DNA of 64,000 bases from a virus. Lineage: Duplodnaviria > Caudoviricetes. Positions 1 through 64,000 of this stretch are shown piece by piece (within the stretch, counting starts at the first letter, position 1; the number at the start of each line of letters is the position of its first letter). Location: the IMG/VR virus record IMGVR_UViG_3300024279_000008, positions 1,772-65,771 of that record; one strand, given 5' to 3'. The notes below the pieces were generated by a model. The model had not been told where the DNA came from and searched no databases. It saw nothing but the letters and a program-made list of their open reading frames with translations. A program made the translations under genes and the position numbers.

Positions 1-576
1 TCACCGGATATAAGCCTGGGGCTGTTCATAACCAAATGGGGGATGAACATGCAAGCGTCATTTCAAACCCTTGCCCTCCAAGAAGAGATTAACCGATCCT
101 ACAAGGATGTATACCCTTCCTCCCAGGTCCAAGGAATCTTGGTGAATGTCCTAGAGAAACCGAAGAGGTACGTCCCTAAACGGAAATGTAAGGAATGCCA
201 GGATACGTACGAGTTTAACACCTGGCTGCCGACTGGGGATGGACGATACTCTTGCCCAGTGTGTGGAAATCGGCAGGAGTTGCAGGGACTGAAGGAGAAC
301 CCAGTCACCCGGCCCCCACAGTACTACCGGATTATCGTGACCAGGACCCAGGAGCAACTAACAAAGGCTACTCAAGACATAATCCAGGTTGGGGAGAGGA
401 TGATCCAGATGGAGCAGGGTGGGCTCCTGAGTGAGGAATGGAACACTGAAGCGTGTGTCCAATGGAAGAAGCCTTGTCCATTTTACAATAACCATCTCTA
501 CGGGGGCTCAACCAAGGATGATCCTGGGATGCAGGACGTTGAGGATTACCGTGGGTTAGTGGAGATTGAAGTATGA
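1..576 (+). CDS. PD-(D/E)XK (RecB/Cas4-like) exonuclease, 5'-truncated by the window edge
   Basis: Frame is open from base 1 (SPDISLGLFITKWGMNMQASFQTLAL). Has a CxxC..CxxC insert and C-terminal C-x5-CPFY; lies upstream of an AAA ATPase and an SSB. Confidence 0.55.
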   Translation, partial: SPDISLGLFITKWGMNMQASFQTLALQEEINRSYKDVYPSSQVQGILVNVLEKPKRYVPKRKCKECQDTYEFNTWLPTGDGRYSCPVCGNRQELQGLKENPVTRPPQYYRIIVTRTQEQLTKATQDIIQVGERMIQMEQGGLLSEEWNTEACVQWKKPCPFYNNHLYGGSTKDDPGMQDVEDYRGLVEIEV

Positions 577-728
577 CCTCGGATGAGATTATTAATGAGA
601 TCGAACGGAAGCTAAACGAAACCAATGTTGGTATAGAACTTTGGCTTGATGCAGGGTGCTGGAAGATTCAATCCGGGATGGGAATGACCTTCAAGGAATT
701 TTTAATCCAGATTGTGGAGAATGCTTAA
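573..728 (+). CDS. hypothetical protein (51 aa)
   Basis: ATGA overlap with the upstream stop and TAATG overlap with the next start; read manually (MTSDEIINEIERKL...). Confidence 0.55.
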   Translation: MTSDEIINEIERKLNETNVGIELWLDAGCWKIQSGMGMTFKEFLIQIVENA

Positions 729-898
729 TGCCTTTCACCGGAAAGAAACTAAGTGTACCCTTGCCTTGCCCTAAATGTGGTGGGCAAATTCAAGCTGAAG
801 AATGGTTATCTCATGATGAAGCTCATGAGGATTGGATGAGTAGATGTACTAGTCTTTCGTGTACTTATTATAAATGGTATGAAGGATTAGATTATTAA
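728..898 (+). CDS. small Zn-ribbon protein
   Basis: CPKC...CTSLSC; TAATG coupling. Confidence 0.55.
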   Translation: MPFTGKKLSVPLPCPKCGGQIQAEEWLSHDEAHEDWMSRCTSLSCTYYKWYEGLDY

Positions 899-968
899 GG
901 AAAGCTAATGAAAATTAAAATACAAAGAAATTTGCTAAAAGATTTAAGATCAAGCTAAAAGGAGCCCA

Positions 969-1850
969 ATGACAGAACAAAACATAGCACAAGTAATACC
1001 TGCTCAACCCATGCCTGTCATCCCAGGGATGAACATACAATCCTCCGGGAAGATTGTCTCAGCCAACACGAAGCTCGCGATGCTTCTGTGGGCTGCCTCG
1101 GGGATGGGAAAGACCTCCCTCGCGGGGAGCCTAGATCGGTTGACGCAGAAGTTTGATGGTCGAAGGGTCCTGTATATCCCCGTAGAGGCCTCAGAGGGTG
1201 GTGGAGCCGTCACGATCCGCAAACTAAACATCCCGATGTTCTACCCCAAGGATCTCTCGGACCTTAACAAAGCCCTCGGGTCCCTCCGGAATGACAAATC
1301 CTTCGCGGGGATTGTCCTAGATTCTGCCTCGGAGGTTGTGAAGCAGCACGTCAAGCCTGCGGCCCTGAGGTACCCCGCAAAGGACAACACCCCTACCCGC
1401 TCGGCTGGGGTCCCAACCCGAAGCGACTACCAGGTCATGGGGGAATTGACCTCCCAAATCTTCCGTCAGCTCATCGCGATGACGGTCCACGAAAAGCCTG
1501 AGTACCGGAAGCATATCATTGTGACTGCCACGGAGAAGTCCATTGAGGACCAAGACTCTGGGAGGGTAACATGGAAGGGTCCCGATCTGCCTGGAGCGAT
1601 GGCTCGCGAAGCAGTAGCGATGTTCCAGATCTGTGGGACCATCCAAGCCAAGTCTGAGGTTGTGGCTGGGAAGCGTTCGGTGGGACGGTACCTCGTGACT
1701 GGAACGGATGGGGTGGAAGCCTTGAAGGACCGGTTCGAACTCTTCCCCCAGGAAACCAAGATCTGTCGGGCTTGGGGACAGGGAGAGGGAGAGGATCTTT
1801 GCAGTCTGTGGGAGAAGTATTGGATGCCTGCAATGGCTCAGGAAGGATAG
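969..1850 (+). CDS. AAA ATPase, Sak4/AAA_24-like recombination NTPase
   Basis: Walker A AASGMGKTS, Walker B IVLDS, C-terminal ALKDR; GGAG RBS; nuclease-ATPase-SSB context. Confidence 0.75.
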   Translation: MTEQNIAQVIPAQPMPVIPGMNIQSSGKIVSANTKLAMLLWAASGMGKTSLAGSLDRLTQKFDGRRVLYIPVEASEGGGAVTIRKLNIPMFYPKDLSDLNKALGSLRNDKSFAGIVLDSASEVVKQHVKPAALRYPAKDNTPTRSAGVPTRSDYQVMGELTSQIFRQLIAMTVHEKPEYRKHIIVTATEKSIEDQDSGRVTWKGPDLPGAMAREAVAMFQICGTIQAKSEVVAGKRSVGRYLVTGTDGVEALKDRFELFPQETKICRAWGQGEGEDLCSLWEKYWMPAMAQEG

Positions 1851-1851
1851 T

Positions 1852-2112
1852 ATGAATTTATATCTATTAACCCAACATACAAACGGTGGGTACGACACAT
1901 ATGACAGTTGTGTTGTAGCCGCAACCTCCGAAGAAGAGGCACGTCAGATGCGCCCAAGTGGAGAGACCTACACAGAGTTTATTAGCTGTCCTTACAACAA
2001 AGGTCGTGAGTGGGATTGGGCTCATCCAGATGCAGTAACAGTAACATTACTTGGGATTGCGACCCCAGGTACTTCAAGTCAAGTAATTTGTGCCAGCTTC
2101 AATGCTGGCTGA
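1852..2112 (+). CDS. conserved-type phage hypothetical protein
   Basis: YDTYDSCVVAATSEEEAR and C-terminal ICASFNAG motifs. Confidence 0.6.
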   Translation: MNLYLLTQHTNGGYDTYDSCVVAATSEEEARQMRPSGETYTEFISCPYNKGREWDWAHPDAVTVTLLGIATPGTSSQVICASFNAG

Positions 2113-2195
2113 GGAGGTGATCCAAGTATCTACCGACCTACCCCGGCTTGCCCGGGGGTGCCGAGCTACGATGCTTCGGCACAAGGAGAAACATA

Positions 2196-2669
2196 TTGAC
2201 AGTCAATGACGGACTTATCGCGGCTCAAGAAGCCGCAGTGGAATTTGAACACATCAACATCATGGAGATCGACCCAACCTTCAAACCAATCAACGAAGGA
2301 TTCTACACCCTCCAGGTCAACAAACTGACCCCTAAGACTATTACCCCTTCGAAGGGTAAGAACCAAGGGAAGGCAGTTCTGGTCCTGAATGGTTCCTTCA
2401 CGGTGGTTGGGGATGATGCATTCTCGGGACGGAAGATCTGGAAGTCCTTTTGGGCCTCGAACCCAGTGGATCTGAAGGACCTCCGGCGGTTGGCCGATGC
2501 AACCGGTGTGACCCAAGATGCAGGTCAGACCCTCTCGGAGTACGCCCAGACGTTTGAGACTCTTAACCCCCCTGCGGAGTTTAAGGTGTTTCTCGCCACC
2601 CAGGCGGACTATCGGGACCCGACCCAGATGGTGAATGAGATTAAGTTCAATCAGGCCCAGCCGGTCTAG
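2196..2669 (+). CDS. single-stranded DNA-binding protein, DUF669-like
   Basis: AAGGAG RBS then TTG at 2196; PINEGFYTLQV and FSGRKIW patterns; follows the Sak4-like ATPase. Confidence 0.6.
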   Translation: MTVNDGLIAAQEAAVEFEHINIMEIDPTFKPINEGFYTLQVNKLTPKTITPSKGKNQGKAVLVLNGSFTVVGDDAFSGRKIWKSFWASNPVDLKDLRRLADATGVTQDAGQTLSEYAQTFETLNPPAEFKVFLATQADYRDPTQMVNEIKFNQAQPV

Positions 2670-2796
2670 GTCTAGGTCCATCCCTCATGGGGAGGGAGGA
2701 CCAACAGAGGGAGCGTGGCTCTCTCTGTGTGAGGAGAGTACTGAGGGAGGACGGGTGAAACGCCTGACTCCCTTTGCTCTCCAAGGAGCAATATCT

Positions 2797-2964
2797 ATGG
2801 AAGTCTCTTTTCAACAAGCCGTTAAGCTAGGATTAAGATGGCTGGAACAAGGGTGTGAAATTCCATATATAGATCCGGAGTACGGAGTAGTATTGAGACT
2901 AAACTCCTCGGTATTATCCCTCAGATTAAAAGATCGAAAGGCATGGTTTGAATGGAAACAGTAA
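2797..2964 (+). CDS. hypothetical protein
   Basis: AAGGAG RBS before ATG 2797. Confidence 0.5.
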   Translation: MEVSFQQAVKLGLRWLEQGCEIPYIDPEYGVVLRLNSSVLSLRLKDRKAWFEWKQ

Positions 2965-3164
2965 CCTTCCAAGCACAAATCGACTTAACCATCGGCCCGA
3001 ACTGGCCGGACCCATCCCCTCCCTGCACCCTAACCCCCAAGGACCTCCGATGCCTCCAGGAGTTATTCCAGGGGTTTGTCACAGTCCTAAGATGGTTTGG
3101 GTATGTTCGGAGTGATATGTACATCGACGAAAATTCCTGTGGAGGAGACGAGTTTACTAAATGA
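2952..3164 (+). CDS. hypothetical protein
   Basis: Overlap-coupled ORF in the operon. Confidence 0.45.
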   Translation: METVTFQAQIDLTIGPNWPDPSPPCTLTPKDLRCLQELFQGFVTVLRWFGYVRSDMYIDENSCGGDEFTK

Positions 3165-3358
3165 TACCTGTTCACAAAACCTGCTGGTTATGCTACGGTT
3201 CCAATGATGTCCAGAAGGAACTCCAAGATGCTGAGGGCCGATGTTATATATGTCATGGAACAGGAGTTCACACAGAATGGAGACTAGATGAAACGAGGAT
3301 GGGTGTTAGCGACGATACTAAGGAAGTTATTCCCAAAGACAATCAAAAGGATTGTTAA
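3161..3358 (+). CDS. small Zn-finger protein
   Basis: CWLC...CYICHGTG (DnaJ-like CxxCxGxG); ATGA overlap. Confidence 0.5.
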   Translation: MIPVHKTCWLCYGSNDVQKELQDAEGRCYICHGTGVHTEWRLDETRMGVSDDTKEVIPKDNQKDC

Positions 3359-3536
3359 CGATGAAGTCACTGAGGCGATACATCCAGAGTTTGGGTGGAT
3401 TTGGAACAAAGGGGAGCTTGGAGATTTGGTTTGGGAAGCCGGAAGAGATGCCGGGTGGATAGAGTGTTTAGTCCGTGTCCAAACCGACACGAAGGCTTTA
3501 ACCAAAATTGTAAAGGAGAAGTTTAGTGGTTCCTAA
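3288..3536 (+). CDS. hypothetical protein
   Basis: ORF abuts the polymerase start; overlaps the previous ORF, so start is uncertain. Confidence 0.4.
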   Translation: MKRGWVLATILRKLFPKTIKRIVNDEVTEAIHPEFGWIWNKGELGDLVWEAGRDAGWIECLVRVQTDTKALTKIVKEKFSGS

Positions 3537-6183
3537 ACCCCCAGGTTGCGCCGGCTGCCCTCTCGAAAAGATCGGTGTAGGCTTCGTCCCCTTCCAACTC
3601 CGGAAAGGCCCCATTCTCATGGTCGGGGAGCAACCCGGGGAGGACGAAGCTGCCTCAGGACAGTGCTTCACAGGAGGGTCGGGTCAGTGGCTCAGGAGCC
3701 TTTGTCGGAATGCAGGGATCGATTTCGATCAGGTCTCCCTTACCAACACGGTCCTTTGCAACACCCGACAGGACGGAGCAAACATATATCCCTTAAGTCC
3801 GGATTGGCACCTGACCTCCCGTCAGGATGCAGAACTAGCAATCAAACATTGCACGGAGACATATCTATGGCCGAATATCACACGGAGTGGGAAGGAACGG
3901 GTGTTTGCCATTGGAGCCCAAGCCTTGAAGCAACTCACTGGGAGGGATGGGATTCACACCTGGAGGGGAAGCCCTCTACCGCTCCTCGGGCGGATGGACC
4001 GCCCCAGGGTCATCCCGACGATCCACCCAGCCGCGCTTATGAGGCAGGCAAAGCTTTCCTCCGTAGTTGTCAAGGATCTCAGGAAGAGCTGCATCCTCCC
4101 TCCGGAGAACTACAATCTGTTCCCCACCTTAGAGGAACTAGAAGCTTTCAAATCCCGAAGGTTCGCGTTTGATCTGGAATGGGACGGAGGAGGGAATGTA
4201 ACCTTGTGTGGGCTCTCTGATCGGTTCTACACCGCTTTGGTTGTCCCCTTCCACGAACCCTACCTAGGAATCCTCCGGAGGATCTTCGAGAATGCGACAG
4301 ATATCATTGGACACAATATCATCCAAGCGGATTTACCATTTATTGAAAACCTCGGATGGGATGTTAGTCGCGCTGTTATCCACGATACCATGCTTAAGCA
4401 ACACCTCGTCCAGCCCGACTACCCCCACTCCCTCGCGTTTGTCGCGAGTGTGCTCACAAACAAGGTCTTTTGGAAAGGGAAATGGGAAGCCGAAGAAGAG
4501 CTAGGTGGGGAGGTCTCAGCCCAGCAATGGCGAAGTTGGGACCGACCTTGGGGGCTCCCTCGGGAACTTGGGGGGTATATGGGCTGCCATTCTGCGGTGG
4601 AGGCTTTCAATCTCTACAACGCTCGGGATACCGATGCGGAGTTCCAAATCGACACACCCCTCAGCCAACTTGTAACCCGATACCAGCTCCAGGACGTATA
4701 CAACTACGTCTCGGTACCATCCGCGTATATCTGCCGATCCCTCGGGAGCCAGGGATTGAAACTTGACACCCGCCGACTTGGGGAGGTCCGGTCGAAGCTC
4801 GACTCGGATATCCTCTCCCTTGAGGCCCAACTACCAGAAGGACTAAAACCCTATGACGAAACAGTCAGTTGTAACATCCCCGCCCCACCCGGAACTCTTA
4901 GACCTCGCAGCAAAGTGTGCAAAGGCACGGGCAAGCTACGACACGAACCCTACACAAAGGAATTTCTCCAGGTGGGAGAAGCTCTATGCGAAGTATGTGG
5001 AAGGGTTATGCGATCAGGTAAGCTCCAAGAAGCCAAAATCCTCAAAGGCACCCGCCAAGAGCGGGTCGTCCCGTACAACTCCCCCCAAAAAGTCCAAGCC
5101 TACGTCGCCTCCTTGGAGTTAAAGGAGGTTTATGACACCAAGACCAAGCGGGTCACGACCGGGAAGAAAGCCAGGAAGGTATGGGCAAAGCACCATCCGG
5201 AGTTTACCCTGCTTGGGGGGCTCAAACAGAAAAAGACCCTAAAGGATAACTTCGCGAAGGATGCTCTCCTCGAACAAGAACGAATGTTCTTTAGGCTCCT
5301 AGTTCATGGGACTGGGGAGGGAAGGTTATCATCCAAGGGCCTTCGGCAGGGGATAGATCTAAACATCCAAAACCAGCCCAAGGAGTTCCGGAAGATCTAC
5401 ATCCCCGATCATCCTGACTGGGGATTCCTCAGCCTGGATGTAGTCCAAGGCGAGAACATGCTTACGTGTTGGCTTGCGAAGGACTGGCCGAGGTGGGAGC
5501 GGCTCCAGCAACCAGACTACAATGAGCACTCAGACCTGGCATCCCGGATCTTCAACCGAAAGGTCATCAAAGGGGTCCAGGAGGACGAACCGTTCTACCT
5601 CGTTGGGAAGATATTCAATCACTCCAAGAACTACGGGGCAGGAGCCAGGAAACAACAAGAGATCCTAGCAGAGCATGGGTACGATCACTACACGACGGAG
5701 GACCTAAGGGAATTCAATGCGATCTGGGAAACAATGAATGCAGGAACTGCTCTCTGGCAAAAGCAAACCATCGAGACTATGAACAAACAGGGGTATCTAC
5801 GGAACCCCTTCGGTCGCATGAGGTGGTTTAGTTCCAGGGACTCCGCTGCGAAGGCCCTTGCGTTTATTCCTGCAAGCTCCCTCGCGGATATGGTCCTGAG
5901 GATGATGATTGCGCACTACCCTGGGACACCCCGGATTGGAGAGGCTATCCCGAAGTTGGGTCTTGAGACCTACCTCCCCATCATCCAAGACTGGATCATG
6001 TCCATCCAGGTCCATGATGAGTTGGTTTTCCAGGGACCGTGGGATGGGGTCCAGGAGCAAGCATCCCGGAGCAAGATGATAATGACCCAACCCTGGAGGG
6101 AATTGGATGGGTTTAGATTTGGAGTTGACGTGAAGGCCTCCCAGAAGAGTTGGGGGGAGTGTAAACATTTGGAGGTGGCATAA
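3526..6183 (+). CDS. polA: family A DNA polymerase with N-terminal family-4-like uracil-DNA glycosylase domain and 3'-5' exonuclease
   Basis: UDG: CxxC, GEQPG, HPAALMR. Exo I FDLEW, Exo II HNIIQADL, Exo III YNARD. Pol motifs A DVVQGE, B KIFNHSKNYG, C QVHDELV. Confidence 0.92.
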   Translation: MVPKPPGCAGCPLEKIGVGFVPFQLRKGPILMVGEQPGEDEAASGQCFTGGSGQWLRSLCRNAGIDFDQVSLTNTVLCNTRQDGANIYPLSPDWHLTSRQDAELAIKHCTETYLWPNITRSGKERVFAIGAQALKQLTGRDGIHTWRGSPLPLLGRMDRPRVIPTIHPAALMRQAKLSSVVVKDLRKSCILPPENYNLFPTLEELEAFKSRRFAFDLEWDGGGNVTLCGLSDRFYTALVVPFHEPYLGILRRIFENATDIIGHNIIQADLPFIENLGWDVSRAVIHDTMLKQHLVQPDYPHSLAFVASVLTNKVFWKGKWEAEEELGGEVSAQQWRSWDRPWGLPRELGGYMGCHSAVEAFNLYNARDTDAEFQIDTPLSQLVTRYQLQDVYNYVSVPSAYICRSLGSQGLKLDTRRLGEVRSKLDSDILSLEAQLPEGLKPYDETVSCNIPAPPGTLRPRSKVCKGTGKLRHEPYTKEFLQVGEALCEVCGRVMRSGKLQEAKILKGTRQERVVPYNSPQKVQAYVASLELKEVYDTKTKRVTTGKKARKVWAKHHPEFTLLGGLKQKKTLKDNFAKDALLEQERMFFRLLVHGTGEGRLSSKGLRQGIDLNIQNQPKEFRKIYIPDHPDWGFLSLDVVQGENMLTCWLAKDWPRWERLQQPDYNEHSDLASRIFNRKVIKGVQEDEPFYLVGKIFNHSKNYGAGARKQQEILAEHGYDHYTTEDLREFNAIWETMNAGTALWQKQTIETMNKQGYLRNPFGRMRWFSSRDSAAKALAFIPASSLADMVLRMMIAHYPGTPRIGEAIPKLGLETYLPIIQDWIMSIQVHDELVFQGPWDGVQEQASRSKMIMTQPWRELDGFRFGVDVKASQKSWGECKHLEVA

Positions 6184-6413
6184 TGCCCATACAAGAAGAC
6201 TACCTAACAAGGATTGAAGAACTAGAAGGGATGCTTTATGAGTTCTTAGGGGCGTTCCAAACCGGCCCACGAGGGGGGAACAGTACCTTCGAAGGGGGGA
6301 AGAGTATCCTAGATATCGAGGTATCTGATGAGATCGAAGAATTGATCTGCAAAGCCGAGATGCTCCTAGAGGCTTCGCTATTGGATGAGCCGTTGTTTGA
6401 GGAGGAGGATTAG
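6183..6413 (+). CDS. acidic hypothetical protein
   Basis: TAATG coupling to polA. Confidence 0.55.
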   Translation: MPIQEDYLTRIEELEGMLYEFLGAFQTGPRGGNSTFEGGKSILDIEVSDEIEELICKAEMLLEASLLDEPLFEEED

Positions 6414-6415
6414 GA

Positions 6416-7582
6416 GTGAACCTCTCAATCATCCCACCAGGCTCCTACCTCTCCGCCTGGTGTAGGATGTTATCATGCACGGAGATCCCTATCTCCTACC
6501 AGGTTGCTGGGGGGATAACCCTGATTGGAGCCTGCCTCAAACGGAAGGTCTGGGTGGATCAAAAGAACTGGAAGGTCTACCCAAACCAATCGGTAATGTT
6601 TGTCGGCCCATCAGGGATCGGCAAGGACACCATCATCAACGCAGTGACCCGGGAGATCGAACGGGTCGGGGCAGTACCGATCCTCGGGGGGAAAACCATG
6701 GAGGGGATCAACTACCGCCTCCAAGGCCTCGGCCAGGAGGCTGCATGTTATATCCCCGCAGGAGAGCTGTCCTCCTTCTTCGGTCAGAAGGACTACCAAG
6801 CAGGGATGATCCAGGAGTTCACCGATCTGCTCTCAGGTGGGGACAAGAAGGATATCTCCACCAAGGGGGATCTTTATAGCCATGATGGCAGCCCTGCCCG
6901 GCCCAAGTACATATACAACCCCACCCTCACCCTGCATGGAGGCTCGACCGAGGAATGGCTCCACAAGGCCATGCCAGATGGGACCATGGAGGGTGGGTTC
7001 TTAGGGAGGTTCCTAATTGTCGTGGAGCAATTCGGCCAGAAGCACGTAGCCCTCGTGAAGAACTCCCTCGATCGAGAGGACCTTCAAGCTATCGAGGAGG
7101 CCTCTCAGGAATGGGAGTATGGGATAAAGGAGATCATCGCTCATTATACGAAGCCTACCGAAATGAACCTCCTAGAGGACGCCCAGTTCTACTACACCAA
7201 CTGGTACCACAACCGGTTTAAGTACTTCTCCAAGGTGGTCCTACCGTATGCTAATCGCTCCCGGGATATGGTCCTAAGGCTCGCAATGCTTATGGCCATC
7301 TCCCGTCGCCATTGGAATTGGATCGATGAGGAGGATGTTAAGTTCGGGGCGGATATCCTCTGCGAGGTGGGGAAGTATATCGATAAGGTGGTCCTCCCTC
7401 CCACAAGTGAAGCCCAAGCATCCAGGATGATCCTCCAGATGCTCCCAGCCACCAGCCCCGAGATCTGGAAGGCCCTCAATCAGAAGTTCCCCCTGCGGGT
7501 CCTCCAAGCCGCCGAACAAGTCCTTGCTGGGAGCGGGCAGATATATAGGGATAAGGGAATTTGGAAAGTTAAAGGAGATTAA
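6416..7582 (+). CDS. P-loop NTPase, DUF3987-like helicase domain
   Basis: Walker A GPSGIGKD; ELSSFFG, GFLGRFLIV and LRLAMLMA patterns typical of this family. Confidence 0.7.
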   Translation: MNLSIIPPGSYLSAWCRMLSCTEIPISYQVAGGITLIGACLKRKVWVDQKNWKVYPNQSVMFVGPSGIGKDTIINAVTREIERVGAVPILGGKTMEGINYRLQGLGQEAACYIPAGELSSFFGQKDYQAGMIQEFTDLLSGGDKKDISTKGDLYSHDGSPARPKYIYNPTLTLHGGSTEEWLHKAMPDGTMEGGFLGRFLIVVEQFGQKHVALVKNSLDREDLQAIEEASQEWEYGIKEIIAHYTKPTEMNLLEDAQFYYTNWYHNRFKYFSKVVLPYANRSRDMVLRLAMLMAISRRHWNWIDEEDVKFGADILCEVGKYIDKVVLPPTSEAQASRMILQMLPATSPEIWKALNQKFPLRVLQAAEQVLAGSGQIYRDKGIWKVKGD

Positions 7583-8355
7583 TGAAAAGTAAAATCAAAC
7601 CAAGTAATGTTTTAGTTTTGCCAGACATCCATTTCAAGGCCACCAAAGGTGGAGAGGATAAACGCACCCTGGATGCGGTCCTTCAGTACGCCTCGGACCA
7701 TCCCTGGTCCCATGTCGTCCTCCTTGGGGATGTGATGGATCACAACTCAATCTCCAGCCATAACAAGGGCAACCTTAAGAACGTTGAGGGTGAAACCCTT
7801 ATGAAGGATTACACCGTCGCGAACCGGTGGTTGGATGCCTTGGAGGGAGCAACCCCTGGAGCGGAGAAATGGGTCATCGAGGGGAACCACGATTACCGTG
7901 CAACCCTAGTGGCCGAACAACAACCCCAACTGGAGGGACTAATTGAAACACAGAATGGATTACGAATACTGGGAAGAGGATGGCATTGGGTACCTTACTG
8001 GACTACCGGAGAGGTCTTGGACCTTGGTCGGGCCAGCTTCGGGCATGGTAGATACACTAATAAATATCATGCGGAAAGACATGCCACACGCTACGGTAGA
8101 AATTTCTACTATGGCCATCTCCATGACACCCAATCCTACACAGTAGAGCGGGATGGGGATGATCTGAAGTATGAGGCTGCGAGCCTTGGGTGTCTTTGTT
8201 CCTACCGCCAGTACTGGATGAAGGGTAGGCCATCCAAGTGGCAGCAGGCAATTTCTACATTTAGGTTCCAACCAAATGGGAATTTTAACAGATATACCGC
8301 CAACATTTTTTCTCACAAATTCCTCAGCCCCGAAGGTAAACTCTATGCTGGATAG
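7582..8355 (+). CDS. calcineurin-like metallophosphoesterase
   Basis: DIH, GDVMD, GNHD, GHG and GHLH motifs. Confidence 0.88.
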   Translation: MKSKIKPSNVLVLPDIHFKATKGGEDKRTLDAVLQYASDHPWSHVVLLGDVMDHNSISSHNKGNLKNVEGETLMKDYTVANRWLDALEGATPGAEKWVIEGNHDYRATLVAEQQPQLEGLIETQNGLRILGRGWHWVPYWTTGEVLDLGRASFGHGRYTNKYHAERHATRYGRNFYYGHLHDTQSYTVERDGDDLKYEAASLGCLCSYRQYWMKGRPSKWQQAISTFRFQPNGNFNRYTANIFSHKFLSPEGKLYAG

Positions 8356-8491
8356 ATGCATCCAGGAAGAAAACCGATGTAGGGATGAGATCCTCCGGGA
8401 GAACTGGCACCCTAAGGAAGCACGGTATGGCCTAAACGACTGGTTCGCAGAGGAGTGTTTGATACGATTAGGAGAGATTGGTGGAAGGTAG
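8345..8491 (+). CDS. hypothetical protein
   Basis: Short overlap-coupled ORF (MLDRCIQEENR...). Confidence 0.4.
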   Translation: MLDRCIQEENRCRDEILRENWHPKEARYGLNDWFAEECLIRLGEIGGR

Positions 8492-8963
8492 AAAAAACGA
8501 CATAGGAAAATGTAGATTAGACCTTATCCCTCCAGATGCCTTATGGGAAGTTGGCAAGGTCTACACAATGGGCGCAACCAAATACGATGACCGTAACTGG
8601 GAGAAAGGTATTCAATACGGAAGGGTGTTTGCTGCGATGCTTCGACATGCCTGGAAATGGTTCTCCGGAGAAACCTACGACACCGAAGATGGCCAACATC
8701 ATCTTGCCTCAGTAATTTGGTGTGGATTAGCCTTGCTTCATTACGACCTAAACAAGGAGAAGTACAAACAATATGACAACCGTCCAGAAGGAACTGTAAA
8801 AGTATGGCTTCCAAAACTCCACCCCGAAAAAGAGGTCGTCCAGCCAAAGTCCTCCCAGCTCCTGCTCCCCCTCCACCCAGAGGTCCAGCCGCCCTATCGC
8901 GAGGTAAATGGGTTCCACTCCTTAGGTGTAAGAAGTGTGGAATCTACACCATCGATCCGGTGA
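8478..8963 (+). CDS. dATP/dGTP diphosphohydrolase domain protein (DUF5664-like)
   Basis: GRKNDIGK.RLDLIP, GATKYDDRNWEKG, MLRH, DTEDGQHHLASV. Confidence 0.85.
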   Translation: MVEGRKNDIGKCRLDLIPPDALWEVGKVYTMGATKYDDRNWEKGIQYGRVFAAMLRHAWKWFSGETYDTEDGQHHLASVIWCGLALLHYDLNKEKYKQYDNRPEGTVKVWLPKLHPEKEVVQPKSSQLLLPLHPEVQPPYREVNGFHSLGVRSVESTPSIR

Positions 8964-8966
8964 AGT

Positions 8967-9368
8967 GTGGGAACTGTGGAACTGACCGATAGGGACCAAC
9001 GATGGCTAGGGAGGCTCCAGGTGATATGCCAGGACCTCCCCTTGGTGGGAGGAAACAGGCTGGCTGCCGCATTGGTTGAAGGCCGAACCCTCTTGGGGAT
9101 GGGCTCCAACGAACATCGGACCCATCCCCTCCAAGCAAAATACTCCCTCAACCCCGAGGCAATCTACCTTCACGCTGAGATTGCGTGCTTGGCAAATGCC
9201 CTCAGAAGGTTGAGGGAGTATCATGCCCTAGGGAGGGCTACGATGTATGTGTGTAGGGTAGGGAAAGGAGGGGAGATGAGACTAGCGAAGCCATGCCCTG
9301 GATGTGAGAGGGCCTTGGGGGAATTCGGGGTAGGGAGAGTGGTATGGAGTACTAACGAATGCAATTAA
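8967..9368 (+). CDS. Zn-dependent cytidine/dCMP deaminase-family protein
   Basis: HAE and PCPGC zinc motifs. Confidence 0.8.
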   Translation: MGTVELTDRDQRWLGRLQVICQDLPLVGGNRLAAALVEGRTLLGMGSNEHRTHPLQAKYSLNPEAIYLHAEIACLANALRRLREYHALGRATMYVCRVGKGGEMRLAKPCPGCERALGEFGVGRVVWSTNECN

Positions 9369-9640
9369 CTTATGTCTGTTGGCGGGATGCTATGCATGAA
9401 GAAGCCGAAGCAGGGGGACCTGCCCACGCTCAGTTAATAACCCTAGAGGAGGTTGGATGGCTTGCGGACGAGACCGATGAGGCAGTGACGCTGGTTATGG
9501 AACTTGAACCTGGTCCTGAGATCAATGGGGAGCCAACTTCCCAAGCAGGCCGGTGGAGGTTGCATATCCCTAAGTGCAATATTGTCGAGATGAGGGTGAT
9601 GGAATTTGGGAAAGCTTTCCCTAAGAGGAGTATACGATGA
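9359..9640 (+). CDS. conserved-type phage hypothetical protein
   Basis: V.W.DA...VGWL...IPK pattern. Confidence 0.6.
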   Translation: MQLTYVCWRDAMHEEAEAGGPAHAQLITLEEVGWLADETDEAVTLVMELEPGPEINGEPTSQAGRWRLHIPKCNIVEMRVMEFGKAFPKRSIR

Positions 9641-9936
9641 GTAAACGAAAAGAACCAGAGGTAGTGTATGTCCCAACCGATAATGGTTGGAGTGAGTTTG
9701 GAAAGACAATTGCTGGGTTAATTGGAGTCAGCATCGCAGGTGCGATTGTTTATTTGATAATCTGCACATTCTTAGCTGTGTTTGAAACCAGGGATACACT
9801 CAAAAAATTCCTAGCAAACCAATCCCCAACCCAAGTGTATTTTTACTCCGGGCAAAATAAGACTAATTGTAACTGGTTAGTCAAAGGTGCAAATACCTAT
9901 GAATGGACCTGTCCTAGGGATCAAATGGCCCCCTAA
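9637..9936 (+). CDS. predicted single-pass membrane protein
   Basis: Hydrophobic segment IAGLIGVSIAGAIVYLIICTFLAVF; last rightward gene, with stop overlapping the leftward block. Confidence 0.6.
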   Translation: MSKRKEPEVVYVPTDNGWSEFGKTIAGLIGVSIAGAIVYLIICTFLAVFETRDTLKKFLANQSPTQVYFYSGQNKTNCNWLVKGANTYEWTCPRDQMAP

Positions 9937-10622
9937 GAGGGAGATATCCCAGTAGGGTCTGGGCGGTTCCAGGGCGTCTTCTCATGCCGGATAATGTATA
10001 TCCCCCCAGGGAGTTGGGTTGGGCTTCGAAGGTCCACATCGTTGAACTGAATCCCAACCCTTGGATCGGACGATACCCGAGTGATTGACCCGGGGGGTCC
10101 ACCCTCTTGGGTCATTTCCTCGGGATCGATCTGGTAGTCAGGGAGCGCTCCCTTCCGGACCCAAGCCTCAAAGAGTTTTTTGTTTCGGAAGTGGGTCACT
10201 ACCCCGGTTCGCTCAGAGGGGTTAGCAACATGTTCCTTGAGGAGCTGGTCAAAGAGGGGGAGGACTCTCCCGGAGAATTGATTGAAGCTCTCCCCATCAG
10301 AGGTGGATTCGGGGCCTCGTCCGGGAGGGGCCAGGTCTGGTTCATGCCGGATGAGGTGGTTCATTAGGTCGATCTTCTCAGGGGTGACTTGCTGACCCTC
10401 AAGGCTACCTAGGTGCCATGGCTGCAAAGCTGGGGTAACCTGGGTGATGGGGGCACGGGTGTAGTGGGAAAGGATCTGGGCAGTGGTTCGAGTCCGCCCT
10501 AGATCGGAGGTGAGGATCCGATCCAGCCCACCCTTCCGAGCAAGTTGCTGAGCTGTGGTGTGAGCTGCCTCTAGGCCATCCTGGGTAAGGGGGATATCGC
10601 TTGAGCCTCGGAATCGTTCCAT
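9933..10622 (-). CDS. histidine phosphatase (PGM-like), circularly permuted
   Basis: GGAG RBS and TAATG-coupled ATG at 10622. RFRGSSDIPLT, TSDLGRTRTTA, GESF and VVTH motifs are in order; the IYIIRHEKTPWN catalytic strand is at the C-terminus. Confidence 0.8.
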   Translation of the reverse strand: MERFRGSSDIPLTQDGLEAAHTTAQQLARKGGLDRILTSDLGRTRTTAQILSHYTRAPITQVTPALQPWHLGSLEGQQVTPEKIDLMNHLIRHEPDLAPPGRGPESTSDGESFNQFSGRVLPLFDQLLKEHVANPSERTGVVTHFRNKKLFEAWVRKGALPDYQIDPEEMTQEGGPPGSITRVSSDPRVGIQFNDVDLRSPTQLPGGIYIIRHEKTPWNRPDPTGISPS

Positions 10623-13057
10623 TACTGAATCTCCTGGGATTGTTTTTGTTGAAGGTACCGACGATATGCTTCGGCTCCGATTGCAGCAGCTCCGATTGGT
10701 GGGGCGTAGGTGGAGAAGGGTCGGGAGGAGATTGACTGTCGGAGTTGGGGTGGGAGGTGGAGGAGGTGGACATCGTGAGTTCCTCCAATCGTATTCTTTT
10801 TCCAATTTAATGCTTGATAAAGTTCTGGACTGTTTTGCCATTGCAAAACGCCTTCAATACCCATATGTGGATTATTCCTTAGTACTGATTGAACGCTTCG
10901 TGCAGCTTGAGATAATGCACTAAAATTTGGTTGAGCCGCTAATGTATTAATCCGAGCTTCATAATGAAGGTCAGGAATACCCGCAGGTTTCTCCCATGTG
11001 GTTTCAGATGTTGTTCCAATTTGTCCCATCTCATGCCTCACCCCACCTTCCTTCCCAAGTTTCTCCGCAACCTTCGGGAGGGCTTTGTCGTAGACATCCT
11101 GGAAGCCTCGTTCACCAACGGTCATGTTTGGGGCTTGGAGGGAAGCAGTGCCGGTTTTGCGTTGAATGTAGCCATTCAAATGTTCGATTGGTTCATAGGC
11201 TTCGTTGATATAGAACTTTCCTTTAGGTGCTGATTCGACGGCTGATTGATAGGAGTTGTATATCTCTCCGCCATTATAAGGAATTGTGTCAGCATTAGCT
11301 GCGGGGTTTTCCCAAGCCCAGATTTGTTGGCCTTCGGGATTTGTCCCAGATATTAACATAGCTCGACCTTTAGAACGAGTTGAAGAGTTATCCTTCATAT
11401 AGTCATTCCAGGTCTTAGGAACTTGGGGGCCTTGGACTACTTGTGTAGTCTCCAACAACTTCCTCGCATTCTCTGCCCCAAGCTTCTCCCCAAGTTGGGA
11501 GGTAGGAACTGTGGTATTGATAACCTCCTGGCCATCCTTCAGGGCTCGAAGGTTACCCGACCCAGTATCGTAATGAACAGTATCAATTCCTTCTTCAAGT
11601 ATATTCTTATAACGCTTTGCTTGTTGATCTCCAGTTGTCCACCCAATCCCATCATACCCTTCATCCGCAGCAATCCGCATCATCCGCTTGAGGGCGAGTT
11701 CGTGGTAGTTCCTCGCGAGGGGTGCATCCGGTACGTTGGCTGCACGGGTGGCTTCCATCCCACCTCGAAGGGAGTCAGGGTTATCTACCTGCTGCTTAGT
11801 GAGCGGTGCGTGTTCCCCAATCCCCTTATCATGGAGTATCTTCGAGGCTTGGTAGTTCCAGGTGGTGGTTGGGTCAGCTTGGGCTTTGTCTGCATCCCGC
11901 AGGCGCTTTTGCCAGTCGGATTGGACCTCCTCCAGGAACAGGATCTTCTTTCCATCTGGGGTCATCCGGTCGGTGGTTCGGATATGAGCCAGGATGTTGG
12001 GGTCGGAGTAGTGACCTCCGGTAAATTGTTGAGCCTCCGGACTCCAATTGGTACTCCACCGTTGAACAGCTTGTTGAGCTTGGGGTTCAGTATAGAAACT
12101 ATCTCCAACATTTTCTCCAACTTGATTACGAATTTGAAATCTTCCATCTGGAGTTTTTACGTAGGAGTAATTTGGTTTCATAGAGGCTGGTTGGTTGGCC
12201 CACTGCAACCCAAACTCCCGGTAGTTCTCCCCGCCTGGGAGGGACAGTGAGGAAAAATCATTGCGAGCATATTCAGGTTTAACTTTAGGGTTATTAATCT
12301 CTTGGACCTGCACCTGAGCATCCCGGACAAAATCTCGAATCTCGGACTTAGTGAACTTATCCTTCGACCCGAGGAATTCCTGTAACCCGGGTGTGAACTG
12401 GAACTCCTCGGCCTTGATCCCTGGGAGTTTCGCGAGGGACTGAGCTTGGGCACGGTTCATCTTCTCGGGGACCTTTAGTTTGGGATCGTCCAGGGCTTGG
12501 AGAAGGTTGGATTGGAAGGTAGGAGTTATTGGAATTTCGTTTGATTTACCTAGCGCAGTAACTAAAGGTTGTTGTAAGTATCTCGGCCAAGCTTCAAAGT
12601 TCTCTACGTTTGTAGACTCAGGATAATACATCTCCCCAAATTTTGCTAACGAAAATTGATTTGGTCGATCCGACCATCGCCCTGACAAGGCAGAACTTTC
12701 AAGTTTTTGGAGTTGGTTAGGGTTCATTCCAGGGACTTGCTTAGTAGCCTTCATAAGATTCGCCCCTACCCCCAACACCATCGGCGCAGCCAACATCGCC
12801 GCCTGCCAAGCAAGCTCACCCTTGGATTTGGGGATCATGTTCAGGGGGTTGAAGTCCTCCCCCTGCACGAGCCCTCCAGCACCAGGCGATGCCTGTTGGA
12901 TGGGTTGGGTTATCTGCTGGTAGAGCTTCGCGGCGTGCCCAACCAGCCCTGAGAGGCCCCCTTGTTCCAGTGCTTGTTGTGGGGAGGCATAGTCCCCTGA
13001 GGGATTTACGAACCCTTCCATCCCCTGCGGGGAACCGAGTTGTTTAAGATCTGCCAT
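10622..13057 (-). CDS. large internal virion/ejection protein with an enzyme-like central domain
   Basis: 811 aa at the distal end of the ejection cluster; NILAHIRTTDR, LFLEEVQSDW and GYDGIGWTTG motifs. Confidence 0.6.
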   Translation of the reverse strand: MADLKQLGSPQGMEGFVNPSGDYASPQQALEQGGLSGLVGHAAKLYQQITQPIQQASPGAGGLVQGEDFNPLNMIPKSKGELAWQAAMLAAPMVLGVGANLMKATKQVPGMNPNQLQKLESSALSGRWSDRPNQFSLAKFGEMYYPESTNVENFEAWPRYLQQPLVTALGKSNEIPITPTFQSNLLQALDDPKLKVPEKMNRAQAQSLAKLPGIKAEEFQFTPGLQEFLGSKDKFTKSEIRDFVRDAQVQVQEINNPKVKPEYARNDFSSLSLPGGENYREFGLQWANQPASMKPNYSYVKTPDGRFQIRNQVGENVGDSFYTEPQAQQAVQRWSTNWSPEAQQFTGGHYSDPNILAHIRTTDRMTPDGKKILFLEEVQSDWQKRLRDADKAQADPTTTWNYQASKILHDKGIGEHAPLTKQQVDNPDSLRGGMEATRAANVPDAPLARNYHELALKRMMRIAADEGYDGIGWTTGDQQAKRYKNILEEGIDTVHYDTGSGNLRALKDGQEVINTTVPTSQLGEKLGAENARKLLETTQVVQGPQVPKTWNDYMKDNSSTRSKGRAMLISGTNPEGQQIWAWENPAANADTIPYNGGEIYNSYQSAVESAPKGKFYINEAYEPIEHLNGYIQRKTGTASLQAPNMTVGERGFQDVYDKALPKVAEKLGKEGGVRHEMGQIGTTSETTWEKPAGIPDLHYEARINTLAAQPNFSALSQAARSVQSVLRNNPHMGIEGVLQWQNSPELYQALNWKKNTIGGTHDVHLLHLPPQLRQSISSRPFSTYAPPIGAAAIGAEAYRRYLQQKQSQEIQ

Positions 13058-13073
13058 GGGTTAATATTCCTTC

Positions 13074-13367
13074 CTACCGTTGGTAACTTGTCTGAGGCAT
13101 CCCACCCTGCGTAGGAGCCGACTGAGGTGGCCCCTGCTGTCCATGCAACCCCAGCAACCCCGCAATCATCGGAGGGATTGGCTTCCCCTCCTTCATAAGC
13201 TGCATGATCCAGTTCATCAACGCCGAGAGCTGCTCAGGTGGGCCTCCAGGCTGCTGGGGAGGAACCCCTCCATCGTTTACTTGGGTGGGGGTCGGGGGTC
13301 CTGGCTGAAGGCCTTGGGCTGGCCCTCCTTGCATCTGTCCCATCTGGCTCATGATGTTATTTAACAT
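13074..13367 (-). CDS. Q/P/G-rich small protein
   Basis: ATG at 13367 overlaps the upstream stop; low-complexity sequence. Confidence 0.55.
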   Translation of the reverse strand: MLNNIMSQMGQMQGGPAQGLQPGPPTPTQVNDGGVPPQQPGGPPEQLSALMNWIMQLMKEGKPIPPMIAGLLGLHGQQGPPQSAPTQGGMPQTSYQR

Positions 13368-13659
13368 ATCGGCCTTGTCCTTGGGCCTGCGTTTGGGCCT
13401 GGTTTGCCTGTCTCTCAATGATCTTATCCAGCTTATCATCCTGCCGCTTTGAGGCCTCTCGGAGATCCTGGAGCTGGGCCACTACCGTCCCAAACTGCTG
13501 CTCCAGGGTATTAACCCGTTGGTCAGTGATTGTCGCTCGGGCCGAGATCTGTGCCGCCCAACTCCCACCCATCGCGAGGATAATCATCGTTGTGAGGGTG
13601 AGTAAAAACCAAACAATCGCCGAGGAGTTTATGATTTTATTCGGTGATTCAATTGCCAT
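13357..13659 (-). CDS. membrane protein with coiled coil (holin/spanin-like)
   Basis: N-terminal transmembrane segment followed by heptad repeats. Confidence 0.5.
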   Translation of the reverse strand: MAIESPNKIINSSAIVWFLLTLTTMIILAMGGSWAAQISARATITDQRVNTLEQQFGTVVAQLQDLREASKRQDDKLDKIIERQANQAQTQAQGQGRYVK

Positions 13660-13724
13660 CTAAAGGATACCTTTCAGATTGATATTGATACTTCTACTAC
13701 TCGTTACATCCCCGTTATGGGTTA

Positions 13725-15290
13725 CTACGGTTGTGATTGGCCTTGCACGGTTATTGGATGTTGTCCAGCAAAAGCTAAGCTAGGAGAGTGACCTGCAAGT
13801 TGGAAGAGGGCCTTGGCCGTGGAGGCCTCACCCATGTTCTTCAACCCAAGCCCTACTCTCATGAGGATTGCTGGGTCACGAAGGGCCTGGCGGATAACAT
13901 ACGTGGCGATAGCTGTTCCTGCAACAGGGGCCATGGTCTCTAAAGCTGGACTACCCATTGGGATTCCCAAGGTATGGAGGATGCCACCTGCCGCTCCACC
14001 CGCTACCAAGGGTAGGATCTGAGTGATCTTGGATGGGTTCTCCCGGGCAAGTTCCGAGAGAGCTTTGTGAACATGGATTGCTTGAGAGACTTGGGAGTTA
14101 AGCTCCGCAAGACCTGGGTCCCGGGATTTGATAGCGTCTCGAATCCCACCTTGCTGGAGGCGATTGAACATCGATTCACCAGGGGACCCCTCCATAGAGT
14201 TCGCCGCTGAAGCCATGGCTTTCTTATCCGGGACAATTGCATTAAACGCCCGGTTGATCTTAAGCCAAGTTTCCATATCCTGTCCAGGGTCAATCCCTAT
14301 GACCCGTTGGATATACTGCCGGGGGTCCGCGTCGGATGGAAAGGATTTAACATCCCGACTCATTCCGGTTTGGTTTTCGACATAATCCGCGAGGTGGGCC
14401 TCAAGCGGAGCGGCTTGTTTAGGACCCGGTCCCATCAGCCGATCCTGGATTGCCTTCTCTACTGGCCCGAGGGTCTCCATTGTCATCATCGGCCCGCCCT
14501 GGTAATTGCGGGCACGATCATTAACACTCCTTAGGCCTTCGTCAATCAACCCCTGGAGACGATCCAACTCAGGTCCGGCCTTCACTCCGCGCTTCCCACG
14601 GATCCCCTCCTGGAACATCCGATTCCCTACTACGTCCTGGGAGGTAGGGGAGAGGTTCTCTCGGTCCAGGGGAAGGCCTGCCTTATAGACGGACCTGCCC
14701 CCGTCCACTAGAGAGCCTTCTCGGAGTTTGCTCATCAAGTCCCCACCATGTTGCATTCCAAGCAAAGTGAGAATATCTGCAAAACCCCCGGCAGGATCTC
14801 CATGGGTTACTTCATGGGCAGCATTCATAATTGGTGGGCCAACTAAAGGAACCGCTGAGGCAGCCCCATGAACCATCCCACTTAGGAAGTTTGGATCGGC
14901 CTGAGCCTTCCTCGCTTCCTCCACCTGGGGATCCACGTACATCTGCTTAAGGGTAGAGAGACCTTGGGACTGCTGGGAGGGGTTCCGGCCATTTAGGGAT
15001 TGTAGGAGGGCTTCCCCTGTTTGGGAGGCACCCTGCCATATCCCTTTAGCATTCTCCCCAAGTTTCCCAAAAAACCGGCCTATAGCATCTACAGATTTAT
15101 CTGTTGTATCTCGATTAGCCCCTGTAGCTGCTGGGATTGTCCCCAATGGAACATACCGTTCCAATAACTCCGGAGTCCACCCAGGTTGAGAAGATAATGC
15201 ATCCCGGATTTCCTGAGGGGATTTTCCCTGGTCGAGGTATTGTTTAACATACCCCTGAGTTGTTGGGTCAAGTTGATTTTGATCTGCCAT
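13725..15290 (-). CDS. putative DNA ejection protein
   Basis: 521 aa, Gly/Ala-rich amphipathic helices; position after the tail genes. Confidence 0.55.
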   Translation of the reverse strand: MADQNQLDPTTQGYVKQYLDQGKSPQEIRDALSSQPGWTPELLERYVPLGTIPAATGANRDTTDKSVDAIGRFFGKLGENAKGIWQGASQTGEALLQSLNGRNPSQQSQGLSTLKQMYVDPQVEEARKAQADPNFLSGMVHGAASAVPLVGPPIMNAAHEVTHGDPAGGFADILTLLGMQHGGDLMSKLREGSLVDGGRSVYKAGLPLDRENLSPTSQDVVGNRMFQEGIRGKRGVKAGPELDRLQGLIDEGLRSVNDRARNYQGGPMMTMETLGPVEKAIQDRLMGPGPKQAAPLEAHLADYVENQTGMSRDVKSFPSDADPRQYIQRVIGIDPGQDMETWLKINRAFNAIVPDKKAMASAANSMEGSPGESMFNRLQQGGIRDAIKSRDPGLAELNSQVSQAIHVHKALSELARENPSKITQILPLVAGGAAGGILHTLGIPMGSPALETMAPVAGTAIATYVIRQALRDPAILMRVGLGLKNMGEASTAKALFQLAGHSPSLAFAGQHPITVQGQSQP

Positions 15291-15293
15291 AGA

Positions 15294-16940
15294 TTACCTC
15301 AGTGGAGCGGGAATAACAATTTGACTACGAGGAACTGAACCTTTAGGAGCCATCGAGGCGTACCCTTCAAGCCAATCCTGAAACACCCCCAGGGATGACT
15401 TTAGAATATTCGGGTCCATCTTCCCAGTATCCGCGAGGTTCTTCATGTACTCCATCATATATGGGCTGGAACCACCTCGGGCTCCACCATGAACCCTAGC
15501 CACAGCACTCCGGAGGAGGGAGAAGTTATCCCGGAGTTGATTAAATGCTGGATCGCCGGTTCCAGGTTTCTCGTTAAGAAACTGGTTCCACCGACTCGCC
15601 ACTACCCCAAGTTTCCCGGCCCCTTCCAACTTAGCAATCTCAGTTTTGATAGTATCAATGTGCTTGAGGGCTTGCTGAGAGAACGCCGCTGCATCTCGGG
15701 TCTGGGCATCGATTTGGTTTACATCCAACCCTTGGATAGCGAGAGCGTGGTTCACAGCGGTTTGGAGGGTTTTGTTTTTTATCAACCCATAGTTCTTTGC
15801 GTCCTGTTGGACTTGCTTGGTCCAGTATGCAATATCCTGGTCATCCGGTTTAGGACCTTCATGAAGGGCATTCGCGAAGGTCATTAGGTCCTTACGATTC
15901 TGGAGGTCTGCTGCACGCTTGGATTCTTTTGCCTCTGGAGAGTTGGTGTTCATAAAATCCAACCATTTACTCCAGGCTTGTTTCATCTCAGAGGTGTTGC
16001 CCGATTTGCGATCAGTCTCCTTGGCAGTATCAAAGAGGTTTGTCCATGCAGATTTCATTAACGGATCTGCTTTATCACCCTGAAAATACTGAGAGACCTG
16101 ATCGTGCCCACGTTTGTTTTGTTCATCAAGCGACCCGAGGATTCGTTGTTCGTCCTTGTCTTTGGCCTGTTGGGCAGCGGTTTCTCCATAGTACTTGAGA
16201 AGTCCTGAGTCCATGTAGACTAATCCATCTTTACCGGGTTTACCACCACCTTCTTCAAGAAATTTTTTAGCAATCGGATTGGCCGCAGGAACCGCAGTTT
16301 GGCCTTTATGGGTGTCCTCCGTCTCAGGGAGTTTATAGTATTTGTCCCCAATCTTAATGGCACCCTCAGGTGCAATTACACCAAGAGGATTCATAGGATC
16401 AGGAAGAGGTTTAACCTCAGTTGCCCCACGCTCCCAAGCATCGAGTTGTTGTTTTTGATTAAGTTGGAGTTGCTCCCGGACCTGGTCGGCTTTGGTTTTG
16501 GCGTCTTGCATCTCCATCCGTTGGGTTTCGATTGCTTGTTGACTTCGTAGACGAGCATCCTCAGAGGATTGTTGGAAAGCCCCTGGAGCGAGTTTGGAAG
16601 CGAACCCCTGGGCCACCGCCGTGAGGAAGTTGTTCCATCCAGGATGCCGTCCTGACCAATCCTGGCCATACGCGGCAGGGTCAGGGGCAGACCCAGAGTG
16701 GATCTGATTGAGAGCCTGAGGGGGAGGAGCTTGGGAGGCTTGGGGCTGACCCTGCCCAAAGATATGTTGGAGGATATCCCCTACCCCAGGAACTGGGGGT
16801 TGCTGAAGCTGGGCTGGTCCCTGCATTTGGGTTGGCTGGGGTTGCTGCATCCCCGGTCCTTCTGGTCCCTGCATAGACTGCCAGGGGTTGGACTGGCCAC
16901 CCTGGAGAAGCTGCCAAATAGATTGTGCGATATTACCCAT
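15294..16940 (-). CDS. putative DNA ejection protein
   Basis: 548 aa, Q-rich N-terminus and helical body; podovirus ejection-gene position. Confidence 0.55.
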   Translation of the reverse strand: MGNIAQSIWQLLQGGQSNPWQSMQGPEGPGMQQPQPTQMQGPAQLQQPPVPGVGDILQHIFGQGQPQASQAPPPQALNQIHSGSAPDPAAYGQDWSGRHPGWNNFLTAVAQGFASKLAPGAFQQSSEDARLRSQQAIETQRMEMQDAKTKADQVREQLQLNQKQQLDAWERGATEVKPLPDPMNPLGVIAPEGAIKIGDKYYKLPETEDTHKGQTAVPAANPIAKKFLEEGGGKPGKDGLVYMDSGLLKYYGETAAQQAKDKDEQRILGSLDEQNKRGHDQVSQYFQGDKADPLMKSAWTNLFDTAKETDRKSGNTSEMKQAWSKWLDFMNTNSPEAKESKRAADLQNRKDLMTFANALHEGPKPDDQDIAYWTKQVQQDAKNYGLIKNKTLQTAVNHALAIQGLDVNQIDAQTRDAAAFSQQALKHIDTIKTEIAKLEGAGKLGVVASRWNQFLNEKPGTGDPAFNQLRDNFSLLRSAVARVHGGARGGSSPYMMEYMKNLADTGKMDPNILKSSLGVFQDWLEGYASMAPKGSVPRSQIVIPAPLR

Positions 16941-16951
16941 GAGTTTGGTCC

Positions 16952-17629
16952 TTATCCGAAGATCGCTCCAAACAGGCCCGACCCTGGGGATTTGGTGATC
17001 TGCGACCCGGAGGTTTGGGAGTTGGCATTCGTCGAGGAGTTGCCGAAGTAATTCTGCCAGGCGTTGTTGAAGTTCGTAGAGGTCTGGCCATAAGGGGCTT
17101 TGAAGCCCATCCCCTGACCCAGGAGGCCTGATCCATACTGCATCTGCGCAGCATTGTTTTGGAATGGTATCTGAGCGTTGTAGTTGTTGATCGCCCCGAG
17201 TTTGTTAGTCATCAACCCGGTCTGGGCCTGGGCTGCCCTCCCTGAGTTAAGTGCCCCGCTCTTCGCAAGGATGGATTGGAGTTGTTGTTGGGCTCCTCCG
17301 TACTGGGAGTTGACTCCCTGGATATAATTCGCTTGCATCCCAGGGCTGACCACTGGTTGGGTGGCTTTGTACATCAGGTTCCGGTACTGGGCCGGTAGGG
17401 ACTGAAGGAAGGAATCATACCACCCTGGGAGGTTGGGGTTGGTGGAGGTTACTCCGTTAGAGGAAGTGTTTCCGGATTGGGAGTTACTAGAGTCAGTGTT
17501 GGACGTGGTGTTCTGGTTGGAGGTTACATTCTGGGAGGAAGGCATTGACCCAAACAACTGTCCACCAATCCCTCCAAGAGCGGAACCAATCCCTCCACCA
17601 AAAGCATTAGTCATCATCCCAGCAGACAT
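16952..17629 (-). CDS. putative DNA transfer/ejection protein (P22 gp7-like position)
   Basis: N- and C-terminal Gly-rich hydrophobic segments with S/N/Q-rich core. Confidence 0.55.
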   Translation of the reverse strand: MSAGMMTNAFGGGIGSALGGIGGQLFGSMPSSQNVTSNQNTTSNTDSSNSQSGNTSSNGVTSTNPNLPGWYDSFLQSLPAQYRNLMYKATQPVVSPGMQANYIQGVNSQYGGAQQQLQSILAKSGALNSGRAAQAQTGLMTNKLGAINNYNAQIPFQNNAAQMQYGSGLLGQGMGFKAPYGQTSTNFNNAWQNYFGNSSTNANSQTSGSQITKSPGSGLFGAIFG

Positions 17630-17633
17630 TAAC

Positions 17634-18263
17634 TTACTCCTCCTTTGTAGGTTCGGGTTCTACCTGGGGCACATCCTGTACTTCGCATTGTGGTTGGCAT
17701 TGAGTATTGTAATTTCTCCTTGTAAGACCAAATAACACCAAATTCTGTGGTGAGTTCTCGTACATGATCCCATCCTCGACGATACCTTCCATCTTAAAGC
17801 CTAACCGGCGGACCAGGGCCTTCGCAGGGGAGTTTCTCTCAGACATATACGTTGTGAGCCGGAGGAGAGATGGGATACCCTCAAACAAATCCTTCACAAC
17901 CATCCCTGCGGCTTCGTCCACCAGCCTGGCCTTCCAAGCCCTCCGAGCAGTCGCTACATGGAGGAAGCCGTTCCGGACCGCTCCATTCGGCATGAGGGAA
18001 GGTTCGAACATCCCAAACCCCACCAAGGGGGCTTCGTGTTTGATGTTCGTCAGGTGGTTCTTATCGATGACCCCCCAGCTCACACACCTCGGCAGGACCT
18101 CGGTCATTAGCTGACAATACGTATCTACATCCTTCGGGGAGTCATCACACTCTGTGATAGTCCGGTAGCAATGCAACCATCCGTACAACCGTTTAACCTC
18201 CGATAGAGGGAACGGGGTGATTAAATCAACGTCTTTACCAGTGATAATACGTAGGTTATTCAT
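17634..18263 (-). CDS. GNAT-fold acetyltransferase (T7 gp13-like position)
   Basis: RNSPAKALVRRLGFKMEG GNAT motif; lies between tail and ejection genes. Confidence 0.75.
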   Translation of the reverse strand: MNNLRIITGKDVDLITPFPLSEVKRLYGWLHCYRTITECDDSPKDVDTYCQLMTEVLPRCVSWGVIDKNHLTNIKHEAPLVGFGMFEPSLMPNGAVRNGFLHVATARRAWKARLVDEAAGMVVKDLFEGIPSLLRLTTYMSERNSPAKALVRRLGFKMEGIVEDGIMYENSPQNLVLFGLTRRNYNTQCQPQCEVQDVPQVEPEPTKEE

Positions 18264-18282
18264 ACGAGTAGAGTATTTCCTT

Positions 18283-18963
18283 TTAGGTTAGTTTTTCCAA
18301 AACCACGTCCAATGCATACTTCGGGGAGCCAGTGGATCCGGTTTTGGTAGTTAGATACTGAATGTTGTTCGATCCATCTGCTTGGATCACCAGGGTCGCG
18401 GAGGAAACTCCATTAGCTCCAGTGGTACTAAGGGAGATTGACGGACCGACCTGGGTGGTATGGGAGGCGGTCCCGTCGTTATAGACTATGCTTACTGTGA
18501 CAGTATCCGTCCCAGAGGCAGTGGTGGTCCAAAGGTAGGTAGATACCCGGTAAACTCCAGATGGTGCGACCCCACCCCCAACTGAGATTGAGGTTGTCCC
18601 AACTGATCCGGATTGGTTTGTGAGAGCCACAACCCCAACAACCGGAACCAACCCTACCCCAGCAAGAGGGATGTTATTGTAGGATCGGGTGGTGGGGAGC
18701 TTGAAGAGATTGACCCCTGCCCCCGTAGGGGCCGGAGCCCCTGTGACCCCCTGTAGGTAACTCAGGGTTACCGCGTCCTGAGGGTTGACCGGGTTGGCTA
18801 GGTTGGTCAACCGGTTTTGCTGGAAGTCCGTCACAGGTGGAGCCGAGGCGAGATAATCCGCCACCTTTTGGACAACCCCTGCCAGGACATTCCGGGTGTC
18901 TTGGAACGATCCCAAGGGAGGAATAAACACCGAGAGCTTAGCCATTCTTGGGGGTCCCTTCAA
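18283..18963 (-). CDS. putative tail accessory protein
   Basis: LTNLANPVNPQDAVTLSYL fibre-type motif plus beta-rich C-terminus. Confidence 0.5.
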   Translation of the reverse strand: MKGPPRMAKLSVFIPPLGSFQDTRNVLAGVVQKVADYLASAPPVTDFQQNRLTNLANPVNPQDAVTLSYLQGVTGAPAPTGAGVNLFKLPTTRSYNNIPLAGVGLVPVVGVVALTNQSGSVGTTSISVGGGVAPSGVYRVSTYLWTTTASGTDTVTVSIVYNDGTASHTTQVGPSISLSTTGANGVSSATLVIQADGSNNIQYLTTKTGSTGSPKYALDVVLEKLT

Positions 18964-21900
18964 GGGTCACACGAGACAGGCCTTTAACCCCGACCCGATC
19001 GATATCGATATTAGACCTCCATACATGGAAGGTATTCGTCGAGGTCATTTGTTGTTGGAAGAGATACCCTCGGCAGCCTGGAGGGAATGGGATTTGGTCA
19101 TTGTACATCCGGGCATTCCCAGCCTCCTCCCCAGCATTGGACTGGGAGAGCGTGAAGGTATTCACCGTGAACACCCCTCCATCCACAATCCAGGTGTTGG
19201 TAAACACACACCCCACCGGACCTTCCACGTCCATGGCGTAGAACCGGGCCAGGTCAAGTTGGGTCACCCCACCGAGTTTTTTGTAGGTCACCAACCAAGT
19301 GGTCTTACCGAAAGGTCGGGGCTCAAACTCCAAGGCCGACTGACCACGTTCCCAGTATTTGAAGGGGGTTGTAGAGGTGTAGGCCGCTCGGACGGTCTTC
19401 CCAACGGTGACATTTGGTAGGCCATACTCGTAGATATGGTGCTGGGACCCAGTCATGGTTTGGGTTGAAACCCCAACCCCATCGATATATAGGATGCCTG
19501 TAACCGTCCCCCCTAAGGGGTTGATCTCCGCGAGCCAGGTTTTGACATAGCTCTCTGATGGGAATGGGATGTTCGGGGATTCAAAAAACAACGCCCGGGT
19601 TGGCTCGGCGGTGACATTGAACCAGGATTTGTAGTGCTTGAAGACTCCTGTCCCGGATGCAGCGGTCAGCCGGGTATAGGCCACATTCCCATAGGTTTCC
19701 GAGGGGAGAGCGAAGTTGAAATCCAACCGTTCATTCCCAGTCATGGTATAGGTCGTGAGGGCTGTGCCATCCAACCAAACCGTCCCTAGGACTGTTTGCC
19801 CAAGAGGATTGACCTGGAACATCACATCATGCCACCATCCCTCCATGCCTTGGGGGCCACCATCGACCCGATCCGACTCGAAGATGTTCGCTCGGGAGGG
19901 TTCCTCAGAGACATTGTACCAGGTAGAGTAGTGCTTGAAGAATTGGCCTTGAGAGTTGTACTCCACCCAGGCTTCATTACCGTAGCTCTCAACAGGTAGG
20001 GCGAAGTTGTAGGACCCTCGCTTTGAGCCAGTCGCTGTGAAGGTTGTGAGAGCCACTCCGTCAAGGTACATTGTCCCAAGGACCGGTGCACCCAAAGGGT
20101 TGATGTCACAAAGCACATCATGCCACCATCCCTCGACTGAGGGACCCTTGGCAGAGAACCTATCCGACACATATCTGCTTACCCGAGGCGGCTCAGGACG
20201 GCAGAGGTTGTAGGTATCGTAGTGTTTGAAGGTTACCCCAGAGAAGGTTCCGACCGTGTAGGTCGTATAGGCGATGTTCCCATAGGTCTCCACCGGGAAT
20301 GCATACGGGATAAGCTGGGGACCAGATCCTTGGAGAGTACCAGTTGTGGTACCATATGGGAAGGGGAACGGAGTCTGGGAGATGGTAGACGGGCCGACGA
20401 AGAAATTCGTCATCACCGCGACGTTGTCAATGAACGTGACCGCAGTAACCGTCCCGGTCCCTTGGATGTCAATCTCGGTATAGTGAGTATCCCAGATCTT
20501 CTCGGCCTTGGCCTGCCCTCCTTCATCGAACTCCGTCCGGAGGTACTGGACCCTCTGAGGTTGGACAGAGGTATCCCATGACATCTGGTAGATGGCTTGG
20601 TTGGAGCCACTCCCAGATTGGGTTCCATCGAACTCGTAGACAATATTGTTTCCCACCGTTCCGAGCAGGGCTGTGGTGGACCATTGTTTGGAGGTACCGG
20701 TGTAGGTCCCAAGGGTCACTGTAGAGGTGTTATCCACGATCGCCTTTGCGACAATAACCCCTGTTCCGGGAAGGTTCTCGATCCCAAGGTTCTCTAGGAC
20801 GAGGTCTTGCTTGGTTGACCAGGCCCGGGTCCTAACCGACCAAGGAATCGCCGACCCAAGATCCTTCTGACCGACCTCGAATTGCACGACCCCTCCGGTA
20901 TCGGTCCCAGCCACGAGGCGGCCTCCGGCATAGTCCCAAAAGAGGGCTGTGACTTTATATCCCACTGGTTGGTACATCCAGACTTGTTTCTTAGGGAGGT
21001 CTAGGACAAAGATGGTATCGCCCCCTACAGTGTTGGTCCCTGTTGGAACCGCAAGGTAGATCTTCTGCTCAGCATACACCGCGCAGGACTGGGAGATCGC
21101 CCCAAGGTTCATTCCCGGGATGCGGCCCTTCTGGACCGCTGGGGAGTTGGAGGCTGTCCCCCGCCAGAGATCTCCGATCTTCTCGTAGACCCAATCAAGG
21201 GGGGTATCCACCCCATAGCCTGGGTAATAGAGTGAGATCCCATCATAGGAGAAGAGCAGGATGCCGGAAGGGGTTTTGATACAGGTTTTCGCCGCAGCAG
21301 ATCCACGCTTCGAACCGGTTCTCCGGAGGGACCAGTCTTGGTTGGGACCCTCCCAAATCGACCCATCGATTTCATAGACAGAGTTGTTGTTGACAATAAT
21401 TAACCGATCCCAAACCTGGAGAGCTTGGATCGGATCACCCTGGTTCGACACGGTAACATCTGAATCAGCCTCGATCATGGTTGGAGAGCCAGGGGCGGTC
21501 CAAAAGAGGGAGTTGCCAGTACCGAGGAATATCCGGTCTTGGAAGGGCTCGGAGACGGCTCCTACCCCACCGGTGGGCCACGTAGCCCAAAGGGACCGAG
21601 TCATAGTGGAATTGGCAATACATTCCATGTCAGGATAACCCAAATCAGTTATAATTGTTTGGCTAATTGGGAATGCATCAACCATGTAAGCATCCGATAG
21701 ATATCCACCTTGCCTATATAGTACTCGATGTGTTACACCAGTAGTACTGGTTCCTGAATAAGCCCCAGCGTTAATCGTAGCTTCACCATATTGAATAGTA
21801 GCGCCTTGATACGCAGTATTAGTACCGGCTGTACCAGTTTGTTGTGATTGAATTGAAGGAGCACTTTCAGCTACAATGACTCCATTCTCTATTCGCGCAA

Positions 21901-23221
21901 AGGTTTGAAACCAACTAATTCCATTAACTGTATCATTTAAACAAGCATTATTATTTCCATAAGTTTTGGGAATCCCAATAATCATGGATGTTTGATCGGT
22001 GGTTTGTACACTAATCCTTACAGCTTTAATACTTTCCCATCCCGTTAGTCCCGCTCCCAAAGTTCCAATTAATTGATAAGAGGTTCGCGGGATAGCCCAA
22101 GCATTTATTCCTCCAGGGATATCTGTCACAACACTTGCTGGGCGTTGGTTCCCACCATGAGGATCTCCAACAAAGTCCACTTTACCTCGGATTCGTTGTT
22201 GGAGAAGTTGTTGGATTTCCCCAAAGGATTTATTTCCTTGTGATGCGAGTAACTGGGCAGTAGCATCTGGTGATGCCGAGACTAATTCAGCAATAGTCGT
22301 TTGAGTATGCCAGTAGTTAAAGAAGCCGGTGTCGAAAATAGAATAATCTACATTAATACTAACCACTGCATCAGGGTTGGAGAACCCAATTGTTAAATAA
22401 TCTACTCCATAATTTCCAATAGACTGGGTTAATGTTGCCGTTCCAGTAGGATGAAATAGGGTTGTACCATGTAAAACTCCTGATAGCTCTAATATACTTT
22501 GATTGAAGTCGGTGTTTTGTATTGTTGCAGTACTAGTACCACCTGTTCCATATGTATATACTTGTGAACCAACAACTGTTGCAATTGCAACAATACCATT
22601 GGTTAAAGAAGCCCCAGTTCCGTTGGTTAAAGTACTTAAAACTGGAGAACCCCCAGCTGATACAAATGTTCCTTGGGTTGTTGAAGTTACAGTCCAAGTA
22701 CCATTAAAACCTCCTGTCCCAGATCCAATAGAAAATGGGTTGTTAACTCCGGCTACACTCGTTGGTTGAACGTAAATTTGAGCTGGTTGGTCAAGAACCC
22801 AATTCCAAGCATTCGTTCCATTATCCCGGATCGCCACCGACCCATTCGCAAGGTACTGGTAGTTCTCGTAGGCTACCCCTTGTGGGAGGGTCGAAGCTGA
22901 GGCGTCCCCCGCTGAGATCTGGGTCCATGTCACAGTCCCAGTTCCTCGGTAGAACCCTGAGGTCCCACTTCCTACTGCATACCAATTGGAACTATCTAGG
23001 GACCCTTGCGTGCCATTATAGTTCCGAGTCACGAGTTGGATCGGTGCTGCTCCTGCACTCCCAAGCAACACTGTTCCTCTCCGACAAACCAACCCACCCC
23101 ACTCCAGAGAAAAATCCACATTCGTCGCAAGCTGGACCTCTCCCTCCGCCAGCAGATGTGGCGCAGCTTGGGCATTCAGCCCTTGGCCGAAGGTGATTTG
23201 TTCGAGTGTTTTCTGAGACAT
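18938..23221 (-). CDS. tail nozzle/stabilisation protein (P22 gp10/T7 gp12-like) with inserted and tandem domains
   Basis: N-terminal GLNA..PHLL..GE..LATNVDF..GGLVCRRG; propeller-like middle (FQDRIFL, LFWTAPG); C-terminal approx. 97-aa repeats. Confidence 0.7.
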   Translation of the reverse strand: MSQKTLEQITFGQGLNAQAAPHLLAEGEVQLATNVDFSLEWGGLVCRRGTVLLGSAGAAPIQLVTRNYNGTQGSLDSSNWYAVGSGTSGFYRGTGTVTWTQISAGDASASTLPQGVAYENYQYLANGSVAIRDNGTNAWNWVLDQPAQIYVQPTSVAGVNNPFSIGSGTGGFNGTWTVTSTTQGTFVSAGGSPVLSTLTNGTGASLTNGIVAIATVVGSQVYTYGTGGTSTATIQNTDFNQSILELSGVLHGTTLFHPTGTATLTQSIGNYGVDYLTIGFSNPDAVVSINVDYSIFDTGFFNYWHTQTTIAELVSASPDATAQLLASQGNKSFGEIQQLLQQRIRGKVDFVGDPHGGNQRPASVVTDIPGGINAWAIPRTSYQLIGTLGAGLTGWESIKAVRISVQTTDQTSMIIGIPKTYGNNNACLNDTVNGISWFQTFARIENGVIVAESAPSIQSQQTGTAGTNTAYQGATIQYGEATINAGAYSGTSTTGVTHRVLYRQGGYLSDAYMVDAFPISQTIITDLGYPDMECIANSTMTRSLWATWPTGGVGAVSEPFQDRIFLGTGNSLFWTAPGSPTMIEADSDVTVSNQGDPIQALQVWDRLIIVNNNSVYEIDGSIWEGPNQDWSLRRTGSKRGSAAAKTCIKTPSGILLFSYDGISLYYPGYGVDTPLDWVYEKIGDLWRGTASNSPAVQKGRIPGMNLGAISQSCAVYAEQKIYLAVPTGTNTVGGDTIFVLDLPKKQVWMYQPVGYKVTALFWDYAGGRLVAGTDTGGVVQFEVGQKDLGSAIPWSVRTRAWSTKQDLVLENLGIENLPGTGVIVAKAIVDNTSTVTLGTYTGTSKQWSTTALLGTVGNNIVYEFDGTQSGSGSNQAIYQMSWDTSVQPQRVQYLRTEFDEGGQAKAEKIWDTHYTEIDIQGTGTVTAVTFIDNVAVMTNFFVGPSTISQTPFPFPYGTTTGTLQGSGPQLIPYAFPVETYGNIAYTTYTVGTFSGVTFKHYDTYNLCRPEPPRVSRYVSDRFSAKGPSVEGWWHDVLCDINPLGAPVLGTMYLDGVALTTFTATGSKRGSYNFALPVESYGNEAWVEYNSQGQFFKHYSTWYNVSEEPSRANIFESDRVDGGPQGMEGWWHDVMFQVNPLGQTVLGTVWLDGTALTTYTMTGNERLDFNFALPSETYGNVAYTRLTAASGTGVFKHYKSWFNVTAEPTRALFFESPNIPFPSESYVKTWLAEINPLGGTVTGILYIDGVGVSTQTMTGSQHHIYEYGLPNVTVGKTVRAAYTSTTPFKYWERGQSALEFEPRPFGKTTWLVTYKKLGGVTQLDLARFYAMDVEGPVGCVFTNTWIVDGGVFTVNTFTLSQSNAGEEAGNARMYNDQIPFPPGCRGYLFQQQMTSTNTFHVWRSNIDIDRVGVKGLSRVTLEGTPKNG

Positions 23222-23224
23222 AAC

Positions 23225-23959
23225 CTATGACTCCAATGGATAATACGTTGGGAGAGCAACAATTGATCCGCCTTGCTGAAGGTCAAATCTCCCTGCGTTA
23301 TTCGGGGTGAAGAGATTACCCCCCGAGATCGAAACAGTCCCAGGGCGCAACCTGCGGATGTTATGGGATTGCTGGTTCCTCAACCGAACCTTGAAGTTCT
23401 GGATTTGATCCTGAGCAGTTTTCATGTAGATATCCGCCAAGTCTGGGCGGGTCGCCTCGAAGAGAATCGACGCTGCCATGTTTTGGATCGCAAGGACATA
23501 CTGCGGGGGGCCAGCGATGAAGGTAGTGGTATCTAGGATCTCTGTTGGATAACCTACTCCCCAGAGGTTATACGTGTATGCCTTGTCTGGTCGGGGGAAC
23601 AACCGTAGAGTGAACGCATCCCAGATGACAAAATACTTCGGGGCGTCCAACCCAGACGACCGCCAGGTTCGGATATTGTGCTCCAACTCCCGATGGGTGG
23701 TAGGGAATCCCCGCGTGGTACTCACCTCTCCACCGGTCAATGGAACGACCGTTTCAATCCACCCAGGAATCAATACATCCCCTGGGAGGGCAAACAGATC
23801 CGTCCCAGTCACCAACTGGAGTTGCCAGCTTTTACGTTGCCACTTTGTCTGGGCAAACGCCCATAGCTGGGCTTGGTTAATTGCATCGAGGACAAACTCC
23901 ATTGGCCAAAAGACCCCGGTGTCATTCAGCAATACCTGGACTTGAGAGACAATACTCAT
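23225..23959 (-). CDS. head-tail adaptor/ring protein
   Basis: VQVLLNDTG..W....LDAINQAQ helical N-terminus; LRLFPRPD motif. Confidence 0.6.
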   Translation of the reverse strand: MSIVSQVQVLLNDTGVFWPMEFVLDAINQAQLWAFAQTKWQRKSWQLQLVTGTDLFALPGDVLIPGWIETVVPLTGGEVSTTRGFPTTHRELEHNIRTWRSSGLDAPKYFVIWDAFTLRLFPRPDKAYTYNLWGVGYPTEILDTTTFIAGPPQYVLAIQNMAASILFEATRPDLADIYMKTAQDQIQNFKVRLRNQQSHNIRRLRPGTVSISGGNLFTPNNAGRFDLQQGGSIVALPTYYPLES

Positions 23960-23967
23960 AGGTAGGG

Positions 23968-25668
23968 TTACCTCAACCAGATTTTTGTTCCATCAAACCA
24001 GAACGGTGTGAGGGCGTTTGCTCCAGTGGTTACAGTGGTTCCAATAGTCGCACCGGCAGTAAAGGTAATAGCACTAGCAGTTTGGATAAACCCTGACTGA
24101 CCTTTGTAAAGCCCTGCAACCGCTGTGACCGCCGTTCCACTCCCCGTCACCTCAACCGTTCCACCCTGGATCATCCGAGGGAAAGTAACCGTAGCTGCAT
24201 CAGCCACAGTGGGGATCGAGTCACTCAACCCTCCAATCCACCCAGAGTAGATCGTAGGATTTAAGCCCAAGTCAGAGATCGCTGAGACTGCCCCGTTAAA
24301 ATCGGTATTAGCAATCTCAATCCCAGTATGGGCCGCAGCGTTGATTGACAATCCAATCTTTGGTTTCCCAAGAACGGCATCCCCAAACTTGGAATTGCTG
24401 ACTCTCAATCCAGTAACAACCCCCGGTCCAACAACCAACCCCGCATCCGACGCACCTGCATTCCCTCCACCATACGCGCTAAAGTTATCCAAGGAAACAT
24501 CACTCGCACCATCAACTGTGACTCCTGCGACATTACCGTTTTTTGTTCCGCTCACATTGGAGAATTTAACAGTGCTAATCCCCGCCCCAATATAGAGTTG
24601 CTCCCCACCTACGGCTGGTTCCAAAAGGAGGTTAGTAAAACTATACAACGTTCCGCTTCCCGAGCTTGGAAGCAAAGTCACACTTCGGCCTGTGGCACTA
24701 TCACACCCCAACCCAGTAAATACCAACTCGTTAATCACCCCACCATTTGGATCAACATACAAATTATACACTCCACCCTGAAGGGCGATGTTGGAAGCAA
24801 CCCACCCGGCAAAACTACCCGAGGCTACTGCCTGGACTAGCATCGCGGTGTTGGCGGTGCTTAAAACATTGATGTTTACATTTGCAATCTCCGCCCCTGC
24901 CACTACCCCAGCAGAGACTAAAAGTTCAATCCCCCGGAAGGTTTGGCTCTGTGATCGAAGTCCATCACACAGGGTACTAATAAAATCCACAAAGGTAAAC
25001 GCAATCCTCCCACCCAAAACGTATAGGTCCTGGACATTACCAAACCGGAATGCCTTCAGATGGAACTCACTTCCTGATGTGCGGGTTACCCCCGGGACAA
25101 TACCGATCCCTTTGCAGGTTCGTATCCAGTCATTCCCGGCCCCAGCTTCCATGTAGATCGCATCCCCTGAAGCAAACTGCGGGGATATTTGACTGCAATC
25201 CGACCCCATCCCTACCAAGGAAACTTTGATTGTCGATCCACTAGTGATGGTTGCGTAAGTCGGCCAGGTGTAGGGGGCTGAGGTATTTGGGGGGATTACC
25301 ACAGTGTTTGTAGCAGTACTTGACCAGATGGCTTCTTGGATACCTGAAGTTGCTGAGGCAATTTTGTAGCTACCTGTAGCATATGTCCCTGTAATTGACG
25401 TGAAGGTCAATGTCCCCGAGGCAGCCCCGGCTACTGCACTCCCACCGTTAATTAAAACTACCTCTTGAAATGTACCGGAGTTATTGAAGATGGCGAGGTA
25501 GTGGTTGGTATTCGTTGCATTGATTCCTGGGGGGACTGGAGCGAGGGTTATGGTCCTAAGGGATGGGGATAAATTCTCTGGGCAAGCCTGGGACGGAAAG
25601 ATAAATGCCGCGGAGTATGTAACGGGTTTGTTACGAAGTTGGGTGCTAAAATTAACTTGAGTAGGCAT
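23968..25668 (-). CDS. tailspike-like beta-helix protein
   Basis: Pectin-lyase-like beta-helix periodicity; C-terminal WFDGTKIWLR. Confidence 0.65.
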   Translation of the reverse strand: MPTQVNFSTQLRNKPVTYSAAFIFPSQACPENLSPSLRTITLAPVPPGINATNTNHYLAIFNNSGTFQEVVLINGGSAVAGAASGTLTFTSITGTYATGSYKIASATSGIQEAIWSSTATNTVVIPPNTSAPYTWPTYATITSGSTIKVSLVGMGSDCSQISPQFASGDAIYMEAGAGNDWIRTCKGIGIVPGVTRTSGSEFHLKAFRFGNVQDLYVLGGRIAFTFVDFISTLCDGLRSQSQTFRGIELLVSAGVVAGAEIANVNINVLSTANTAMLVQAVASGSFAGWVASNIALQGGVYNLYVDPNGGVINELVFTGLGCDSATGRSVTLLPSSGSGTLYSFTNLLLEPAVGGEQLYIGAGISTVKFSNVSGTKNGNVAGVTVDGASDVSLDNFSAYGGGNAGASDAGLVVGPGVVTGLRVSNSKFGDAVLGKPKIGLSINAAAHTGIEIANTDFNGAVSAISDLGLNPTIYSGWIGGLSDSIPTVADAATVTFPRMIQGGTVEVTGSGTAVTAVAGLYKGQSGFIQTASAITFTAGATIGTTVTTGANALTPFWFDGTKIWLR

Positions 25669-25669
25669 G

Positions 25670-25915
25670 TTATTGGTTAAAGATCCAAGAGTTTAAAATA
25701 TCCCCAGATTGAGGAATCGAGGTTCCTGCAAAACTAATTGTAGCCGTTCCAACCCCAGTGGTTGTGGCGGTAGAGAGGGTATAATCCACACCAGGATTTT
25801 GGAGCACCCCGTTTACATAAACCTCCAGGGTTGTTGGAAGGAAGGTCCCTAGGGTAAATACCATATTGACTCCATTTACTGATCCGGTCGGAGTCGTACC
25901 AACAAACGTAGACAT
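25670..25915 (-). CDS. small beta-sandwich virion protein
   Basis: TPTGSVNGVNMVFTL..LEVYVNGVLQ motif, homologous to the C-terminus of the upstream gene. Confidence 0.65.
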   Translation of the reverse strand: MSTFVGTTPTGSVNGVNMVFTLGTFLPTTLEVYVNGVLQNPGVDYTLSTATTTGVGTATISFAGTSIPQSGDILNSWIFNQ

Positions 25916-25917
25916 AG

Positions 25918-26862
25918 TTAACTTCCTTGTGTAAAAGTCCAAACAACCAGGGTATCTCCGGGTTGAGGCGGGGTTGCGAAGGTAATCACCGAACCAGAGA
26001 TGGTGATATCAGTTGTGGGGGTTTGGAGTAGACCATTCAAAAACACCTTCATGGCCGAGGGGATGATTGGGAGGTTAAATATTAGATTCACCCCATCCAC
26101 CGACCCAGTCGGGATAAAACTCTTAAACACATCTGGGATGGATATCGACCCACCAGGGCCAGGACCCATCGCAGGAGGAGGGAAGAGAATATCCCACTCG
26201 TAGTGGGAGGCTGGTTTGAGTTTACGGTATCTCTCTGGGAGCCAATTGTCCCACAGGGATTTGATCCGGAGCTTCTCCCTCTCATACTGAGCCCGATACC
26301 GAAGGGCGCGTTTGGTATCATTAACCGGACCCATCCGGAGGTAAGCCCGAGAGGCCACGTAGGGCTTGACCGACCACTGGGTCCAAGGAGGGAGGGAGAT
26401 CAGAGAGTCATCCCCATTAAACGAAAGCTGCTGGGGGTACTCGAAGATGAATGTCCCCAGGTTCGCGAGGGGTGGCCAGATGATTATCTGGGTGGAGTCA
26501 TATTGGATTATCTCCCGAGGGGTATCTGGGAGGGCATTCCGCCATTCCACGTTCCCCACCTCTAGGTCTTGGAGAAGGCGGCCTGCAAGACGGTACCCCC
26601 TTCCTCCATCTGTACCGATATAATACACTGCATCAAGGCGGCCCAGGGCAGGGGTGAGAGACCCAAGAGTCAAGGTGCTAAGCGCAGTAGTGACTGTGGC
26701 AGTCCCCCAGACAAACTCGTAGTCCTGTTGGAGTTCGTTTTGCCAATCGGTTATGAACTGGTTTAGCTCCGTGTCTGACCACCATTTCCCGGTGGTATCC
26801 ATCAACTCTCTCCGGATGACTGTCCGGGCAGTAGCAAGACTCCATTGAGAGTAGGCACTCAT
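25918..26862 (-). CDS. head-tail adaptor/ring protein with C-terminal beta-sandwich
   Basis: RRELMDTTGKWWSDTELNQFITDWQ; IIIWPP; C-terminal PTGSVDGVNLIF domain. Confidence 0.65.
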   Translation of the reverse strand: MSAYSQWSLATARTVIRRELMDTTGKWWSDTELNQFITDWQNELQQDYEFVWGTATVTTALSTLTLGSLTPALGRLDAVYYIGTDGGRGYRLAGRLLQDLEVGNVEWRNALPDTPREIIQYDSTQIIIWPPLANLGTFIFEYPQQLSFNGDDSLISLPPWTQWSVKPYVASRAYLRMGPVNDTKRALRYRAQYEREKLRIKSLWDNWLPERYRKLKPASHYEWDILFPPPAMGPGPGGSISIPDVFKSFIPTGSVDGVNLIFNLPIIPSAMKVFLNGLLQTPTTDITISGSVITFATPPQPGDTLVVWTFTQGS

Positions 26863-26865
26863 AGA

Positions 26866-28368
26866 TTAAATAACCTTTAGGTAGTGTTTTTGGTAGATCT
26901 CTTCCAACCGCTCCAGGACTAACTGAGGGAGGATTGCCACCGAACAAATCGGGGCCTGCCCGATTTCCTCTCCAGTCTCGGTGTCTTCAACTGTCCCTAC
27001 TGGGCAGGAGGCCTTGGAGTAGTGGAGCATGTGGCATGGGTAGCAGGGAGCTAGGGATTGATCCGGTTCAAGGGAGTAATCATTCTCCCAATACTTCGTG
27101 AGGTTTTCCTTCGAGGAGTGGGAGAGAAGGACGATCTTGGGGGTTGGGAAGCACCCTGAGGCGTTGGTGACCATGGTTTCAGGGCCAACTACCACCGAGG
27201 CGTATTTGGTGGAGATCAGGGACTCCCGGATGGACCATTTCCCAGACCTCTCTAGGACCTGAGGGTGGGGGAACTCCAAGAGCCGGGCAAGGTCATCACC
27301 AACTGTAACTGCTACTGCCTGAAGGTGGGTATCGAGAAACTTCCTCAAGACCGCTTCCATCAAGGGATAGACCTTGTGATGGGAGGAACCATTGAGCGCC
27401 CAGACAATAACGAACTTTCCCTTGAGCGGATCAAAGAACTCCCTTGCGCGACGCTCCTCAAAGTCGGTGAAGTAGAGTTCTCCATTCCTACCAGTGACCT
27501 CTGGGAACCCTCCCCGAGCCATGGTGTAGTCGTAGTAATTCCGGTTACACCTGGCATGACGCCAGGATTTGGTTGTGAAGAATTCCTTCCGGCCTTCCAC
27601 GATCAGCAGATCCCCTTCTAGGCTCTCAGAAAGGTTGATATACCGGTCGTAGTCTTGCTTCCATAGGTCCCAATACTGACCGAGCTCCTGGTTGGGGATT
27701 GCATCCCGTTCCTGAAGAAGAACGTTGTTGATGTAGGGGTTGCCTTGGAGGGCAGGCCAGCAATACGGAGTCCCTACAAAGGTCACATCCCACCCATTGG
27801 AGAAGTACTCCCGGAGGAGTGGGGAGAGAATGATGGCGTCTCCAAGGGCTCCAAACCGGCAGACTGCAACCCTAGGACGATCCGAACGAGGCTTCTGAGG
27901 GAGAATCCCAGTCGTACCCTTGATACGCTTGTAGATCTGGAGGGACACTCCATCATGCTCGTAAGAGTCCTTCTCCTGCCACCGTCCGACCTTCCCAACC
28001 ATCTCACGGACCTGTCTGGGGATCAACGGGAAGGTCCCTGGTTCTTGGGAGTATCGGATGTTGGTATGGACCACAAGGTGCTTGCCAAGCTTCAGCTTGC
28101 GCGCGGCGGTCCGAAGAAACTTCTCTTGATCCTCCACAACCTCTAAACGTGGCCCAATATAAACATGATCCAGGGACTCATCTGCAAACACCCCTAGGTC
28201 CTTGTCCATCACGGAGGTCCGACCATTCTGGATGACATCCACCACTACCGAATAGACCGAGGGGTTGGTTTCTTGGGCAGGGAGGATTGGGCTCCCAAAG
28301 GAAATCCCCCTCCCTCCAAGGTAACTAACCGACCGGTAGAGGGGCCAGTTCTTTGGGATCGCTCCCAT
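26866..28368 (-). CDS. glycosyltransferase family 9 (heptosyltransferase-like) with N-terminal SAM-methyltransferase-like domain
   Basis: RFGALGDAIILSPLL, VGPETMVTNASGCFPTPKIVLLS and CYPC..C..C. N-terminal FADESLDHVY...LRTAARKLKLGKHLVV. Confidence 0.85.
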   Translation of the reverse strand: MGAIPKNWPLYRSVSYLGGRGISFGSPILPAQETNPSVYSVVVDVIQNGRTSVMDKDLGVFADESLDHVYIGPRLEVVEDQEKFLRTAARKLKLGKHLVVHTNIRYSQEPGTFPLIPRQVREMVGKVGRWQEKDSYEHDGVSLQIYKRIKGTTGILPQKPRSDRPRVAVCRFGALGDAIILSPLLREYFSNGWDVTFVGTPYCWPALQGNPYINNVLLQERDAIPNQELGQYWDLWKQDYDRYINLSESLEGDLLIVEGRKEFFTTKSWRHARCNRNYYDYTMARGGFPEVTGRNGELYFTDFEERRAREFFDPLKGKFVIVWALNGSSHHKVYPLMEAVLRKFLDTHLQAVAVTVGDDLARLLEFPHPQVLERSGKWSIRESLISTKYASVVVGPETMVTNASGCFPTPKIVLLSHSSKENLTKYWENDYSLEPDQSLAPCYPCHMLHYSKASCPVGTVEDTETGEEIGQAPICSVAILPQLVLERLEEIYQKHYLKVI

Positions 28369-28847
28369 TACTCAAACACCTCGTCTTGGAACTCCTCCCC
28401 CTCAGGCTGGTTATACCCAAGACTCATACATAGGGACTGAGGGTATTGATTCACCCTGTTCGCCCCAGGATGGGGTTGGAGATGATACATCATCGCTCGG
28501 GGGGTCATGTCCACATCCGTCCGGCAATGGGGGCAATATAGATGCTGGATCTCCACTCCTCCTTCCTGCAACTCCCGCCAGATTGGGTTCTTACCCTTCG
28601 CATCGGTCACTCGCAGGCGGACAAAAAACCACCCACCCCCATGGTTCGGGTCCATGTGACGTTTGATGCTCTCTGAGGTCACAAGGATGTTGGAGTGACA
28701 ACTCATATCCGCAGGGTGCTGTCCTAGATACCCATTACAGGTAACCCGGGTAGGGACCAGCCCCGCCTTATCAAACACTCCCCAATTTGTAACAGTCTTT
28801 CGTTCACTCGAAGCAGGCGCGGTAGCATCTGTTTTTGAAACGGCCAT
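28368..28847 (-). CDS. hypothetical protein with Zn-binding motifs
   Basis: C..H..C.H and CPHC...H; TAATG coupled. Confidence 0.6.
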   Translation of the reverse strand: MAVSKTDATAPASSERKTVTNWGVFDKAGLVPTRVTCNGYLGQHPADMSCHSNILVTSESIKRHMDPNHGGGWFFVRLRVTDAKGKNPIWRELQEGGVEIQHLYCPHCRTDVDMTPRAMMYHLQPHPGANRVNQYPQSLCMSLGYNQPEGEEFQDEVFE

Positions 28848-28908
28848 GATTTATTTCCTTTGGTTGTGGAAGAGGGGAGGGTTAGTCCCCTCGTTCCGGG
28901 GTTAAGGG

Positions 28909-29385
28909 TTAGCTCACAAACAAGTTCTGCCAGAGGAAGTCAATTGCGTAACTCCCGAGGGAATCAGCCGAGGCTGTCCCTGTACAGGTGTTAATCATAA
29001 CTGGCTCACCATTGGTTGAGGTGAAGAACACCGCACCGGTTTGGGCTCCATTACTCGCGACGGTCGGGGCCACAAGGGTCGCGTCATACGCACCCACTGT
29101 CCCAACCGCCGTGGCGCTGCCAATCAATGCAGTTCCATTATAGAACCCCATCGTGACATTAGCAGCAGTTGCAGCAGCGACGGTACAGTAGATTTTAATC
29201 CCTGTAATCCTCACTGGCTGCTTAAACACAGGGAGTCGGTAGGTACCATTGACCTTAGTCCCCGCAGTACCCGTGAAGGTCTGTGTGGCTGAGGCGGTGA
29301 TGGTACCAATTGAAACTCCGCTAGAGGGTGATCCAACTACAGAGTCTTGGATCGTGACGTTAAAACCTGGATCACTATATGCCAT
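28909..29385 (-). CDS. putative capsid decoration/cement protein
   Basis: 158 aa, T/A/G-rich and beta-rich, directly after the capsid gene. Confidence 0.6.
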   Translation of the reverse strand: MAYSDPGFNVTIQDSVVGSPSSGVSIGTITASATQTFTGTAGTKVNGTYRLPVFKQPVRITGIKIYCTVAAATAANVTMGFYNGTALIGSATAVGTVGAYDATLVAPTVASNGAQTGAVFFTSTNGEPVMINTCTGTASADSLGSYAIDFLWQNLFVS

Positions 29386-29397
29386 GGTTTTGTCTCC

Positions 29398-30129
29398 TTA
29401 TGCTGAGGTAACATACACAATATGCTGCTCCGCAGGCGTGCCTGTGTAGCTCCATACTGTCTTCCATCCACCAAGGAAGTACCACGCTAGGCCCTGATCG
29501 CGGCCATAGTCAATGGAGACCTTCACTCGGAGTTCCTCGGGAACTGCGACGGCCTCGTAGACCGCATCAGCCCCAAAGAACACAGCAGCTCCATGGGTGG
29601 AGCCATTCCCGATGGTGTTGGATAGATATCCAGTTTCCTCTACGAAGCGGGTGTTGTAGTACTTCCCAATCTCCCCGTTGAAGATATTCTTCGCGAAGTC
29701 CACCGTGTACTTCGAGACATCCACCCAACCACCAGCAGCGGTATCTCCAAACATCCCAGAGAGAGCCGCAGTGGAAGCAATGCAGATGTAGGACTGACCA
29801 TCGAATTTCGGGATCAGTTTCTTCTTCATGAAGTCCACAACCGACCGGACATTCGCTCCGGTTAGATCGGCAGTAGCCACAGCAGTGGCAGTGCCATTGG
29901 TTGTGATGACGGTGTTGTTGGTGGCGGACATCACCGCGATGAACTCGGTATTAACATACTGAGCCCCCGCAGCAGATTCCAGGGCCTTGACCATATCATC
30001 TCGTAGGGATTGCTCCACTGCCGGTTCGATCATGATCTGACCTAGGGCTTCGAGCTTCCCGGTATAGGGGACCGAGTTGCCGTATTCTACGATCACGCCA
30101 GTACCCTGGCCGACCGTAAAGTTCGTTTG
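29398..30129 (-). CDS. major capsid protein (N4 gp56-like), exon 2
   Basis: QTNFTVGQGTGVIVEYGNSVPYTGKLE...GEIGKYYNTRFVE...DYGRDQGLAWY; joins in frame to exon 1 to give 317 aa. Confidence 0.9.
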   Translation of the reverse strand, partial: QTNFTVGQGTGVIVEYGNSVPYTGKLEALGQIMIEPAVEQSLRDDMVKALESAAGAQYVNTEFIAVMSATNNTVITTNGTATAVATADLTGANVRSVVDFMKKKLIPKFDGQSYICIASTAALSGMFGDTAAGGWVDVSKYTVDFAKNIFNGEIGKYYNTRFVEETGYLSNTIGNGSTHGAAVFFGADAVYEAVAVPEELRVKVSIDYGRDQGLAWYFLGGWKTVWSYTGTPAEQHIVYVTSA

Positions 30130-30870
30130 TATTTATGTTAACTTACTATCACTAGTAAGATCGGACTTTCTCATCATTCAGATGTCTGAAGGGAGGCGTA
30201 AAGTCTCTGAGGACTCACCAAAAGGTTTGTTTGCTTCACGAGAAAAATTAAGAATCGATGGATAATTATGAACCTCATCCCTAATTTTTTCGACTAGTTC
30301 CTTTATTCTTGGTTCTCCTTGAAGAGATACTCCATGAAATTTACAGGACTTATCCTGCCCAGCAGCAACTGCTAGACTCTCACGGTAGTCAACCAATTCT
30401 ATTGCTAATTCCGATCTTCGTCGTTTAGCAAATAAATATGGAATGACTTGCTCAAGAAGTTTCTTGACTCTTTGTTTCCCACCAATTGTAATGCAAACTC
30501 CAGGTTTTGACTTCTTTGGACTTTGAGGGGAGGAGATATAAAATCCAACTTCCAGCCTACAAAGAATTTCTGTTGTTCGCCTAATAATTAGTGGATGAGT
30601 ATTATAGATTGTAACTCTTACAGTTAAGTTATTGCATTCTTTCTGGTTTCTAAATCCAGCATAAATACATCCCTCACCATCTATAATAGCTCCAAGCCAA
30701 GCCAAATCGGTGTCTTTCCTGCGGGTTGACTCAGCTTCAGGATTATTACCAACCTGGGTACCTGAAAGACTCTTGAGTGATTCCTGCATATGGTCTCCTT
30801 TTACATGCCCCAAACGGGGAAATTAGTTTACTATCTGACTGTAGAATAGCACGCTATTTCCCAAATGTCC
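30130..30870 (-). mobile_element. group I intron (741 nt) in the major capsid gene
   Basis: IGS CGUUUG-GGGCAUG (30816-30804) pairs with the spliced junction CAUGCCU|CAAACG. P7 GAGACUU/AAGUCC; P9 CUUACUA-GUGA-UAGUAAG. Confidence 0.9.
30178..30789 (-). CDS. intron-encoded LAGLIDADG homing endonuclease
   Basis: LAWLGAIIDGEGCI motif; AAGGAG RBS before ATG 30789. Confidence 0.9.
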   Translation of the reverse strand: MQESLKSLSGTQVGNNPEAESTRRKDTDLAWLGAIIDGEGCIYAGFRNQKECNNLTVRVTIYNTHPLIIRRTTEILCRLEVGFYISSPQSPKKSKPGVCITIGGKQRVKKLLEQVIPYLFAKRRRSELAIELVDYRESLAVAAGQDKSCKFHGVSLQGEPRIKELVEKIRDEVHNYPSILNFSREANKPFGESSETLRLPSDI

Positions 30871-31092
30871 AGGCATGGTGTTCGTCTCAGCCAGGACTGT
30901 ACCTTGCGTGGAGACGTTACCTCGTTTATCGAATAGCCAAGTATCACCACGGTTCTTACCGACATTTTCCTTGACATCCACGAACTGTCTAAAGCGAAAC
31001 TGTGGTTGTGCCTGTGCACGTAACCGTTGGGTTAGATAAGGCTGTGAAAGGTAACCACCTAGGCTACCTGTTGAGTATTGCTGTCCTGGCAT
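30871..31092 (-). CDS. major capsid protein, exon 1
   Basis: AAGGAGG RBS; GGYLSQPYL...FRFRQFVD...GDT...LAETNTMP ends in U at the 5' splice site. Confidence 0.9.
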
Positions 31093-31143
31093 GGTGCCTG
31101 GACCTCCTTTATCATTCTAATTGAACAAACATTCCACCCATCC

Positions 31144-31950
31144 TTATACCTGTAGGTTCCTCAACCTCGCCGCTGATGCGTTACGCCGGGCGAAGTAGTC
31201 ATCTGCTGACTCTCCCTGCGGTTGAGTTGGTTGCGACTGGGAATGGTCCCCTACCTGTTGGGGAGGTGGAGTGAAAGCATTCCGAACTTCCTGCGTTCGG
31301 GTGATTGCTTCTTGTTTGCCATCAGCACGATACTGGAGGCCTAGGTTTCGTAGTTCTGTTACTTCTTTGTCTACAGATTCCTTGTAGATACGAACGAAGT
31401 CTTCGGACGAGTGGATTCGTCCAGCGGCACGTTCTGCCTCGACTCGCGCATTCACAGGGGCTTGTAGGTACCGTTCAAAACGAGCTAGATCGGGATTTTC
31501 CATCCTGACCTTGGTTATATGACGGTCAATCTCTAATTGGACCTGGGTTGCAGCTAGGGCGTCCGCGTAGGCTTTCTGGGTTACTTCCCCTTCAATGCCT
31601 TTCCGGACAGATTCTGTTAGGGCTTTTTCTGCTCCCTCAAAGTCCCCCTGACGGATCTTCTCGACCCAACCCACAACCGGAGCTACTGGAAGGGCCGATG
31701 CTTGGAGGGTCTGGGACCGCGTGGAGAGTGCCTCAATCTTGGCGTTCAATGCCGAGAGAGTATCGGTGAGTTCCTGGGGGATCACCATGGGAGCTGGAGC
31801 TGGGGGCTGCTGAGGAGTGGGGGGTTGGGGTGGGCCGTTCTGAACCGGGCCACTATACAACCTCGCATATTTTTGTTCGGGGGTCTCCAGGTCTACAGGC
31901 TGCTGGCCCTGAGGTTGACCCTGAGAGGGATCGGTAACTGTTGTTGCCAT
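31144..31950 (-). CDS. capsid scaffolding protein
   Basis: P/Q-rich ends and helical core, directly upstream of the capsid gene. Confidence 0.75.
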   Translation of the reverse strand: MATTVTDPSQGQPQGQQPVDLETPEQKYARLYSGPVQNGPPQPPTPQQPPAPAPMVIPQELTDTLSALNAKIEALSTRSQTLQASALPVAPVVGWVEKIRQGDFEGAEKALTESVRKGIEGEVTQKAYADALAATQVQLEIDRHITKVRMENPDLARFERYLQAPVNARVEAERAAGRIHSSEDFVRIYKESVDKEVTELRNLGLQYRADGKQEAITRTQEVRNAFTPPPQQVGDHSQSQPTQPQGESADDYFARRNASAARLRNLQV

Positions 31951-31969
31951 GGGTTAAAATCTTTCCTTT

Positions 31970-32269
31970 TTATAGTGATACACCTTTGTGGTTGAGTTCT
32001 TCGAGGGCTTTCTCCCCCCGAGTTAGGACAGTTTCCATCACCTGGATGATGTAGTCAATCCCGTATGCACGAGCCGCACATTGGTCCCGAGTCACTCCTG
32101 GGGGAAGTTCACCCCCTAGGATGTTGTTAACCAGGGCCTTGGTGTATTGGTCACGGGTTTTTTGGAGCTTCGGCAGTATCACGTCTGTCCAAGCAATGTG
32201 ATGGAGGAGATCGAAAGTATCCTCGGCTTGGGCGACTGCCACGAGAGTAGAATGGGTATCAGTGGGCAT
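31970..32269 (-). CDS. small helical head-module protein
   Basis: 99 aa between the portal region and the scaffold gene. Confidence 0.6.
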   Translation of the reverse strand: MPTDTHSTLVAVAQAEDTFDLLHHIAWTDVILPKLQKTRDQYTKALVNNILGGELPPGVTRDQCAARAYGIDYIIQVMETVLTRGEKALEELNHKGVSL

Positions 32270-32280
32270 AGGTGGAAGGG

Positions 32281-34512
32281 CTACTGACTCAAATCAAGCC
32301 ATTGGGTGCCATCATATCGAAGATTGATAATACCACCAGAAACGTAGGCCGTACCAATGTTATTGGCTGGGTTACGAGCGCTCTTAATGGCCAGGGCAGA
32401 TCCGCTAGCATAGGCTAAGGTGTTCGATCCAGCCTGTAAGGAATGGGCTAGTTTGATACTCAACCCTAGACCTTTAATGAGTGGTAGGCCAATCTGGGTC
32501 GCCACCAAGGCATTATTGGCTCCAGTGGATTCATCAGCGGTGTAGTAGACTCCATAGTCATTCCCAGAGGAAGCATCAGCAATGGGGATGGTAATAGAGC
32601 CCGGGATCATGGAATTGGAATGAACCGTGTTTTGGTTGCTGGTAGCATCGAAGTTCATCCCAGTGGTGGCCGTACCACCAAAGCTGTTGCTATTGAATTC
32701 ATTGAGAATGCAGGTGTTGGTAACGGATAACAGAACGGTAGCAGTTGGGTCACCAATCATCACGTTGTTGTTGAAAGTGTTGCCTGCACAAGAGCCGGAA
32801 AAATGCGCGCCGGTCTTTCCCCCTGGTACCCGGAACACGTTGTTGTTATAGGAGCTATATGCAGCTCCTCCAGACCCATCAAGTAGCAGGCCATTCCCAT
32901 ATAGGAACTGGACGTTGCTAACCACTACACCCCGAGAATTGGTATTGTGGATACCGTTGTTACCAGTGGTCGGAGCCACATACCCGCCAGTGATTTCAAT
33001 ACTCCCTGGGTATCCCGTGTTGCCATTAAGGAAAATACAATCCACCTGGCAGCCATCATGGATACTGTTAACAAAGTGCATATCGATAGCAATTGTACTA
33101 TCGATATAGAATCCATAATCGAGGGTAGCAGACTCAAAATGATCAGTTTTGATATCTGAGGTATGGGTACCATGGACGTATAACCCACGTGTATTACTAC
33201 CAGTCCCTACCGCTAAGCAATGTAGAAGGTAGGTGGTGAAGCTTCCTGCGGTGGTCGTGTCAATTTCCCAACCCGACCGTACCGACGCACTAGTTGTCGT
33301 CCAGTTGCTTATAAGAGTATCCCAAGTCCCTGAACGTGCTGAGTTTAGTTTGAAGTTAACAAACGAATCCTTCGCAGAGACATGATCGATAAGTATCCAA
33401 CATGCGTCCGTTGTATTAATCCCAACCGATCCTGCAACCCCAACAGGTGTACGTTGGATTTGGAGATTCCGTACCACGGGGTTGTTAATACTCGTTGCCC
33501 CAGCACAATCAGTGGTTGTTCCTACAATAGAGATAATATCCCCACTTGTCGAGGTATCGTTGATTATCGTGGGAGACGAAGCACCTCCAACACCTAATGG
33601 AGCAACACCTTGGATGGTTACACCACTCTTTTCAATGATTGCTCCTGTGGTTTTATACGTCCCAGCCTGGAGTTGAACAATCCCACCCCCACCCGTGGAG
33701 CGGGCGGCAATTACTGTATTTATTGCTGCAAGATCATCATGGGAATTGTCTCGCAATGCTCCAAGCCACTCGGGGTAGAGGCTAGGGGTAGCAGGGCCAA
33801 ACACAACAGTGCCTGTACCAGTGAGACCGATTTGCTGGACCAATGCCCCATAGAAGGTGCCATTTAGGGTTAGGGTGAAGGTGTTTTTAACGAGGAGTGC
33901 CCCACCGGCGGGTGGGGATAGACTATACACCGGACAAGTCAAGGTTAGATTCGTTCCAACCGCATACGCCTTATTTGGAGTGAGTTGGAACCCTCCAGGG
34001 TACGCAGTACAGGCATTGGTTAAGGCCGTAGAATCATCGGTGGTTCCATCTGCATTAGGAGATTGGGTAGCAATCGATGGCAGTTGCTTCTGGACAAAAG
34101 CATCCGTCCCGAACTTTGTGGAGCTATCTCCATCAGCCTGGGTGGTAGCAGTAGTTGGAGTAGCAGGACCGGTGATTGTAATCCCTCCAACCCCATCATC
34201 GGTGATAGTGATGTTAGTACCGTTTTTGAGGTTAAGGACCGTTTGGGATCCATTGGTGGTTCCATTGGTCTTCAACGTAACCGTTGTTCCTCCACCCTCC
34301 GAAGTGAATGATCCGTTCACACACCGATAGGCGGTGGAGTTACCAGTGTTGTAGAAGAACGCTGGTGAGGAGCAGCTCCCTGGGGTTGTAGCTCCGGCAT
34401 CATAATAAACCCCATTATAAAACGTCATTTGGGAAGGTTGGGAATGGGCAACCTGTCCCAGGGCTAGAAAGGTTGCCAGGAATGTAGCAACCTGAAGAAT
34501 TCTCTTAAACAT
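32281..34512 (-). CDS. beta-helix (pectate-lyase-like) protein with N-terminal signal peptide
   Basis: MFKRILQVATFLATFLALGQVAHS|Q signal; DDLAAIN..GGGIVQLQAGTY; C-terminal YDGTQW. Confidence 0.75.
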   Translation of the reverse strand: MFKRILQVATFLATFLALGQVAHSQPSQMTFYNGVYYDAGATTPGSCSSPAFFYNTGNSTAYRCVNGSFTSEGGGTTVTLKTNGTTNGSQTVLNLKNGTNITITDDGVGGITITGPATPTTATTQADGDSSTKFGTDAFVQKQLPSIATQSPNADGTTDDSTALTNACTAYPGGFQLTPNKAYAVGTNLTLTCPVYSLSPPAGGALLVKNTFTLTLNGTFYGALVQQIGLTGTGTVVFGPATPSLYPEWLGALRDNSHDDLAAINTVIAARSTGGGGIVQLQAGTYKTTGAIIEKSGVTIQGVAPLGVGGASSPTIINDTSTSGDIISIVGTTTDCAGATSINNPVVRNLQIQRTPVGVAGSVGINTTDACWILIDHVSAKDSFVNFKLNSARSGTWDTLISNWTTTSASVRSGWEIDTTTAGSFTTYLLHCLAVGTGSNTRGLYVHGTHTSDIKTDHFESATLDYGFYIDSTIAIDMHFVNSIHDGCQVDCIFLNGNTGYPGSIEITGGYVAPTTGNNGIHNTNSRGVVVSNVQFLYGNGLLLDGSGGAAYSSYNNNVFRVPGGKTGAHFSGSCAGNTFNNNVMIGDPTATVLLSVTNTCILNEFNSNSFGGTATTGMNFDATSNQNTVHSNSMIPGSITIPIADASSGNDYGVYYTADESTGANNALVATQIGLPLIKGLGLSIKLAHSLQAGSNTLAYASGSALAIKSARNPANNIGTAYVSGGIINLRYDGTQWLDLSQ

Positions 34513-34515
34513 AAC

Positions 34516-36804
34516 TTATCGTCCTCCTCCACCAGCCGGGGATTGTTGAGCCTGCTGCTGGAGTTGCTGTTGTTGAAGTTGTTGGGCTCCCATTTCCTGG
34601 GTATGTTGGAGTGCCATTTGGGCTAGTTGGGTTGCTTGTTCCTGCTTAGCAGAGTCTTGTTCATGGGTTAGACGTTGGAGATCCAGGGATTGCTGGTGTT
34701 GTTGCTGGCCTTGGAGTTGTTGGTGTTGGAGGAGTTGGGGGATAAGGCCGATAAGATCCGAGGTGGATGCTTGGTTCTGCATCTCGATCTTTTTGGCTTC
34801 CTGAGTAGCAGGATCAGCGATGATGTCCTCGATCTCGTGGATGTGGGGACGGAAGCACTCAAGGACCCTCCGGAGGAGGACATCCTGGTTCACGTAGGGA
34901 AGCCACGCTTCGGGGTTCTGACCGATGAGGTTCATGAGCTGAACCAGGTTTTGGAGAGTCTCGGCTTTCATGAGCTGGCCGGTGATACCCACAGATTTGA
35001 CCTTGTAGTCCCCCTGGATTAGTTCCATGATCTCCTCACGGGGCATTCCATTGAGGACATCTGCGCCGACCCCAAGGATGGAGGCGACCCGCTGGTCATT
35101 GGAGGTATCGATGAATTGGAAAATCAGATCCATCGCCATTGTGACGAGGGGCTCGATAGCTTCCTTCTCGATGTCTGCTGCCATCCCTCCCATGAAGGAT
35201 TCGGATTGTTGTTGGAGGAGTTGGGACTCGGTAGCGGTTTGTTGGCCTTTCCATCGGGGAAGGCCCTCGGCAATATCTGAGATCAGGGCTCCTTCCTGGT
35301 GGGCTCGGTCAAGCATCGCTGCAACCTGGGTAGTCCCACCAGAGATATCCTGGAACTCCACGGGTTTGATTCCTTGAATCCCCGCATTCCCCAGGTTCTT
35401 CCTAAGCATCTTTCCAGGGACAAGGCCTGTCTCTAGATCCTCGGGGTTCTCGAATGCCTCGACTGCTACCTCAAACAACGGCAGAAGCCTGAACATCAAG
35501 GTATCTACTGAGAGATTCGCGATTTGTGACAGTGCTTTATCAATAAACCGTACATTTTCAATAAGACCCACACCCTCCGTGCGAAAGGGAAGTGAGAGAG
35601 GCGAGAAGCCAATGTAGGGAGCTTTGCGATGTAGGAACGGGTTGTCTTGGTATACGAGAACCGTCGAGTCGTTCCCAAGGATGACATGGGCAAACTCCTT
35701 TACGATCTTTCCGTCAAAGACTATGGGGCCGTAGTACTCGGTGAGTTTGCAGACCGCAGTGTCGGCATTGGGGCCGTTCTGGGTCATAACGGTTTCACCA
35801 AACCGGAGGTTGGACATCTTGTAACGTTCGTCAATCCGCATGGATTGGAGATGGTCGATTTTCTCTCGGGGGAAGATCCCTGCATCAGCCATTTTGATAA
35901 GCTCCCACCGGGGGATTTCGATATCCTCGATGGTTCCTACCCACCGGTTAAGCTTCGAACCGGGAAGCCAATAGAAGTTGTAGGGGTCAACCGCCCGGAG
36001 GTATAGACGACCCTCCATGATTTCTTCCTGGACGAGCTTCTTTTGGGGGATCATTAAGTAGGAAGGAGGGGCGGACCCGCCCGGGCCTTGTCCCCATCCC
36101 TCGGGTGCGAGCATCTCCCCACCAAGTTGCTGGGGGTAGGAGGCTTGGTTTTGTTGCATGTACCCGAACCGGGGTTGCCCAAAGGGCGGGGGGATCTGCC
36201 GAGGGGTAGGCTCAGACTGGAGAAGGTCTTGTTGGGTGTCGAGGGGGCCAGCTTCACCTGGGGAGCCTTGAGGGATAGGAATGTATGAGGTCTTAACCCG
36301 GGTTTGTTTCCGAGGATACAATCCCCACCAGAGCTTCCAAACCCCAAGCCCAAGCATAAACCCGCACTCCAGCCCCTCAGTGAATTCCTTCAGGAAGTAG
36401 GCTTTGTCTAGGAAATGCCGGGTAAGGTAGGTGAGTTGCTCGGCACGGAGAGATTCTAGGATATCATCTGGGTTGGAGGCTTCGATATCCCAGGGTTTCT
36501 TCGAGGCAGTCAAGAGCCGCTTGATGGTGTTGGTAGCCATCTTGACCGAGGTCCAGGATTTTGGGAGGACAATCTTCGATTGCCAGTCATCCTTCACAGA
36601 CCAATCATCCAATCCTCGATAGAGCTTCCAGCAATCATCCCAGATGTTCCGGCGTTGGATAAATACCGATCGGCACTGCTGCCGCCATGTGGTGATGTAT
36701 GCCGCGATTTTTGCTTCCTCTGAGGAGGGTTGATTCGTCGAGGTGGCTTCATTACCCGAGGAAAAGTCAATCGGGTATGCATGTTCTAATTGGACAATGG
36801 CCAT
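34516..36804 (-). CDS. portal protein (P22-like)
   Basis: 762 aa; VDPYNFYWLPG, TATE..LLQQ and Q-rich C-terminal barrel; follows the terminase nuclease gene. Confidence 0.88.
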   Translation of the reverse strand: MAIVQLEHAYPIDFSSGNEATSTNQPSSEEAKIAAYITTWRQQCRSVFIQRRNIWDDCWKLYRGLDDWSVKDDWQSKIVLPKSWTSVKMATNTIKRLLTASKKPWDIEASNPDDILESLRAEQLTYLTRHFLDKAYFLKEFTEGLECGFMLGLGVWKLWWGLYPRKQTRVKTSYIPIPQGSPGEAGPLDTQQDLLQSEPTPRQIPPPFGQPRFGYMQQNQASYPQQLGGEMLAPEGWGQGPGGSAPPSYLMIPQKKLVQEEIMEGRLYLRAVDPYNFYWLPGSKLNRWVGTIEDIEIPRWELIKMADAGIFPREKIDHLQSMRIDERYKMSNLRFGETVMTQNGPNADTAVCKLTEYYGPIVFDGKIVKEFAHVILGNDSTVLVYQDNPFLHRKAPYIGFSPLSLPFRTEGVGLIENVRFIDKALSQIANLSVDTLMFRLLPLFEVAVEAFENPEDLETGLVPGKMLRKNLGNAGIQGIKPVEFQDISGGTTQVAAMLDRAHQEGALISDIAEGLPRWKGQQTATESQLLQQQSESFMGGMAADIEKEAIEPLVTMAMDLIFQFIDTSNDQRVASILGVGADVLNGMPREEIMELIQGDYKVKSVGITGQLMKAETLQNLVQLMNLIGQNPEAWLPYVNQDVLLRRVLECFRPHIHEIEDIIADPATQEAKKIEMQNQASTSDLIGLIPQLLQHQQLQGQQQHQQSLDLQRLTHEQDSAKQEQATQLAQMALQHTQEMGAQQLQQQQLQQQAQQSPAGGGGR

Positions 36805-36808
36805 AGGG

Positions 36809-37726
36809 TTACCGTAAGAACGTCCATTCTTTATCTTGGGTCATTCGCTGACGAGGAGCGGTAGAAGCAGGGCCAAAGCCGAACTTAGCGGCGAGGTTGG
36901 GCAAGGAGATCTTTCGAGACCGTAGGGATGGAGCGGAGTTCATGAAGTACTTACAGTCATCCAAGGCGTGGTTTTGTTTATCGATGAGCTGCTCCCGGTA
37001 GTTTTGGGTTTCAAGTTGCCGTTCGGTCATTGAAACATACGTAGCGTTCTCGAATTCCTCAATCATCTTCGGGCAGGATGACATGATTTTGAAGGTTACC
37101 TCATCCCCACACCAGTGTTTTTGCATGGTTGAAAGCCAGGCCTGCTCATCGGTGTTGCCTTGGAGGAGCTTGGAGATCCCCATCTCGATGAATTGCCGCC
37201 CAATCGTGGACATCATTCCGGTTCGCATGTCCCGTTGGGAGTAGTTGTTGAGGGATGGGTCATGGGCGATGTACCGGATTTGGTCCCAATACGGGCAGGC
37301 CTTCAAGGCCGAGGAGAATGCTTGGATGTCCTTACAGGGTTCGTATAGCTCCCAGATGGCATAGAGGATTCCATCCACTGCTGTGTAGACATGGAAGCTG
37401 GAGGGGTTGCGGGAGCCGTAATCAAACCCCGCCCACATAGGGAGGGACCGAGGCCAGTCGTTGAATTGGAACGGGCCGTCATGGAGGATGATCTCAGATT
37501 GACGGGATTTAATCTCCGGGAAGGCCTTCTCCCCGAGCATGGCATCGTAGGAGATGTCGAATTCCTGTTCGAACTTTGCCTGGGACATACCCTTAGCGGC
37601 TTCCTTTCGCCAAGCAGCAGATCGCTTCCGAGGGTCAGCAGTGTGATGGAGGGTTGCCACGACGAAGCCGTTCTGACCATTCTGGACGATCTTCAAGCCT
37701 TGCTGGGTATGGAGGAGTTTAGCCAA
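36809..37726 (-). CDS. terL: terminase large subunit, C-terminal (lid + nuclease) polypeptide
   Basis: GGAG RBS + TTG; LHHTADP, FEQEFDI, AGFDYGSRNP, DKQNHALDDCKY. Confidence 0.85.
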   Translation of the reverse strand: MAKLLHTQQGLKIVQNGQNGFVVATLHHTADPRKRSAAWRKEAAKGMSQAKFEQEFDISYDAMLGEKAFPEIKSRQSEIILHDGPFQFNDWPRSLPMWAGFDYGSRNPSSFHVYTAVDGILYAIWELYEPCKDIQAFSSALKACPYWDQIRYIAHDPSLNNYSQRDMRTGMMSTIGRQFIEMGISKLLQGNTDEQAWLSTMQKHWCGDEVTFKIMSSCPKMIEEFENATYVSMTERQLETQNYREQLIDKQNHALDDCKYFMNSAPSLRSRKISLPNLAAKFGFGPASTAPRQRMTQDKEWTFLR

Positions 37727-38459
37727 GGACCGCTCCTACTGGAGGGACTGCAAGGAGCATTTTGGAGACGGTCAGCCCGAAGGGGTTGGGGGCATGGTTG
37801 AAGTTCTGGGTGTTGTACATAGGGAAGAAGAACTTCGTTACATCGTACCCCAACCTCCCAAGAATCTCAGGGAGCTGCTCCAGACCTTGTTGCATAACTG
37901 TATCGAACTCCATAAACAGCGGGCATCGGGTCCTCTGAAGGGTCTCAAGGGCACCAACCAGGAAGGCAGGTTCCATTCCCTCGATGTCGGCTTTGATGAA
38001 GGCAGGGGTCAGGCCGAAGGAGTCCAAAGTTCGGATCTCTACAGCCACGTCCCCTTTGGAATCCATCATGGTACCTCCTGCTCCCTCGATTGGAGGAACC
38101 GAGGAGTAATACATCGTCATGGGTTTGTCCCCCAACCCAAATGGCAGAACCTCCACGTTGGAGATGTGGTTGGTAGCTAGGTTCCATTCTAGTACCTCTC
38201 GGACCTCAACCTGGGGCTCGAAGGCATAGATCTTTCGACAGACCTTTGAGAGGGGGAGGGTTAGATCCCCAATGTAGGCTCCGGCCTCGACAATATCCAC
38301 CGGTCCAGAGTGGAGGGAGAGCAACCCAAGAAAGACCTTTAGGTAAGTTAGCTCTGAATCGGAGTATTCCCCTAGCTCCCGAAGACTCCTTGACACCCAA
38401 GGGTCCTCATTGAAGATCTTCATTGGGCCATACCGGGTTGGGACAATGGAAGTTGTCAA
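37719..38459 (-). CDS. FkbM-family SAM-dependent methyltransferase
   Basis: VEAGAYIG, AFEPQ, IKADIEGME. Confidence 0.88.
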   Translation of the reverse strand: MTTSIVPTRYGPMKIFNEDPWVSRSLRELGEYSDSELTYLKVFLGLLSLHSGPVDIVEAGAYIGDLTLPLSKVCRKIYAFEPQVEVREVLEWNLATNHISNVEVLPFGLGDKPMTMYYSSVPPIEGAGGTMMDSKGDVAVEIRTLDSFGLTPAFIKADIEGMEPAFLVGALETLQRTRCPLFMEFDTVMQQGLEQLPEILGRLGYDVTKFFFPMYNTQNFNHAPNPFGLTVSKMLLAVPPVGAVLG

Positions 38460-38462
38460 GGG

Positions 38463-38819
38463 TTATTTACCAACGGATTTCAAAAACACCGATGCAGCCA
38501 CAAGGATATCTGAGGCTAGGGCCTCAGTAGCTAGGGGACCATCAATCACTGTTGCTGGTCCCTTCAAAACCCCTTTGGCATTCAATGCCGTCACAGTAGA
38601 TTGGACTCCATTGGTTAGGTCCGCGCCGGTCTGCGGGGTACCTAGCAACGCCCCCACTGCACTCAACCCACCCTGGATAGCAGCAGAGATCTCAGTGGCT
38701 GCGGGGAGTTTCTGCGCTCCAGACTTGGGTGGGAAGAGTTTCTCTACGAGTTTGGCTACCAGGTCATTGATGACTGGGATTGCAATTGGGGCTACCATCC
38801 CAATAACTGCACCTGCCAT
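38463..38819 (-). CDS. putative holin-like membrane protein
   Basis: Hydrophobic N-terminus and GAQKL motif; TAATG coupling. Confidence 0.4.
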   Translation of the reverse strand: MAGAVIGMVAPIAIPVINDLVAKLVEKLFPPKSGAQKLPAATEISAAIQGGLSAVGALLGTPQTGADLTNGVQSTVTALNAKGVLKGPATVIDGPLATEALASDILVAASVFLKSVGK

Positions 38820-39172
38820 TACTGGACCTCCACAGGGGTGGAGACATCCCACTTGGCAAAAGTGAGGGCCTCAGTGAGAGGCACGCCAGGCATTCCCCAA
38901 TATGTAGCGAGCTGCCCGGCGTTCCGACGGGTTCCATCCGGGAACTCAAGCCATGGAACAGCTCGGTTAAAACCAAACGGCGAACCGGGGGCTTGAGGGA
39001 TAGGTGGGGCAAAGACTACTTTGGGTTTATCAGGAAACAACCCCGCCAACACCAAAGCACTCGAAGGCATCAAACAGTAAAGTTGGTTGATAGGTTGAAC
39101 GATCTTCGGGGAGGTTGTGTGGTATTCCAAGACCCCAGAGTCATATTGTGGAACAAAATCTTCAGGTTTCAT
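38819..39172 (-). CDS. hypothetical protein
   Basis: 117-aa ORF directly after the terminase ATPase gene. Confidence 0.65.
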   Translation of the reverse strand: MKPEDFVPQYDSGVLEYHTTSPKIVQPINQLYCLMPSSALVLAGLFPDKPKVVFAPPIPQAPGSPFGFNRAVPWLEFPDGTRRNAGQLATYWGMPGVPLTEALTFAKWDVSTPVEVQ

Positions 39173-39174
39173 AA

Positions 39175-40044
39175 TTAGTTGTCGCTTGTGTCTCGACAGA
39201 TTTTTTCGAACCAGCTCCTATTTGCTGAGGAGATTGCTGTGAACTTTCCCCCCATAAGGATAGCTGGTTTGATTGCTGCATAGGCTGCCTCAGCCTCGAC
39301 CTGGAAGGCTGCCTCGTCAAGAAATATCCCGGAGGGATGGAACTGTCGAATTTGATCCGGACCTTGAGCAAATCCGAGAATCTCAGATTCTTGTTTTGTA
39401 ACAAACATTTCTCCTGAGCGGTGGTCGCCTTTGCCGAATACCACCGGTCCTACCACATCCCGAAGGAACTTGGGTTGTTGACGAGCGATGAAATGGGCAC
39501 GTTGGACAAGCTCCAGGGTCTTAGGAGCAGTTTGGGATTGGAACAAATGCTGCCGTCCCTTGTGGAAGAGGGTATCCCACGTGTGGAGAGCTACTACCAG
39601 CCAAGTCGCCATCATATCCCGGGATTTCTCCACCACGAAATACTGGTCCTTTACCCACTCCTCAATGAGTGGGAGCATATAGGCTTTTAGGAGGAAATCC
39701 GGGAACGGTCGAATGGCCGGTAGTTCATGAAACTCGGCCTCGATCTCCCTGAGCTTGGTAAGGATCTTACCATGGGTAAGCTCCAAATGAGTCCCTCTAG
39801 ACTGCGGTAGTACCTCCATTTGGCAAGAGCGGCACTCGAAGAGTAGATGGGGGTCCTTCGTATAGACATAAGGGATGCCCTCGGGGAATTGCTCGGTCTT
39901 GGGGTGCTGGGAGGCATCGAACCAATAGATCGCATCATCCTGACAGCGGGTGTATTCTCGTTCCCCAATGGCTTGGAAAATCCTCCGCTGGTCCTTAGGG
40001 GCCATTCCGGAGATTTGCTTGAAGACCTTTGGGGTTAGTTCCAT
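39175..40044 (-). CDS. terL: terminase large subunit, N-terminal ATPase polypeptide
   Basis: Walker A-like VEKSRDMMATW, Walker B IFLDEAAF, coupling motif ISSAN, then a stop. Confidence 0.85.
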   Translation of the reverse strand: MELTPKVFKQISGMAPKDQRRIFQAIGEREYTRCQDDAIYWFDASQHPKTEQFPEGIPYVYTKDPHLLFECRSCQMEVLPQSRGTHLELTHGKILTKLREIEAEFHELPAIRPFPDFLLKAYMLPLIEEWVKDQYFVVEKSRDMMATWLVVALHTWDTLFHKGRQHLFQSQTAPKTLELVQRAHFIARQQPKFLRDVVGPVVFGKGDHRSGEMFVTKQESEILGFAQGPDQIRQFHPSGIFLDEAAFQVEAEAAYAAIKPAILMGGKFTAISSANRSWFEKICRDTSDN

Positions 40045-40165
40045 GGGTTATCGACGGCCTGACATTGCTTCGAAAGCAGACACAACCTGAGAATCGAAGG
40101 ATTGGATCTTGCGAAGCTCTGAGGTGAGGTACCAGCCCCACACAAGGATCCCTAGGACTAGGAGT

Positions 40166-40999
40166 CTACCAAACGTAATTTTTACTGTCACGTATTTCCT
40201 CCACGGTTACGGTTGAGGTGTAGGGCTTGCCTACCACTACTGCTGCGGCCATATTTGCAAAGTCGATATTCCCGATGAGGTTGTTTCGGTCCTCTAACCA
40301 AGCCTTCACGAAGGCTGCAAGGACTGTGTCACCTGCTCCATTCACGGAGACAACCTCCTTAGCGAGGGATGGTCGGGTGATGATTCCTCGACCGTACTCT
40401 AGCCAAGCTAGGCCTTCCGGGCCACGTTTCAGGAGGACCTTTGGGAACCAGTCATAGGAGGATCGGTACCGCATGTACTCGGAGGTGTTTGGGAAGAGTG
40501 TTACGTAGTCGCCGCCTTGGAACCAGGGGAGTGGGTCGGATTTGGTATCCACAAAAAGGGGAAGTTCTAGAGCTAGAAGGAACTCCTCAATGTCCTCAGT
40601 GATTGAACCCTTTCGGTAATCTGAAACAACTACTGCCTCCAACCCCGGAAGATATGGGATGATGTCTTTGACCCGAATAGGGGAACAATAATCCCTTTCA
40701 TCCCACCGAGCAAGTTGGAGGTTGGATTCAGTCACGAGGCGGTTTTTAATCGGGATATTCCCTGGCCCTGCCAATGGAGCTACTGCCTTGACTTTGAGGG
40801 CCTTCAGATTATCCTGAACATTCCACGCGCCACCTGGGAATTCTTTGGTGTCGATCACATCCACAATTGGGACGGGGGCCTCAGCGGACATCCCTCGGAT
40901 GGTCCCAATGAAGTACTGGTCAACAAAAGCATCACCAAGAACGAGGATGGTATGGAGGCCTCCTACTGCTTCTTCGGGGTTTCGCATAGCTTTGCCCAT
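40166..40999 (-). CDS. PfkB-family kinase, HldE/RfaE domain I (heptose-7-phosphate kinase)-like
   Basis: ILVLGDAFVDQYFIG...SAEAPVPIV, GGAWNV..NL, VVSDYRKGSI, VDTK, VNGAGDTVLAAF. Confidence 0.85.
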   Translation of the reverse strand: MGKAMRNPEEAVGGLHTILVLGDAFVDQYFIGTIRGMSAEAPVPIVDVIDTKEFPGGAWNVQDNLKALKVKAVAPLAGPGNIPIKNRLVTESNLQLARWDERDYCSPIRVKDIIPYLPGLEAVVVSDYRKGSITEDIEEFLLALELPLFVDTKSDPLPWFQGGDYVTLFPNTSEYMRYRSSYDWFPKVLLKRGPEGLAWLEYGRGIITRPSLAKEVVSVNGAGDTVLAAFVKAWLEDRNNLIGNIDFANMAAAVVVGKPYTSTVTVEEIRDSKNYVW

Positions 41000-41238
41000 T
41001 CCGCCCTCTCCTGACCTTTGGTCCAGGTCAATGTTCGTTGGCCTTCATACCGGATTTGGAGGGGTTCGGCATCCTCCCACTCATCTGAGGTGACATTCAG
41101 TGCCACGACCCGGGAAAGGGATGGGTGGACTAGGACTTCCCGGACCTCACCATTCAACGGAACGACTCCATCGGTGTAGTGAACCAGGAGGCTGTAAAGA
41201 TTGGCAGGTTCGAATACTAGAGTTTTTTGTCCAGGCAT
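40963..41238 (-). CDS. hypothetical protein
   Basis: ORF in the leftward operon. Confidence 0.55.
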   Translation of the reverse strand: MPGQKTLVFEPANLYSLLVHYTDGVVPLNGEVREVLVHPSLSRVVALNVTSDEWEDAEPLQIRYEGQRTLTWTKGQERAEWAKLCETPKKQ

Positions 41239-41424
41239 CTAATTCACCAAGTAGGTCCGTTGAAGGTCAAACCGGATCTCCTCAAGGGGTTGGGGACCAG
41301 GGTAGCTTTCTGCTTCGATGAGAATAGCCATCTTTCGTTCCTGGGGGTTGAACATCAGCTTCACTGCGTAGGCATCATCTGGGACGGCGATGAGACCTGC
41401 GTAGTCCTTGAAAAGTTCGAGCAC
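41239..41424 (-). CDS. hypothetical protein
   Basis: Abuts the next gene; start codon uncertain. Confidence 0.45.
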   Translation of the reverse strand: MLELFKDYAGLIAVPDDAYAVKLMFNPQERKMAILIEAESYPGPQPLEEIRFDLQRTYLVN

Positions 41425-41626
41425 GCTGTCAATCGGGATAATTACTAATTTGGTTTTAATTTCGCTACCTCGCGGTTGGTCCGTCTGTAGGGCTACGTCC
41501 CTTCTCCGGTTTCATCTGGGATTGATGGGGACAAAAGAACTTCCGAGCCAGTCCACTATCCGGCCTTCCGAGTCCTTTAAGGAATATCCATGTCCTCCGG
41601 CAATCCTTGCACATAGGGGCTACCGG

Positions 41627-41863
41627 TTAGTAGCCACCGTCACTACCCATGGTCTGACCCTTACCAGTGTCATCCCGAGCCTCATCACCGGGGTTACCGG
41701 ATCCAAAGTTATGGGGGTTCTGATGGGCCTTGAAGGGGTGCTCCTGCTTGGGGAGAGACCGGTAATGAAGGGCATTACGGGTATCGCCAATGAGGGCCAT
41801 GTCTTCAGCTACCGGATGCTCAATTCCGCGAGTGCTGCCTTTTACTCCTCGACCTGCTGCCAT
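41627..41863 (-). CDS. small G/D-rich protein
   Basis: AAAGGAG RBS before ATG 41863. Confidence 0.6.
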   Translation of the reverse strand: MAAGRGVKGSTRGIEHPVAEDMALIGDTRNALHYRSLPKQEHPFKAHQNPHNFGSGNPGDEARDDTGKGQTMGSDGGY

Positions 41864-42135
41864 TTGGTTATTGCTCCTTTCTAAGTTTGGGAGGGCTGAA
41901 GGTTGCAAGCCTTCGATGGATCACCGATCCACATTCCCGGTGCGCCCTGCCTTACACCGCCTGGAATTGAACCAGGGAGGGTGCCGGTCCCTACTATCCT
42001 CTCGGCTCGGTATGTCTACCTTCGGGACCATAACTGGGGTGCCGCATCTCCCCCGATCCTGGGGCTCATTATGACAAGGGATTGGAGCGGTATGTGGCTC
42101 CCGGGTCTTGTCCAGCACATAAAAGGGAACCTGGG

Positions 42136-42444
42136 TTAGGTCCCCCGAATCGGTTGGCCGTTCTTGGTGACGGCGGGGTTCTCACCCTTACTGTACTTGT
42201 TCGCATCCTCTCCAACCCCTTCCTCCCATCCAGGCTGGTTCCACTCATCATTCGAGGGGGACTCTCGCCGGTAACAGGAGGCCTTCGTGGGGATGGAGAA
42301 TGGGCGTCGTTGGACCTGATCGGCGAAGTGACGGGTCCCAAGCTGGCCAGTTCGTAGGGCATCGTCAGGGTTAGTGGGGCCATCCCCTGGTTGGGTGGGT
42401 CCGACCCGAGGGGCTGCTGAATCTGTATTTGCTCGCATTGCCAT
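42136..42444 (-). CDS. small G/P/D-rich protein
   Basis: ATG one base after the upstream stop. Confidence 0.55.
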   Translation of the reverse strand: MAMRANTDSAAPRVGPTQPGDGPTNPDDALRTGQLGTRHFADQVQRRPFSIPTKASCYRRESPSNDEWNQPGWEEGVGEDANKYSKGENPAVTKNGQPIRGT

Positions 42445-42445
42445 A

Positions 42446-42589
42446 TTACTTCGACGCCTTTCCTTTGGTGGGCTTCCACCCATGGTTGATGGCCGAGGCC
42501 ACCTTCTCGAACGAATCCCGAGCTGCCTCAGACCGGAATTTCCGAACCTCCCCAGTAGCCATCCTGAGTTTGTCCTTCCCTACCTTCAT
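42446..42589 (-). CDS. small basic protein (47 aa)
   Basis: Read manually: MKVGKDKLRMATGEVRKFRSEAARDSFEKVASAINHGWKPTKGKASK. Confidence 0.55.
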   Translation of the reverse strand: MKVGKDKLRMATGEVRKFRSEAARDSFEKVASAINHGWKPTKGKASK

Positions 42590-42592
42590 GGG

Positions 42593-42817
42593 TTAACCTA
42601 CTGGAGGGGCTGGAGGCGTTGGGAAGGTAATCCCCTTAACCGCTGCATCCATCGCAGCAAGACCTGAGTCAATTGTCTCAACTGAGGCCTGCTGGGCTGA
42701 GGATAGGGTTCCGGCTGCAAGCTCCGCTAGGGCAGTTTGGACGTTAGTCACAAACACCCCAAAGTCCGCCTGGAAGGCTGCAAAGTCAGTTGCTAGTTTC
42801 TCAATCGTTGTTGCCAT
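42593..42817 (-). CDS. Ala-rich helical protein
   Basis: AAAGGA RBS before ATG 42817. Confidence 0.6.
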   Translation of the reverse strand: MATTIEKLATDFAAFQADFGVFVTNVQTALAELAAGTLSSAQQASVETIDSGLAAMDAAVKGITFPTPPAPPVG

Positions 42818-42882
42818 ATGATATTGTGTCCTTTGTAGTTTTATCAATAACCTAAGTATCGCGAGGGTTGCACGCATGGTGG

Positions 42883-43062
42883 TTATTCGTTAAAAACCGG
42901 GATAACCTCAAGAATCCCATCAAAGAACTCCTCCCGGGTTGCAAATCGTTTATGAACATCCAAGGTGACTTGGCCCTTTTCGATCATGATCGCATCGAAA
43001 GAGTAGGGCTTGGGGCCTTCGTCGATGAAACTGTAGGCTATGGATTTAATCACACTTGGCAT
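42883..43062 (-). CDS. hypothetical protein (59 aa)
   Basis: Read manually (MPSVIKSIAYSFIDEG...); starts 3 nt after the upstream stop. Confidence 0.5.
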   Translation of the reverse strand: MPSVIKSIAYSFIDEGPKPYSFDAIMIEKGQVTLDVHKRFATREEFFDGILEVIPVFNE

Positions 43063-43065
43063 AAA

Positions 43066-43446
43066 TTACACTTTTTCGGGTGTTGCCCGTTCCTCAAACA
43101 TCTTCGCCCCATCCTGCGCTTCAACCCAATGAGTCCGTTCCAGCTCAATATCTAGAGTCTCTCCCTGGATTTGTGCCCCTTGGCACCGGGGTTGGATCCC
43201 CGAAGCCGGAGGAATGTGATCCGACCGGAGACTAACCCTCGTGACGGGTTCGTTGCAATGTGGGCAATTTTCCTTCTTCACTGCAATAACCGAGGTTTTG
43301 CACCCGGGGCAAGGAGCTGTTGCGACGGTTGCTGGCCACCGATGGCCCTGGAGGCACTGGTTCCAAGTACAAAGCCGGATTTGGGGGGAGGAGGGGAAAA
43401 TTCCCTGAGGAGACGTATCGACGGTATTGGAGGTGACTTGTGACAT
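43066..43446 (-). CDS. Zn-finger protein, first gene of the leftward operon
   Basis: C..GH, CPGC, CPHC. Confidence 0.65.
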   Translation of the reverse strand: MSQVTSNTVDTSPQGIFPSSPQIRLCTWNQCLQGHRWPATVATAPCPGCKTSVIAVKKENCPHCNEPVTRVSLRSDHIPPASGIQPRCQGAQIQGETLDIELERTHWVEAQDGAKMFEERATPEKV

Positions 43447-43622
43447 TTAGGTAATTAATCCGGGAAAAATCCCCTTCCTCTGATCTTAGAATACCACGGG
43501 TATTAACCTTTGTCAAGGAAGGGGTAACCCCTAGGAGAATCAACACGATATCCGCAAGGACCAATTGGACCGATTTGGGGGTTTCGATCCTGGGATAGGG
43601 GAATTATTTTTGTTTTAATTAA

Positions 43623-43631
43623 ATTTTATCA
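43623..43631 (-). promoter_or_regulatory. candidate extended -10 promoter (TGaTAAAAT) for the virion operon
   Basis: Sits in the most AT-rich tract of the divergent intergenic region; no clear -35. Confidence 0.35.
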
Positions 43632-44094
43632 TTTATTCCTAAGTTCTTTAGATCCTTGCATATACAGACTATAGCCCCCATTCCAACGCGCGCGCACCCA
43701 GCTTCGGTTTAGTCCTCCCCCCGGGGCTATCCCCCTGCCCCTCAGCAAGATACGAGCCACGGAGCCTGCCTAGGGACTACTACGAGCCACGTAGTACTGG
43801 GTTGGGCAGGGGTAGGGCGGACGGGCAATGTGGTGGTTTTCAGCCACCCGTGGTGGTGGATATGCACCACCCATCCGGTGAATCCCTTATCGGTAACCGA
43901 GTGGTTGAGAACCACCACCTTACCACCACCAGGGGTAAACCCAACGAACCAAAGGCCGAACAGGCCCCACTCCGCACCGGTGTCAGGGGAATACCTGGCT
44001 GAAATGCACCACCCAAAACACCCTAGGGGGAATCCCAACCCCATGAAAACAAAGGGAAATCGACTTTGGCCACCCACTTGCTCTACAAACCACC

Positions 44095-44415
44095 GTGACA
44101 CGACCGACCCAAACCACCACGGCATACCGAAGAGCGCTCGACGCAACGGTACAGCCTACACCGTGCCCCACGGTAACACGGTACGGCCCCAACGGGCAAC
44201 AACGTGGGGCGGTAGGGACGGCAACGGCCCCCGCAATGGTCAACCCCACGGTTACCCCGGTAGATCGGGTTAAGGCGTGGATCACTGCCGGACGGTTAAC
44301 CCCCAATCAAGGCTATGCGCTGATTATGGTTTGCCTCCGGTGTGACAAGGACGGTGGGTTGGATGGTAATCCGGAGCAATTCGCGGAGTGTCTAGTGGAG
44401 TTAATGCAGGGCTAG
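44095..44415 (+). CDS. hypothetical protein
   Basis: First credible rightward ORF; start uncertain. Confidence 0.4.
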   Translation: MTRPTQTTTAYRRALDATVQPTPCPTVTRYGPNGQQRGAVGTATAPAMVNPTVTPVDRVKAWITAGRLTPNQGYALIMVCLRCDKDGGLDGNPEQFAECLVELMQG

Positions 44416-44436
44416 CCCCTGCTAAGGAGCAAGACA

Positions 44437-44910
44437 ATGGGAAGCATCGTGAGCAGCGTCAGACCCGTAACGGGGACTCCGGCAACGGAACAACCCCAAA
44501 CCACCAACAGCCTGGAAGCACTCGTTGCTCAAGGCAAAGCCCGCGTGACCCTGGTGAAGCCCAAAGTCGCGGTTGGAGCGGCGGCATTCCGCCAGTCCAT
44601 CGCTTCGGGCGAAACCGAAGAAGGGGCGAAACCTACGGTGAATGTGGCCCTTGCGGTGGATGCCGATGGGGCCGCCCATGTGATCCTCCCCGCTGCGATT
44701 CTGTACGGCATGACGCGGGATACCACCAGCAAGCTGGGCAGGGGGATCTACGCTGTGAGCAAGGACTCGGTTACGGTGATGATGGTTCTACCCGAAGAGA
44801 CCATCGACGGAGTGGAGTATCCGGAGCAACAGGTCCCCATGACGCTCACCCTAACGGGGGCGAACTTGCGGTTGAATCCAGGCAAGGTCACCAATCCGGA
44901 CGCGGAGTAA
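44437..44910 (+). CDS. hypothetical protein
   Basis: AAGGAG RBS; protein-like composition. Confidence 0.7.
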   Translation: MGSIVSSVRPVTGTPATEQPQTTNSLEALVAQGKARVTLVKPKVAVGAAAFRQSIASGETEEGAKPTVNVALAVDADGAAHVILPAAILYGMTRDTTSKLGRGIYAVSKDSVTVMMVLPEETIDGVEYPEQQVPMTLTLTGANLRLNPGKVTNPDAE

Positions 44911-45104
44911 CCAAGGAACCAAGGGCGAAATACGGGGGGATAGGTATCCCCGTATCCACGGTTGAGGACCGTGCTGATGATGCCCCCAAACGAGATAACA
45001 CCGGAGATCTACGATATGCTCTGTGAGCTTGTGAGGTTGGAGCAAGAGCAGGTAGATATCGACCGGGAATACCAAGAGCTACTCAGGGAATACGGGGAGG
45101 ATGT

Positions 45105-45680
45105 ATGTGGCAAGAGGTAACCCACGCAACGGAGTCCCACCGTCCCCCACGCGAAGGGGCGGCCACAAACCTGTCGTGGTTCCGGGGACTCAAAGCAGGG
45201 AAACGCCCCACAACGTCCGCCCAGTACCGTGGGCAACTCATGCAACCCAAAGTCTCGCGGGATGGGTTTGTTACTCCGTCCCTGCCCCTAACCAAGGCAT
45301 ACGCACGGCCAGGGTATGAGGATTGCGCCCCACGGCTAGTGAAGGCACGCGAAGTAGGGGCGACGGGCAAAACCGAGGTACTCACCGTTCACCGTACCAA
45401 GCTTGCGGTGGAGTACTTTGGACTGTCCAAGACCGTTACCCTCGTGAAGGATGTGCCTATCCCGGACATGCCGGACTTTGGGGCAGCTACCGACCGCCAG
45501 GAACGGAACCTAGAGGCGTATCGGCAGATGTCTCCGGAGGAACGGGCGGAGTGGCTATATAGCCGCGAGAATGCTCCGTATGAACCCCCTATGCGACGGG
45601 AGGATGCGGCAAGGTTCTATAGGCTCAAGGCAGGGGCAAGGCCGGATGCTGGCCCCAAGGGGTGGGTGCCGGTATGGTAA
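45105..45680 (+). CDS. hypothetical protein
   Basis: GGAGG RBS; 191 aa. Confidence 0.6.
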   Translation: MWQEVTHATESHRPPREGAATNLSWFRGLKAGKRPTTSAQYRGQLMQPKVSRDGFVTPSLPLTKAYARPGYEDCAPRLVKAREVGATGKTEVLTVHRTKLAVEYFGLSKTVTLVKDVPIPDMPDFGAATDRQERNLEAYRQMSPEERAEWLYSRENAPYEPPMRREDAARFYRLKAGARPDAGPKGWVPVW

Positions 45681-45859
45681 CGAGGATGGTGTGCTTTGTA
45701 TGCGGGGTGGGTATCCCCGTGGGGGAAGCTGCGGTGGAGTACAGCCACGAATCCGGTATGTGCCGGAAGTGCATGGATGACTACCGAGCGTGGTCATTGG
45801 CTGAAGGGGTAGATCCGGACACAGGCGAGGCGTTCGTAAAGGGGGTATTGGAAGGGTAG
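45674..45859 (+). CDS. small Zn-finger protein
   Basis: CFVC...CRKC. Confidence 0.55.
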   Translation: MVTRMVCFVCGVGIPVGEAAVEYSHESGMCRKCMDDYRAWSLAEGVDPDTGEAFVKGVLEG

Positions 45860-45939
45860 GGGCAGGTCCCTTCAACCCAACCTACGGCCTCCTAGACCCC
45901 AAGAAACATAGCTGTCGATAATCCCTGGCATCCAGGATC

Positions 45940-46152
45940 ATGGAGGATTCAATGGAACGATCCCTAGCCCTACGGGAGCTTGAGAGGCTCACAACAGGGA
46001 CCGGAGCAATTAAGCGGGCCCAGGAAGGGTACGAGTCCCTAGACGGGTCCCCTCTCAAACCCTGGCAGGTAGCCGAGCACCGAAATCGGATTGCTCGGTT
46101 AGTCCTGGAGGTCACCCGAGAAGCGACTCGTGCCCACGCCTCTGGACGGTAA
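45940..46152 (+). CDS. hypothetical helical protein
   Basis: GGAGG near the start. Confidence 0.55.
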   Translation: MEDSMERSLALRELERLTTGTGAIKRAQEGYESLDGSPLKPWQVAEHRNRIARLVLEVTREATRAHASGR

Positions 46153-46369
46153 GAGCCCAAATCAAGGGCTGTAGGAACCAAGGGATAAAGTCTCTCTGAA
46201 GATGCCCTAGGTGTGTTTCTATAGCCCTTGACCTGCGTTCTTGCAGGACGGGGTAAGGAGCCCCAAAACCACGAGGCATCCTGGCTAAGGGTTGAGCCGT
46301 TAATGCGGTTAATGGTTTGGCTAAGGGTTGGGGTGCCTCGTGATAAACCCACTAAGGAGGATTAAGACG

Positions 46370-46585
46370 ATGAATCCCACAGTCGATTTTGCCGATGCCC
46401 CCATTGGAGGAATAAGCTTGGATTTCACCACCCCACGCAAAACCAAGACTTACACCCGGTGGTTTAACTTCTATCGGGATGGATCAGTGAGCGGAGGGTA
46501 CAACACCGAGGGCGATGCTCAACACGGAGTACTAGTTCGGTCGCGAGCAGCGTGCTACCCCATTACCTTCACGGTGGAGGAGTAG
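46370..46585 (+). CDS. small paralog family member 1
   Basis: AAGGAGG RBS; TRWFNFYRDG...PITFTVEE. Confidence 0.7.
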   Translation: MNPTVDFADAPIGGISLDFTTPRKTKTYTRWFNFYRDGSVSGGYNTEGDAQHGVLVRSRAACYPITFTVEE

Positions 46586-46590
46586 CTTCG

Positions 46591-46815
46591 ATGCCCTGGA
46601 AATTCCTCAACCACCGCTGTTCATGCTGTGGCCAACCCGGGGACTATCACACCTGGGATTGGGTGTGGTTTTGTTCCAGATGTGTCCGGGGATTGAGCCT
46701 CGGGAGGGTGGCACTCTATGGCAGGAAACGCGAAGAATTGCAGGGTCTACCCGCATGGATGCTCCCACGCCCAGCAAGACGAGATCCACGGGAAGGGGCA
46801 GAGGGTTTGGGTTAA
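46591..46815 (+). CDS. small Cys-rich protein
   Basis: CSCC...CSRC; GGAGG RBS. Confidence 0.5.
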   Translation: MPWKFLNHRCSCCGQPGDYHTWDWVWFCSRCVRGLSLGRVALYGRKREELQGLPAWMLPRPARRDPREGAEGLG

Positions 46816-46911
46816 GGCCCCTGGCCAGGGAGGGAAGAACCCTCGTAGGTGGCGGTGCACGGTTTGTGATGCAACGGTGGAGTTGCCGGAGTAGGGAGGG
46901 AGGGAAACGGG

Positions 46912-47214
46912 ATGATAAACTACCACACGAAAGGTCAACGGCTCAAGGGTAAGGCCCTTCAGGCCCAAACACGGGAGATCCATGAGAGGATCACCAAGAC
47001 CGGGGAGGCCCTCCCGAGTGGGGGACGGAACCTGGAGATTCATCGGCTCCTAGTTTACTCTGGCCTCCCCCTCCAGAATGCTCCTGAGGAGCATCGGCTC
47101 GTGGCGAGGAATGGGATGAAGGTCCGAGGGGTGGAGGATCTTCAGGCGCTGGCGCTCATTGCAGGAATGGGGATGGCGGAGTTTACCCAGGAATACGCAC
47201 GTAGGGTGGTGTAG
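46912..47214 (+). CDS. hypothetical protein
   Basis: GGAGG RBS; basic helical protein. Confidence 0.6.
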   Translation: MINYHTKGQRLKGKALQAQTREIHERITKTGEALPSGGRNLEIHRLLVYSGLPLQNAPEEHRLVARNGMKVRGVEDLQALALIAGMGMAEFTQEYARRVV

Positions 47215-47384
47215 TCTGACATCTGGGGGTGGTGCTCATAGCACTACCCTCTAGTGAGGTGACTATGGCCAGACGAGATAACACTGAGCAACGCTTGACG
47301 CAGTTATGGCTCGATCCCATAACCAAAAAGATCGCAGCTAAGAAAGGTGCGAAGGGCGCAATTCCGATTAAGGAGTAGGTGACT

Positions 47385-47576
47385 ATGGAACGAACAATCA
47401 TTGACTTGACGAAGAAAAAGAAAACCCGGGAAGTAACAACGTATTTGAATGTGTACTCGGACGGGCAAAGTTATGGGTATTCGTCGGAGGCGGACGCGGC
47501 GGCGGTGGCGAGGCGGATGCATCAGCGGGCAGCAGTGATCAGTATCCCAATCACCATCATCTACGAAGAGGACTAG
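47385..47576 (+). CDS. small paralog family member 2
   Basis: TTYLNVYSDG...PITIIYEED. Confidence 0.75.
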   Translation: MERTIIDLTKKKKTREVTTYLNVYSDGQSYGYSSEADAAAVARRMHQRAAVISIPITIIYEED

Positions 47577-47596
47577 CCATCCTATCAGCGGGCCAG

Positions 47597-47732
47597 GGAG
47601 CAGGGGTGATATGCCTTTGCTTGGTGTATGAGCCTGGGGAGCTGGGAGGAGGTAACCCAGCGCCACCCACGGGGCAGGCAGTACCGTGTAGGTTGTAATC
47701 ACGGAAGGGTTCAAGCCCCTCCTGCTCCACCA
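47597..47732 (+). ncRNA. 136-nt tRNA-like RNA (acceptor stem + T arm + CCA, non-tRNA core)
   Basis: GGAGCAG/CTGCTCC 7-bp stem, A73-CCA, GGG-TTCAAGC-CCC T arm; no canonical D or anticodon arms. Confidence 0.7.
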
Positions 47733-47769
47733 AACCGAGCCAGCCACCAACAGAATCTGGTCTGGAGAA

Positions 47770-48245
47770 ATCCAGAATCCCCTTGGTGGCGAGCTCGGGA
47801 GAGTTTGCTGATTGATATCCCAACGGGGATCTTCGGACCTGGGTTCAATTCCCAGCACCTCCACCAAGCCATCGGAGCCAATGTAGCTTCTGGCATAAGG
47901 TTTAAGAAAAGTTCATCGTGACTTGGGATAGCTTCCCAGCGCCTGACCAGGATAAAAGGCGGTTTCGGTGGCTCGGTGGGGGTGTAACGGTTTCGACGGG
48001 GACCCACCGGTAAGGTAGAGTACCAGGGGCTAGCGAAAGCCGTCTCTGCGAAGCAGCAACAGGTAGCCGACTACCTGAGAGGAGCCCACGATGCGTGGGA
48101 GCCTCGACAATAGCGGAAAACCAACAACTGCCAATTCCATTGTCAGTAAAGTAACTCGCATTTGGGAACGGATCGTCGAAGCGATCAGCCCTGCGGGTTA
48201 TAGCCCTGCGTTCGCGTAGGGACGATGGGGGCGAAAAGCCCCCTC
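47770..48245 (+). ncRNA. ssrA: circularly permuted two-piece tmRNA (acceptor piece ends 47866; coding piece starts 47978)
   Basis: 3' TLD GGAC-CTGGG-TTCAATT-CCCAG-CACCTCC-ACCA lies upstream of 5' GGGGGTGTAACGGTTTCGACGGGG; G3:U70; tag ORF 48130-48219. Outer ends approximate. Confidence 0.9.
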
Positions 48246-48298
48246 AAGTTTCGAAGGGTATGGTCGCAGCAAAGATTTTGCTCCCTCCTTCACCGGAT

Positions 48299-48400
48299 GA
48301 TACCCCCTGGCAGAGTGGTTAAATGCAGCAGACCCGTTAGGATCTGTGACCCTACTCTATCTGGGTGGGGTCCAAGGGTTCGAATCCCTTGGGGGTATCG
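48299..48400 (+). tRNA. atypical class II tRNA-like RNA with 10-nt anticodon loop; identity unassignable
   Basis: TGGCAGAGTGGTTAAATGC D arm, AAGGG-TTCGAAT-CCCTT T arm, 10-bp variable arm, 7-9 bp acceptor stem, no encoded CCA. Confidence 0.7.
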
Positions 48401-48426
48401 CAGTTTCGAAAGGAGGGCTCCAATCC

Positions 48427-48609
48427 ATGGAACCTATTTTGGTGGATCTAACGAAGAAGGAAAAAGTCCGGGAAGTGACGAAGTATTTGAATGTGTACCA
48501 ATCGGGGATGGTTTGTGTGCATAATACAGCGCAAAGCGCTGCGGGGGTGAAGCCGACGCGGGACTTGGTGGCGGCGGGTCTCCCAATCACCTTCCGATTC
48601 CCGGAGTAA
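48427..48609 (+). CDS. small paralog family member 3
   Basis: AAGGAGG RBS; TKYLNVYQSG...PITFRFPE. Confidence 0.75.
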   Translation: MEPILVDLTKKEKVREVTKYLNVYQSGMVCVHNTAQSAAGVKPTRDLVAAGLPITFRFPE

Positions 48610-48614
48610 CCCCA

Positions 48615-48896
48615 ATGCTCTACATAACCACAAACAACCAAGGCTTCCATGGTGGGCAAGAATGGCATGTAGGAGAGCCATGGCCCACCATTCGAGGCTC
48701 GGTTGTGACCTTCCAGGCTGATGGGCATGAACTCCAAGTCATGGAGGATGCAATGCGGATGTTTCTCGCATTGCCTCTCCAGATGATAGGGGGACGATAT
48801 CTCCCCAAGGGTAGGGTAGTTGTTGCCCCTGATATTCCTGGATGTCATTGCGGAGCGTTGGATATCGAAAACTGTTGTTGCCAACCAGGATGCTAA
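48615..48896 (+). CDS. hypothetical protein with Cys-rich C-terminus
   Basis: GGAG RBS; CHC..CCC..C. Confidence 0.55.
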   Translation: MLYITTNNQGFHGGQEWHVGEPWPTIRGSVVTFQADGHELQVMEDAMRMFLALPLQMIGGRYLPKGRVVVAPDIPGCHCGALDIENCCCQPGC

Positions 48897-49064
48897 AAAG
48901 GAGTCCAAAACTATGTACAACCACTCCGAGAAACACACCGAAGCAAACTGGGAAGGCGAGGGTGGGCACTGCCCCACCCAAGCATACCAAGATCCGACTG
49001 AGACCTACCCCTCCCACCTGATGTGGTGCAGGGATGAATACCCTGGAGAGGGGGAGGAGTAGTC

Positions 49065-49271
49065 ATGCAGGAAGAGACGGTTATTAAGGTTGGGGGGAAA
49101 TCTCCCAGGTCCTCTACGAAGTATTTGAATGTTTACAGGAGCGGGGTTATGTACATACACGACTCGGCAAAGGAGGCGGCGGCAGTGGCGTCCCAAGCCA
49201 CCCGTGCCGCCAGTGGATACCAGGTACCAGTCCTCATTGCCCACCCAATCACTGTAACCTGGGAGGAATAA
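49065..49271 (+). CDS. small paralog family member 4
   Basis: GGAGG RBS; TKYLNVYRSG...PITVTWEE. Confidence 0.75.
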   Translation: MQEETVIKVGGKSPRSSTKYLNVYRSGVMYIHDSAKEAAAVASQATRAASGYQVPVLIAHPITVTWEE

Positions 49272-49395
49272 TCATGATCCTCCTGGAAATCATCGCAATT
49301 GGATTTGCCCAGCATTACTTGGGCTGGGGAGAGTGGCTTTGGTGGGTGTGGGTGGTTGGGGTGGCTTGCCGACTGCTCGATTGGATAACTAACTA

Positions 49396-49623
49396 ATGCC
49401 TGAGATCTCGGAGATCACCGAACTGACTGGGTGGGTCGTGTCCCACCCTGAGGGATGGAGGGATTGGACCCCCACCGAGGCTCGAAAGAGGGTTATCGGG
49501 AAGGCCTCGGAGGTATTCCCTCTCCACACCCCCCGAGAGTACGAGCAATTGGTGGTTCAAGTCCTGGACCGGGTAGGGCAGACTCTGGCCCACTACGAAG
49601 GTAATGAAAGGTGGTTGGAATGA
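49396..49623 (+). CDS. hypothetical protein
   Basis: Protein-like ORF coupled to the next gene. Confidence 0.55.
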   Translation: MPEISEITELTGWVVSHPEGWRDWTPTEARKRVIGKASEVFPLHTPREYEQLVVQVLDRVGQTLAHYEGNERWLE

Positions 49624-49919
49624 GAAAGTTTGTTGATCCTCAGGTTGATCTCTATACCCCTGAAGGGGTATATCTGGTATCGGTGGTTCGTAGCGCCGAC
49701 GGGAAATACCGGTATGTCCAAATGTATATCGATCCTCTTGGACGTATCCAACCAGGTACCATATCGATGCTTACACCGGATTACCATAACAACAACCATA
49801 TGAACCTGAAGGTCTGTCCACATTGCAAGGGACGGTCCTCCACATGTGAGGATTGCTGTGGGTGTGGATGGGGTCCTAACCGGGGAGTGGGAGGGGGAAA
49901 TGAACGAGCAAGCAGTTAA
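49620..49919 (+). CDS. hypothetical protein with CxxC-x-G Zn motif
   Basis: CPHCKG...CEDCCGCG. Confidence 0.5.
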   Translation: MRKFVDPQVDLYTPEGVYLVSVVRSADGKYRYVQMYIDPLGRIQPGTISMLTPDYHNNNHMNLKVCPHCKGRSSTCEDCCGCGWGPNRGVGGGNERASS

Positions 49920-50076
49920 GATAGCCCAAACCTCCCACCCGGGGATTAACTGGTATGATACCTTCCAGCACCCAACCACCGGAGTTGTGATTGTCTATGG
50001 GGTGCCACCGGATAGTGGAAAATTGATTTACCTCATCCTGGTAGGTGGGGAGGAGAAGGCGTTTTGGGAGGGGTGA
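49900..50076 (+). CDS. hypothetical protein
   Basis: GGAGG RBS before ATG 49900. Confidence 0.5.
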   Translation: MNEQAVKIAQTSHPGINWYDTFQHPTTGVVIVYGVPPDSGKLIYLILVGGEEKAFWEG

Positions 50077-50142
50077 TGGTACTTTGGTACTATAAAATCC
50101 CCCTAACCTGTTGAAAAAGACCCATTGGAAGATTTTGGCAAG

Positions 50143-50255
50143 TGTCTCACAAAACCGGCAACTCTCGTTGAATCAACGAGTTACAAATTTTCCCGTGAGA
50201 CAGTTGTTGATTCTAAAGGGTGAAAGTGTCTCAAAACTGTCTCACAGGTGTCTCA
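50143..50255. repeat. iteron-like TGTCTCA repeats (4 direct, 1 inverted) plus palindrome
   Basis: Copies at 50143, 50227, 50238, 50249 and inverted at 50196; CTCGTTG-AAT-CAACGAG at 50164-50180. Confidence 0.75.
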
Positions 50256-50399
50256 CACAGGAGAAAAAACCGTGAAATCTCATGAAAAACCCCCATCCGG
50301 ACCCAGGTTCGTCTGGTCCCTGTTCCTTGCATTTCTCGGACGAGAGCTAACCCGCCCATCGACCATGGAAGGGGAAGCGGAGTTTTGGTTGGGGGTCGA

Positions 50400-51086
50400 A
50401 TGGTAACCAAAGATACAACAGCGACCCGAAAAATGATCCGGGAACGCTTAGAAGCTGGGCGGGTCGAATCGGGTCGGCATAACTGCCACCACATCGGTCT
50501 TCACTCGGTGGTAGTTGAGACCCGAGGGGATAGGTCGCTCCTGAGGATATTCTACACTACCCCAAACCACGGGATGAGGTGGTTGTTTCAGCCTGGGGAT
50601 GAGGCCTACCCTGGGTTGCATTTTGTGTTTGGAGCCCACAATCACAACAAGGCACTGGATTTCACCCTGCTTTATGGGAACGTGTATAATGTCGAGGTAG
50701 CCCTGAAGAACTACCCCTCCGGCCATCAATGGCATGGGTGGATATATCCGTTCTACCAATCGGCACTGCTGGAGGGTGGGTTTAAGCTCGGGGACCCCGA
50801 ACCAGTCGGGGGGAGTATGGTTTGGGCAGGAATAAATGGAAAACACCTGGAAACCTCTGATATTCACACCGTTGTTGTACCCTGGGCCACTCCTGGTGGG
50901 GGCTGGGTGGTAGATGAAGGGCCTCCGGAGGATGTACCGAAGGTGATATTGTCTGGAAGGCCGGACCTTAGGTTGGACCCAACTGGGATGTACCAGGAGA
51001 TGACCCCGGAGGAGTTAACCGAGGCTTGTGAAGCAATCCTGGCTGGGATGCGTGGGGAGGGGTGGAATGACACGAATCACACCTAG
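50400..51086 (+). CDS. hypothetical protein, possible cupin-like fold
   Basis: His-rich motifs NCHH.GLHS, AHNHN and DIHTV. Confidence 0.6.
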   Translation: MVTKDTTATRKMIRERLEAGRVESGRHNCHHIGLHSVVVETRGDRSLLRIFYTTPNHGMRWLFQPGDEAYPGLHFVFGAHNHNKALDFTLLYGNVYNVEVALKNYPSGHQWHGWIYPFYQSALLEGGFKLGDPEPVGGSMVWAGINGKHLETSDIHTVVVPWATPGGGWVVDEGPPEDVPKVILSGRPDLRLDPTGMYQEMTPEELTEACEAILAGMRGEGWNDTNHT

Positions 51087-51246
51087 GATGGTTTGGGTAG
51101 TAATAGCTATGGGGCTGTTGGCTTGGTTGGATTGGCGGATTATAATTACCGGGGTGATAGCAGGGTATGTAATGTTAACATTGCTTCATAACTCTTGGAC
51201 CCCATGGAAACCCACCCCTGGGGAATGGGAGGATCCACGGTTATGA
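51067..51246 (+). CDS. small membrane protein
   Basis: Two hydrophobic segments. Confidence 0.5.
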   Translation: MTRITPRMVWVVIAMGLLAWLDWRIIITGVIAGYVMLTLLHNSWTPWKPTPGEWEDPRL

Positions 51247-51494
51247 ACCGCCAAACCCAAGGGTCCACTCGGTGGAAGAACAGTCGTAGGCGACGAGCCC
51301 TCAGGGAGAGGCTCCTTCGCAGGGATGGGGCGAATTGCTGGATCTGCAATCTCCCAATGGATACCGACCCATCCCATCGGGATTGGTGGGAGGCGGACAC
51401 AATCGAGCATGTCCAGAGAGTAGCGGATGGGGGGACATGCTCGGTGGAGAACCTCCGGTTGAGTCACCGGAGATGTAATCAATTGAGGGGGTAG
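51243..51494 (+). CDS. HNH endonuclease
   Basis: CWIC...TIEHV..VADGG...NLRLSHRRCN. Confidence 0.85.
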   Translation: MNRQTQGSTRWKNSRRRRALRERLLRRDGANCWICNLPMDTDPSHRDWWEADTIEHVQRVADGGTCSVENLRLSHRRCNQLRG

Positions 51495-51755
51495 AGGGAC
51501 ATGGGGGACAAAGTGGATATTCGGGTTTTGGTCCAAGACGGGCTATGGCGGGAAGGGGACGCAGTGTTGTTCGACCCAACCCTTCCTGGGGATGATGGGG
51601 TGTGTGATGAGGGATAAAATCCTTGTGATCCTAGCGTTCTTTGGGGTTCTCGGGTTGGCAATCTGGGTTGCCCCTGCGATGTTTGGGTGGATCGCAGGTG
51701 CGTTATGTTCTGAGCTTGCACATATGGCTCGGAAGAGCACCGAAGGAGAAGGGGA

Positions 51756-52046
51756 ATGAAAGAGACCATACCCGATAAGTTTGGAAGGCAGGTTTGTGTT
51801 GGAAACCCTGGGAGATTCCCAGCAGAGCACCCCAAGGCAGTGGTGGTTTATGATCGGCCTTGGGATTTTAACTGCCCTCCCGGGCAGATCTGCCTTGGGG
51901 AGTATCGGTTGCGTTGTCCGGTTTGCGGGGCAGGGTATGTTTGTGATACCGAGGAACTCAAGAGGCATTTCAACGGGGTGAATATGGCGGCTAAGGCCCA
52001 AGAGGTGGAGAAGTATCTCCAGGGGTTGACAAAGGAGTTGAAATGA
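51756..52046 (+). CDS. hypothetical Zn-binding protein
   Basis: RCPVCG; purine-rich RBS. Confidence 0.55.
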   Translation: MKETIPDKFGRQVCVGNPGRFPAEHPKAVVVYDRPWDFNCPPGQICLGEYRLRCPVCGAGYVCDTEELKRHFNGVNMAAKAQEVEKYLQGLTKELK

Positions 52047-52702
52047 AATACGGATTTGAACGAGAGTATTGGATGGTTGGACCCGATGGACCGGTGATTC
52101 TACCTAAGGATCTGGCATCGGTTCTTACCTACGATGAATGTGGGTATCTCCTAGAGGCCCGAGGTGATCCACATTCCAACCCGATCAAAGCGGCGTGCTT
52201 CTTACTTGCTGAGGAAACGGAGCTATTCCTGAAGGCTCGAAAGAAGGGGATTATCCCTTCAACCAACCCTTCCACATACAAGCTAACTCCTGCTTTCCGA
52301 AAGGATGCTTGGAAGTTATACGGGAAAAATCCATATAATTCCCTCCAAGGAAACATCTACGGGAAGGAGTACAAACCCTCTAATCCGTGGTTCGGGGCAG
52401 GACTTCATGTGCATTTCTCCAACTCCACCGACCAAACCATATCGGTGGAAGGTCAACCTTGTAAGGAATGTGGGCATCGGCACAAGGAAACAAGGAACTA
52501 TTCATACCCTGGAACCTTGGACTTGGCAAAGATTGTCCAGATGCTGGATACAAGATTCAAACAAGAGATCACCGAAGCTAAACGCCTCCCGGGACTCTAC
52601 GAACTAAAGTCCTACGGGTTTGAGTACCGATCCCTGCCTGCATCGGTTGAACCTTTGGCTGTAGCAGAGTGGCTGAGAGAAAACCAGGAGAAGTTTGTAT
52701 GA
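52043..52702 (+). CDS. short COOH-NH2 ligase (glutamine synthetase/GCS fold) family protein
   Basis: YGFEREY, LEARG, GLHVHFS, GFEYRSLP. Confidence 0.65.
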   Translation: MKYGFEREYWMVGPDGPVILPKDLASVLTYDECGYLLEARGDPHSNPIKAACFLLAEETELFLKARKKGIIPSTNPSTYKLTPAFRKDAWKLYGKNPYNSLQGNIYGKEYKPSNPWFGAGLHVHFSNSTDQTISVEGQPCKECGHRHKETRNYSYPGTLDLAKIVQMLDTRFKQEITEAKRLPGLYELKSYGFEYRSLPASVEPLAVAEWLRENQEKFV

Positions 52703-52893
52703 CCAAACACTGGGAAGACATGACCCCCAGGGAGTTCCTCCTGGAGGTCCAACGGGCCAACCCATCCCATCTTGGGATTCGGTTGGTCCCAAACCCTTGG
52801 GATGAACTACGAGAGTTGTTAGGGTTGGATTTCAAAGCCACACCTCAGGAGATTATTGAGGTTGTAGGGGAGCTACCCGATGGTGGATACTAA
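52699..52893 (+). CDS. hypothetical protein
   Basis: ATGA coupling. Confidence 0.5.
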   Translation: MTKHWEDMTPREFLLEVQRANPSHLGIRLVPNPWDELRELLGLDFKATPQEIIEVVGELPDGGY

Positions 52894-53019
52894 ACGCCTT
52901 GATGTTCTTGCGACCCCTAACCTGTCCTGTCCGTCCTGCCAAACCGGGAAGGTCCATCCGCCTGGGGAGTACCGGCACTTTCACCCCCTTGGAGGGCATG
53001 GGCGGACCAGGGAGATTGA

Positions 53020-53304
53020 TTGGACACACCCAGATTTGAAAAAGGAGAGATAACGATGATTGATTGGGACGATATTTGGGAAGGATCTATAATCCTTCTC
53101 GTGACATGCACGATAAGCCTCGGGTTGTATGCGGTGGCTCAACCCCATAACGTGGATTACTACTATCTGAGTCAGGCCTCTGAAGGGCGGGTTTGCACCT
53201 ATGCCCATTGGACTTGGCATTTAGACGAGAAGGCGGGGTGTTTTAACACCCCTCAAGAAGCCACCGACTTTGTAGCGAAAGCAAATCAGGCGATTAAGCA
53301 CTAG
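53020..53304 (+). CDS. membrane-anchored hypothetical protein
   Basis: Hydrophobic segment followed by a disulfide-like C..C domain; likely start at 53056. Confidence 0.55.
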   Translation: MDTPRFEKGEITMIDWDDIWEGSIILLVTCTISLGLYAVAQPHNVDYYYLSQASEGRVCTYAHWTWHLDEKAGCFNTPQEATDFVAKANQAIKH

Positions 53305-53309
53305 GGACT

Positions 53310-53350
53310 GCTCGATACTCCCTTCGGGGAGTGACGAGTTTCCAAGGAGG
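53310..53350 (+). promoter_or_regulatory. conserved leader hairpin, copy 1
   Basis: GCTCGATAC-stem(UUCG)-GTGACGAGTTT followed by AAGGAGG. Confidence 0.6.
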
Positions 53351-53355
53351 TAGGG

Positions 53356-53493
53356 ATGGGATGGATAGTCTACGGAGGGCTGGTGGGGCTACTGGTTTGG
53401 TTTTGGACCGGCACCCCAGGGGCGTGGGAGACGCTCAAGGAGAGTATTCAAAGAGAGTGGGATTTGTTTAAACAAGAAGGGAGGATTAAATGA
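53356..53493 (+). CDS. small membrane protein (45 aa)
   Basis: Read manually: MGWIVYGGLVGLLVWFWTG...; AAGGAGG RBS. Confidence 0.55.
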   Translation: MGWIVYGGLVGLLVWFWTGTPGAWETLKESIQREWDLFKQEGRIK

Positions 53494-53903
53494 CCTACCA
53501 TGTAGCAGTTTATGGTTCCCTTCTCTCCGGCCTACATAACCACGACCGATGGATGGAAGGGGCAGAGCTGGTTGGGACAGGGATTGCTCCTGGGAAGATG
53601 TTCTCCCTTGGGCAGTTCCCTGGAGCGGTCTACCCGGACGATCCCTACTCTGAAGGAGCCCCTTGGATGAAAGTCGAGGTGTATGAGGTCCCGGAGAGAA
53701 CCTTCCAGGGGTTGGATCGGTTGGAGGGGCATCCACAGTTCTACAGGAGGCAGCAGGTCCTCGTGAATATGGACGACACCGATGGGGATGTAGAGTGTTG
53801 GGTGTACTATCTTCCCTCGGAGGATGGGTTGGTACAGAGGATGGGGCAGGAAGTCCCTGACGGGGATTGGAGGAAGTTCCTCCAGGGCAGGGGGCCGGAA
53901 TGA
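53490..53903 (+). CDS. gamma-glutamylcyclotransferase (GGCT/AIG2-like)
   Basis: VAVYGSL..G.HNH, VEVYEV, LDRLEGHP.FYRR. Confidence 0.9.
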   Translation: MTYHVAVYGSLLSGLHNHDRWMEGAELVGTGIAPGKMFSLGQFPGAVYPDDPYSEGAPWMKVEVYEVPERTFQGLDRLEGHPQFYRRQQVLVNMDDTDGDVECWVYYLPSEDGLVQRMGQEVPDGDWRKFLQGRGPE

Positions 53904-54118
53904 CCCGAAGGTTGCTGCTGAGGATGGCTCCGTTTTTCCTCGTGCCCCAAAAACCCGCTGACCTCCAAGCGGAGTTTAACACGCTGGCCAACGACTTCAT
54001 CGCGGACTGGAATACCCTGATGGGGATGGAAGCCCGAGGGAAGTGGGACCGGAAGCTCGCGAGGATGGTGGAGAAGGATTTTGAACGACTCACCGCCCAT
54101 GTTGGGTGGGTGAGGTAG
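53900..54118 (+). CDS. small secreted-type protein
   Basis: MTRRLLL N-terminus; ATGA coupling. Confidence 0.5.
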   Translation: MTRRLLLRMAPFFLVPQKPADLQAEFNTLANDFIADWNTLMGMEARGKWDRKLARMVEKDFERLTAHVGWVR

Positions 54119-54160
54119 GCTCGATACCCTCCAGGGGTGGAGGGTGACGAGTTTAAGGAG
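54119..54160 (+). promoter_or_regulatory. conserved leader hairpin, copy 2
   Basis: GCTCGATAC-stem-GTGACGAGTTT followed by AAGGAG. Confidence 0.6.
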
Positions 54161-54167
54161 CAAACCA

Positions 54168-54677
54168 ATGAAAATCATTGAAGGCATGAAGGAAATTAAA
54201 CGGTTGAATGTCAAACTAGCAGATCTCCAAGCCAAGGTCGGATTGTACTGTGCCGACCATGACTTTGAGCAACCCACCTACCCGGACCAGCAAGGGCAGA
54301 TCAAGGAATGGATTCAGTCCTCGGAGGATACTACCAAACGGATTCTGGCCCTCCGGATCGCAATCCAAACAACCAATCTCCAAACCCCGGTGACGATTGA
54401 GATTGCCGGACGTCAGATCACTAAGTCCATCGCAGAGTGGGTCCACCGTCGAAGAGATCTTGCGAAGATGAACCAGGCTCTCTGGCAGGCTCTCACGAAT
54501 CGAGGGTTGAAGGACGGGGTCCAAAAGACCTCCACTGGGGAGTTAAAGGATGTGAAGGTCCGGTTGTACTTCGACCCCCGAATGCGAGATCAAATGACTG
54601 CGATGTATCGGGACGAGCCCTCCATCATTGATGGGACCTTGGAGGTTGTAAATGCAGTCACCGATCTTGTGATCTAA
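54168..54677 (+). CDS. coiled-coil protein (DIP1984-like N-terminal pattern)
   Basis: MKIIEGMKEIKRL..KLADLQ..., LRIAIQTTNL, SIAEWVHRRRDL. Confidence 0.7.
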   Translation: MKIIEGMKEIKRLNVKLADLQAKVGLYCADHDFEQPTYPDQQGQIKEWIQSSEDTTKRILALRIAIQTTNLQTPVTIEIAGRQITKSIAEWVHRRRDLAKMNQALWQALTNRGLKDGVQKTSTGELKDVKVRLYFDPRMRDQMTAMYRDEPSIIDGTLEVVNAVTDLVI

Positions 54678-54680
54678 CAT

Positions 54681-54972
54681 CTTCGTTGCCGACATAGAGA
54701 GATAAAAACTGGTAAAACCCGACGCTCCCCTAGCGATATAGTGTGGCCCGCTCTGGAATATGAGCAACCAACTGATAATTGGATAAGCTTTGAACCTTAA
54801 GGTTTAAGGATCAAGACTCCAAGGATGCACAGGTTAAAATTTCGTAAGGATGGACGACCCAAGTTTGAAGGATCTAGCAGGGTTAGGTTCCCTGGAATAT
54901 CCTCCAACAGGTTAATGTTTTCGTGTTTATTCCCAGGACCCTTGGAGGCTTCCTCTATGGGCGGCGACGAGT
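54681..54972 (+). ncRNA. candidate approx. 290-nt ncRNA with AAGG/AGG motif array
   Basis: No credible ORF; basal stems TCGTTGCC/GGCGACGA and CATAGAG/CTCTATG close the element. Confidence 0.65.
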
Positions 54973-54989
54973 CAAAGGCAGGAACCTAA

Positions 54990-55262
54990 ATGACCCTCGA
55001 AGAAATCGAACAATCCCTCAAGGCCTCAGCGATGGGACCGGATGGGGAGTTTTATGAGTATCTCCATACACGGTTTGGACCAGGATACATAGAGTTTCCC
55101 ACCCTGCTGCTGATCGATACCTGGGGGGAGGTCTACCGGACCATCCGGTTAATCCAGATGGGGATCGAGGACCCAAAGGATCATCCCTCGGCGGCCTTTT
55201 TGTTGATGCTTTTTGAAGAGATGTATTATCATGGGTATACCCCAAAGGAGAAAAACCGATGA
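54990..55262 (+). CDS. hypothetical protein
   Basis: AGGA RBS; coupled to the next gene. Confidence 0.55.
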   Translation: MTLEEIEQSLKASAMGPDGEFYEYLHTRFGPGYIEFPTLLLIDTWGEVYRTIRLIQMGIEDPKDHPSAAFLLMLFEEMYYHGYTPKEKNR

Positions 55263-55576
55263 AAACCCTAACCCACAACGGTACAACCTACCGGATTGTG
55301 TTCTTTTACCCCCACAAGCACTCAAAGAAGCGTGCAGTGGTGGGATGTCGAGTAACCACCCGGACCTGCTCCCCAGACTCTGGGGAGTTGGTGGCGGGTC
55401 CAGACTACGTAGGGACCGCATCCTGTAACCGGGACTCGGGGGATGAGTTCCAAAAGGAGCTAGGACGGGTCCTGGCCCTGGAACGTGCGGTGGCAGATCT
55501 CCCGCATGATTTGCGCCCCAAAATCCGGGCACTCTATCACCATCGGACCCTCGGGACAGGAGGCGGGAATGTCTAA
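55259..55576 (+). CDS. conserved-type phage protein
   Basis: GTASC...DEF.KELGR.LALERA motif. Confidence 0.65.
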   Translation: MKTLTHNGTTYRIVFFYPHKHSKKRAVVGCRVTTRTCSPDSGELVAGPDYVGTASCNRDSGDEFQKELGRVLALERAVADLPHDLRPKIRALYHHRTLGTGGGNV

Positions 55577-55838
55577 AAAACAACTCCATCTAGAGCAGTT
55601 GATGGCTCAGAGGGATTTTGTCCTCTCGTTGAATGCATTGTCCCCGATCCTCCAGAAGGCCTTAGAGACAGACCTCAACTCCGCGATTGCCTGGGCTGAG
55701 ACCTACTGGCCGGAGACGGAGGAACGGGTTCCTGCACAGGAAAATATCAGCCGAACAACTAACCCGCCTCTTTGGTTTCCTCCGGACGTGGATGAAATCG
55801 TTTGGGAGATGACCGGGGCGATGGCTTGGGGAGGATAA
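55569..55838 (+). CDS. hypothetical protein
   Basis: GGAGG RBS before ATG 55569. Confidence 0.55.
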   Translation: MSKKQLHLEQLMAQRDFVLSLNALSPILQKALETDLNSAIAWAETYWPETEERVPAQENISRTTNPPLWFPPDVDEIVWEMTGAMAWGG

Positions 55839-55842
55839 ACGG

Positions 55843-57129
55843 ATGAACGAGAAGATTTGGATTAGCACAGATAAGGTGGTGGATAAGTATGCCTATAGCA
55901 TCCCCAAGGATACCCCAGTGGTTTTCAAAGGGGACCTACCGGTTGGGGTGCTGGATCGGGGGATTAAACTCTACTCCCCCCCAAGGGATGGGATGGCTTC
56001 TTTCCGGGAAGCAACCCCCGAGGAACTCCAGACTATCCAGGCAGCTCTGGATGCTAAGGCTTTTACCGACCGGGTAAATATTATGGATACCTCCCAATAC
56101 ACAATTGGGTCCGACCCGGAGTTATTCGCGGTCAACAAGGACGGGGTGGTGATTCCTGCATGGAAGTTTCTCGGGTCCAAAACCAGTAGCAGTATTTACT
56201 GGGATGGGTTCCAAGGAGAGTTTACCACCACCGCTCATGGATGCATCGCGTATTGGGTGGATAATTTCCACTACCAACTCAAGCGGTTCAATAGCTACCT
56301 CCACGCATACGACCCTCTCGCCCGGCTCGTGGGGGATTGTGTCCTCCCGATCCCCCCGGAGATGATGGCTGAGACCACCCCAGAGCAGCATCAGCTTGGG
56401 TGTATGCCCTCAATGAATGCGTATGGGGCGGCTGGGGAGGGTGTGGAGCATGGGAAGGCATTGCCAATCCGGTTTGCAGGGTGTCACATTCACATTGGGA
56501 CCCAAGCCTTATCCCCTGAGGAGTTTGTCCGAGCAGTCAAATTCGCTGATGCCCTCGCAGGGGTAATTTCCGTGAGTGTCCTGCAAGGGCTTGAAGACCC
56601 GATGCGAAGGAGGTTCTACGGGTTGGCGGGGGAATATCGGCTCCCTTCGCATGGGTTGGAATACCGGGTCCTATCGAGTGCTATCACTTGGCACCCGGCG
56701 TTGGTACATTTCTTCTCGAACCTTGTAAGGATTGCAGTAGGGGCTGCCAGGGCTGGGGCTGAGGGCCTCTGGAAAGTCTCCGAGGAAGAGGTTCAACACA
56801 CGGTTAATACCTTGGATATCCACCAGGCCCAGGAGATCATCCTCCGGAACCGAGGGGTGTTGGAGGATATTCTTGGGAAGTTGTATGGGACCAACCAACC
56901 GACCCTGGGAGGTAGTGAGTACATCCCCTGGGGAGTCCCTTCGCCTCAGCGGATCGTGGATGAATTCATCCTTCAAGGGGTGAAGAAGTATATCCCCCTG
57001 GACATCGAGCAAAACTGGCTTCTCAAAGGCGGGTGGGTGGCCCACTCCGAAGGCCCTCAAGTGATGATGTGGCGGGCACTCAAGACCTGGTTAGATGGGT
57101 GGGAGTATGTCCCGCCTGGGAGTAGATAA
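55843..57129 (+). CDS. phiEco32-like COOH-NH2 ligase
   Basis: IGSDPELF, DGFQGEF, LGCMPS, GCHIHIG, YGLAGEYR, GLEYRVLS. Confidence 0.88.
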   Translation: MNEKIWISTDKVVDKYAYSIPKDTPVVFKGDLPVGVLDRGIKLYSPPRDGMASFREATPEELQTIQAALDAKAFTDRVNIMDTSQYTIGSDPELFAVNKDGVVIPAWKFLGSKTSSSIYWDGFQGEFTTTAHGCIAYWVDNFHYQLKRFNSYLHAYDPLARLVGDCVLPIPPEMMAETTPEQHQLGCMPSMNAYGAAGEGVEHGKALPIRFAGCHIHIGTQALSPEEFVRAVKFADALAGVISVSVLQGLEDPMRRRFYGLAGEYRLPSHGLEYRVLSSAITWHPALVHFFSNLVRIAVGAARAGAEGLWKVSEEEVQHTVNTLDIHQAQEIILRNRGVLEDILGKLYGTNQPTLGGSEYIPWGVPSPQRIVDEFILQGVKKYIPLDIEQNWLLKGGWVAHSEGPQVMMWRALKTWLDGWEYVPPGSR

Positions 57130-57132
57130 ACT

Positions 57133-57927
57133 ATGACACAAATTGAATTCGAGGAAGGGCTCCTTCGAGCAGAGCCCCGAAAAAATCCCGAAACCGGTGG
57201 GATGGAGGTGTTCATCTCCGGGATGAAGTTTGTTCCTACCCAAGGGACGAATTGGTTTCATCTCCAGATTGGGGTCATGGCGGGGGATCCCTGCCCTGGG
57301 TGTGGGGGGAAGTACCTGAGGGAGCCTTCGGGGATCTTTTGCCTAGAATGCCTTGCCGGGATCGTCCTGAAAACCAACCCAATCACCGGACGGGAGGAAT
57401 GCTTCAGCCGGAAGATGGCAAATAGGGTCAATGTTCAAACTCCTCCTTTGCTCCGAAGCGGGTTTGTCTGGGAGAATGGGGTATTGGGATTTAAAATCGG
57501 AGAGTACATCTCCCCATTTTGGGTGGCTCTTGCGAAGTCCTTCCCGGATGATCCATTGTCGGTGGGAATCATCCAGTATTGGCAGGATGAGGAGTGGGAG
57601 AATAACCCAGATTTTCTTGTGGTGGGGGATTGGATGTTTTTTAAGGCTCGCCCTATTAGGGTAGGGGCTATTGGTCTTGCCTCGGCTATAACATCGCTTA
57701 GGAAATTCGCCCCCAACGGGTGGGTTACTTATATCGATCATCTAACAACTATCTACCTGCGTGGAGCAGACCATATCTGGTACTCAAACCGACTCAAAAC
57801 CGAGTTTGACCGTCTCAACCCCTTCCTCCCCAAAAAACCCTCCCGAAGCTGGGAGAAGGATCTCCAAGAGGTTTGTACCGGGTGGCCAGGGATTCAACCC
57901 TGGCTTACCAAACGAGGAGTGTTATGA
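57133..57927 (+). CDS. hypothetical protein
   Basis: 264-aa ORF with CPGC/CLEC motifs inside the ligase cluster. Confidence 0.65.
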   Translation: MTQIEFEEGLLRAEPRKNPETGGMEVFISGMKFVPTQGTNWFHLQIGVMAGDPCPGCGGKYLREPSGIFCLECLAGIVLKTNPITGREECFSRKMANRVNVQTPPLLRSGFVWENGVLGFKIGEYISPFWVALAKSFPDDPLSVGIIQYWQDEEWENNPDFLVVGDWMFFKARPIRVGAIGLASAITSLRKFAPNGWVTYIDHLTTIYLRGADHIWYSNRLKTEFDRLNPFLPKKPSRSWEKDLQEVCTGWPGIQPWLTKRGVL

Positions 57928-59120
57928 AACAAAACCCAACCCCCACCCCAGGCCGGGTTAATTGCCGGAATTGCGGGGGACTGAATGTTCGAGGGTGCCC
58001 TGAGTGCAAGCGATGCATCGACCGATGCGGATGTCGTTGTCGGACTTGCGAGGCCTGCTCCGCGAAGAGTGGACCCTCCAAGGAGGTCCGCCATTCCACC
58101 TCGGCCAGATGCAAGAACTGTGGGAAATGCCGTCGGGGAATGTTCCAAGCCACCAATTCCTGGGGGCTCATGGAGGACTTCTGTGCCTGCCGAAAGATGC
58201 CTAAGTGGATGTTTATTCGGGACCCAAAAGCCACGGAACGGTCGATCAATCGGTTGAGTCGACCCCTAGGGCTAGAGATCGAACTCTGCAATATCGGGAC
58301 ATTTGGGCAGGGGGATTGGAAAAACCGCCCTCCCTACCTCGCGATTAACTTCGAGCATGATGGGTCGGTTCGAGGGGCTGCAACAGAGGCAGTCCTCAAT
58401 CCGTTGATCGGGGATCAATTCCTTGAGGGGATTGTGTGGCTAACGAAGTACCTGGTTGGGTGCGGGGCAGAGGTCGATACCTCTTGTGGGCTGCATGTCC
58501 ATGTAGGGGCGAGTGATTTTGGCCCGTACGAACTCCGAAGGTTGTTTGGGATTTACCAATCCATCCAGCACGACATCTACGGGAAGATGATCCCAGCCTA
58601 CCGCCAAGAACCCTCCCCAGTCAATGGGAAGTACTACTGTATGCCGTATGATATGGACCGGAAATGGTGGGCGGGGCTGTGGGAGGTTAAGGACCCATCT
58701 GCGCTGAGGGAGTATATCTGTTCGTGGGTCTTCCGGCATTGCAAGATGGACGGGTATGTGGTTACTCGGGATGGGAAGGAAGTCCGGAAGCCTTTTGTTG
58801 GGGTCCCTAACCTCCGGAGGGGGAAGTACCAAATCCCCTCTCGGTATTATGGCCTCAACATCCATTCTTGGTTTGTCCGGGGGACAATCGAATGGCGGCA
58901 CTACCCAGGGACCCTAGCGTTGGATGAAATCCTCTATTGGCCCTTGCTTTGTGGGTGGATAACCCAGCTTGCATCGGCCCTTACCGATCAGGAGGTCCAG
59001 AAGCTTGGGGGGATGGAAGACCTAGTCACCCGCCACTGGCAGCATAGGTATCTGGCAATCAGAATCCCAGCACCTGTTCGGGATTGGACCTTAGGACAAC
59101 TCAAAAAGGAGAGAAATTAA
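57924..59120 (+). CDS. putative amidoligase with Cys-rich N-terminal domain
   Basis: LGLEIE, HDGSV, CGLHVHVG, RYYGLN, TIEWRHYPGTL. Confidence 0.88.
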   Translation: MKQNPTPTPGRVNCRNCGGLNVRGCPECKRCIDRCGCRCRTCEACSAKSGPSKEVRHSTSARCKNCGKCRRGMFQATNSWGLMEDFCACRKMPKWMFIRDPKATERSINRLSRPLGLEIELCNIGTFGQGDWKNRPPYLAINFEHDGSVRGAATEAVLNPLIGDQFLEGIVWLTKYLVGCGAEVDTSCGLHVHVGASDFGPYELRRLFGIYQSIQHDIYGKMIPAYRQEPSPVNGKYYCMPYDMDRKWWAGLWEVKDPSALREYICSWVFRHCKMDGYVVTRDGKEVRKPFVGVPNLRRGKYQIPSRYYGLNIHSWFVRGTIEWRHYPGTLALDEILYWPLLCGWITQLASALTDQEVQKLGGMEDLVTRHWQHRYLAIRIPAPVRDWTLGQLKKERN

Positions 59121-59121
59121 A

Positions 59122-60201
59122 ATGTGTGGAATCATGGCGTTTTCCCGACTTACCCCTGCAACTCGAAAGATGGCCCCGATCCTTGCCTGGGAGCTTGCCT
59201 CCCGAGGACAGGATTCTTGGGGGATGACAAATGGCGAGGAGGTTATCCGTAGGGCGGGGCCTCAGATATTGAACTACGAAGAACCCCCCGAGGAGTGGGA
59301 TGGTGGGCCGGTGGTATGGCATAACCGAGGGGCCTCGTTCCGGGAGAACGCTGCCGACCCAGAGTGTGCTCATCCATACACATTCTCGAAGGAGGACGGG
59401 TCCTCGGTGATTGGGGTCCACAACGGGGTTATCCGAAACCACACCGAATTGAACACCAAGTACAAGCGGGACTTCAAGGTAGACTCCATGCATATCTGGG
59501 CGCACTATGCCGAAGGCCGGTCATGGAAAGAGTTGGAGGGGTGGGGGAATTTGGTTTGGTTCGAGACCTACCTCGGGGAGCGAACCATGAACTTTGCTCG
59601 GATAAACGACCAAGCCCTCCATGCGTTTACCTTGGAGGATGGGGAGATGGTGTTGTGTTCGGTGGCTCTCCCAGTCCGATGGGCAGCGGCAATGTATGGG
59701 AATCCCATCCGGCATTCATGGGATATCAAGGAATATCGGCAGTACGTAACGACCTACGAAGCCAACGGGAAGGATATCCCGTATGAAGTCAAAGGCCCGG
59801 GGGTGCAGTTTGCGTATATGGGGGGGAATTTTCGGGCTTCGTCCTGGCAGCCCACTGGGCCTAATCTCGCCTCCGGTCCAGTCACGCGCCCTACCATCCC
59901 CACTGGACCAAAGCCTGGTGGGAATGGTGAACAGTTTCTCTGTAGGATTTGCTTCAAAAACAAGCTCCAGTCCTACGCCAATGGCATCCTCTGCCAGGGA
60001 TGCTTCACCGATCAAGTTGAGAGATGGTTGGATAAGCAGGATGGGAAGATGGATTTGCAGAATGAACGGCGGTTAATCGAGAAAGTCCTGAAGATCGCAG
60101 CAGCCCCTGAGCCACCCAAGGTCAATACTATGTCCGTGGCGGAGCAAAAAGTCCTCGCGGAGTTCTACGAGGAAGGAGCACTCAGTCCATGGGTGAGTTA
60201 G
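59122..60201 (+). CDS. class II (Ntn) glutamine amidotransferase
   Basis: N-terminal MCGI, RGQDSWG, HNRGAS, HPY, HNGVI.N, VDS. Confidence 0.9.
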   Translation: MCGIMAFSRLTPATRKMAPILAWELASRGQDSWGMTNGEEVIRRAGPQILNYEEPPEEWDGGPVVWHNRGASFRENAADPECAHPYTFSKEDGSSVIGVHNGVIRNHTELNTKYKRDFKVDSMHIWAHYAEGRSWKELEGWGNLVWFETYLGERTMNFARINDQALHAFTLEDGEMVLCSVALPVRWAAAMYGNPIRHSWDIKEYRQYVTTYEANGKDIPYEVKGPGVQFAYMGGNFRASSWQPTGPNLASGPVTRPTIPTGPKPGGNGEQFLCRICFKNKLQSYANGILCQGCFTDQVERWLDKQDGKMDLQNERRLIEKVLKIAAAPEPPKVNTMSVAEQKVLAEFYEEGALSPWVS

Positions 60202-60545
60202 AAGCGAAACGAGGGAGGCCACCAGGGACTACGGAGTCTATCGAGAGCCTCGCTAGGAAGGATGCCCAGCAGTCGTTGAAGCTCGCGGAGCGAATCCGAA
60301 AGGTGGTAGAGGTTCAACTTGGGAGGGTGGAGGCTAGGCTCCAGGCGTTGGACCCTACCAACCCAGCCAGCATGAAGGAGATTGTAGAGTTGACACAGTT
60401 TTTGATGGATGGGCACGAGTCGGTGATGAAGACAGTCGCGAGCACCGCGCGGATTGCCTCCCAGGACCCAGCGAAGGCTGGGGAAGGTGAGGATGGAGCA
60501 GCAGCGAAGGAGTTTATTGCTCAGATCAGGGGGGATGGGGTATGA
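60189..60545 (+). CDS. helical protein with N-terminal GRP motif (terminase small subunit-like?)
   Basis: KRGRPPG followed by two long helices; AAGGAG RBS. Confidence 0.5.
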   Translation: MGELEAKRGRPPGTTESIESLARKDAQQSLKLAERIRKVVEVQLGRVEARLQALDPTNPASMKEIVELTQFLMDGHESVMKTVASTARIASQDPAKAGEGEDGAAAKEFIAQIRGDGV

Positions 60546-60736
60546 CAGTTTCGTTGATTCTCGAAGATGACTGTCCTTCATGTAATGGGTTTGGAGCAAC
60601 TTGGAAACATTTCTCCGGAGCAAAAAAATCTATCCAATCTATTTGCGAAACTTGTCAAGGTAAAGGGCGGGTTCCATCAGAGGACGGATTAACTTTGTTA
60701 TATTTTCTCAAGAGATTTAAGGAATATCCAGTATGA
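60542..60736 (+). CDS. DnaJ-type Zn-finger protein
   Basis: CPSCNGFG...CETCQGKG. Confidence 0.6.
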   Translation: MTVSLILEDDCPSCNGFGATWKHFSGAKKSIQSICETCQGKGRVPSEDGLTLLYFLKRFKEYPV

Positions 60737-60930
60737 AAACAAGTTCACGTAACAGCGGTCACACAGCAAAGCATTTCGGACCGGGGGTGCTGGTAAGTTA
60801 CTGCCCCCATTGCCCGGTGAAGTTCCCGGCGCAACCTCAGGAAAATCCCCGGATCAAAGGGGCCAAGCCTGGGAGGGTGGGAAGGTGTCCTGTGGACCCA
60901 ACCCACACATGGAGGATGGTTAATGGCTAG
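60733..60930 (+). CDS. small Zn-binding protein
   Basis: CPHC...CP...H; ATGA coupling. Confidence 0.5.
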   Translation: MKTSSRNSGHTAKHFGPGVLVSYCPHCPVKFPAQPQENPRIKGAKPGRVGRCPVDPTHTWRMVNG

Positions 60931-61285
60931 TGCAGGGGCGAGTGTTTTTATGAATGGCGAGTACCATATCAAACTGAAGATGACAGGGAATAAATCCAAG
61001 ATATCCCTGTTCAACACCATCCTCGCGGATGCAGATAGGGATTATCCCTACCGCCCGGATAGGGTTGGGGGGCCACTGACATGTGGGAAATGCTCTGGGG
61101 CGATCTACCGAGCCCCCAGGTATAAACCAGTTCATCTCCTGGGGTTGGCAGAGCAGGTGAATATGACGGATCTCCTTCCGGGGCGGTTCAAACTCAAGAT
61201 CAAACGGTTCTGCACCCTCGCGACATGTGATAGGGTTGCTAAGGAACGAACCGAGAAAGCCCGCAAGGAGGGGTTATGCGTGTAG
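60923..61285 (+). CDS. Zn-binding hypothetical protein
   Basis: CGKC...C..ATC. Confidence 0.55.
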   Translation: MASAGASVFMNGEYHIKLKMTGNKSKISLFNTILADADRDYPYRPDRVGGPLTCGKCSGAIYRAPRYKPVHLLGLAEQVNMTDLLPGRFKLKIKRFCTLATCDRVAKERTEKARKEGLCV

Positions 61286-61944
61286 TTGGACCGGAAGGGT
61301 GGGAGTCTACAGCGAGACTCCAGGAAGCGGTGAAGGATCTCCCGGGGGAGAAGGTTCTGTACTACGGCACCAAGGACCGGGTGGATGGGTTGGAGCAGCT
61401 CCGGAGGTTCCAGGGGGCAGGGCTGGGAGTTCCGGTATTTACCGAGTCAGTCCTGGATGCCACGGAACTAGAGATGAATGGTGTCTCTATGTGGGGCCGT
61501 CGGAGGGTACATTCCCATGGAGTGGATATCCAGGGGTTTGGGACCCGCCCATCAGGACTCCCTCGACGAAGGTGGGCTTTGTCGGAGTTCTGGGTTCAAG
61601 CAATCCCTGCTCGGAGGGAATTCCGCCAGCATGTATTCAACGGGCGGTGTATCCGGGTTGGGGAGAAAGTCCAGACTAGACCCCAGGTCCGGAAACTCCC
61701 AGTCCGGTCGCGAGGGAATGGGTGGACACTACAATACCCGCCTAACCCTCCTGCCCCTCCAGGCATCCGAGACGTAGCGAAGCAAGCCCTTGCAGCGGTG
61801 GGGTATTTATTCGGGGCAGTGGATATCCTGGAAGGCCAGGATGGAAGGTTGTATGTCTTGGAGGTTAACTCCGCACCGTCCTTAAGGGACAATCAAACCC
61901 TAGCAGTGTATGTAAAGGAGATAAAACGATGGAACTCACAGTAG
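61276..61944 (+). CDS. ATP-grasp amide ligase (RimK/phiEco32-like)
   Basis: EFRQHVFNG, FGAVDIL, YVLEVNSAPSL. Confidence 0.88.
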   Translation: MRVVGPEGWESTARLQEAVKDLPGEKVLYYGTKDRVDGLEQLRRFQGAGLGVPVFTESVLDATELEMNGVSMWGRRRVHSHGVDIQGFGTRPSGLPRRRWALSEFWVQAIPARREFRQHVFNGRCIRVGEKVQTRPQVRKLPVRSRGNGWTLQYPPNPPAPPGIRDVAKQALAAVGYLFGAVDILEGQDGRLYVLEVNSAPSLRDNQTLAVYVKEIKRWNSQ

Positions 61945-62405
61945 CCGATTTGAAAGAGATGGTTTATAAGGAGTTTGGGTGTAATACTCCTAAGGGAGTG
62001 AAATTGTATCGAGGTGGGGAGATTATTGAGGATAGATCCCTAGTCACTCATGGGGATTTCACCATCCGAAACACCTCCGGGCTCCGTCAGGCTTACTTCA
62101 ACCTCCAGCAACTCCCAGGGTGCTGCGGGGTAATGTTGTTTAATGGGCTTGGATACACCTATGCCTTCCCCAACCCCAAGGTTTTTCTGGAATTTGCCGA
62201 GGCCTTCGCAGAAGCCGAGGGGTACACAATCCTCATGGCGACAGACATTTTAGGGGGGAGTATCCAGAAAAACCTCACAGAGGGCTGGAAGGAAACATTT
62301 AATTTTGTTAACGACAGAACTGGCAACGAAGTTGGGGTATACGTTAAGGAACTCAGCCCTTCTGGAAATCATGGCGACGAGGATGGGGATGGGGATGATT
62401 ATTAA
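61929..62405 (+). CDS. hypothetical protein, possible GNAT-like fold
   Basis: LPGCCG, EAFAEAEGYTILMAT, GW...F.NDRTGN.V..Y.K. Confidence 0.5.
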   Translation: MELTVADLKEMVYKEFGCNTPKGVKLYRGGEIIEDRSLVTHGDFTIRNTSGLRQAYFNLQQLPGCCGVMLFNGLGYTYAFPNPKVFLEFAEAFAEAEGYTILMATDILGGSIQKNLTEGWKETFNFVNDRTGNEVGVYVKELSPSGNHGDEDGDGDDY

Positions 62406-62474
62406 CCCGCTTTTAATCAACAAGTTAGTTGCCTCACCCCTCCACCAATGCTATCCTAATCTCAGGGAGATAAC

Positions 62475-62702
62475 ATGAAAGACCGGCATTGGGGATCGCT
62501 TAAACGAATCCACCTAGATGTAGGGCAGATTACACAACCTTGGGCAGTTCCAGATCGAGGTGGGGAAGGAGACCACCAAGGAGGCGGGGATGAGGGAGGG
62601 ACAGTCAATCCAAGGTATTGGAAGATGGCTCAGGATGCAGAGGATAAATTGATCGAAATGATTGATGCAGGGGAAGAGATGAAGGGGCATTTTATACCAT
62701 GA
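62475..62702 (+). CDS. hypothetical protein
   Basis: GGGAG RBS. Confidence 0.5.
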   Translation: MKDRHWGSLKRIHLDVGQITQPWAVPDRGGEGDHQGGGDEGGTVNPRYWKMAQDAEDKLIEMIDAGEEMKGHFIP

Positions 62703-62962
62703 CTCGAACCTGCCCGAAGCATGAAACGCCTTTGGAAGTTACTCTAGTCTTGACTGGTGGATGCGAGGGGCATTGGGGAGAGGATGATAGGTGTTATTGT
62801 GATTCTAAGGATGCTCATATAGAACTCCAATGTCGGTATGCCAAGGAAACTATCCGTAAGAATCATACCACTTGGTCTAACTTTTGTACCTATCGAGAAA
62901 CCGTAGTCCCCGGGCTAACCGATGAAGCCTCAATTGCCCGATGGATTCAGGAGCGACTTTGA
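62699..62962 (+). CDS. Cys-rich hypothetical protein
   Basis: CPKH, C...CYC, C...C; ATGA coupling. Confidence 0.55.
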   Translation: MTRTCPKHETPLEVTLVLTGGCEGHWGEDDRCYCDSKDAHIELQCRYAKETIRKNHTTWSNFCTYRETVVPGLTDEASIARWIQERL

Positions 62963-63159
62963 TGGCCCGCCCAACCAAGTTTATGGATGGATGGGTTAAG
63001 ACCTGTCCGAGGTGTGGAGGGGAATTCTGGGGGGAAACCCCCGAGGACCTGGAGGAGTTCTTTGGGAGCAATGCTCAGAGGGCAGGAGGCCTCCAGGTTT
63101 GGTGTAGGATGTGTAGAAAAAGGAGACGAGACGATGACAACGAAAAAGACGGCAGTTAG
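62941..63159 (+). CDS. small Zn-finger protein
   Basis: CPRCG...WCRMC; likely start at 62962. Confidence 0.55.
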   Translation: MDSGATLMARPTKFMDGWVKTCPRCGGEFWGETPEDLEEFFGSNAQRAGGLQVWCRMCRKRRRDDDNEKDGS

Positions 63160-63346
63160 CAAAGTTAAGTATGTCCAAGAGATCTTCATGCGCCCGGAGG
63201 ATTGTGAAGATACCAAGGATACAACGTCTAATCTTCAAGGGAGTTATATCCCCGAAGCCTACGACTTAGACGAAGGTGAGGAGGTTGCAGTGTACCAGTT
63301 TGTAGGAATCAAGCATCTCCACAAAGAACGCCTCACAGCCTTGTAA
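63134..63346 (+). CDS. hypothetical protein
   Basis: AAGGAG RBS before ATG 63134. Confidence 0.6.
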   Translation: MTTKKTAVSKVKYVQEIFMRPEDCEDTKDTTSNLQGSYIPEAYDLDEGEEVAVYQFVGIKHLHKERLTAL

Positions 63347-63356
63347 TCTTCATGGC

Positions 63357-63565
63357 GCACACAAGGTACTCAGTGTGCTTAATACCTAGATAACTCTCCC
63401 AAACCATCCCAACCAGGATGCCTCGGGGCGAGAATGCCAAGGCCATGAATCCCACCCAGGGATGGGTGGAGACCTACCCCAACCGGCCCTCAACCGGTAG
63501 GTGAAACGCCTAGGGGTAGGGACAAGTAGGAGCCCTAGATGGAACGTACCCATCCCTCCTACTTG
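63357..63565 (+). ncRNA. candidate structured ncRNA (five stems)
   Basis: GCACAC/GTGTGC, CATCC/GGATG, CCACCCA-GGGA-TGGGTGG, CCTACCCC/GGGGTAGG and CAAGTAGGAG/CTCCTACTTG. Confidence 0.55.
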
Positions 63566-63580
63566 CAAATGAGCTAGCAA

Positions 63581-63651
63581 TGGCTCGTTTAATGGCCTCA
63601 ACGGTTGGATCCGTAATGTATACTAAGATGGTTCGAATCCATCTGGGGCCA
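63581..63651 (+). pseudogene. degenerate tRNA-like sequence (possibly Gln-UUG derived)
   Basis: GATGG-TTCGAAT-CCATC T arm; TGGCTC/GGGCCA stem; TAATGG D loop; 6-nt TTGGAT anticodon loop. Confidence 0.4.
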
Positions 63652-63695
63652 GTAAGCCGAAGCAGAAATGTTTCGGTTTATAATATGATAGGTAC

Positions 63696-63875
63696 GACCA
63701 CCTAGTCAATGAACCAGATCCAACGAACTCTGGACCGACGGAGCCGGGTAGGATAGTAGTAATCCGGGCTAGGGCAGGTTATCCGATAGAGCCGACATGG
63801 GGGCGACTCCGTGGGTTCGGTACTGGGGTGATGACCTGGGGGTTTTGAGGGGTGACCTTGGAAAATATCCCTCAA
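63696..63875 (+). ncRNA. candidate structured ncRNA
   Basis: CCAGA/TCTGG, GGAT/ATCC inside AGCC/GGCT, CATGGGG-GCGA-CTCCGTG, TTGAGGG/CCCTCAA; TATAAT at 63679. Confidence 0.45.
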
Positions 63876-64000
63876 GGAATCTAACCGATGACACCACAAG
63901 ATGAGATACGAATGATTGGGTGGATGGTGGAGTATGAGGAGATGGTGCAGGAAGGGTTGCTAGCAACGAACCCACAAACCATCCTCCAGATCACCCAAGC

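What the first reader, a model, noticed from the sequence alone, without database searches (positions are those of the whole stretch)
54168..54972. Coiled-coil gene followed by a closed ncRNA with an AAGG/AGG motif array: candidate RNP module
Seen: directly after the 169-aa coiled-coil gene is a gene-free 290-nt element whose ends pair (TCGTTGCC 54683-90 / GGCGACGA 54963-70; CATAGAG 54693-99 / CTCTATG 54953-59). Its interior has five exact AAGG (54799, 54806, 54821, 54846, 54868) and about seven more AAG/AGG motifs, mostly 6-16 nt apart, with no start codons using them as RBSs. Known: oligomeric ring proteins such as TRAP bind spaced triplet repeats, and CsrB-type RNAs sponge proteins through repeated GGA. 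Inference: the RNA is a multivalent scaffold for the adjacent protein, or a sponge for host SD/GGA-binding factors.
Basis: partly seen in the sequence, partly recalled or inferred. Interest (0 to 1): 0.7.

Follow-up and report, generated by a model that had tools for sequence, protein, structure and literature searches.

The report
Phage AAG-rail RNA with partner protein
The gap after this small phage gene encodes a real, knotted non-coding RNA of about 287 bases with a row of evenly spaced AAG units; the RNA and the gene are found together in every related phage examined, match no catalogued RNA family, and probably form an undescribed RNA-protein particle.

Summary
The end pairing and all five AAGG motifs are at the stated coordinates.

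The RNA is real:
- A covariance model built from 12 relatives found one copy beside the homologous gene in 84 of 85 sources, always on the gene's strand. The one miss is a contig that ends 109 nt after the gene.
- 92% of base-pair cells are paired, against 31-52% in slid controls. 23 of 27 pairs show compensatory changes.

New anatomy:
- A long-range pseudoknot is present (own versus swapped partners, z = -12).
- The array is AAG every 7-8 nt, in two half-arrays. It persists even behind relatives with about 30% protein identity.
- A variable slot holds a whole tRNA in 28 of 74 members and tRNA pieces in 20 more, some in the YrlA-like permuted order. In this window it holds a D-arm-like and an anticodon-arm-like hairpin.

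The protein is a distant relative of DIP1984/DUF6847 (structure 3KDQ, function unknown). It is the only gene shared by the loci.

The sponge reading is not supported: only 10.6% of array units carry GGA, and the phage has no CsrA or Ro60. The 54-aa ORF is not conserved.

Protein-RNA binding is inferred, not shown. Other agents of this scan noted the same gene-RNA pairing in other phages. I found no Rfam family and no paper describing it.

The parts
54168..54677 (+). Partner protein gene, 169 aa. Helical, a distant DIP1984/DUF6847 relative of unknown function.
   Evidence: ORF. 526 homologs at E<=1e-3, many at 55-73% identity. Pfam PF20935 E 0.0076, below cut-off. NCBIfam DIP1984_fam E 1e-4, below cut-off. 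AF2 pLDDT 93. Only full-length structural match is 3KDQ: Foldseek E 2.4e-4, VIA Z 12.8 over 149 residues.
54684..54969 (+). The ncRNA (AAG-rail RNA) as delimited by the covariance model. The closing stem extends to 54683-54970.
   Evidence: cmsearch R1: 201.6 bits, E 2e-53, the only hit in the window. No Rfam match.
54683..54699 (+). P1 closing stem, 5' strand (outer 54683-90, inner 54693-99).
   Evidence: Pairs with 54953-54970. 14 of 16 P1 pairs show compensatory changes, and 92.3% of cells are paired in 78 distinct sequences.
54953..54970 (+). P1 closing stem, 3' strand (inner 54953-59, outer 54963-70).
   Evidence: Frequent G-U pairs fix the RNA to the + strand.
54700..54708 (+). Invariant 5' core AGAUAAAAA.
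   Evidence: Invariant columns. Motif seen.
54709..54722 (+). Pseudoknot, 5' strand: CUGG (54709-12), AAAC (54715-18), CGA (54720-22).
   Evidence: Pairs with 54921-54936, which lies inside the loop of the 3' hairpin. Own-versus-swapped partner duplex energy is -7.91 against -4.93 +/- 0.24 (z -12.4, 0 of 10000 permutations). All 10 pairs show compensatory changes on an alignment not fitted to them.
54723..54746 (+). Small hairpin carrying the conserved GCGAUA loop. Tentative; a possible mini-pseudoknot CGC/GCG.
   Evidence: The flanking stem covaries in the 10 members my pattern caught (own -5.3 against -2.0, z -4.8). It is weak in the window itself (-1.6).
54750..54782 (+). Variable slot. Here it holds a D-arm-like hairpin (GCUC 54750-53 / GAGC 54762-65) and an anticodon-arm-like hairpin (CCAA 54768-71, 7-nt loop CUGAUAA 54772-78, UUGG 54779-82).
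   Evidence: The same CCAA/UUGG stem carries other 7-nt loops in L030, L062, L082 and L074. The slot holds a full tRNA in 28 of 74 members and T- or D-arm pieces in 20 more. The fold of the window's slot alone is not significant.
54796..54875 (+). AAG-repeat rail. Units at 54799, 54806, 54813, 54821, (CAG 54830) | 54846, (ACG 54854), 54861, 54868. Two half-arrays separated by a spacer.
   Evidence: for the window. Family-wide spacing is 7 nt (207 cases) or 8 nt (138 cases), with 6.8 in-register units per RNA; AAGG is the commonest 4-mer. The array is also present behind ~30%-identity relatives that the model does not hit.
54878..54894 (+). Post-array hairpin (CAGGG 54878-82 / CCCUG 54890-94).
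   Evidence: for the window. A hairpin at this place occurs in 94% of 71 members, with differing sequences; mean MFE is -7.3 against -2.5 shuffled.
54901..54948 (+). 3' hairpin: P3 (54901-06 / 54943-48) and P4 (54909-11 / 54940-42). Its loop carries the pseudoknot 3' strand: UCG 54921-23, GUUU 54925-28, CCAG 54933-36.
   Evidence: P3 has 94.6% of cells paired and 5 of 6 pairs compensatory. P4 has 95.2% paired. Loop pairing.
54947..54953 (+). Invariant 3' core GGCUUCC.
   Evidence: Invariant columns.
54825..54989 (+). 54-aa ORF overlapping the RNA. Judged spurious.
   Evidence: No Pfam or PHROG hit. The equivalent frame is open in 15 of 67 relatives. Gene callers placed no gene inside the RNA in L010-L013.

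Best explanation
Positions 54683-54970 encode a genuine, pseudoknotted non-coding RNA on the + strand. It belongs to an uncatalogued phage family and forms a two-part module with the gene just upstream, a DIP1984/DUF6847-like helical protein.

Shown:
- The fold: closing stem P1, a 5'-core-to-3'-loop pseudoknot, and hairpins P3/P4.
- The conserved AAG array, with a 7-8 nt period, in two halves.
- The near-obligate co-occurrence with the gene, always in the same orientation.

Inferred:
- The RNA is co-transcribed with the gene. The gap is 5 nt and no terminator is predicted between them.
- The RNA is trimmed back to the closing stem.
- Several copies of the protein bind the single-stranded AAG rail, one per unit or per pair of units, as NAG-repeat RNAs are bound by TRAP or HutP.
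- The knotted core holds out a variable slot that presents a tRNA, a permuted tRNA mimic or, as here, an anticodon-arm-like hairpin. This would make the particle a carrier or decoy acting on host tRNA-recognising factors.

My separate estimates: the RNA is real, about 0.97. The RNA and protein are functionally coupled, about 0.9. The protein binds the rail directly, about 0.55. The particle has a tRNA-decoy role, about 0.2-0.25.
For: - Conserved 5' and 3' motifs sit behind homologous genes.
- RNAalifold gave 31 pairs, 21 of them compensatory.
- Model R1 hit 84 of 85 sources, one hit each, all on the gene's strand, and 7 of 7 further close relatives in genome contigs.
- 92.1% of pair cells are paired, against 67% shuffled and 31-52% slid. 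There are 543 double-change cells, and 0 of 500 shuffles reached this.
- The pseudoknot is supported.
- A protein-independent DNA pattern scan gave 5 hits. Four lie beside the gene; the fifth is a chance hit inside a coding gene.
- Among 2650 ORFs from 91 loci, only this gene is shared by all loci. No other real flanking gene is shared by more than 9.
- In 77 distinct loci the RNA lies 60 nt or less downstream in 45, 61-500 nt downstream in 20, more than 500 nt downstream in 5, and upstream in 7.
- The AAG array keeps its 7-8 nt period family-wide and survives behind ~30%-identity relatives whose RNA is otherwise unrecognisable.
- No promoter- or terminator-like site lies between the gene and the RNA on the + strand.
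Against: - No binding, expression or processing data exist for this RNA.
- The protein has no recognised RNA-binding domain. Its only structural relative, 3KDQ, has no known function.
- The array might bind a host factor instead, with the protein acting elsewhere.
- The window's own slot has no T-arm or acceptor stem. Its predicted fold is not better than shuffles, so the tRNA-mimic reading for this member is weak.
- Genomic linkage could also reflect regulation of the protein by the RNA, or the reverse, rather than a stable particle.
Confidence: 0.6

Rival explanations
1. The RNA works without the neighbouring protein, as a CsrB/RsmZ-like sponge for a host GGA-binding regulator (CsrA), or as a decoy of Shine-Dalgarno sites for 30S subunits.
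For: In this window four units read AAGGAU and one AAGGUU. These resemble CsrA sites and partial SD sequences. The motifs are many and closely spaced.
Against: Family-wide only 53 of 502 units are AAGGA and 54% are AAGG; the invariant part is AAG. Arrays behind distant relatives are mostly AAGA/AAGU/AAGG mixtures. The units are not presented in hairpin loops. The phage encodes no CsrA. This reading does not explain the strict linkage to the DUF6847 gene.
Confidence: 0.07
2. The RNA is mainly a carrier or processing scaffold for phage tRNAs and tRNA-like pieces: a structured precursor cut by RNase P/Z. Alternatively it is a regulatory titrator of the protein. In either case the protein's real target lies elsewhere and the RNA only controls or is controlled by it.
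For: 28 of 74 members hold a complete cloverleaf tRNA at one fixed slot, and 12 of 83 loci have further tRNA genes within 150 nt. The published YrlA precedent shows that a capped tRNA-like module can be cut by RNase P and receive CCA (PMC4201824).
Against: 26 of 74 members, this window included, have no recognisable tRNA arms beyond an anticodon-arm-like hairpin. Yet they keep the core, pseudoknot and array intact. Several embedded tRNAs have anticodons with unmodified-looking A34 or irregular loops, which fits mimics better than decoders. A mere precursor would not need a conserved 9-unit array.
Confidence: 0.2
3. The region is a DNA-level element (replication origin with iterons, packaging site or recombination site), and the inverted ends are DNA signals.
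For: There are short direct repeats at regular spacing between inverted ends, and the region is AT-richer than its flanks (GC 0.44-0.47).
Against: Pairs are kept through G-U intermediates, which would be A-C mismatches on the other strand. One example is 17 G-U cells at each of two P1 pairs. The model hits only the gene's strand in 84 of 84 cases. Compensatory changes occur in helices 250 nt apart, and there is a pseudoknot.
Confidence: 0.02
4. The region encodes the 54-aa peptide at 54825-54989.
For: An ATG ORF ends exactly at the next gene's start codon.
Against: It has no family match. The frame is open in only 15 of 67 relatives. There is no spaced ribosome-binding site. Substitution patterns preserve base pairs, not codons.
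Confidence: 0.01

Closest known systems
YrlA / bacterial Y RNA with Ro60 (Rsr) (PMC4201824)
   Same: Both are modular ncRNAs closed by pairing of the 5' and 3' ends. Both are encoded next to their presumed protein partner and occur in phages. In several members of this family (L063, L079, L092, L035, L074) the slot holds a tRNA-like module in the same permuted order: T-arm, capped acceptor stem, D-arm.
   Different: No Ro60/TROVE gene is in this phage. The GNCGAAN0-1G motif is absent from the window's RNA. YrlA has no AAG array or pseudoknotted core. This RNA is 2-3 times longer. The window's member lacks the T-AS-D module. Rfam reported only ordinary flanking tRNAs in loci whose RNAs hold such modules.
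TRAP-trp leader and HutP-hut mRNA (oligomeric proteins reading NAG triplets at regular spacing); from my own knowledge
   Same: Both have a row of NAG triplets separated by short spacers. HutP reads UAG plus a 4-nt spacer, a 7-nt period, in two sets. Here the pattern is AAG plus 4-5 nt, also in two half-arrays. This suggests one protomer per unit.
   Different: The partner protein has a different fold: helical and 3KDQ-like, with no TRAP or HutP match. This RNA is a stand-alone knotted ncRNA, not an mRNA leader. Binding is untested.
CsrB/RsmZ sponge RNAs
   Same: Both carry many short purine motifs in one ncRNA. In this window four units read AAGGAU.
   Different: GGA is not conserved in the family (10.6% of units). 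The motifs are not in hairpin loops. The phage has no CsrA. A dedicated neighbouring protein gene is present.
DIP1984 / DUF6847 ('septicolysin'-annotated) proteins, PDB 3KDQ
   Same: The protein shares the whole fold with 3KDQ (Z 12.8 over 149 residues; Foldseek E 2.4e-4). It gives weak profile hits. Protein-atlas structure neighbours are annotated 'putative Septicolysin' with PF20935.
   Different: The window's protein scores below both curated cut-offs. No function or RNA partner is published for the family.
GOLLD / ROOL large phage ncRNAs; from my own knowledge
   Same: All are ornate phage-borne ncRNAs of unknown function that often adjoin or enclose tRNA genes.
   Different: Neither Rfam model reached the listing thresholds on the window (E<=1 on 53000-56500; gathering scores on the whole window). 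This RNA is much smaller. GOLLD and ROOL have no dedicated partner gene or AAG rail.

Membership tests
Any Rfam 15 family | Covariance-model match at or near the gathering score | tested here: not met
   Nothing overlaps the RNA at E<=1 in 53000-56500. A whole-window scan at gathering thresholds finds only a permuted tmRNA elsewhere. Eight related loci give only flanking tRNAs.
YrlA / Y RNA | Encoded beside a Ro60 (TROVE) gene | tested here: not met
   PF05731 is absent from the complete 65.8-kb phage genome, and the positive controls matched.
YrlA / Y RNA | GNCGAAN0-1G motif of the Ro60-binding stem (PMC4201824) | tested here: not met
   Absent from 54683-54970. Present anywhere in only 15 of 74 members.
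YrlA / Y RNA | tRNA-like module in the order T-arm, capped acceptor stem, D-arm | tested here: not met
   The window's slot has only D-arm-like and anticodon-arm-like hairpins. The module is present in about 5-7 other members.
CsrB/RsmZ-type sponge | Many conserved GGA motifs, typically in hairpin loops | tested here: not met
   The window has 4 AAGGAU units, but family-wide only 53 of 502 units carry GGA.
CsrB/RsmZ-type sponge | A CsrA/RsmA partner | tested here: inconclusive
   The phage genome has none. The host is unknown, so a host CsrA cannot be excluded.
TRAP/HutP-type NAG-repeat RNA-protein systems | Regularly spaced NAG triplets | tested here: met
   AAG at 7-8 nt spacing: 345 of the successive distances, 6.8 in-register units per RNA.
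TRAP/HutP-type NAG-repeat RNA-protein systems | Partner protein of the TRAP or HutP fold | tested here: inconclusive
   Pfam gives no such hit. Structure searches list only 3KDQ over the full length. Absence from the list does not exclude a fold.
DIP1984 / DUF6847 protein family | Profile score above the curated cut-off | tested here: not met
   PF20935 scores 16.7 bits against 27. NF038048 scores 22.5 against 70. Many close homologs do carry PF20935 in precomputed annotation.
DIP1984 / DUF6847 protein family | Shared fold with 3KDQ over the whole chain | tested here: met
   Z 12.8 with 149 of 152 residues aligned, though rmsd is 8.0. Foldseek E 2.4e-4, TM 0.56-0.61.

The most novel reading that the evidence does not exclude
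A widespread phage RNA-protein particle: a row of DUF6847 protomers coats an AAG rail, and a knotted core holds out an exchangeable slot. The slot carries a whole tRNA, a permuted tRNA mimic or a bare anticodon arm whose loop differs between phages. The particle would act as a programmable decoy or trap for host tRNA-cleaving defences or tRNA-modifying enzymes.
Probability: 0.2. Interest if true: 0.92.

Novelty: categorically new. Interest (0 to 1): 0.8.

Why it matters
If confirmed, this is a new class of phage non-coding RNA with a dedicated protein partner. It is present in hundreds of uncultured phage genomes and absent from Rfam and from the literature I could search.

Its design has no described counterpart: a knotted core, a periodic single-stranded rail, and a slot that holds interchangeable tRNAs or tRNA mimics.

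It would give a first functional handle on the DIP1984/DUF6847 ('septicolysin') protein family. That family has had a crystal structure since 2009 but has no known function.

It may also reveal a new route by which phages deal with host tRNA-targeting immunity or tRNA metabolism.

The predictions can be tested directly with an EMSA, a Northern blot and a cryo-EM grid.

Tried and rejected
- **Nucleotide and protein searches of cultured phages** (INPHARED) found nothing. This subfamily is known only from metagenomes.
- **A genome-contig scan** gave mostly short MAG contigs from many phyla, probably mis-binned phage, plus one 311-kb Bryobacteraceae contig. No reliable host could be assigned.
The pseudoknot was therefore tested with an alignment-free swap test and on the unfitted alignment.
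- **A naive all-pairs covariation screen** was swamped by G-U noise.
- **The single-sequence fold** of the region is not better than shuffles on the + strand (z -0.93), nor is the slot alone.
There is no verdict.
No expression evidence was obtained.
- **Literature searches** for DUF6847, DIP1984, RAGATH-19/27, septicolysin and phage tRNA-like RNPs found nothing on function or on an RNA partner.
- **RAGATH leads** from earlier scan notes were checked through Rfam. They do not match this window's RNA.
- **Readings rejected** are the peptide-coding, DNA-element and CsrA/SD-sponge readings (see the rival explanations).

Full report
**Context.** The window is almost all of a complete 65.8-kb phage genome with direct terminal repeats. 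The finding lies in a block of + strand genes. These include a gamma-glutamyl cyclotransferase and phiEco32-type COOH-NH2 ligases. The 169-aa gene at 54168-54677 is followed by 312 nt without a convincing gene before the next ATG at 54990.

**Observation.** The two end segments form a duplex of -24.2 kcal/mol. 3000 random pairs of the same geometry in the window averaged -6.6, with a best of -21.6. The AAGG cluster is the only place in the 64 kb with five copies in 75 nt. The single-sequence fold is not better than shuffles (z -0.93), and Rfam has nothing at E<=1. The window alone could therefore not settle the matter.

**Comparative evidence.**
- The protein has at least 526 homologs, many at 55-73% identity.
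- Behind the homologous genes in the first 12 loci, blastn found two short conserved blocks at the two ends of the intergenic region. The stem next to them differed in sequence but stayed complementary: CATAGAG/CTCTATG here, CCAAGAG/CTTTTGG, CATTAAG/CTTAGTG and CAAACAG/CTGTTTG elsewhere.
- RNAalifold on 16 members gave 31 pairs, 21 with compensatory double changes.
- A covariance model from 12 members (R1) was run over the window and 84 loci fetched through the protein. It gave 84 hits, one per source, all on the gene's strand. The single miss, L083, is a contig that ends 109 nt after the gene.
- Seven further close relatives in genome contigs all have the RNA.
- On the 78 distinct sequences, 92.1% of pair cells are standard pairs, against 67% after shuffling and 31-52% when partners are slid. 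23 of 27 pairs and 543 cells show changes on both sides, and 0 of 500 shuffles reached this.
- Many pairs pass through G-U, which fixes the functional strand as + and rules out a double-stranded DNA signal.

**Independence of the linkage.** A DNA pattern of the 5' core was scanned over the viral collection without reference to the protein. It returned five places: four lie directly beside a DUF6847 gene, and the fifth is a chance match inside a large coding gene. I clustered 2650 ORFs from 91 loci. The DUF6847 gene is the only family shared by all. Apart from shadow ORFs inside that same gene, no flanking family is found in more than 9 loci. In 77 distinct loci the RNA lies within 60 nt downstream in 45, 61-500 nt downstream in 20, farther downstream in 5, and just upstream in 7. 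Gene and RNA therefore travel as a pair through otherwise unrelated phage genomes.

**Anatomy of the window's RNA.**
- P1 pairs 54683-99 with 54953-70 and closes the molecule.
- The invariant AGAUAAAAA core (54700-08) follows.
- Next is a strand (54709-22) that pairs with the loop (54921-36) of the 3' hairpin P3/P4 (54901-11 with 54940-48). This pairing is a long-range pseudoknot.
- I tested the pseudoknot without an alignment. Each RNA's own 5' strand binds its own loop at -7.91 kcal/mol on average, against -4.93 +/- 0.24 for swapped partners (z -12.4, 0 of 10000 permutations).
- On the model alignment, which was not fitted to these helices, all 10 pseudoknot pairs show compensatory changes.
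- A post-array hairpin (54878-94) is present in 94% of members, with differing sequences.
- A small hairpin with a GCGAUA loop is tentative.
- GGCUUCC (54947-53) is invariant.

**The array.** Family-wide, the conserved repeat is AAG, not AAGG or GGA. Successive AAG triplets are 7 nt apart (207 cases) or 8 nt apart (138 cases). AAGG is the commonest 4-mer. The base after AAG is G in 54% of units, and only 10.6% of units read AAGGA. The units form two half-arrays of 4-5 units each. In the window they sit at 54799, 54806, 54813, 54821, a degenerate CAG at 54830, then 54846, a degenerate ACG at 54854, 54861 and 54868. Relatives whose protein is only about 30% identical are not recognised by R1. 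Yet they are still followed by two half-arrays of AAG units at the same period, separated by a hairpin. The array is thus the feature that tracks the protein most faithfully. This is the main argument that the array is the protein's binding platform.

**The variable slot.** Between the core and the array, 28 of 74 distinct members hold a complete cloverleaf tRNA. Many have unusual anticodons (AAT, ATT, ACT, AGG, TCA, or irregular loops). Twenty more hold T-arm and/or D-arm pieces. At least five of these are in the order T-arm, acceptor stem capped by a loop, D-arm. That is the topology published for the tRNA-like domain of bacterial YrlA Y RNAs (PMC4201824). The window's member has a D-arm-like hairpin and an anticodon-arm-like hairpin: a CCAA/UUGG stem with the 7-nt loop CUGAUAA. 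The same stem carries the loops CUGCCAA, AUGUGAA, CUGCUAA and CUUGAAA in four other members. This suggests interchangeable tRNA-like 'heads'. For the window itself the evidence is thin.

**The protein.** AlphaFold2 gives a confident model (pLDDT 93) of long helices with two small beta hairpins. The only full-length structural relative is 3KDQ, a Corynebacterium diphtheriae protein of unknown function (Foldseek E 2.4e-4; Z 12.8). This agrees with weak, sub-threshold hits to DUF6847 and to the DIP1984 family and with protein-atlas neighbours labelled 'putative Septicolysin'. No paper assigns a function or an RNA partner.

**Interpretation.** The best-supported reading is a two-component RNA-protein module, with the AAG rail as a multivalent site for the protein. 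The TRAP and HutP systems, which read NAG triplets at fixed spacing, are the nearest mechanistic analogy. They are not relatives. Y RNA with Ro60 is the nearest analogy for the overall logic: closed ends, a partner gene next door, and a tRNA-like module. Its defining features are absent here, however. There is no TROVE gene and no GNCGAAN0-1G motif. The 54-aa ORF is not conserved. What the particle does remains inferred. A role connected with tRNA-recognising host factors is the most attractive guess and is directly testable.

**Limits.**
- The host is unknown.
- The E-values of R1 are rough by construction, but the bit scores (17-243) and the one-hit-per-locus pattern do not depend on them.

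**Earlier notes of this scan.** After I had reached this reading, a look-up showed that other agents had described the same DUF6847-gene-plus-repeat-RNA pairing in other phages. Those are unchecked AI notes. Their RAGATH leads do not apply to this window.

Noticed in passing
window 47774-48310 (Rfam hit 47830-48002, + strand): The phage encodes a circularly permuted (two-piece) tmRNA. Rfam RF04321 scores 59.8 bits against a gathering score of 47. ARAGORN calls a permuted tmRNA with a 29-residue tag peptide. No tRNA genes were found anywhere in the window.
   Followed up: partly
window 52043-52702, 53490-53903, 55843-57129: The RNA-protein pair sits inside a cluster of peptide-modification-type genes. 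These are two phiEco32-like COOH-NH2 ligase homologs and a gamma-glutamyl cyclotransferase. Another first-stage note on this window (e1-5872734) also flagged the cluster.
   Followed up: no
L028 (=L004) 3615-3689; L071 (=L007) 2406-2478; L022, L037, L027, L055 inside their RNAs: tRNAs embedded in the slot of related RNAs often have odd anticodons. Examples are TCA (called tRNA-SeC, a UGA reader), A34 anticodons AAT/ATT/ACT/AGG, and loops that ARAGORN cannot name. They may be mimics or suppressors rather than ordinary decoders.
   Followed up: partly
L010 5746-6660 and 7461-8357: In the closest long relative (70% protein identity), an RNA ligase (PF09414) and a polynucleotide kinase-phosphatase-like gene (KTI12/AAA_33/HAD_PNKP) lie 1-3 kb downstream of the RNA, and a tRNA-Pro lies between. 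This is an RNA-repair context typical of phages facing anticodon nucleases. It is not conserved across loci.
   Followed up: no
L106-L114 (genome contigs, ~30% identical protein): Distant relatives of the protein, in contigs binned to Synergistaceae, Acidobacteriota and other MAGs, are followed by a different RNA. That RNA keeps two half-arrays of AAG units at a 7-8 nt period around a GC-rich hairpin. This suggests a superfamily of such gene-RNA pairs.
   Followed up: partly
window 54144-54170: The protein gene's own ribosome-binding region reads UUUAAGGAGC, which resembles an array unit (UUUAAGGAU). It could allow autoregulation, or it may simply be a strong Shine-Dalgarno site. I did not test this.
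   Followed up: no
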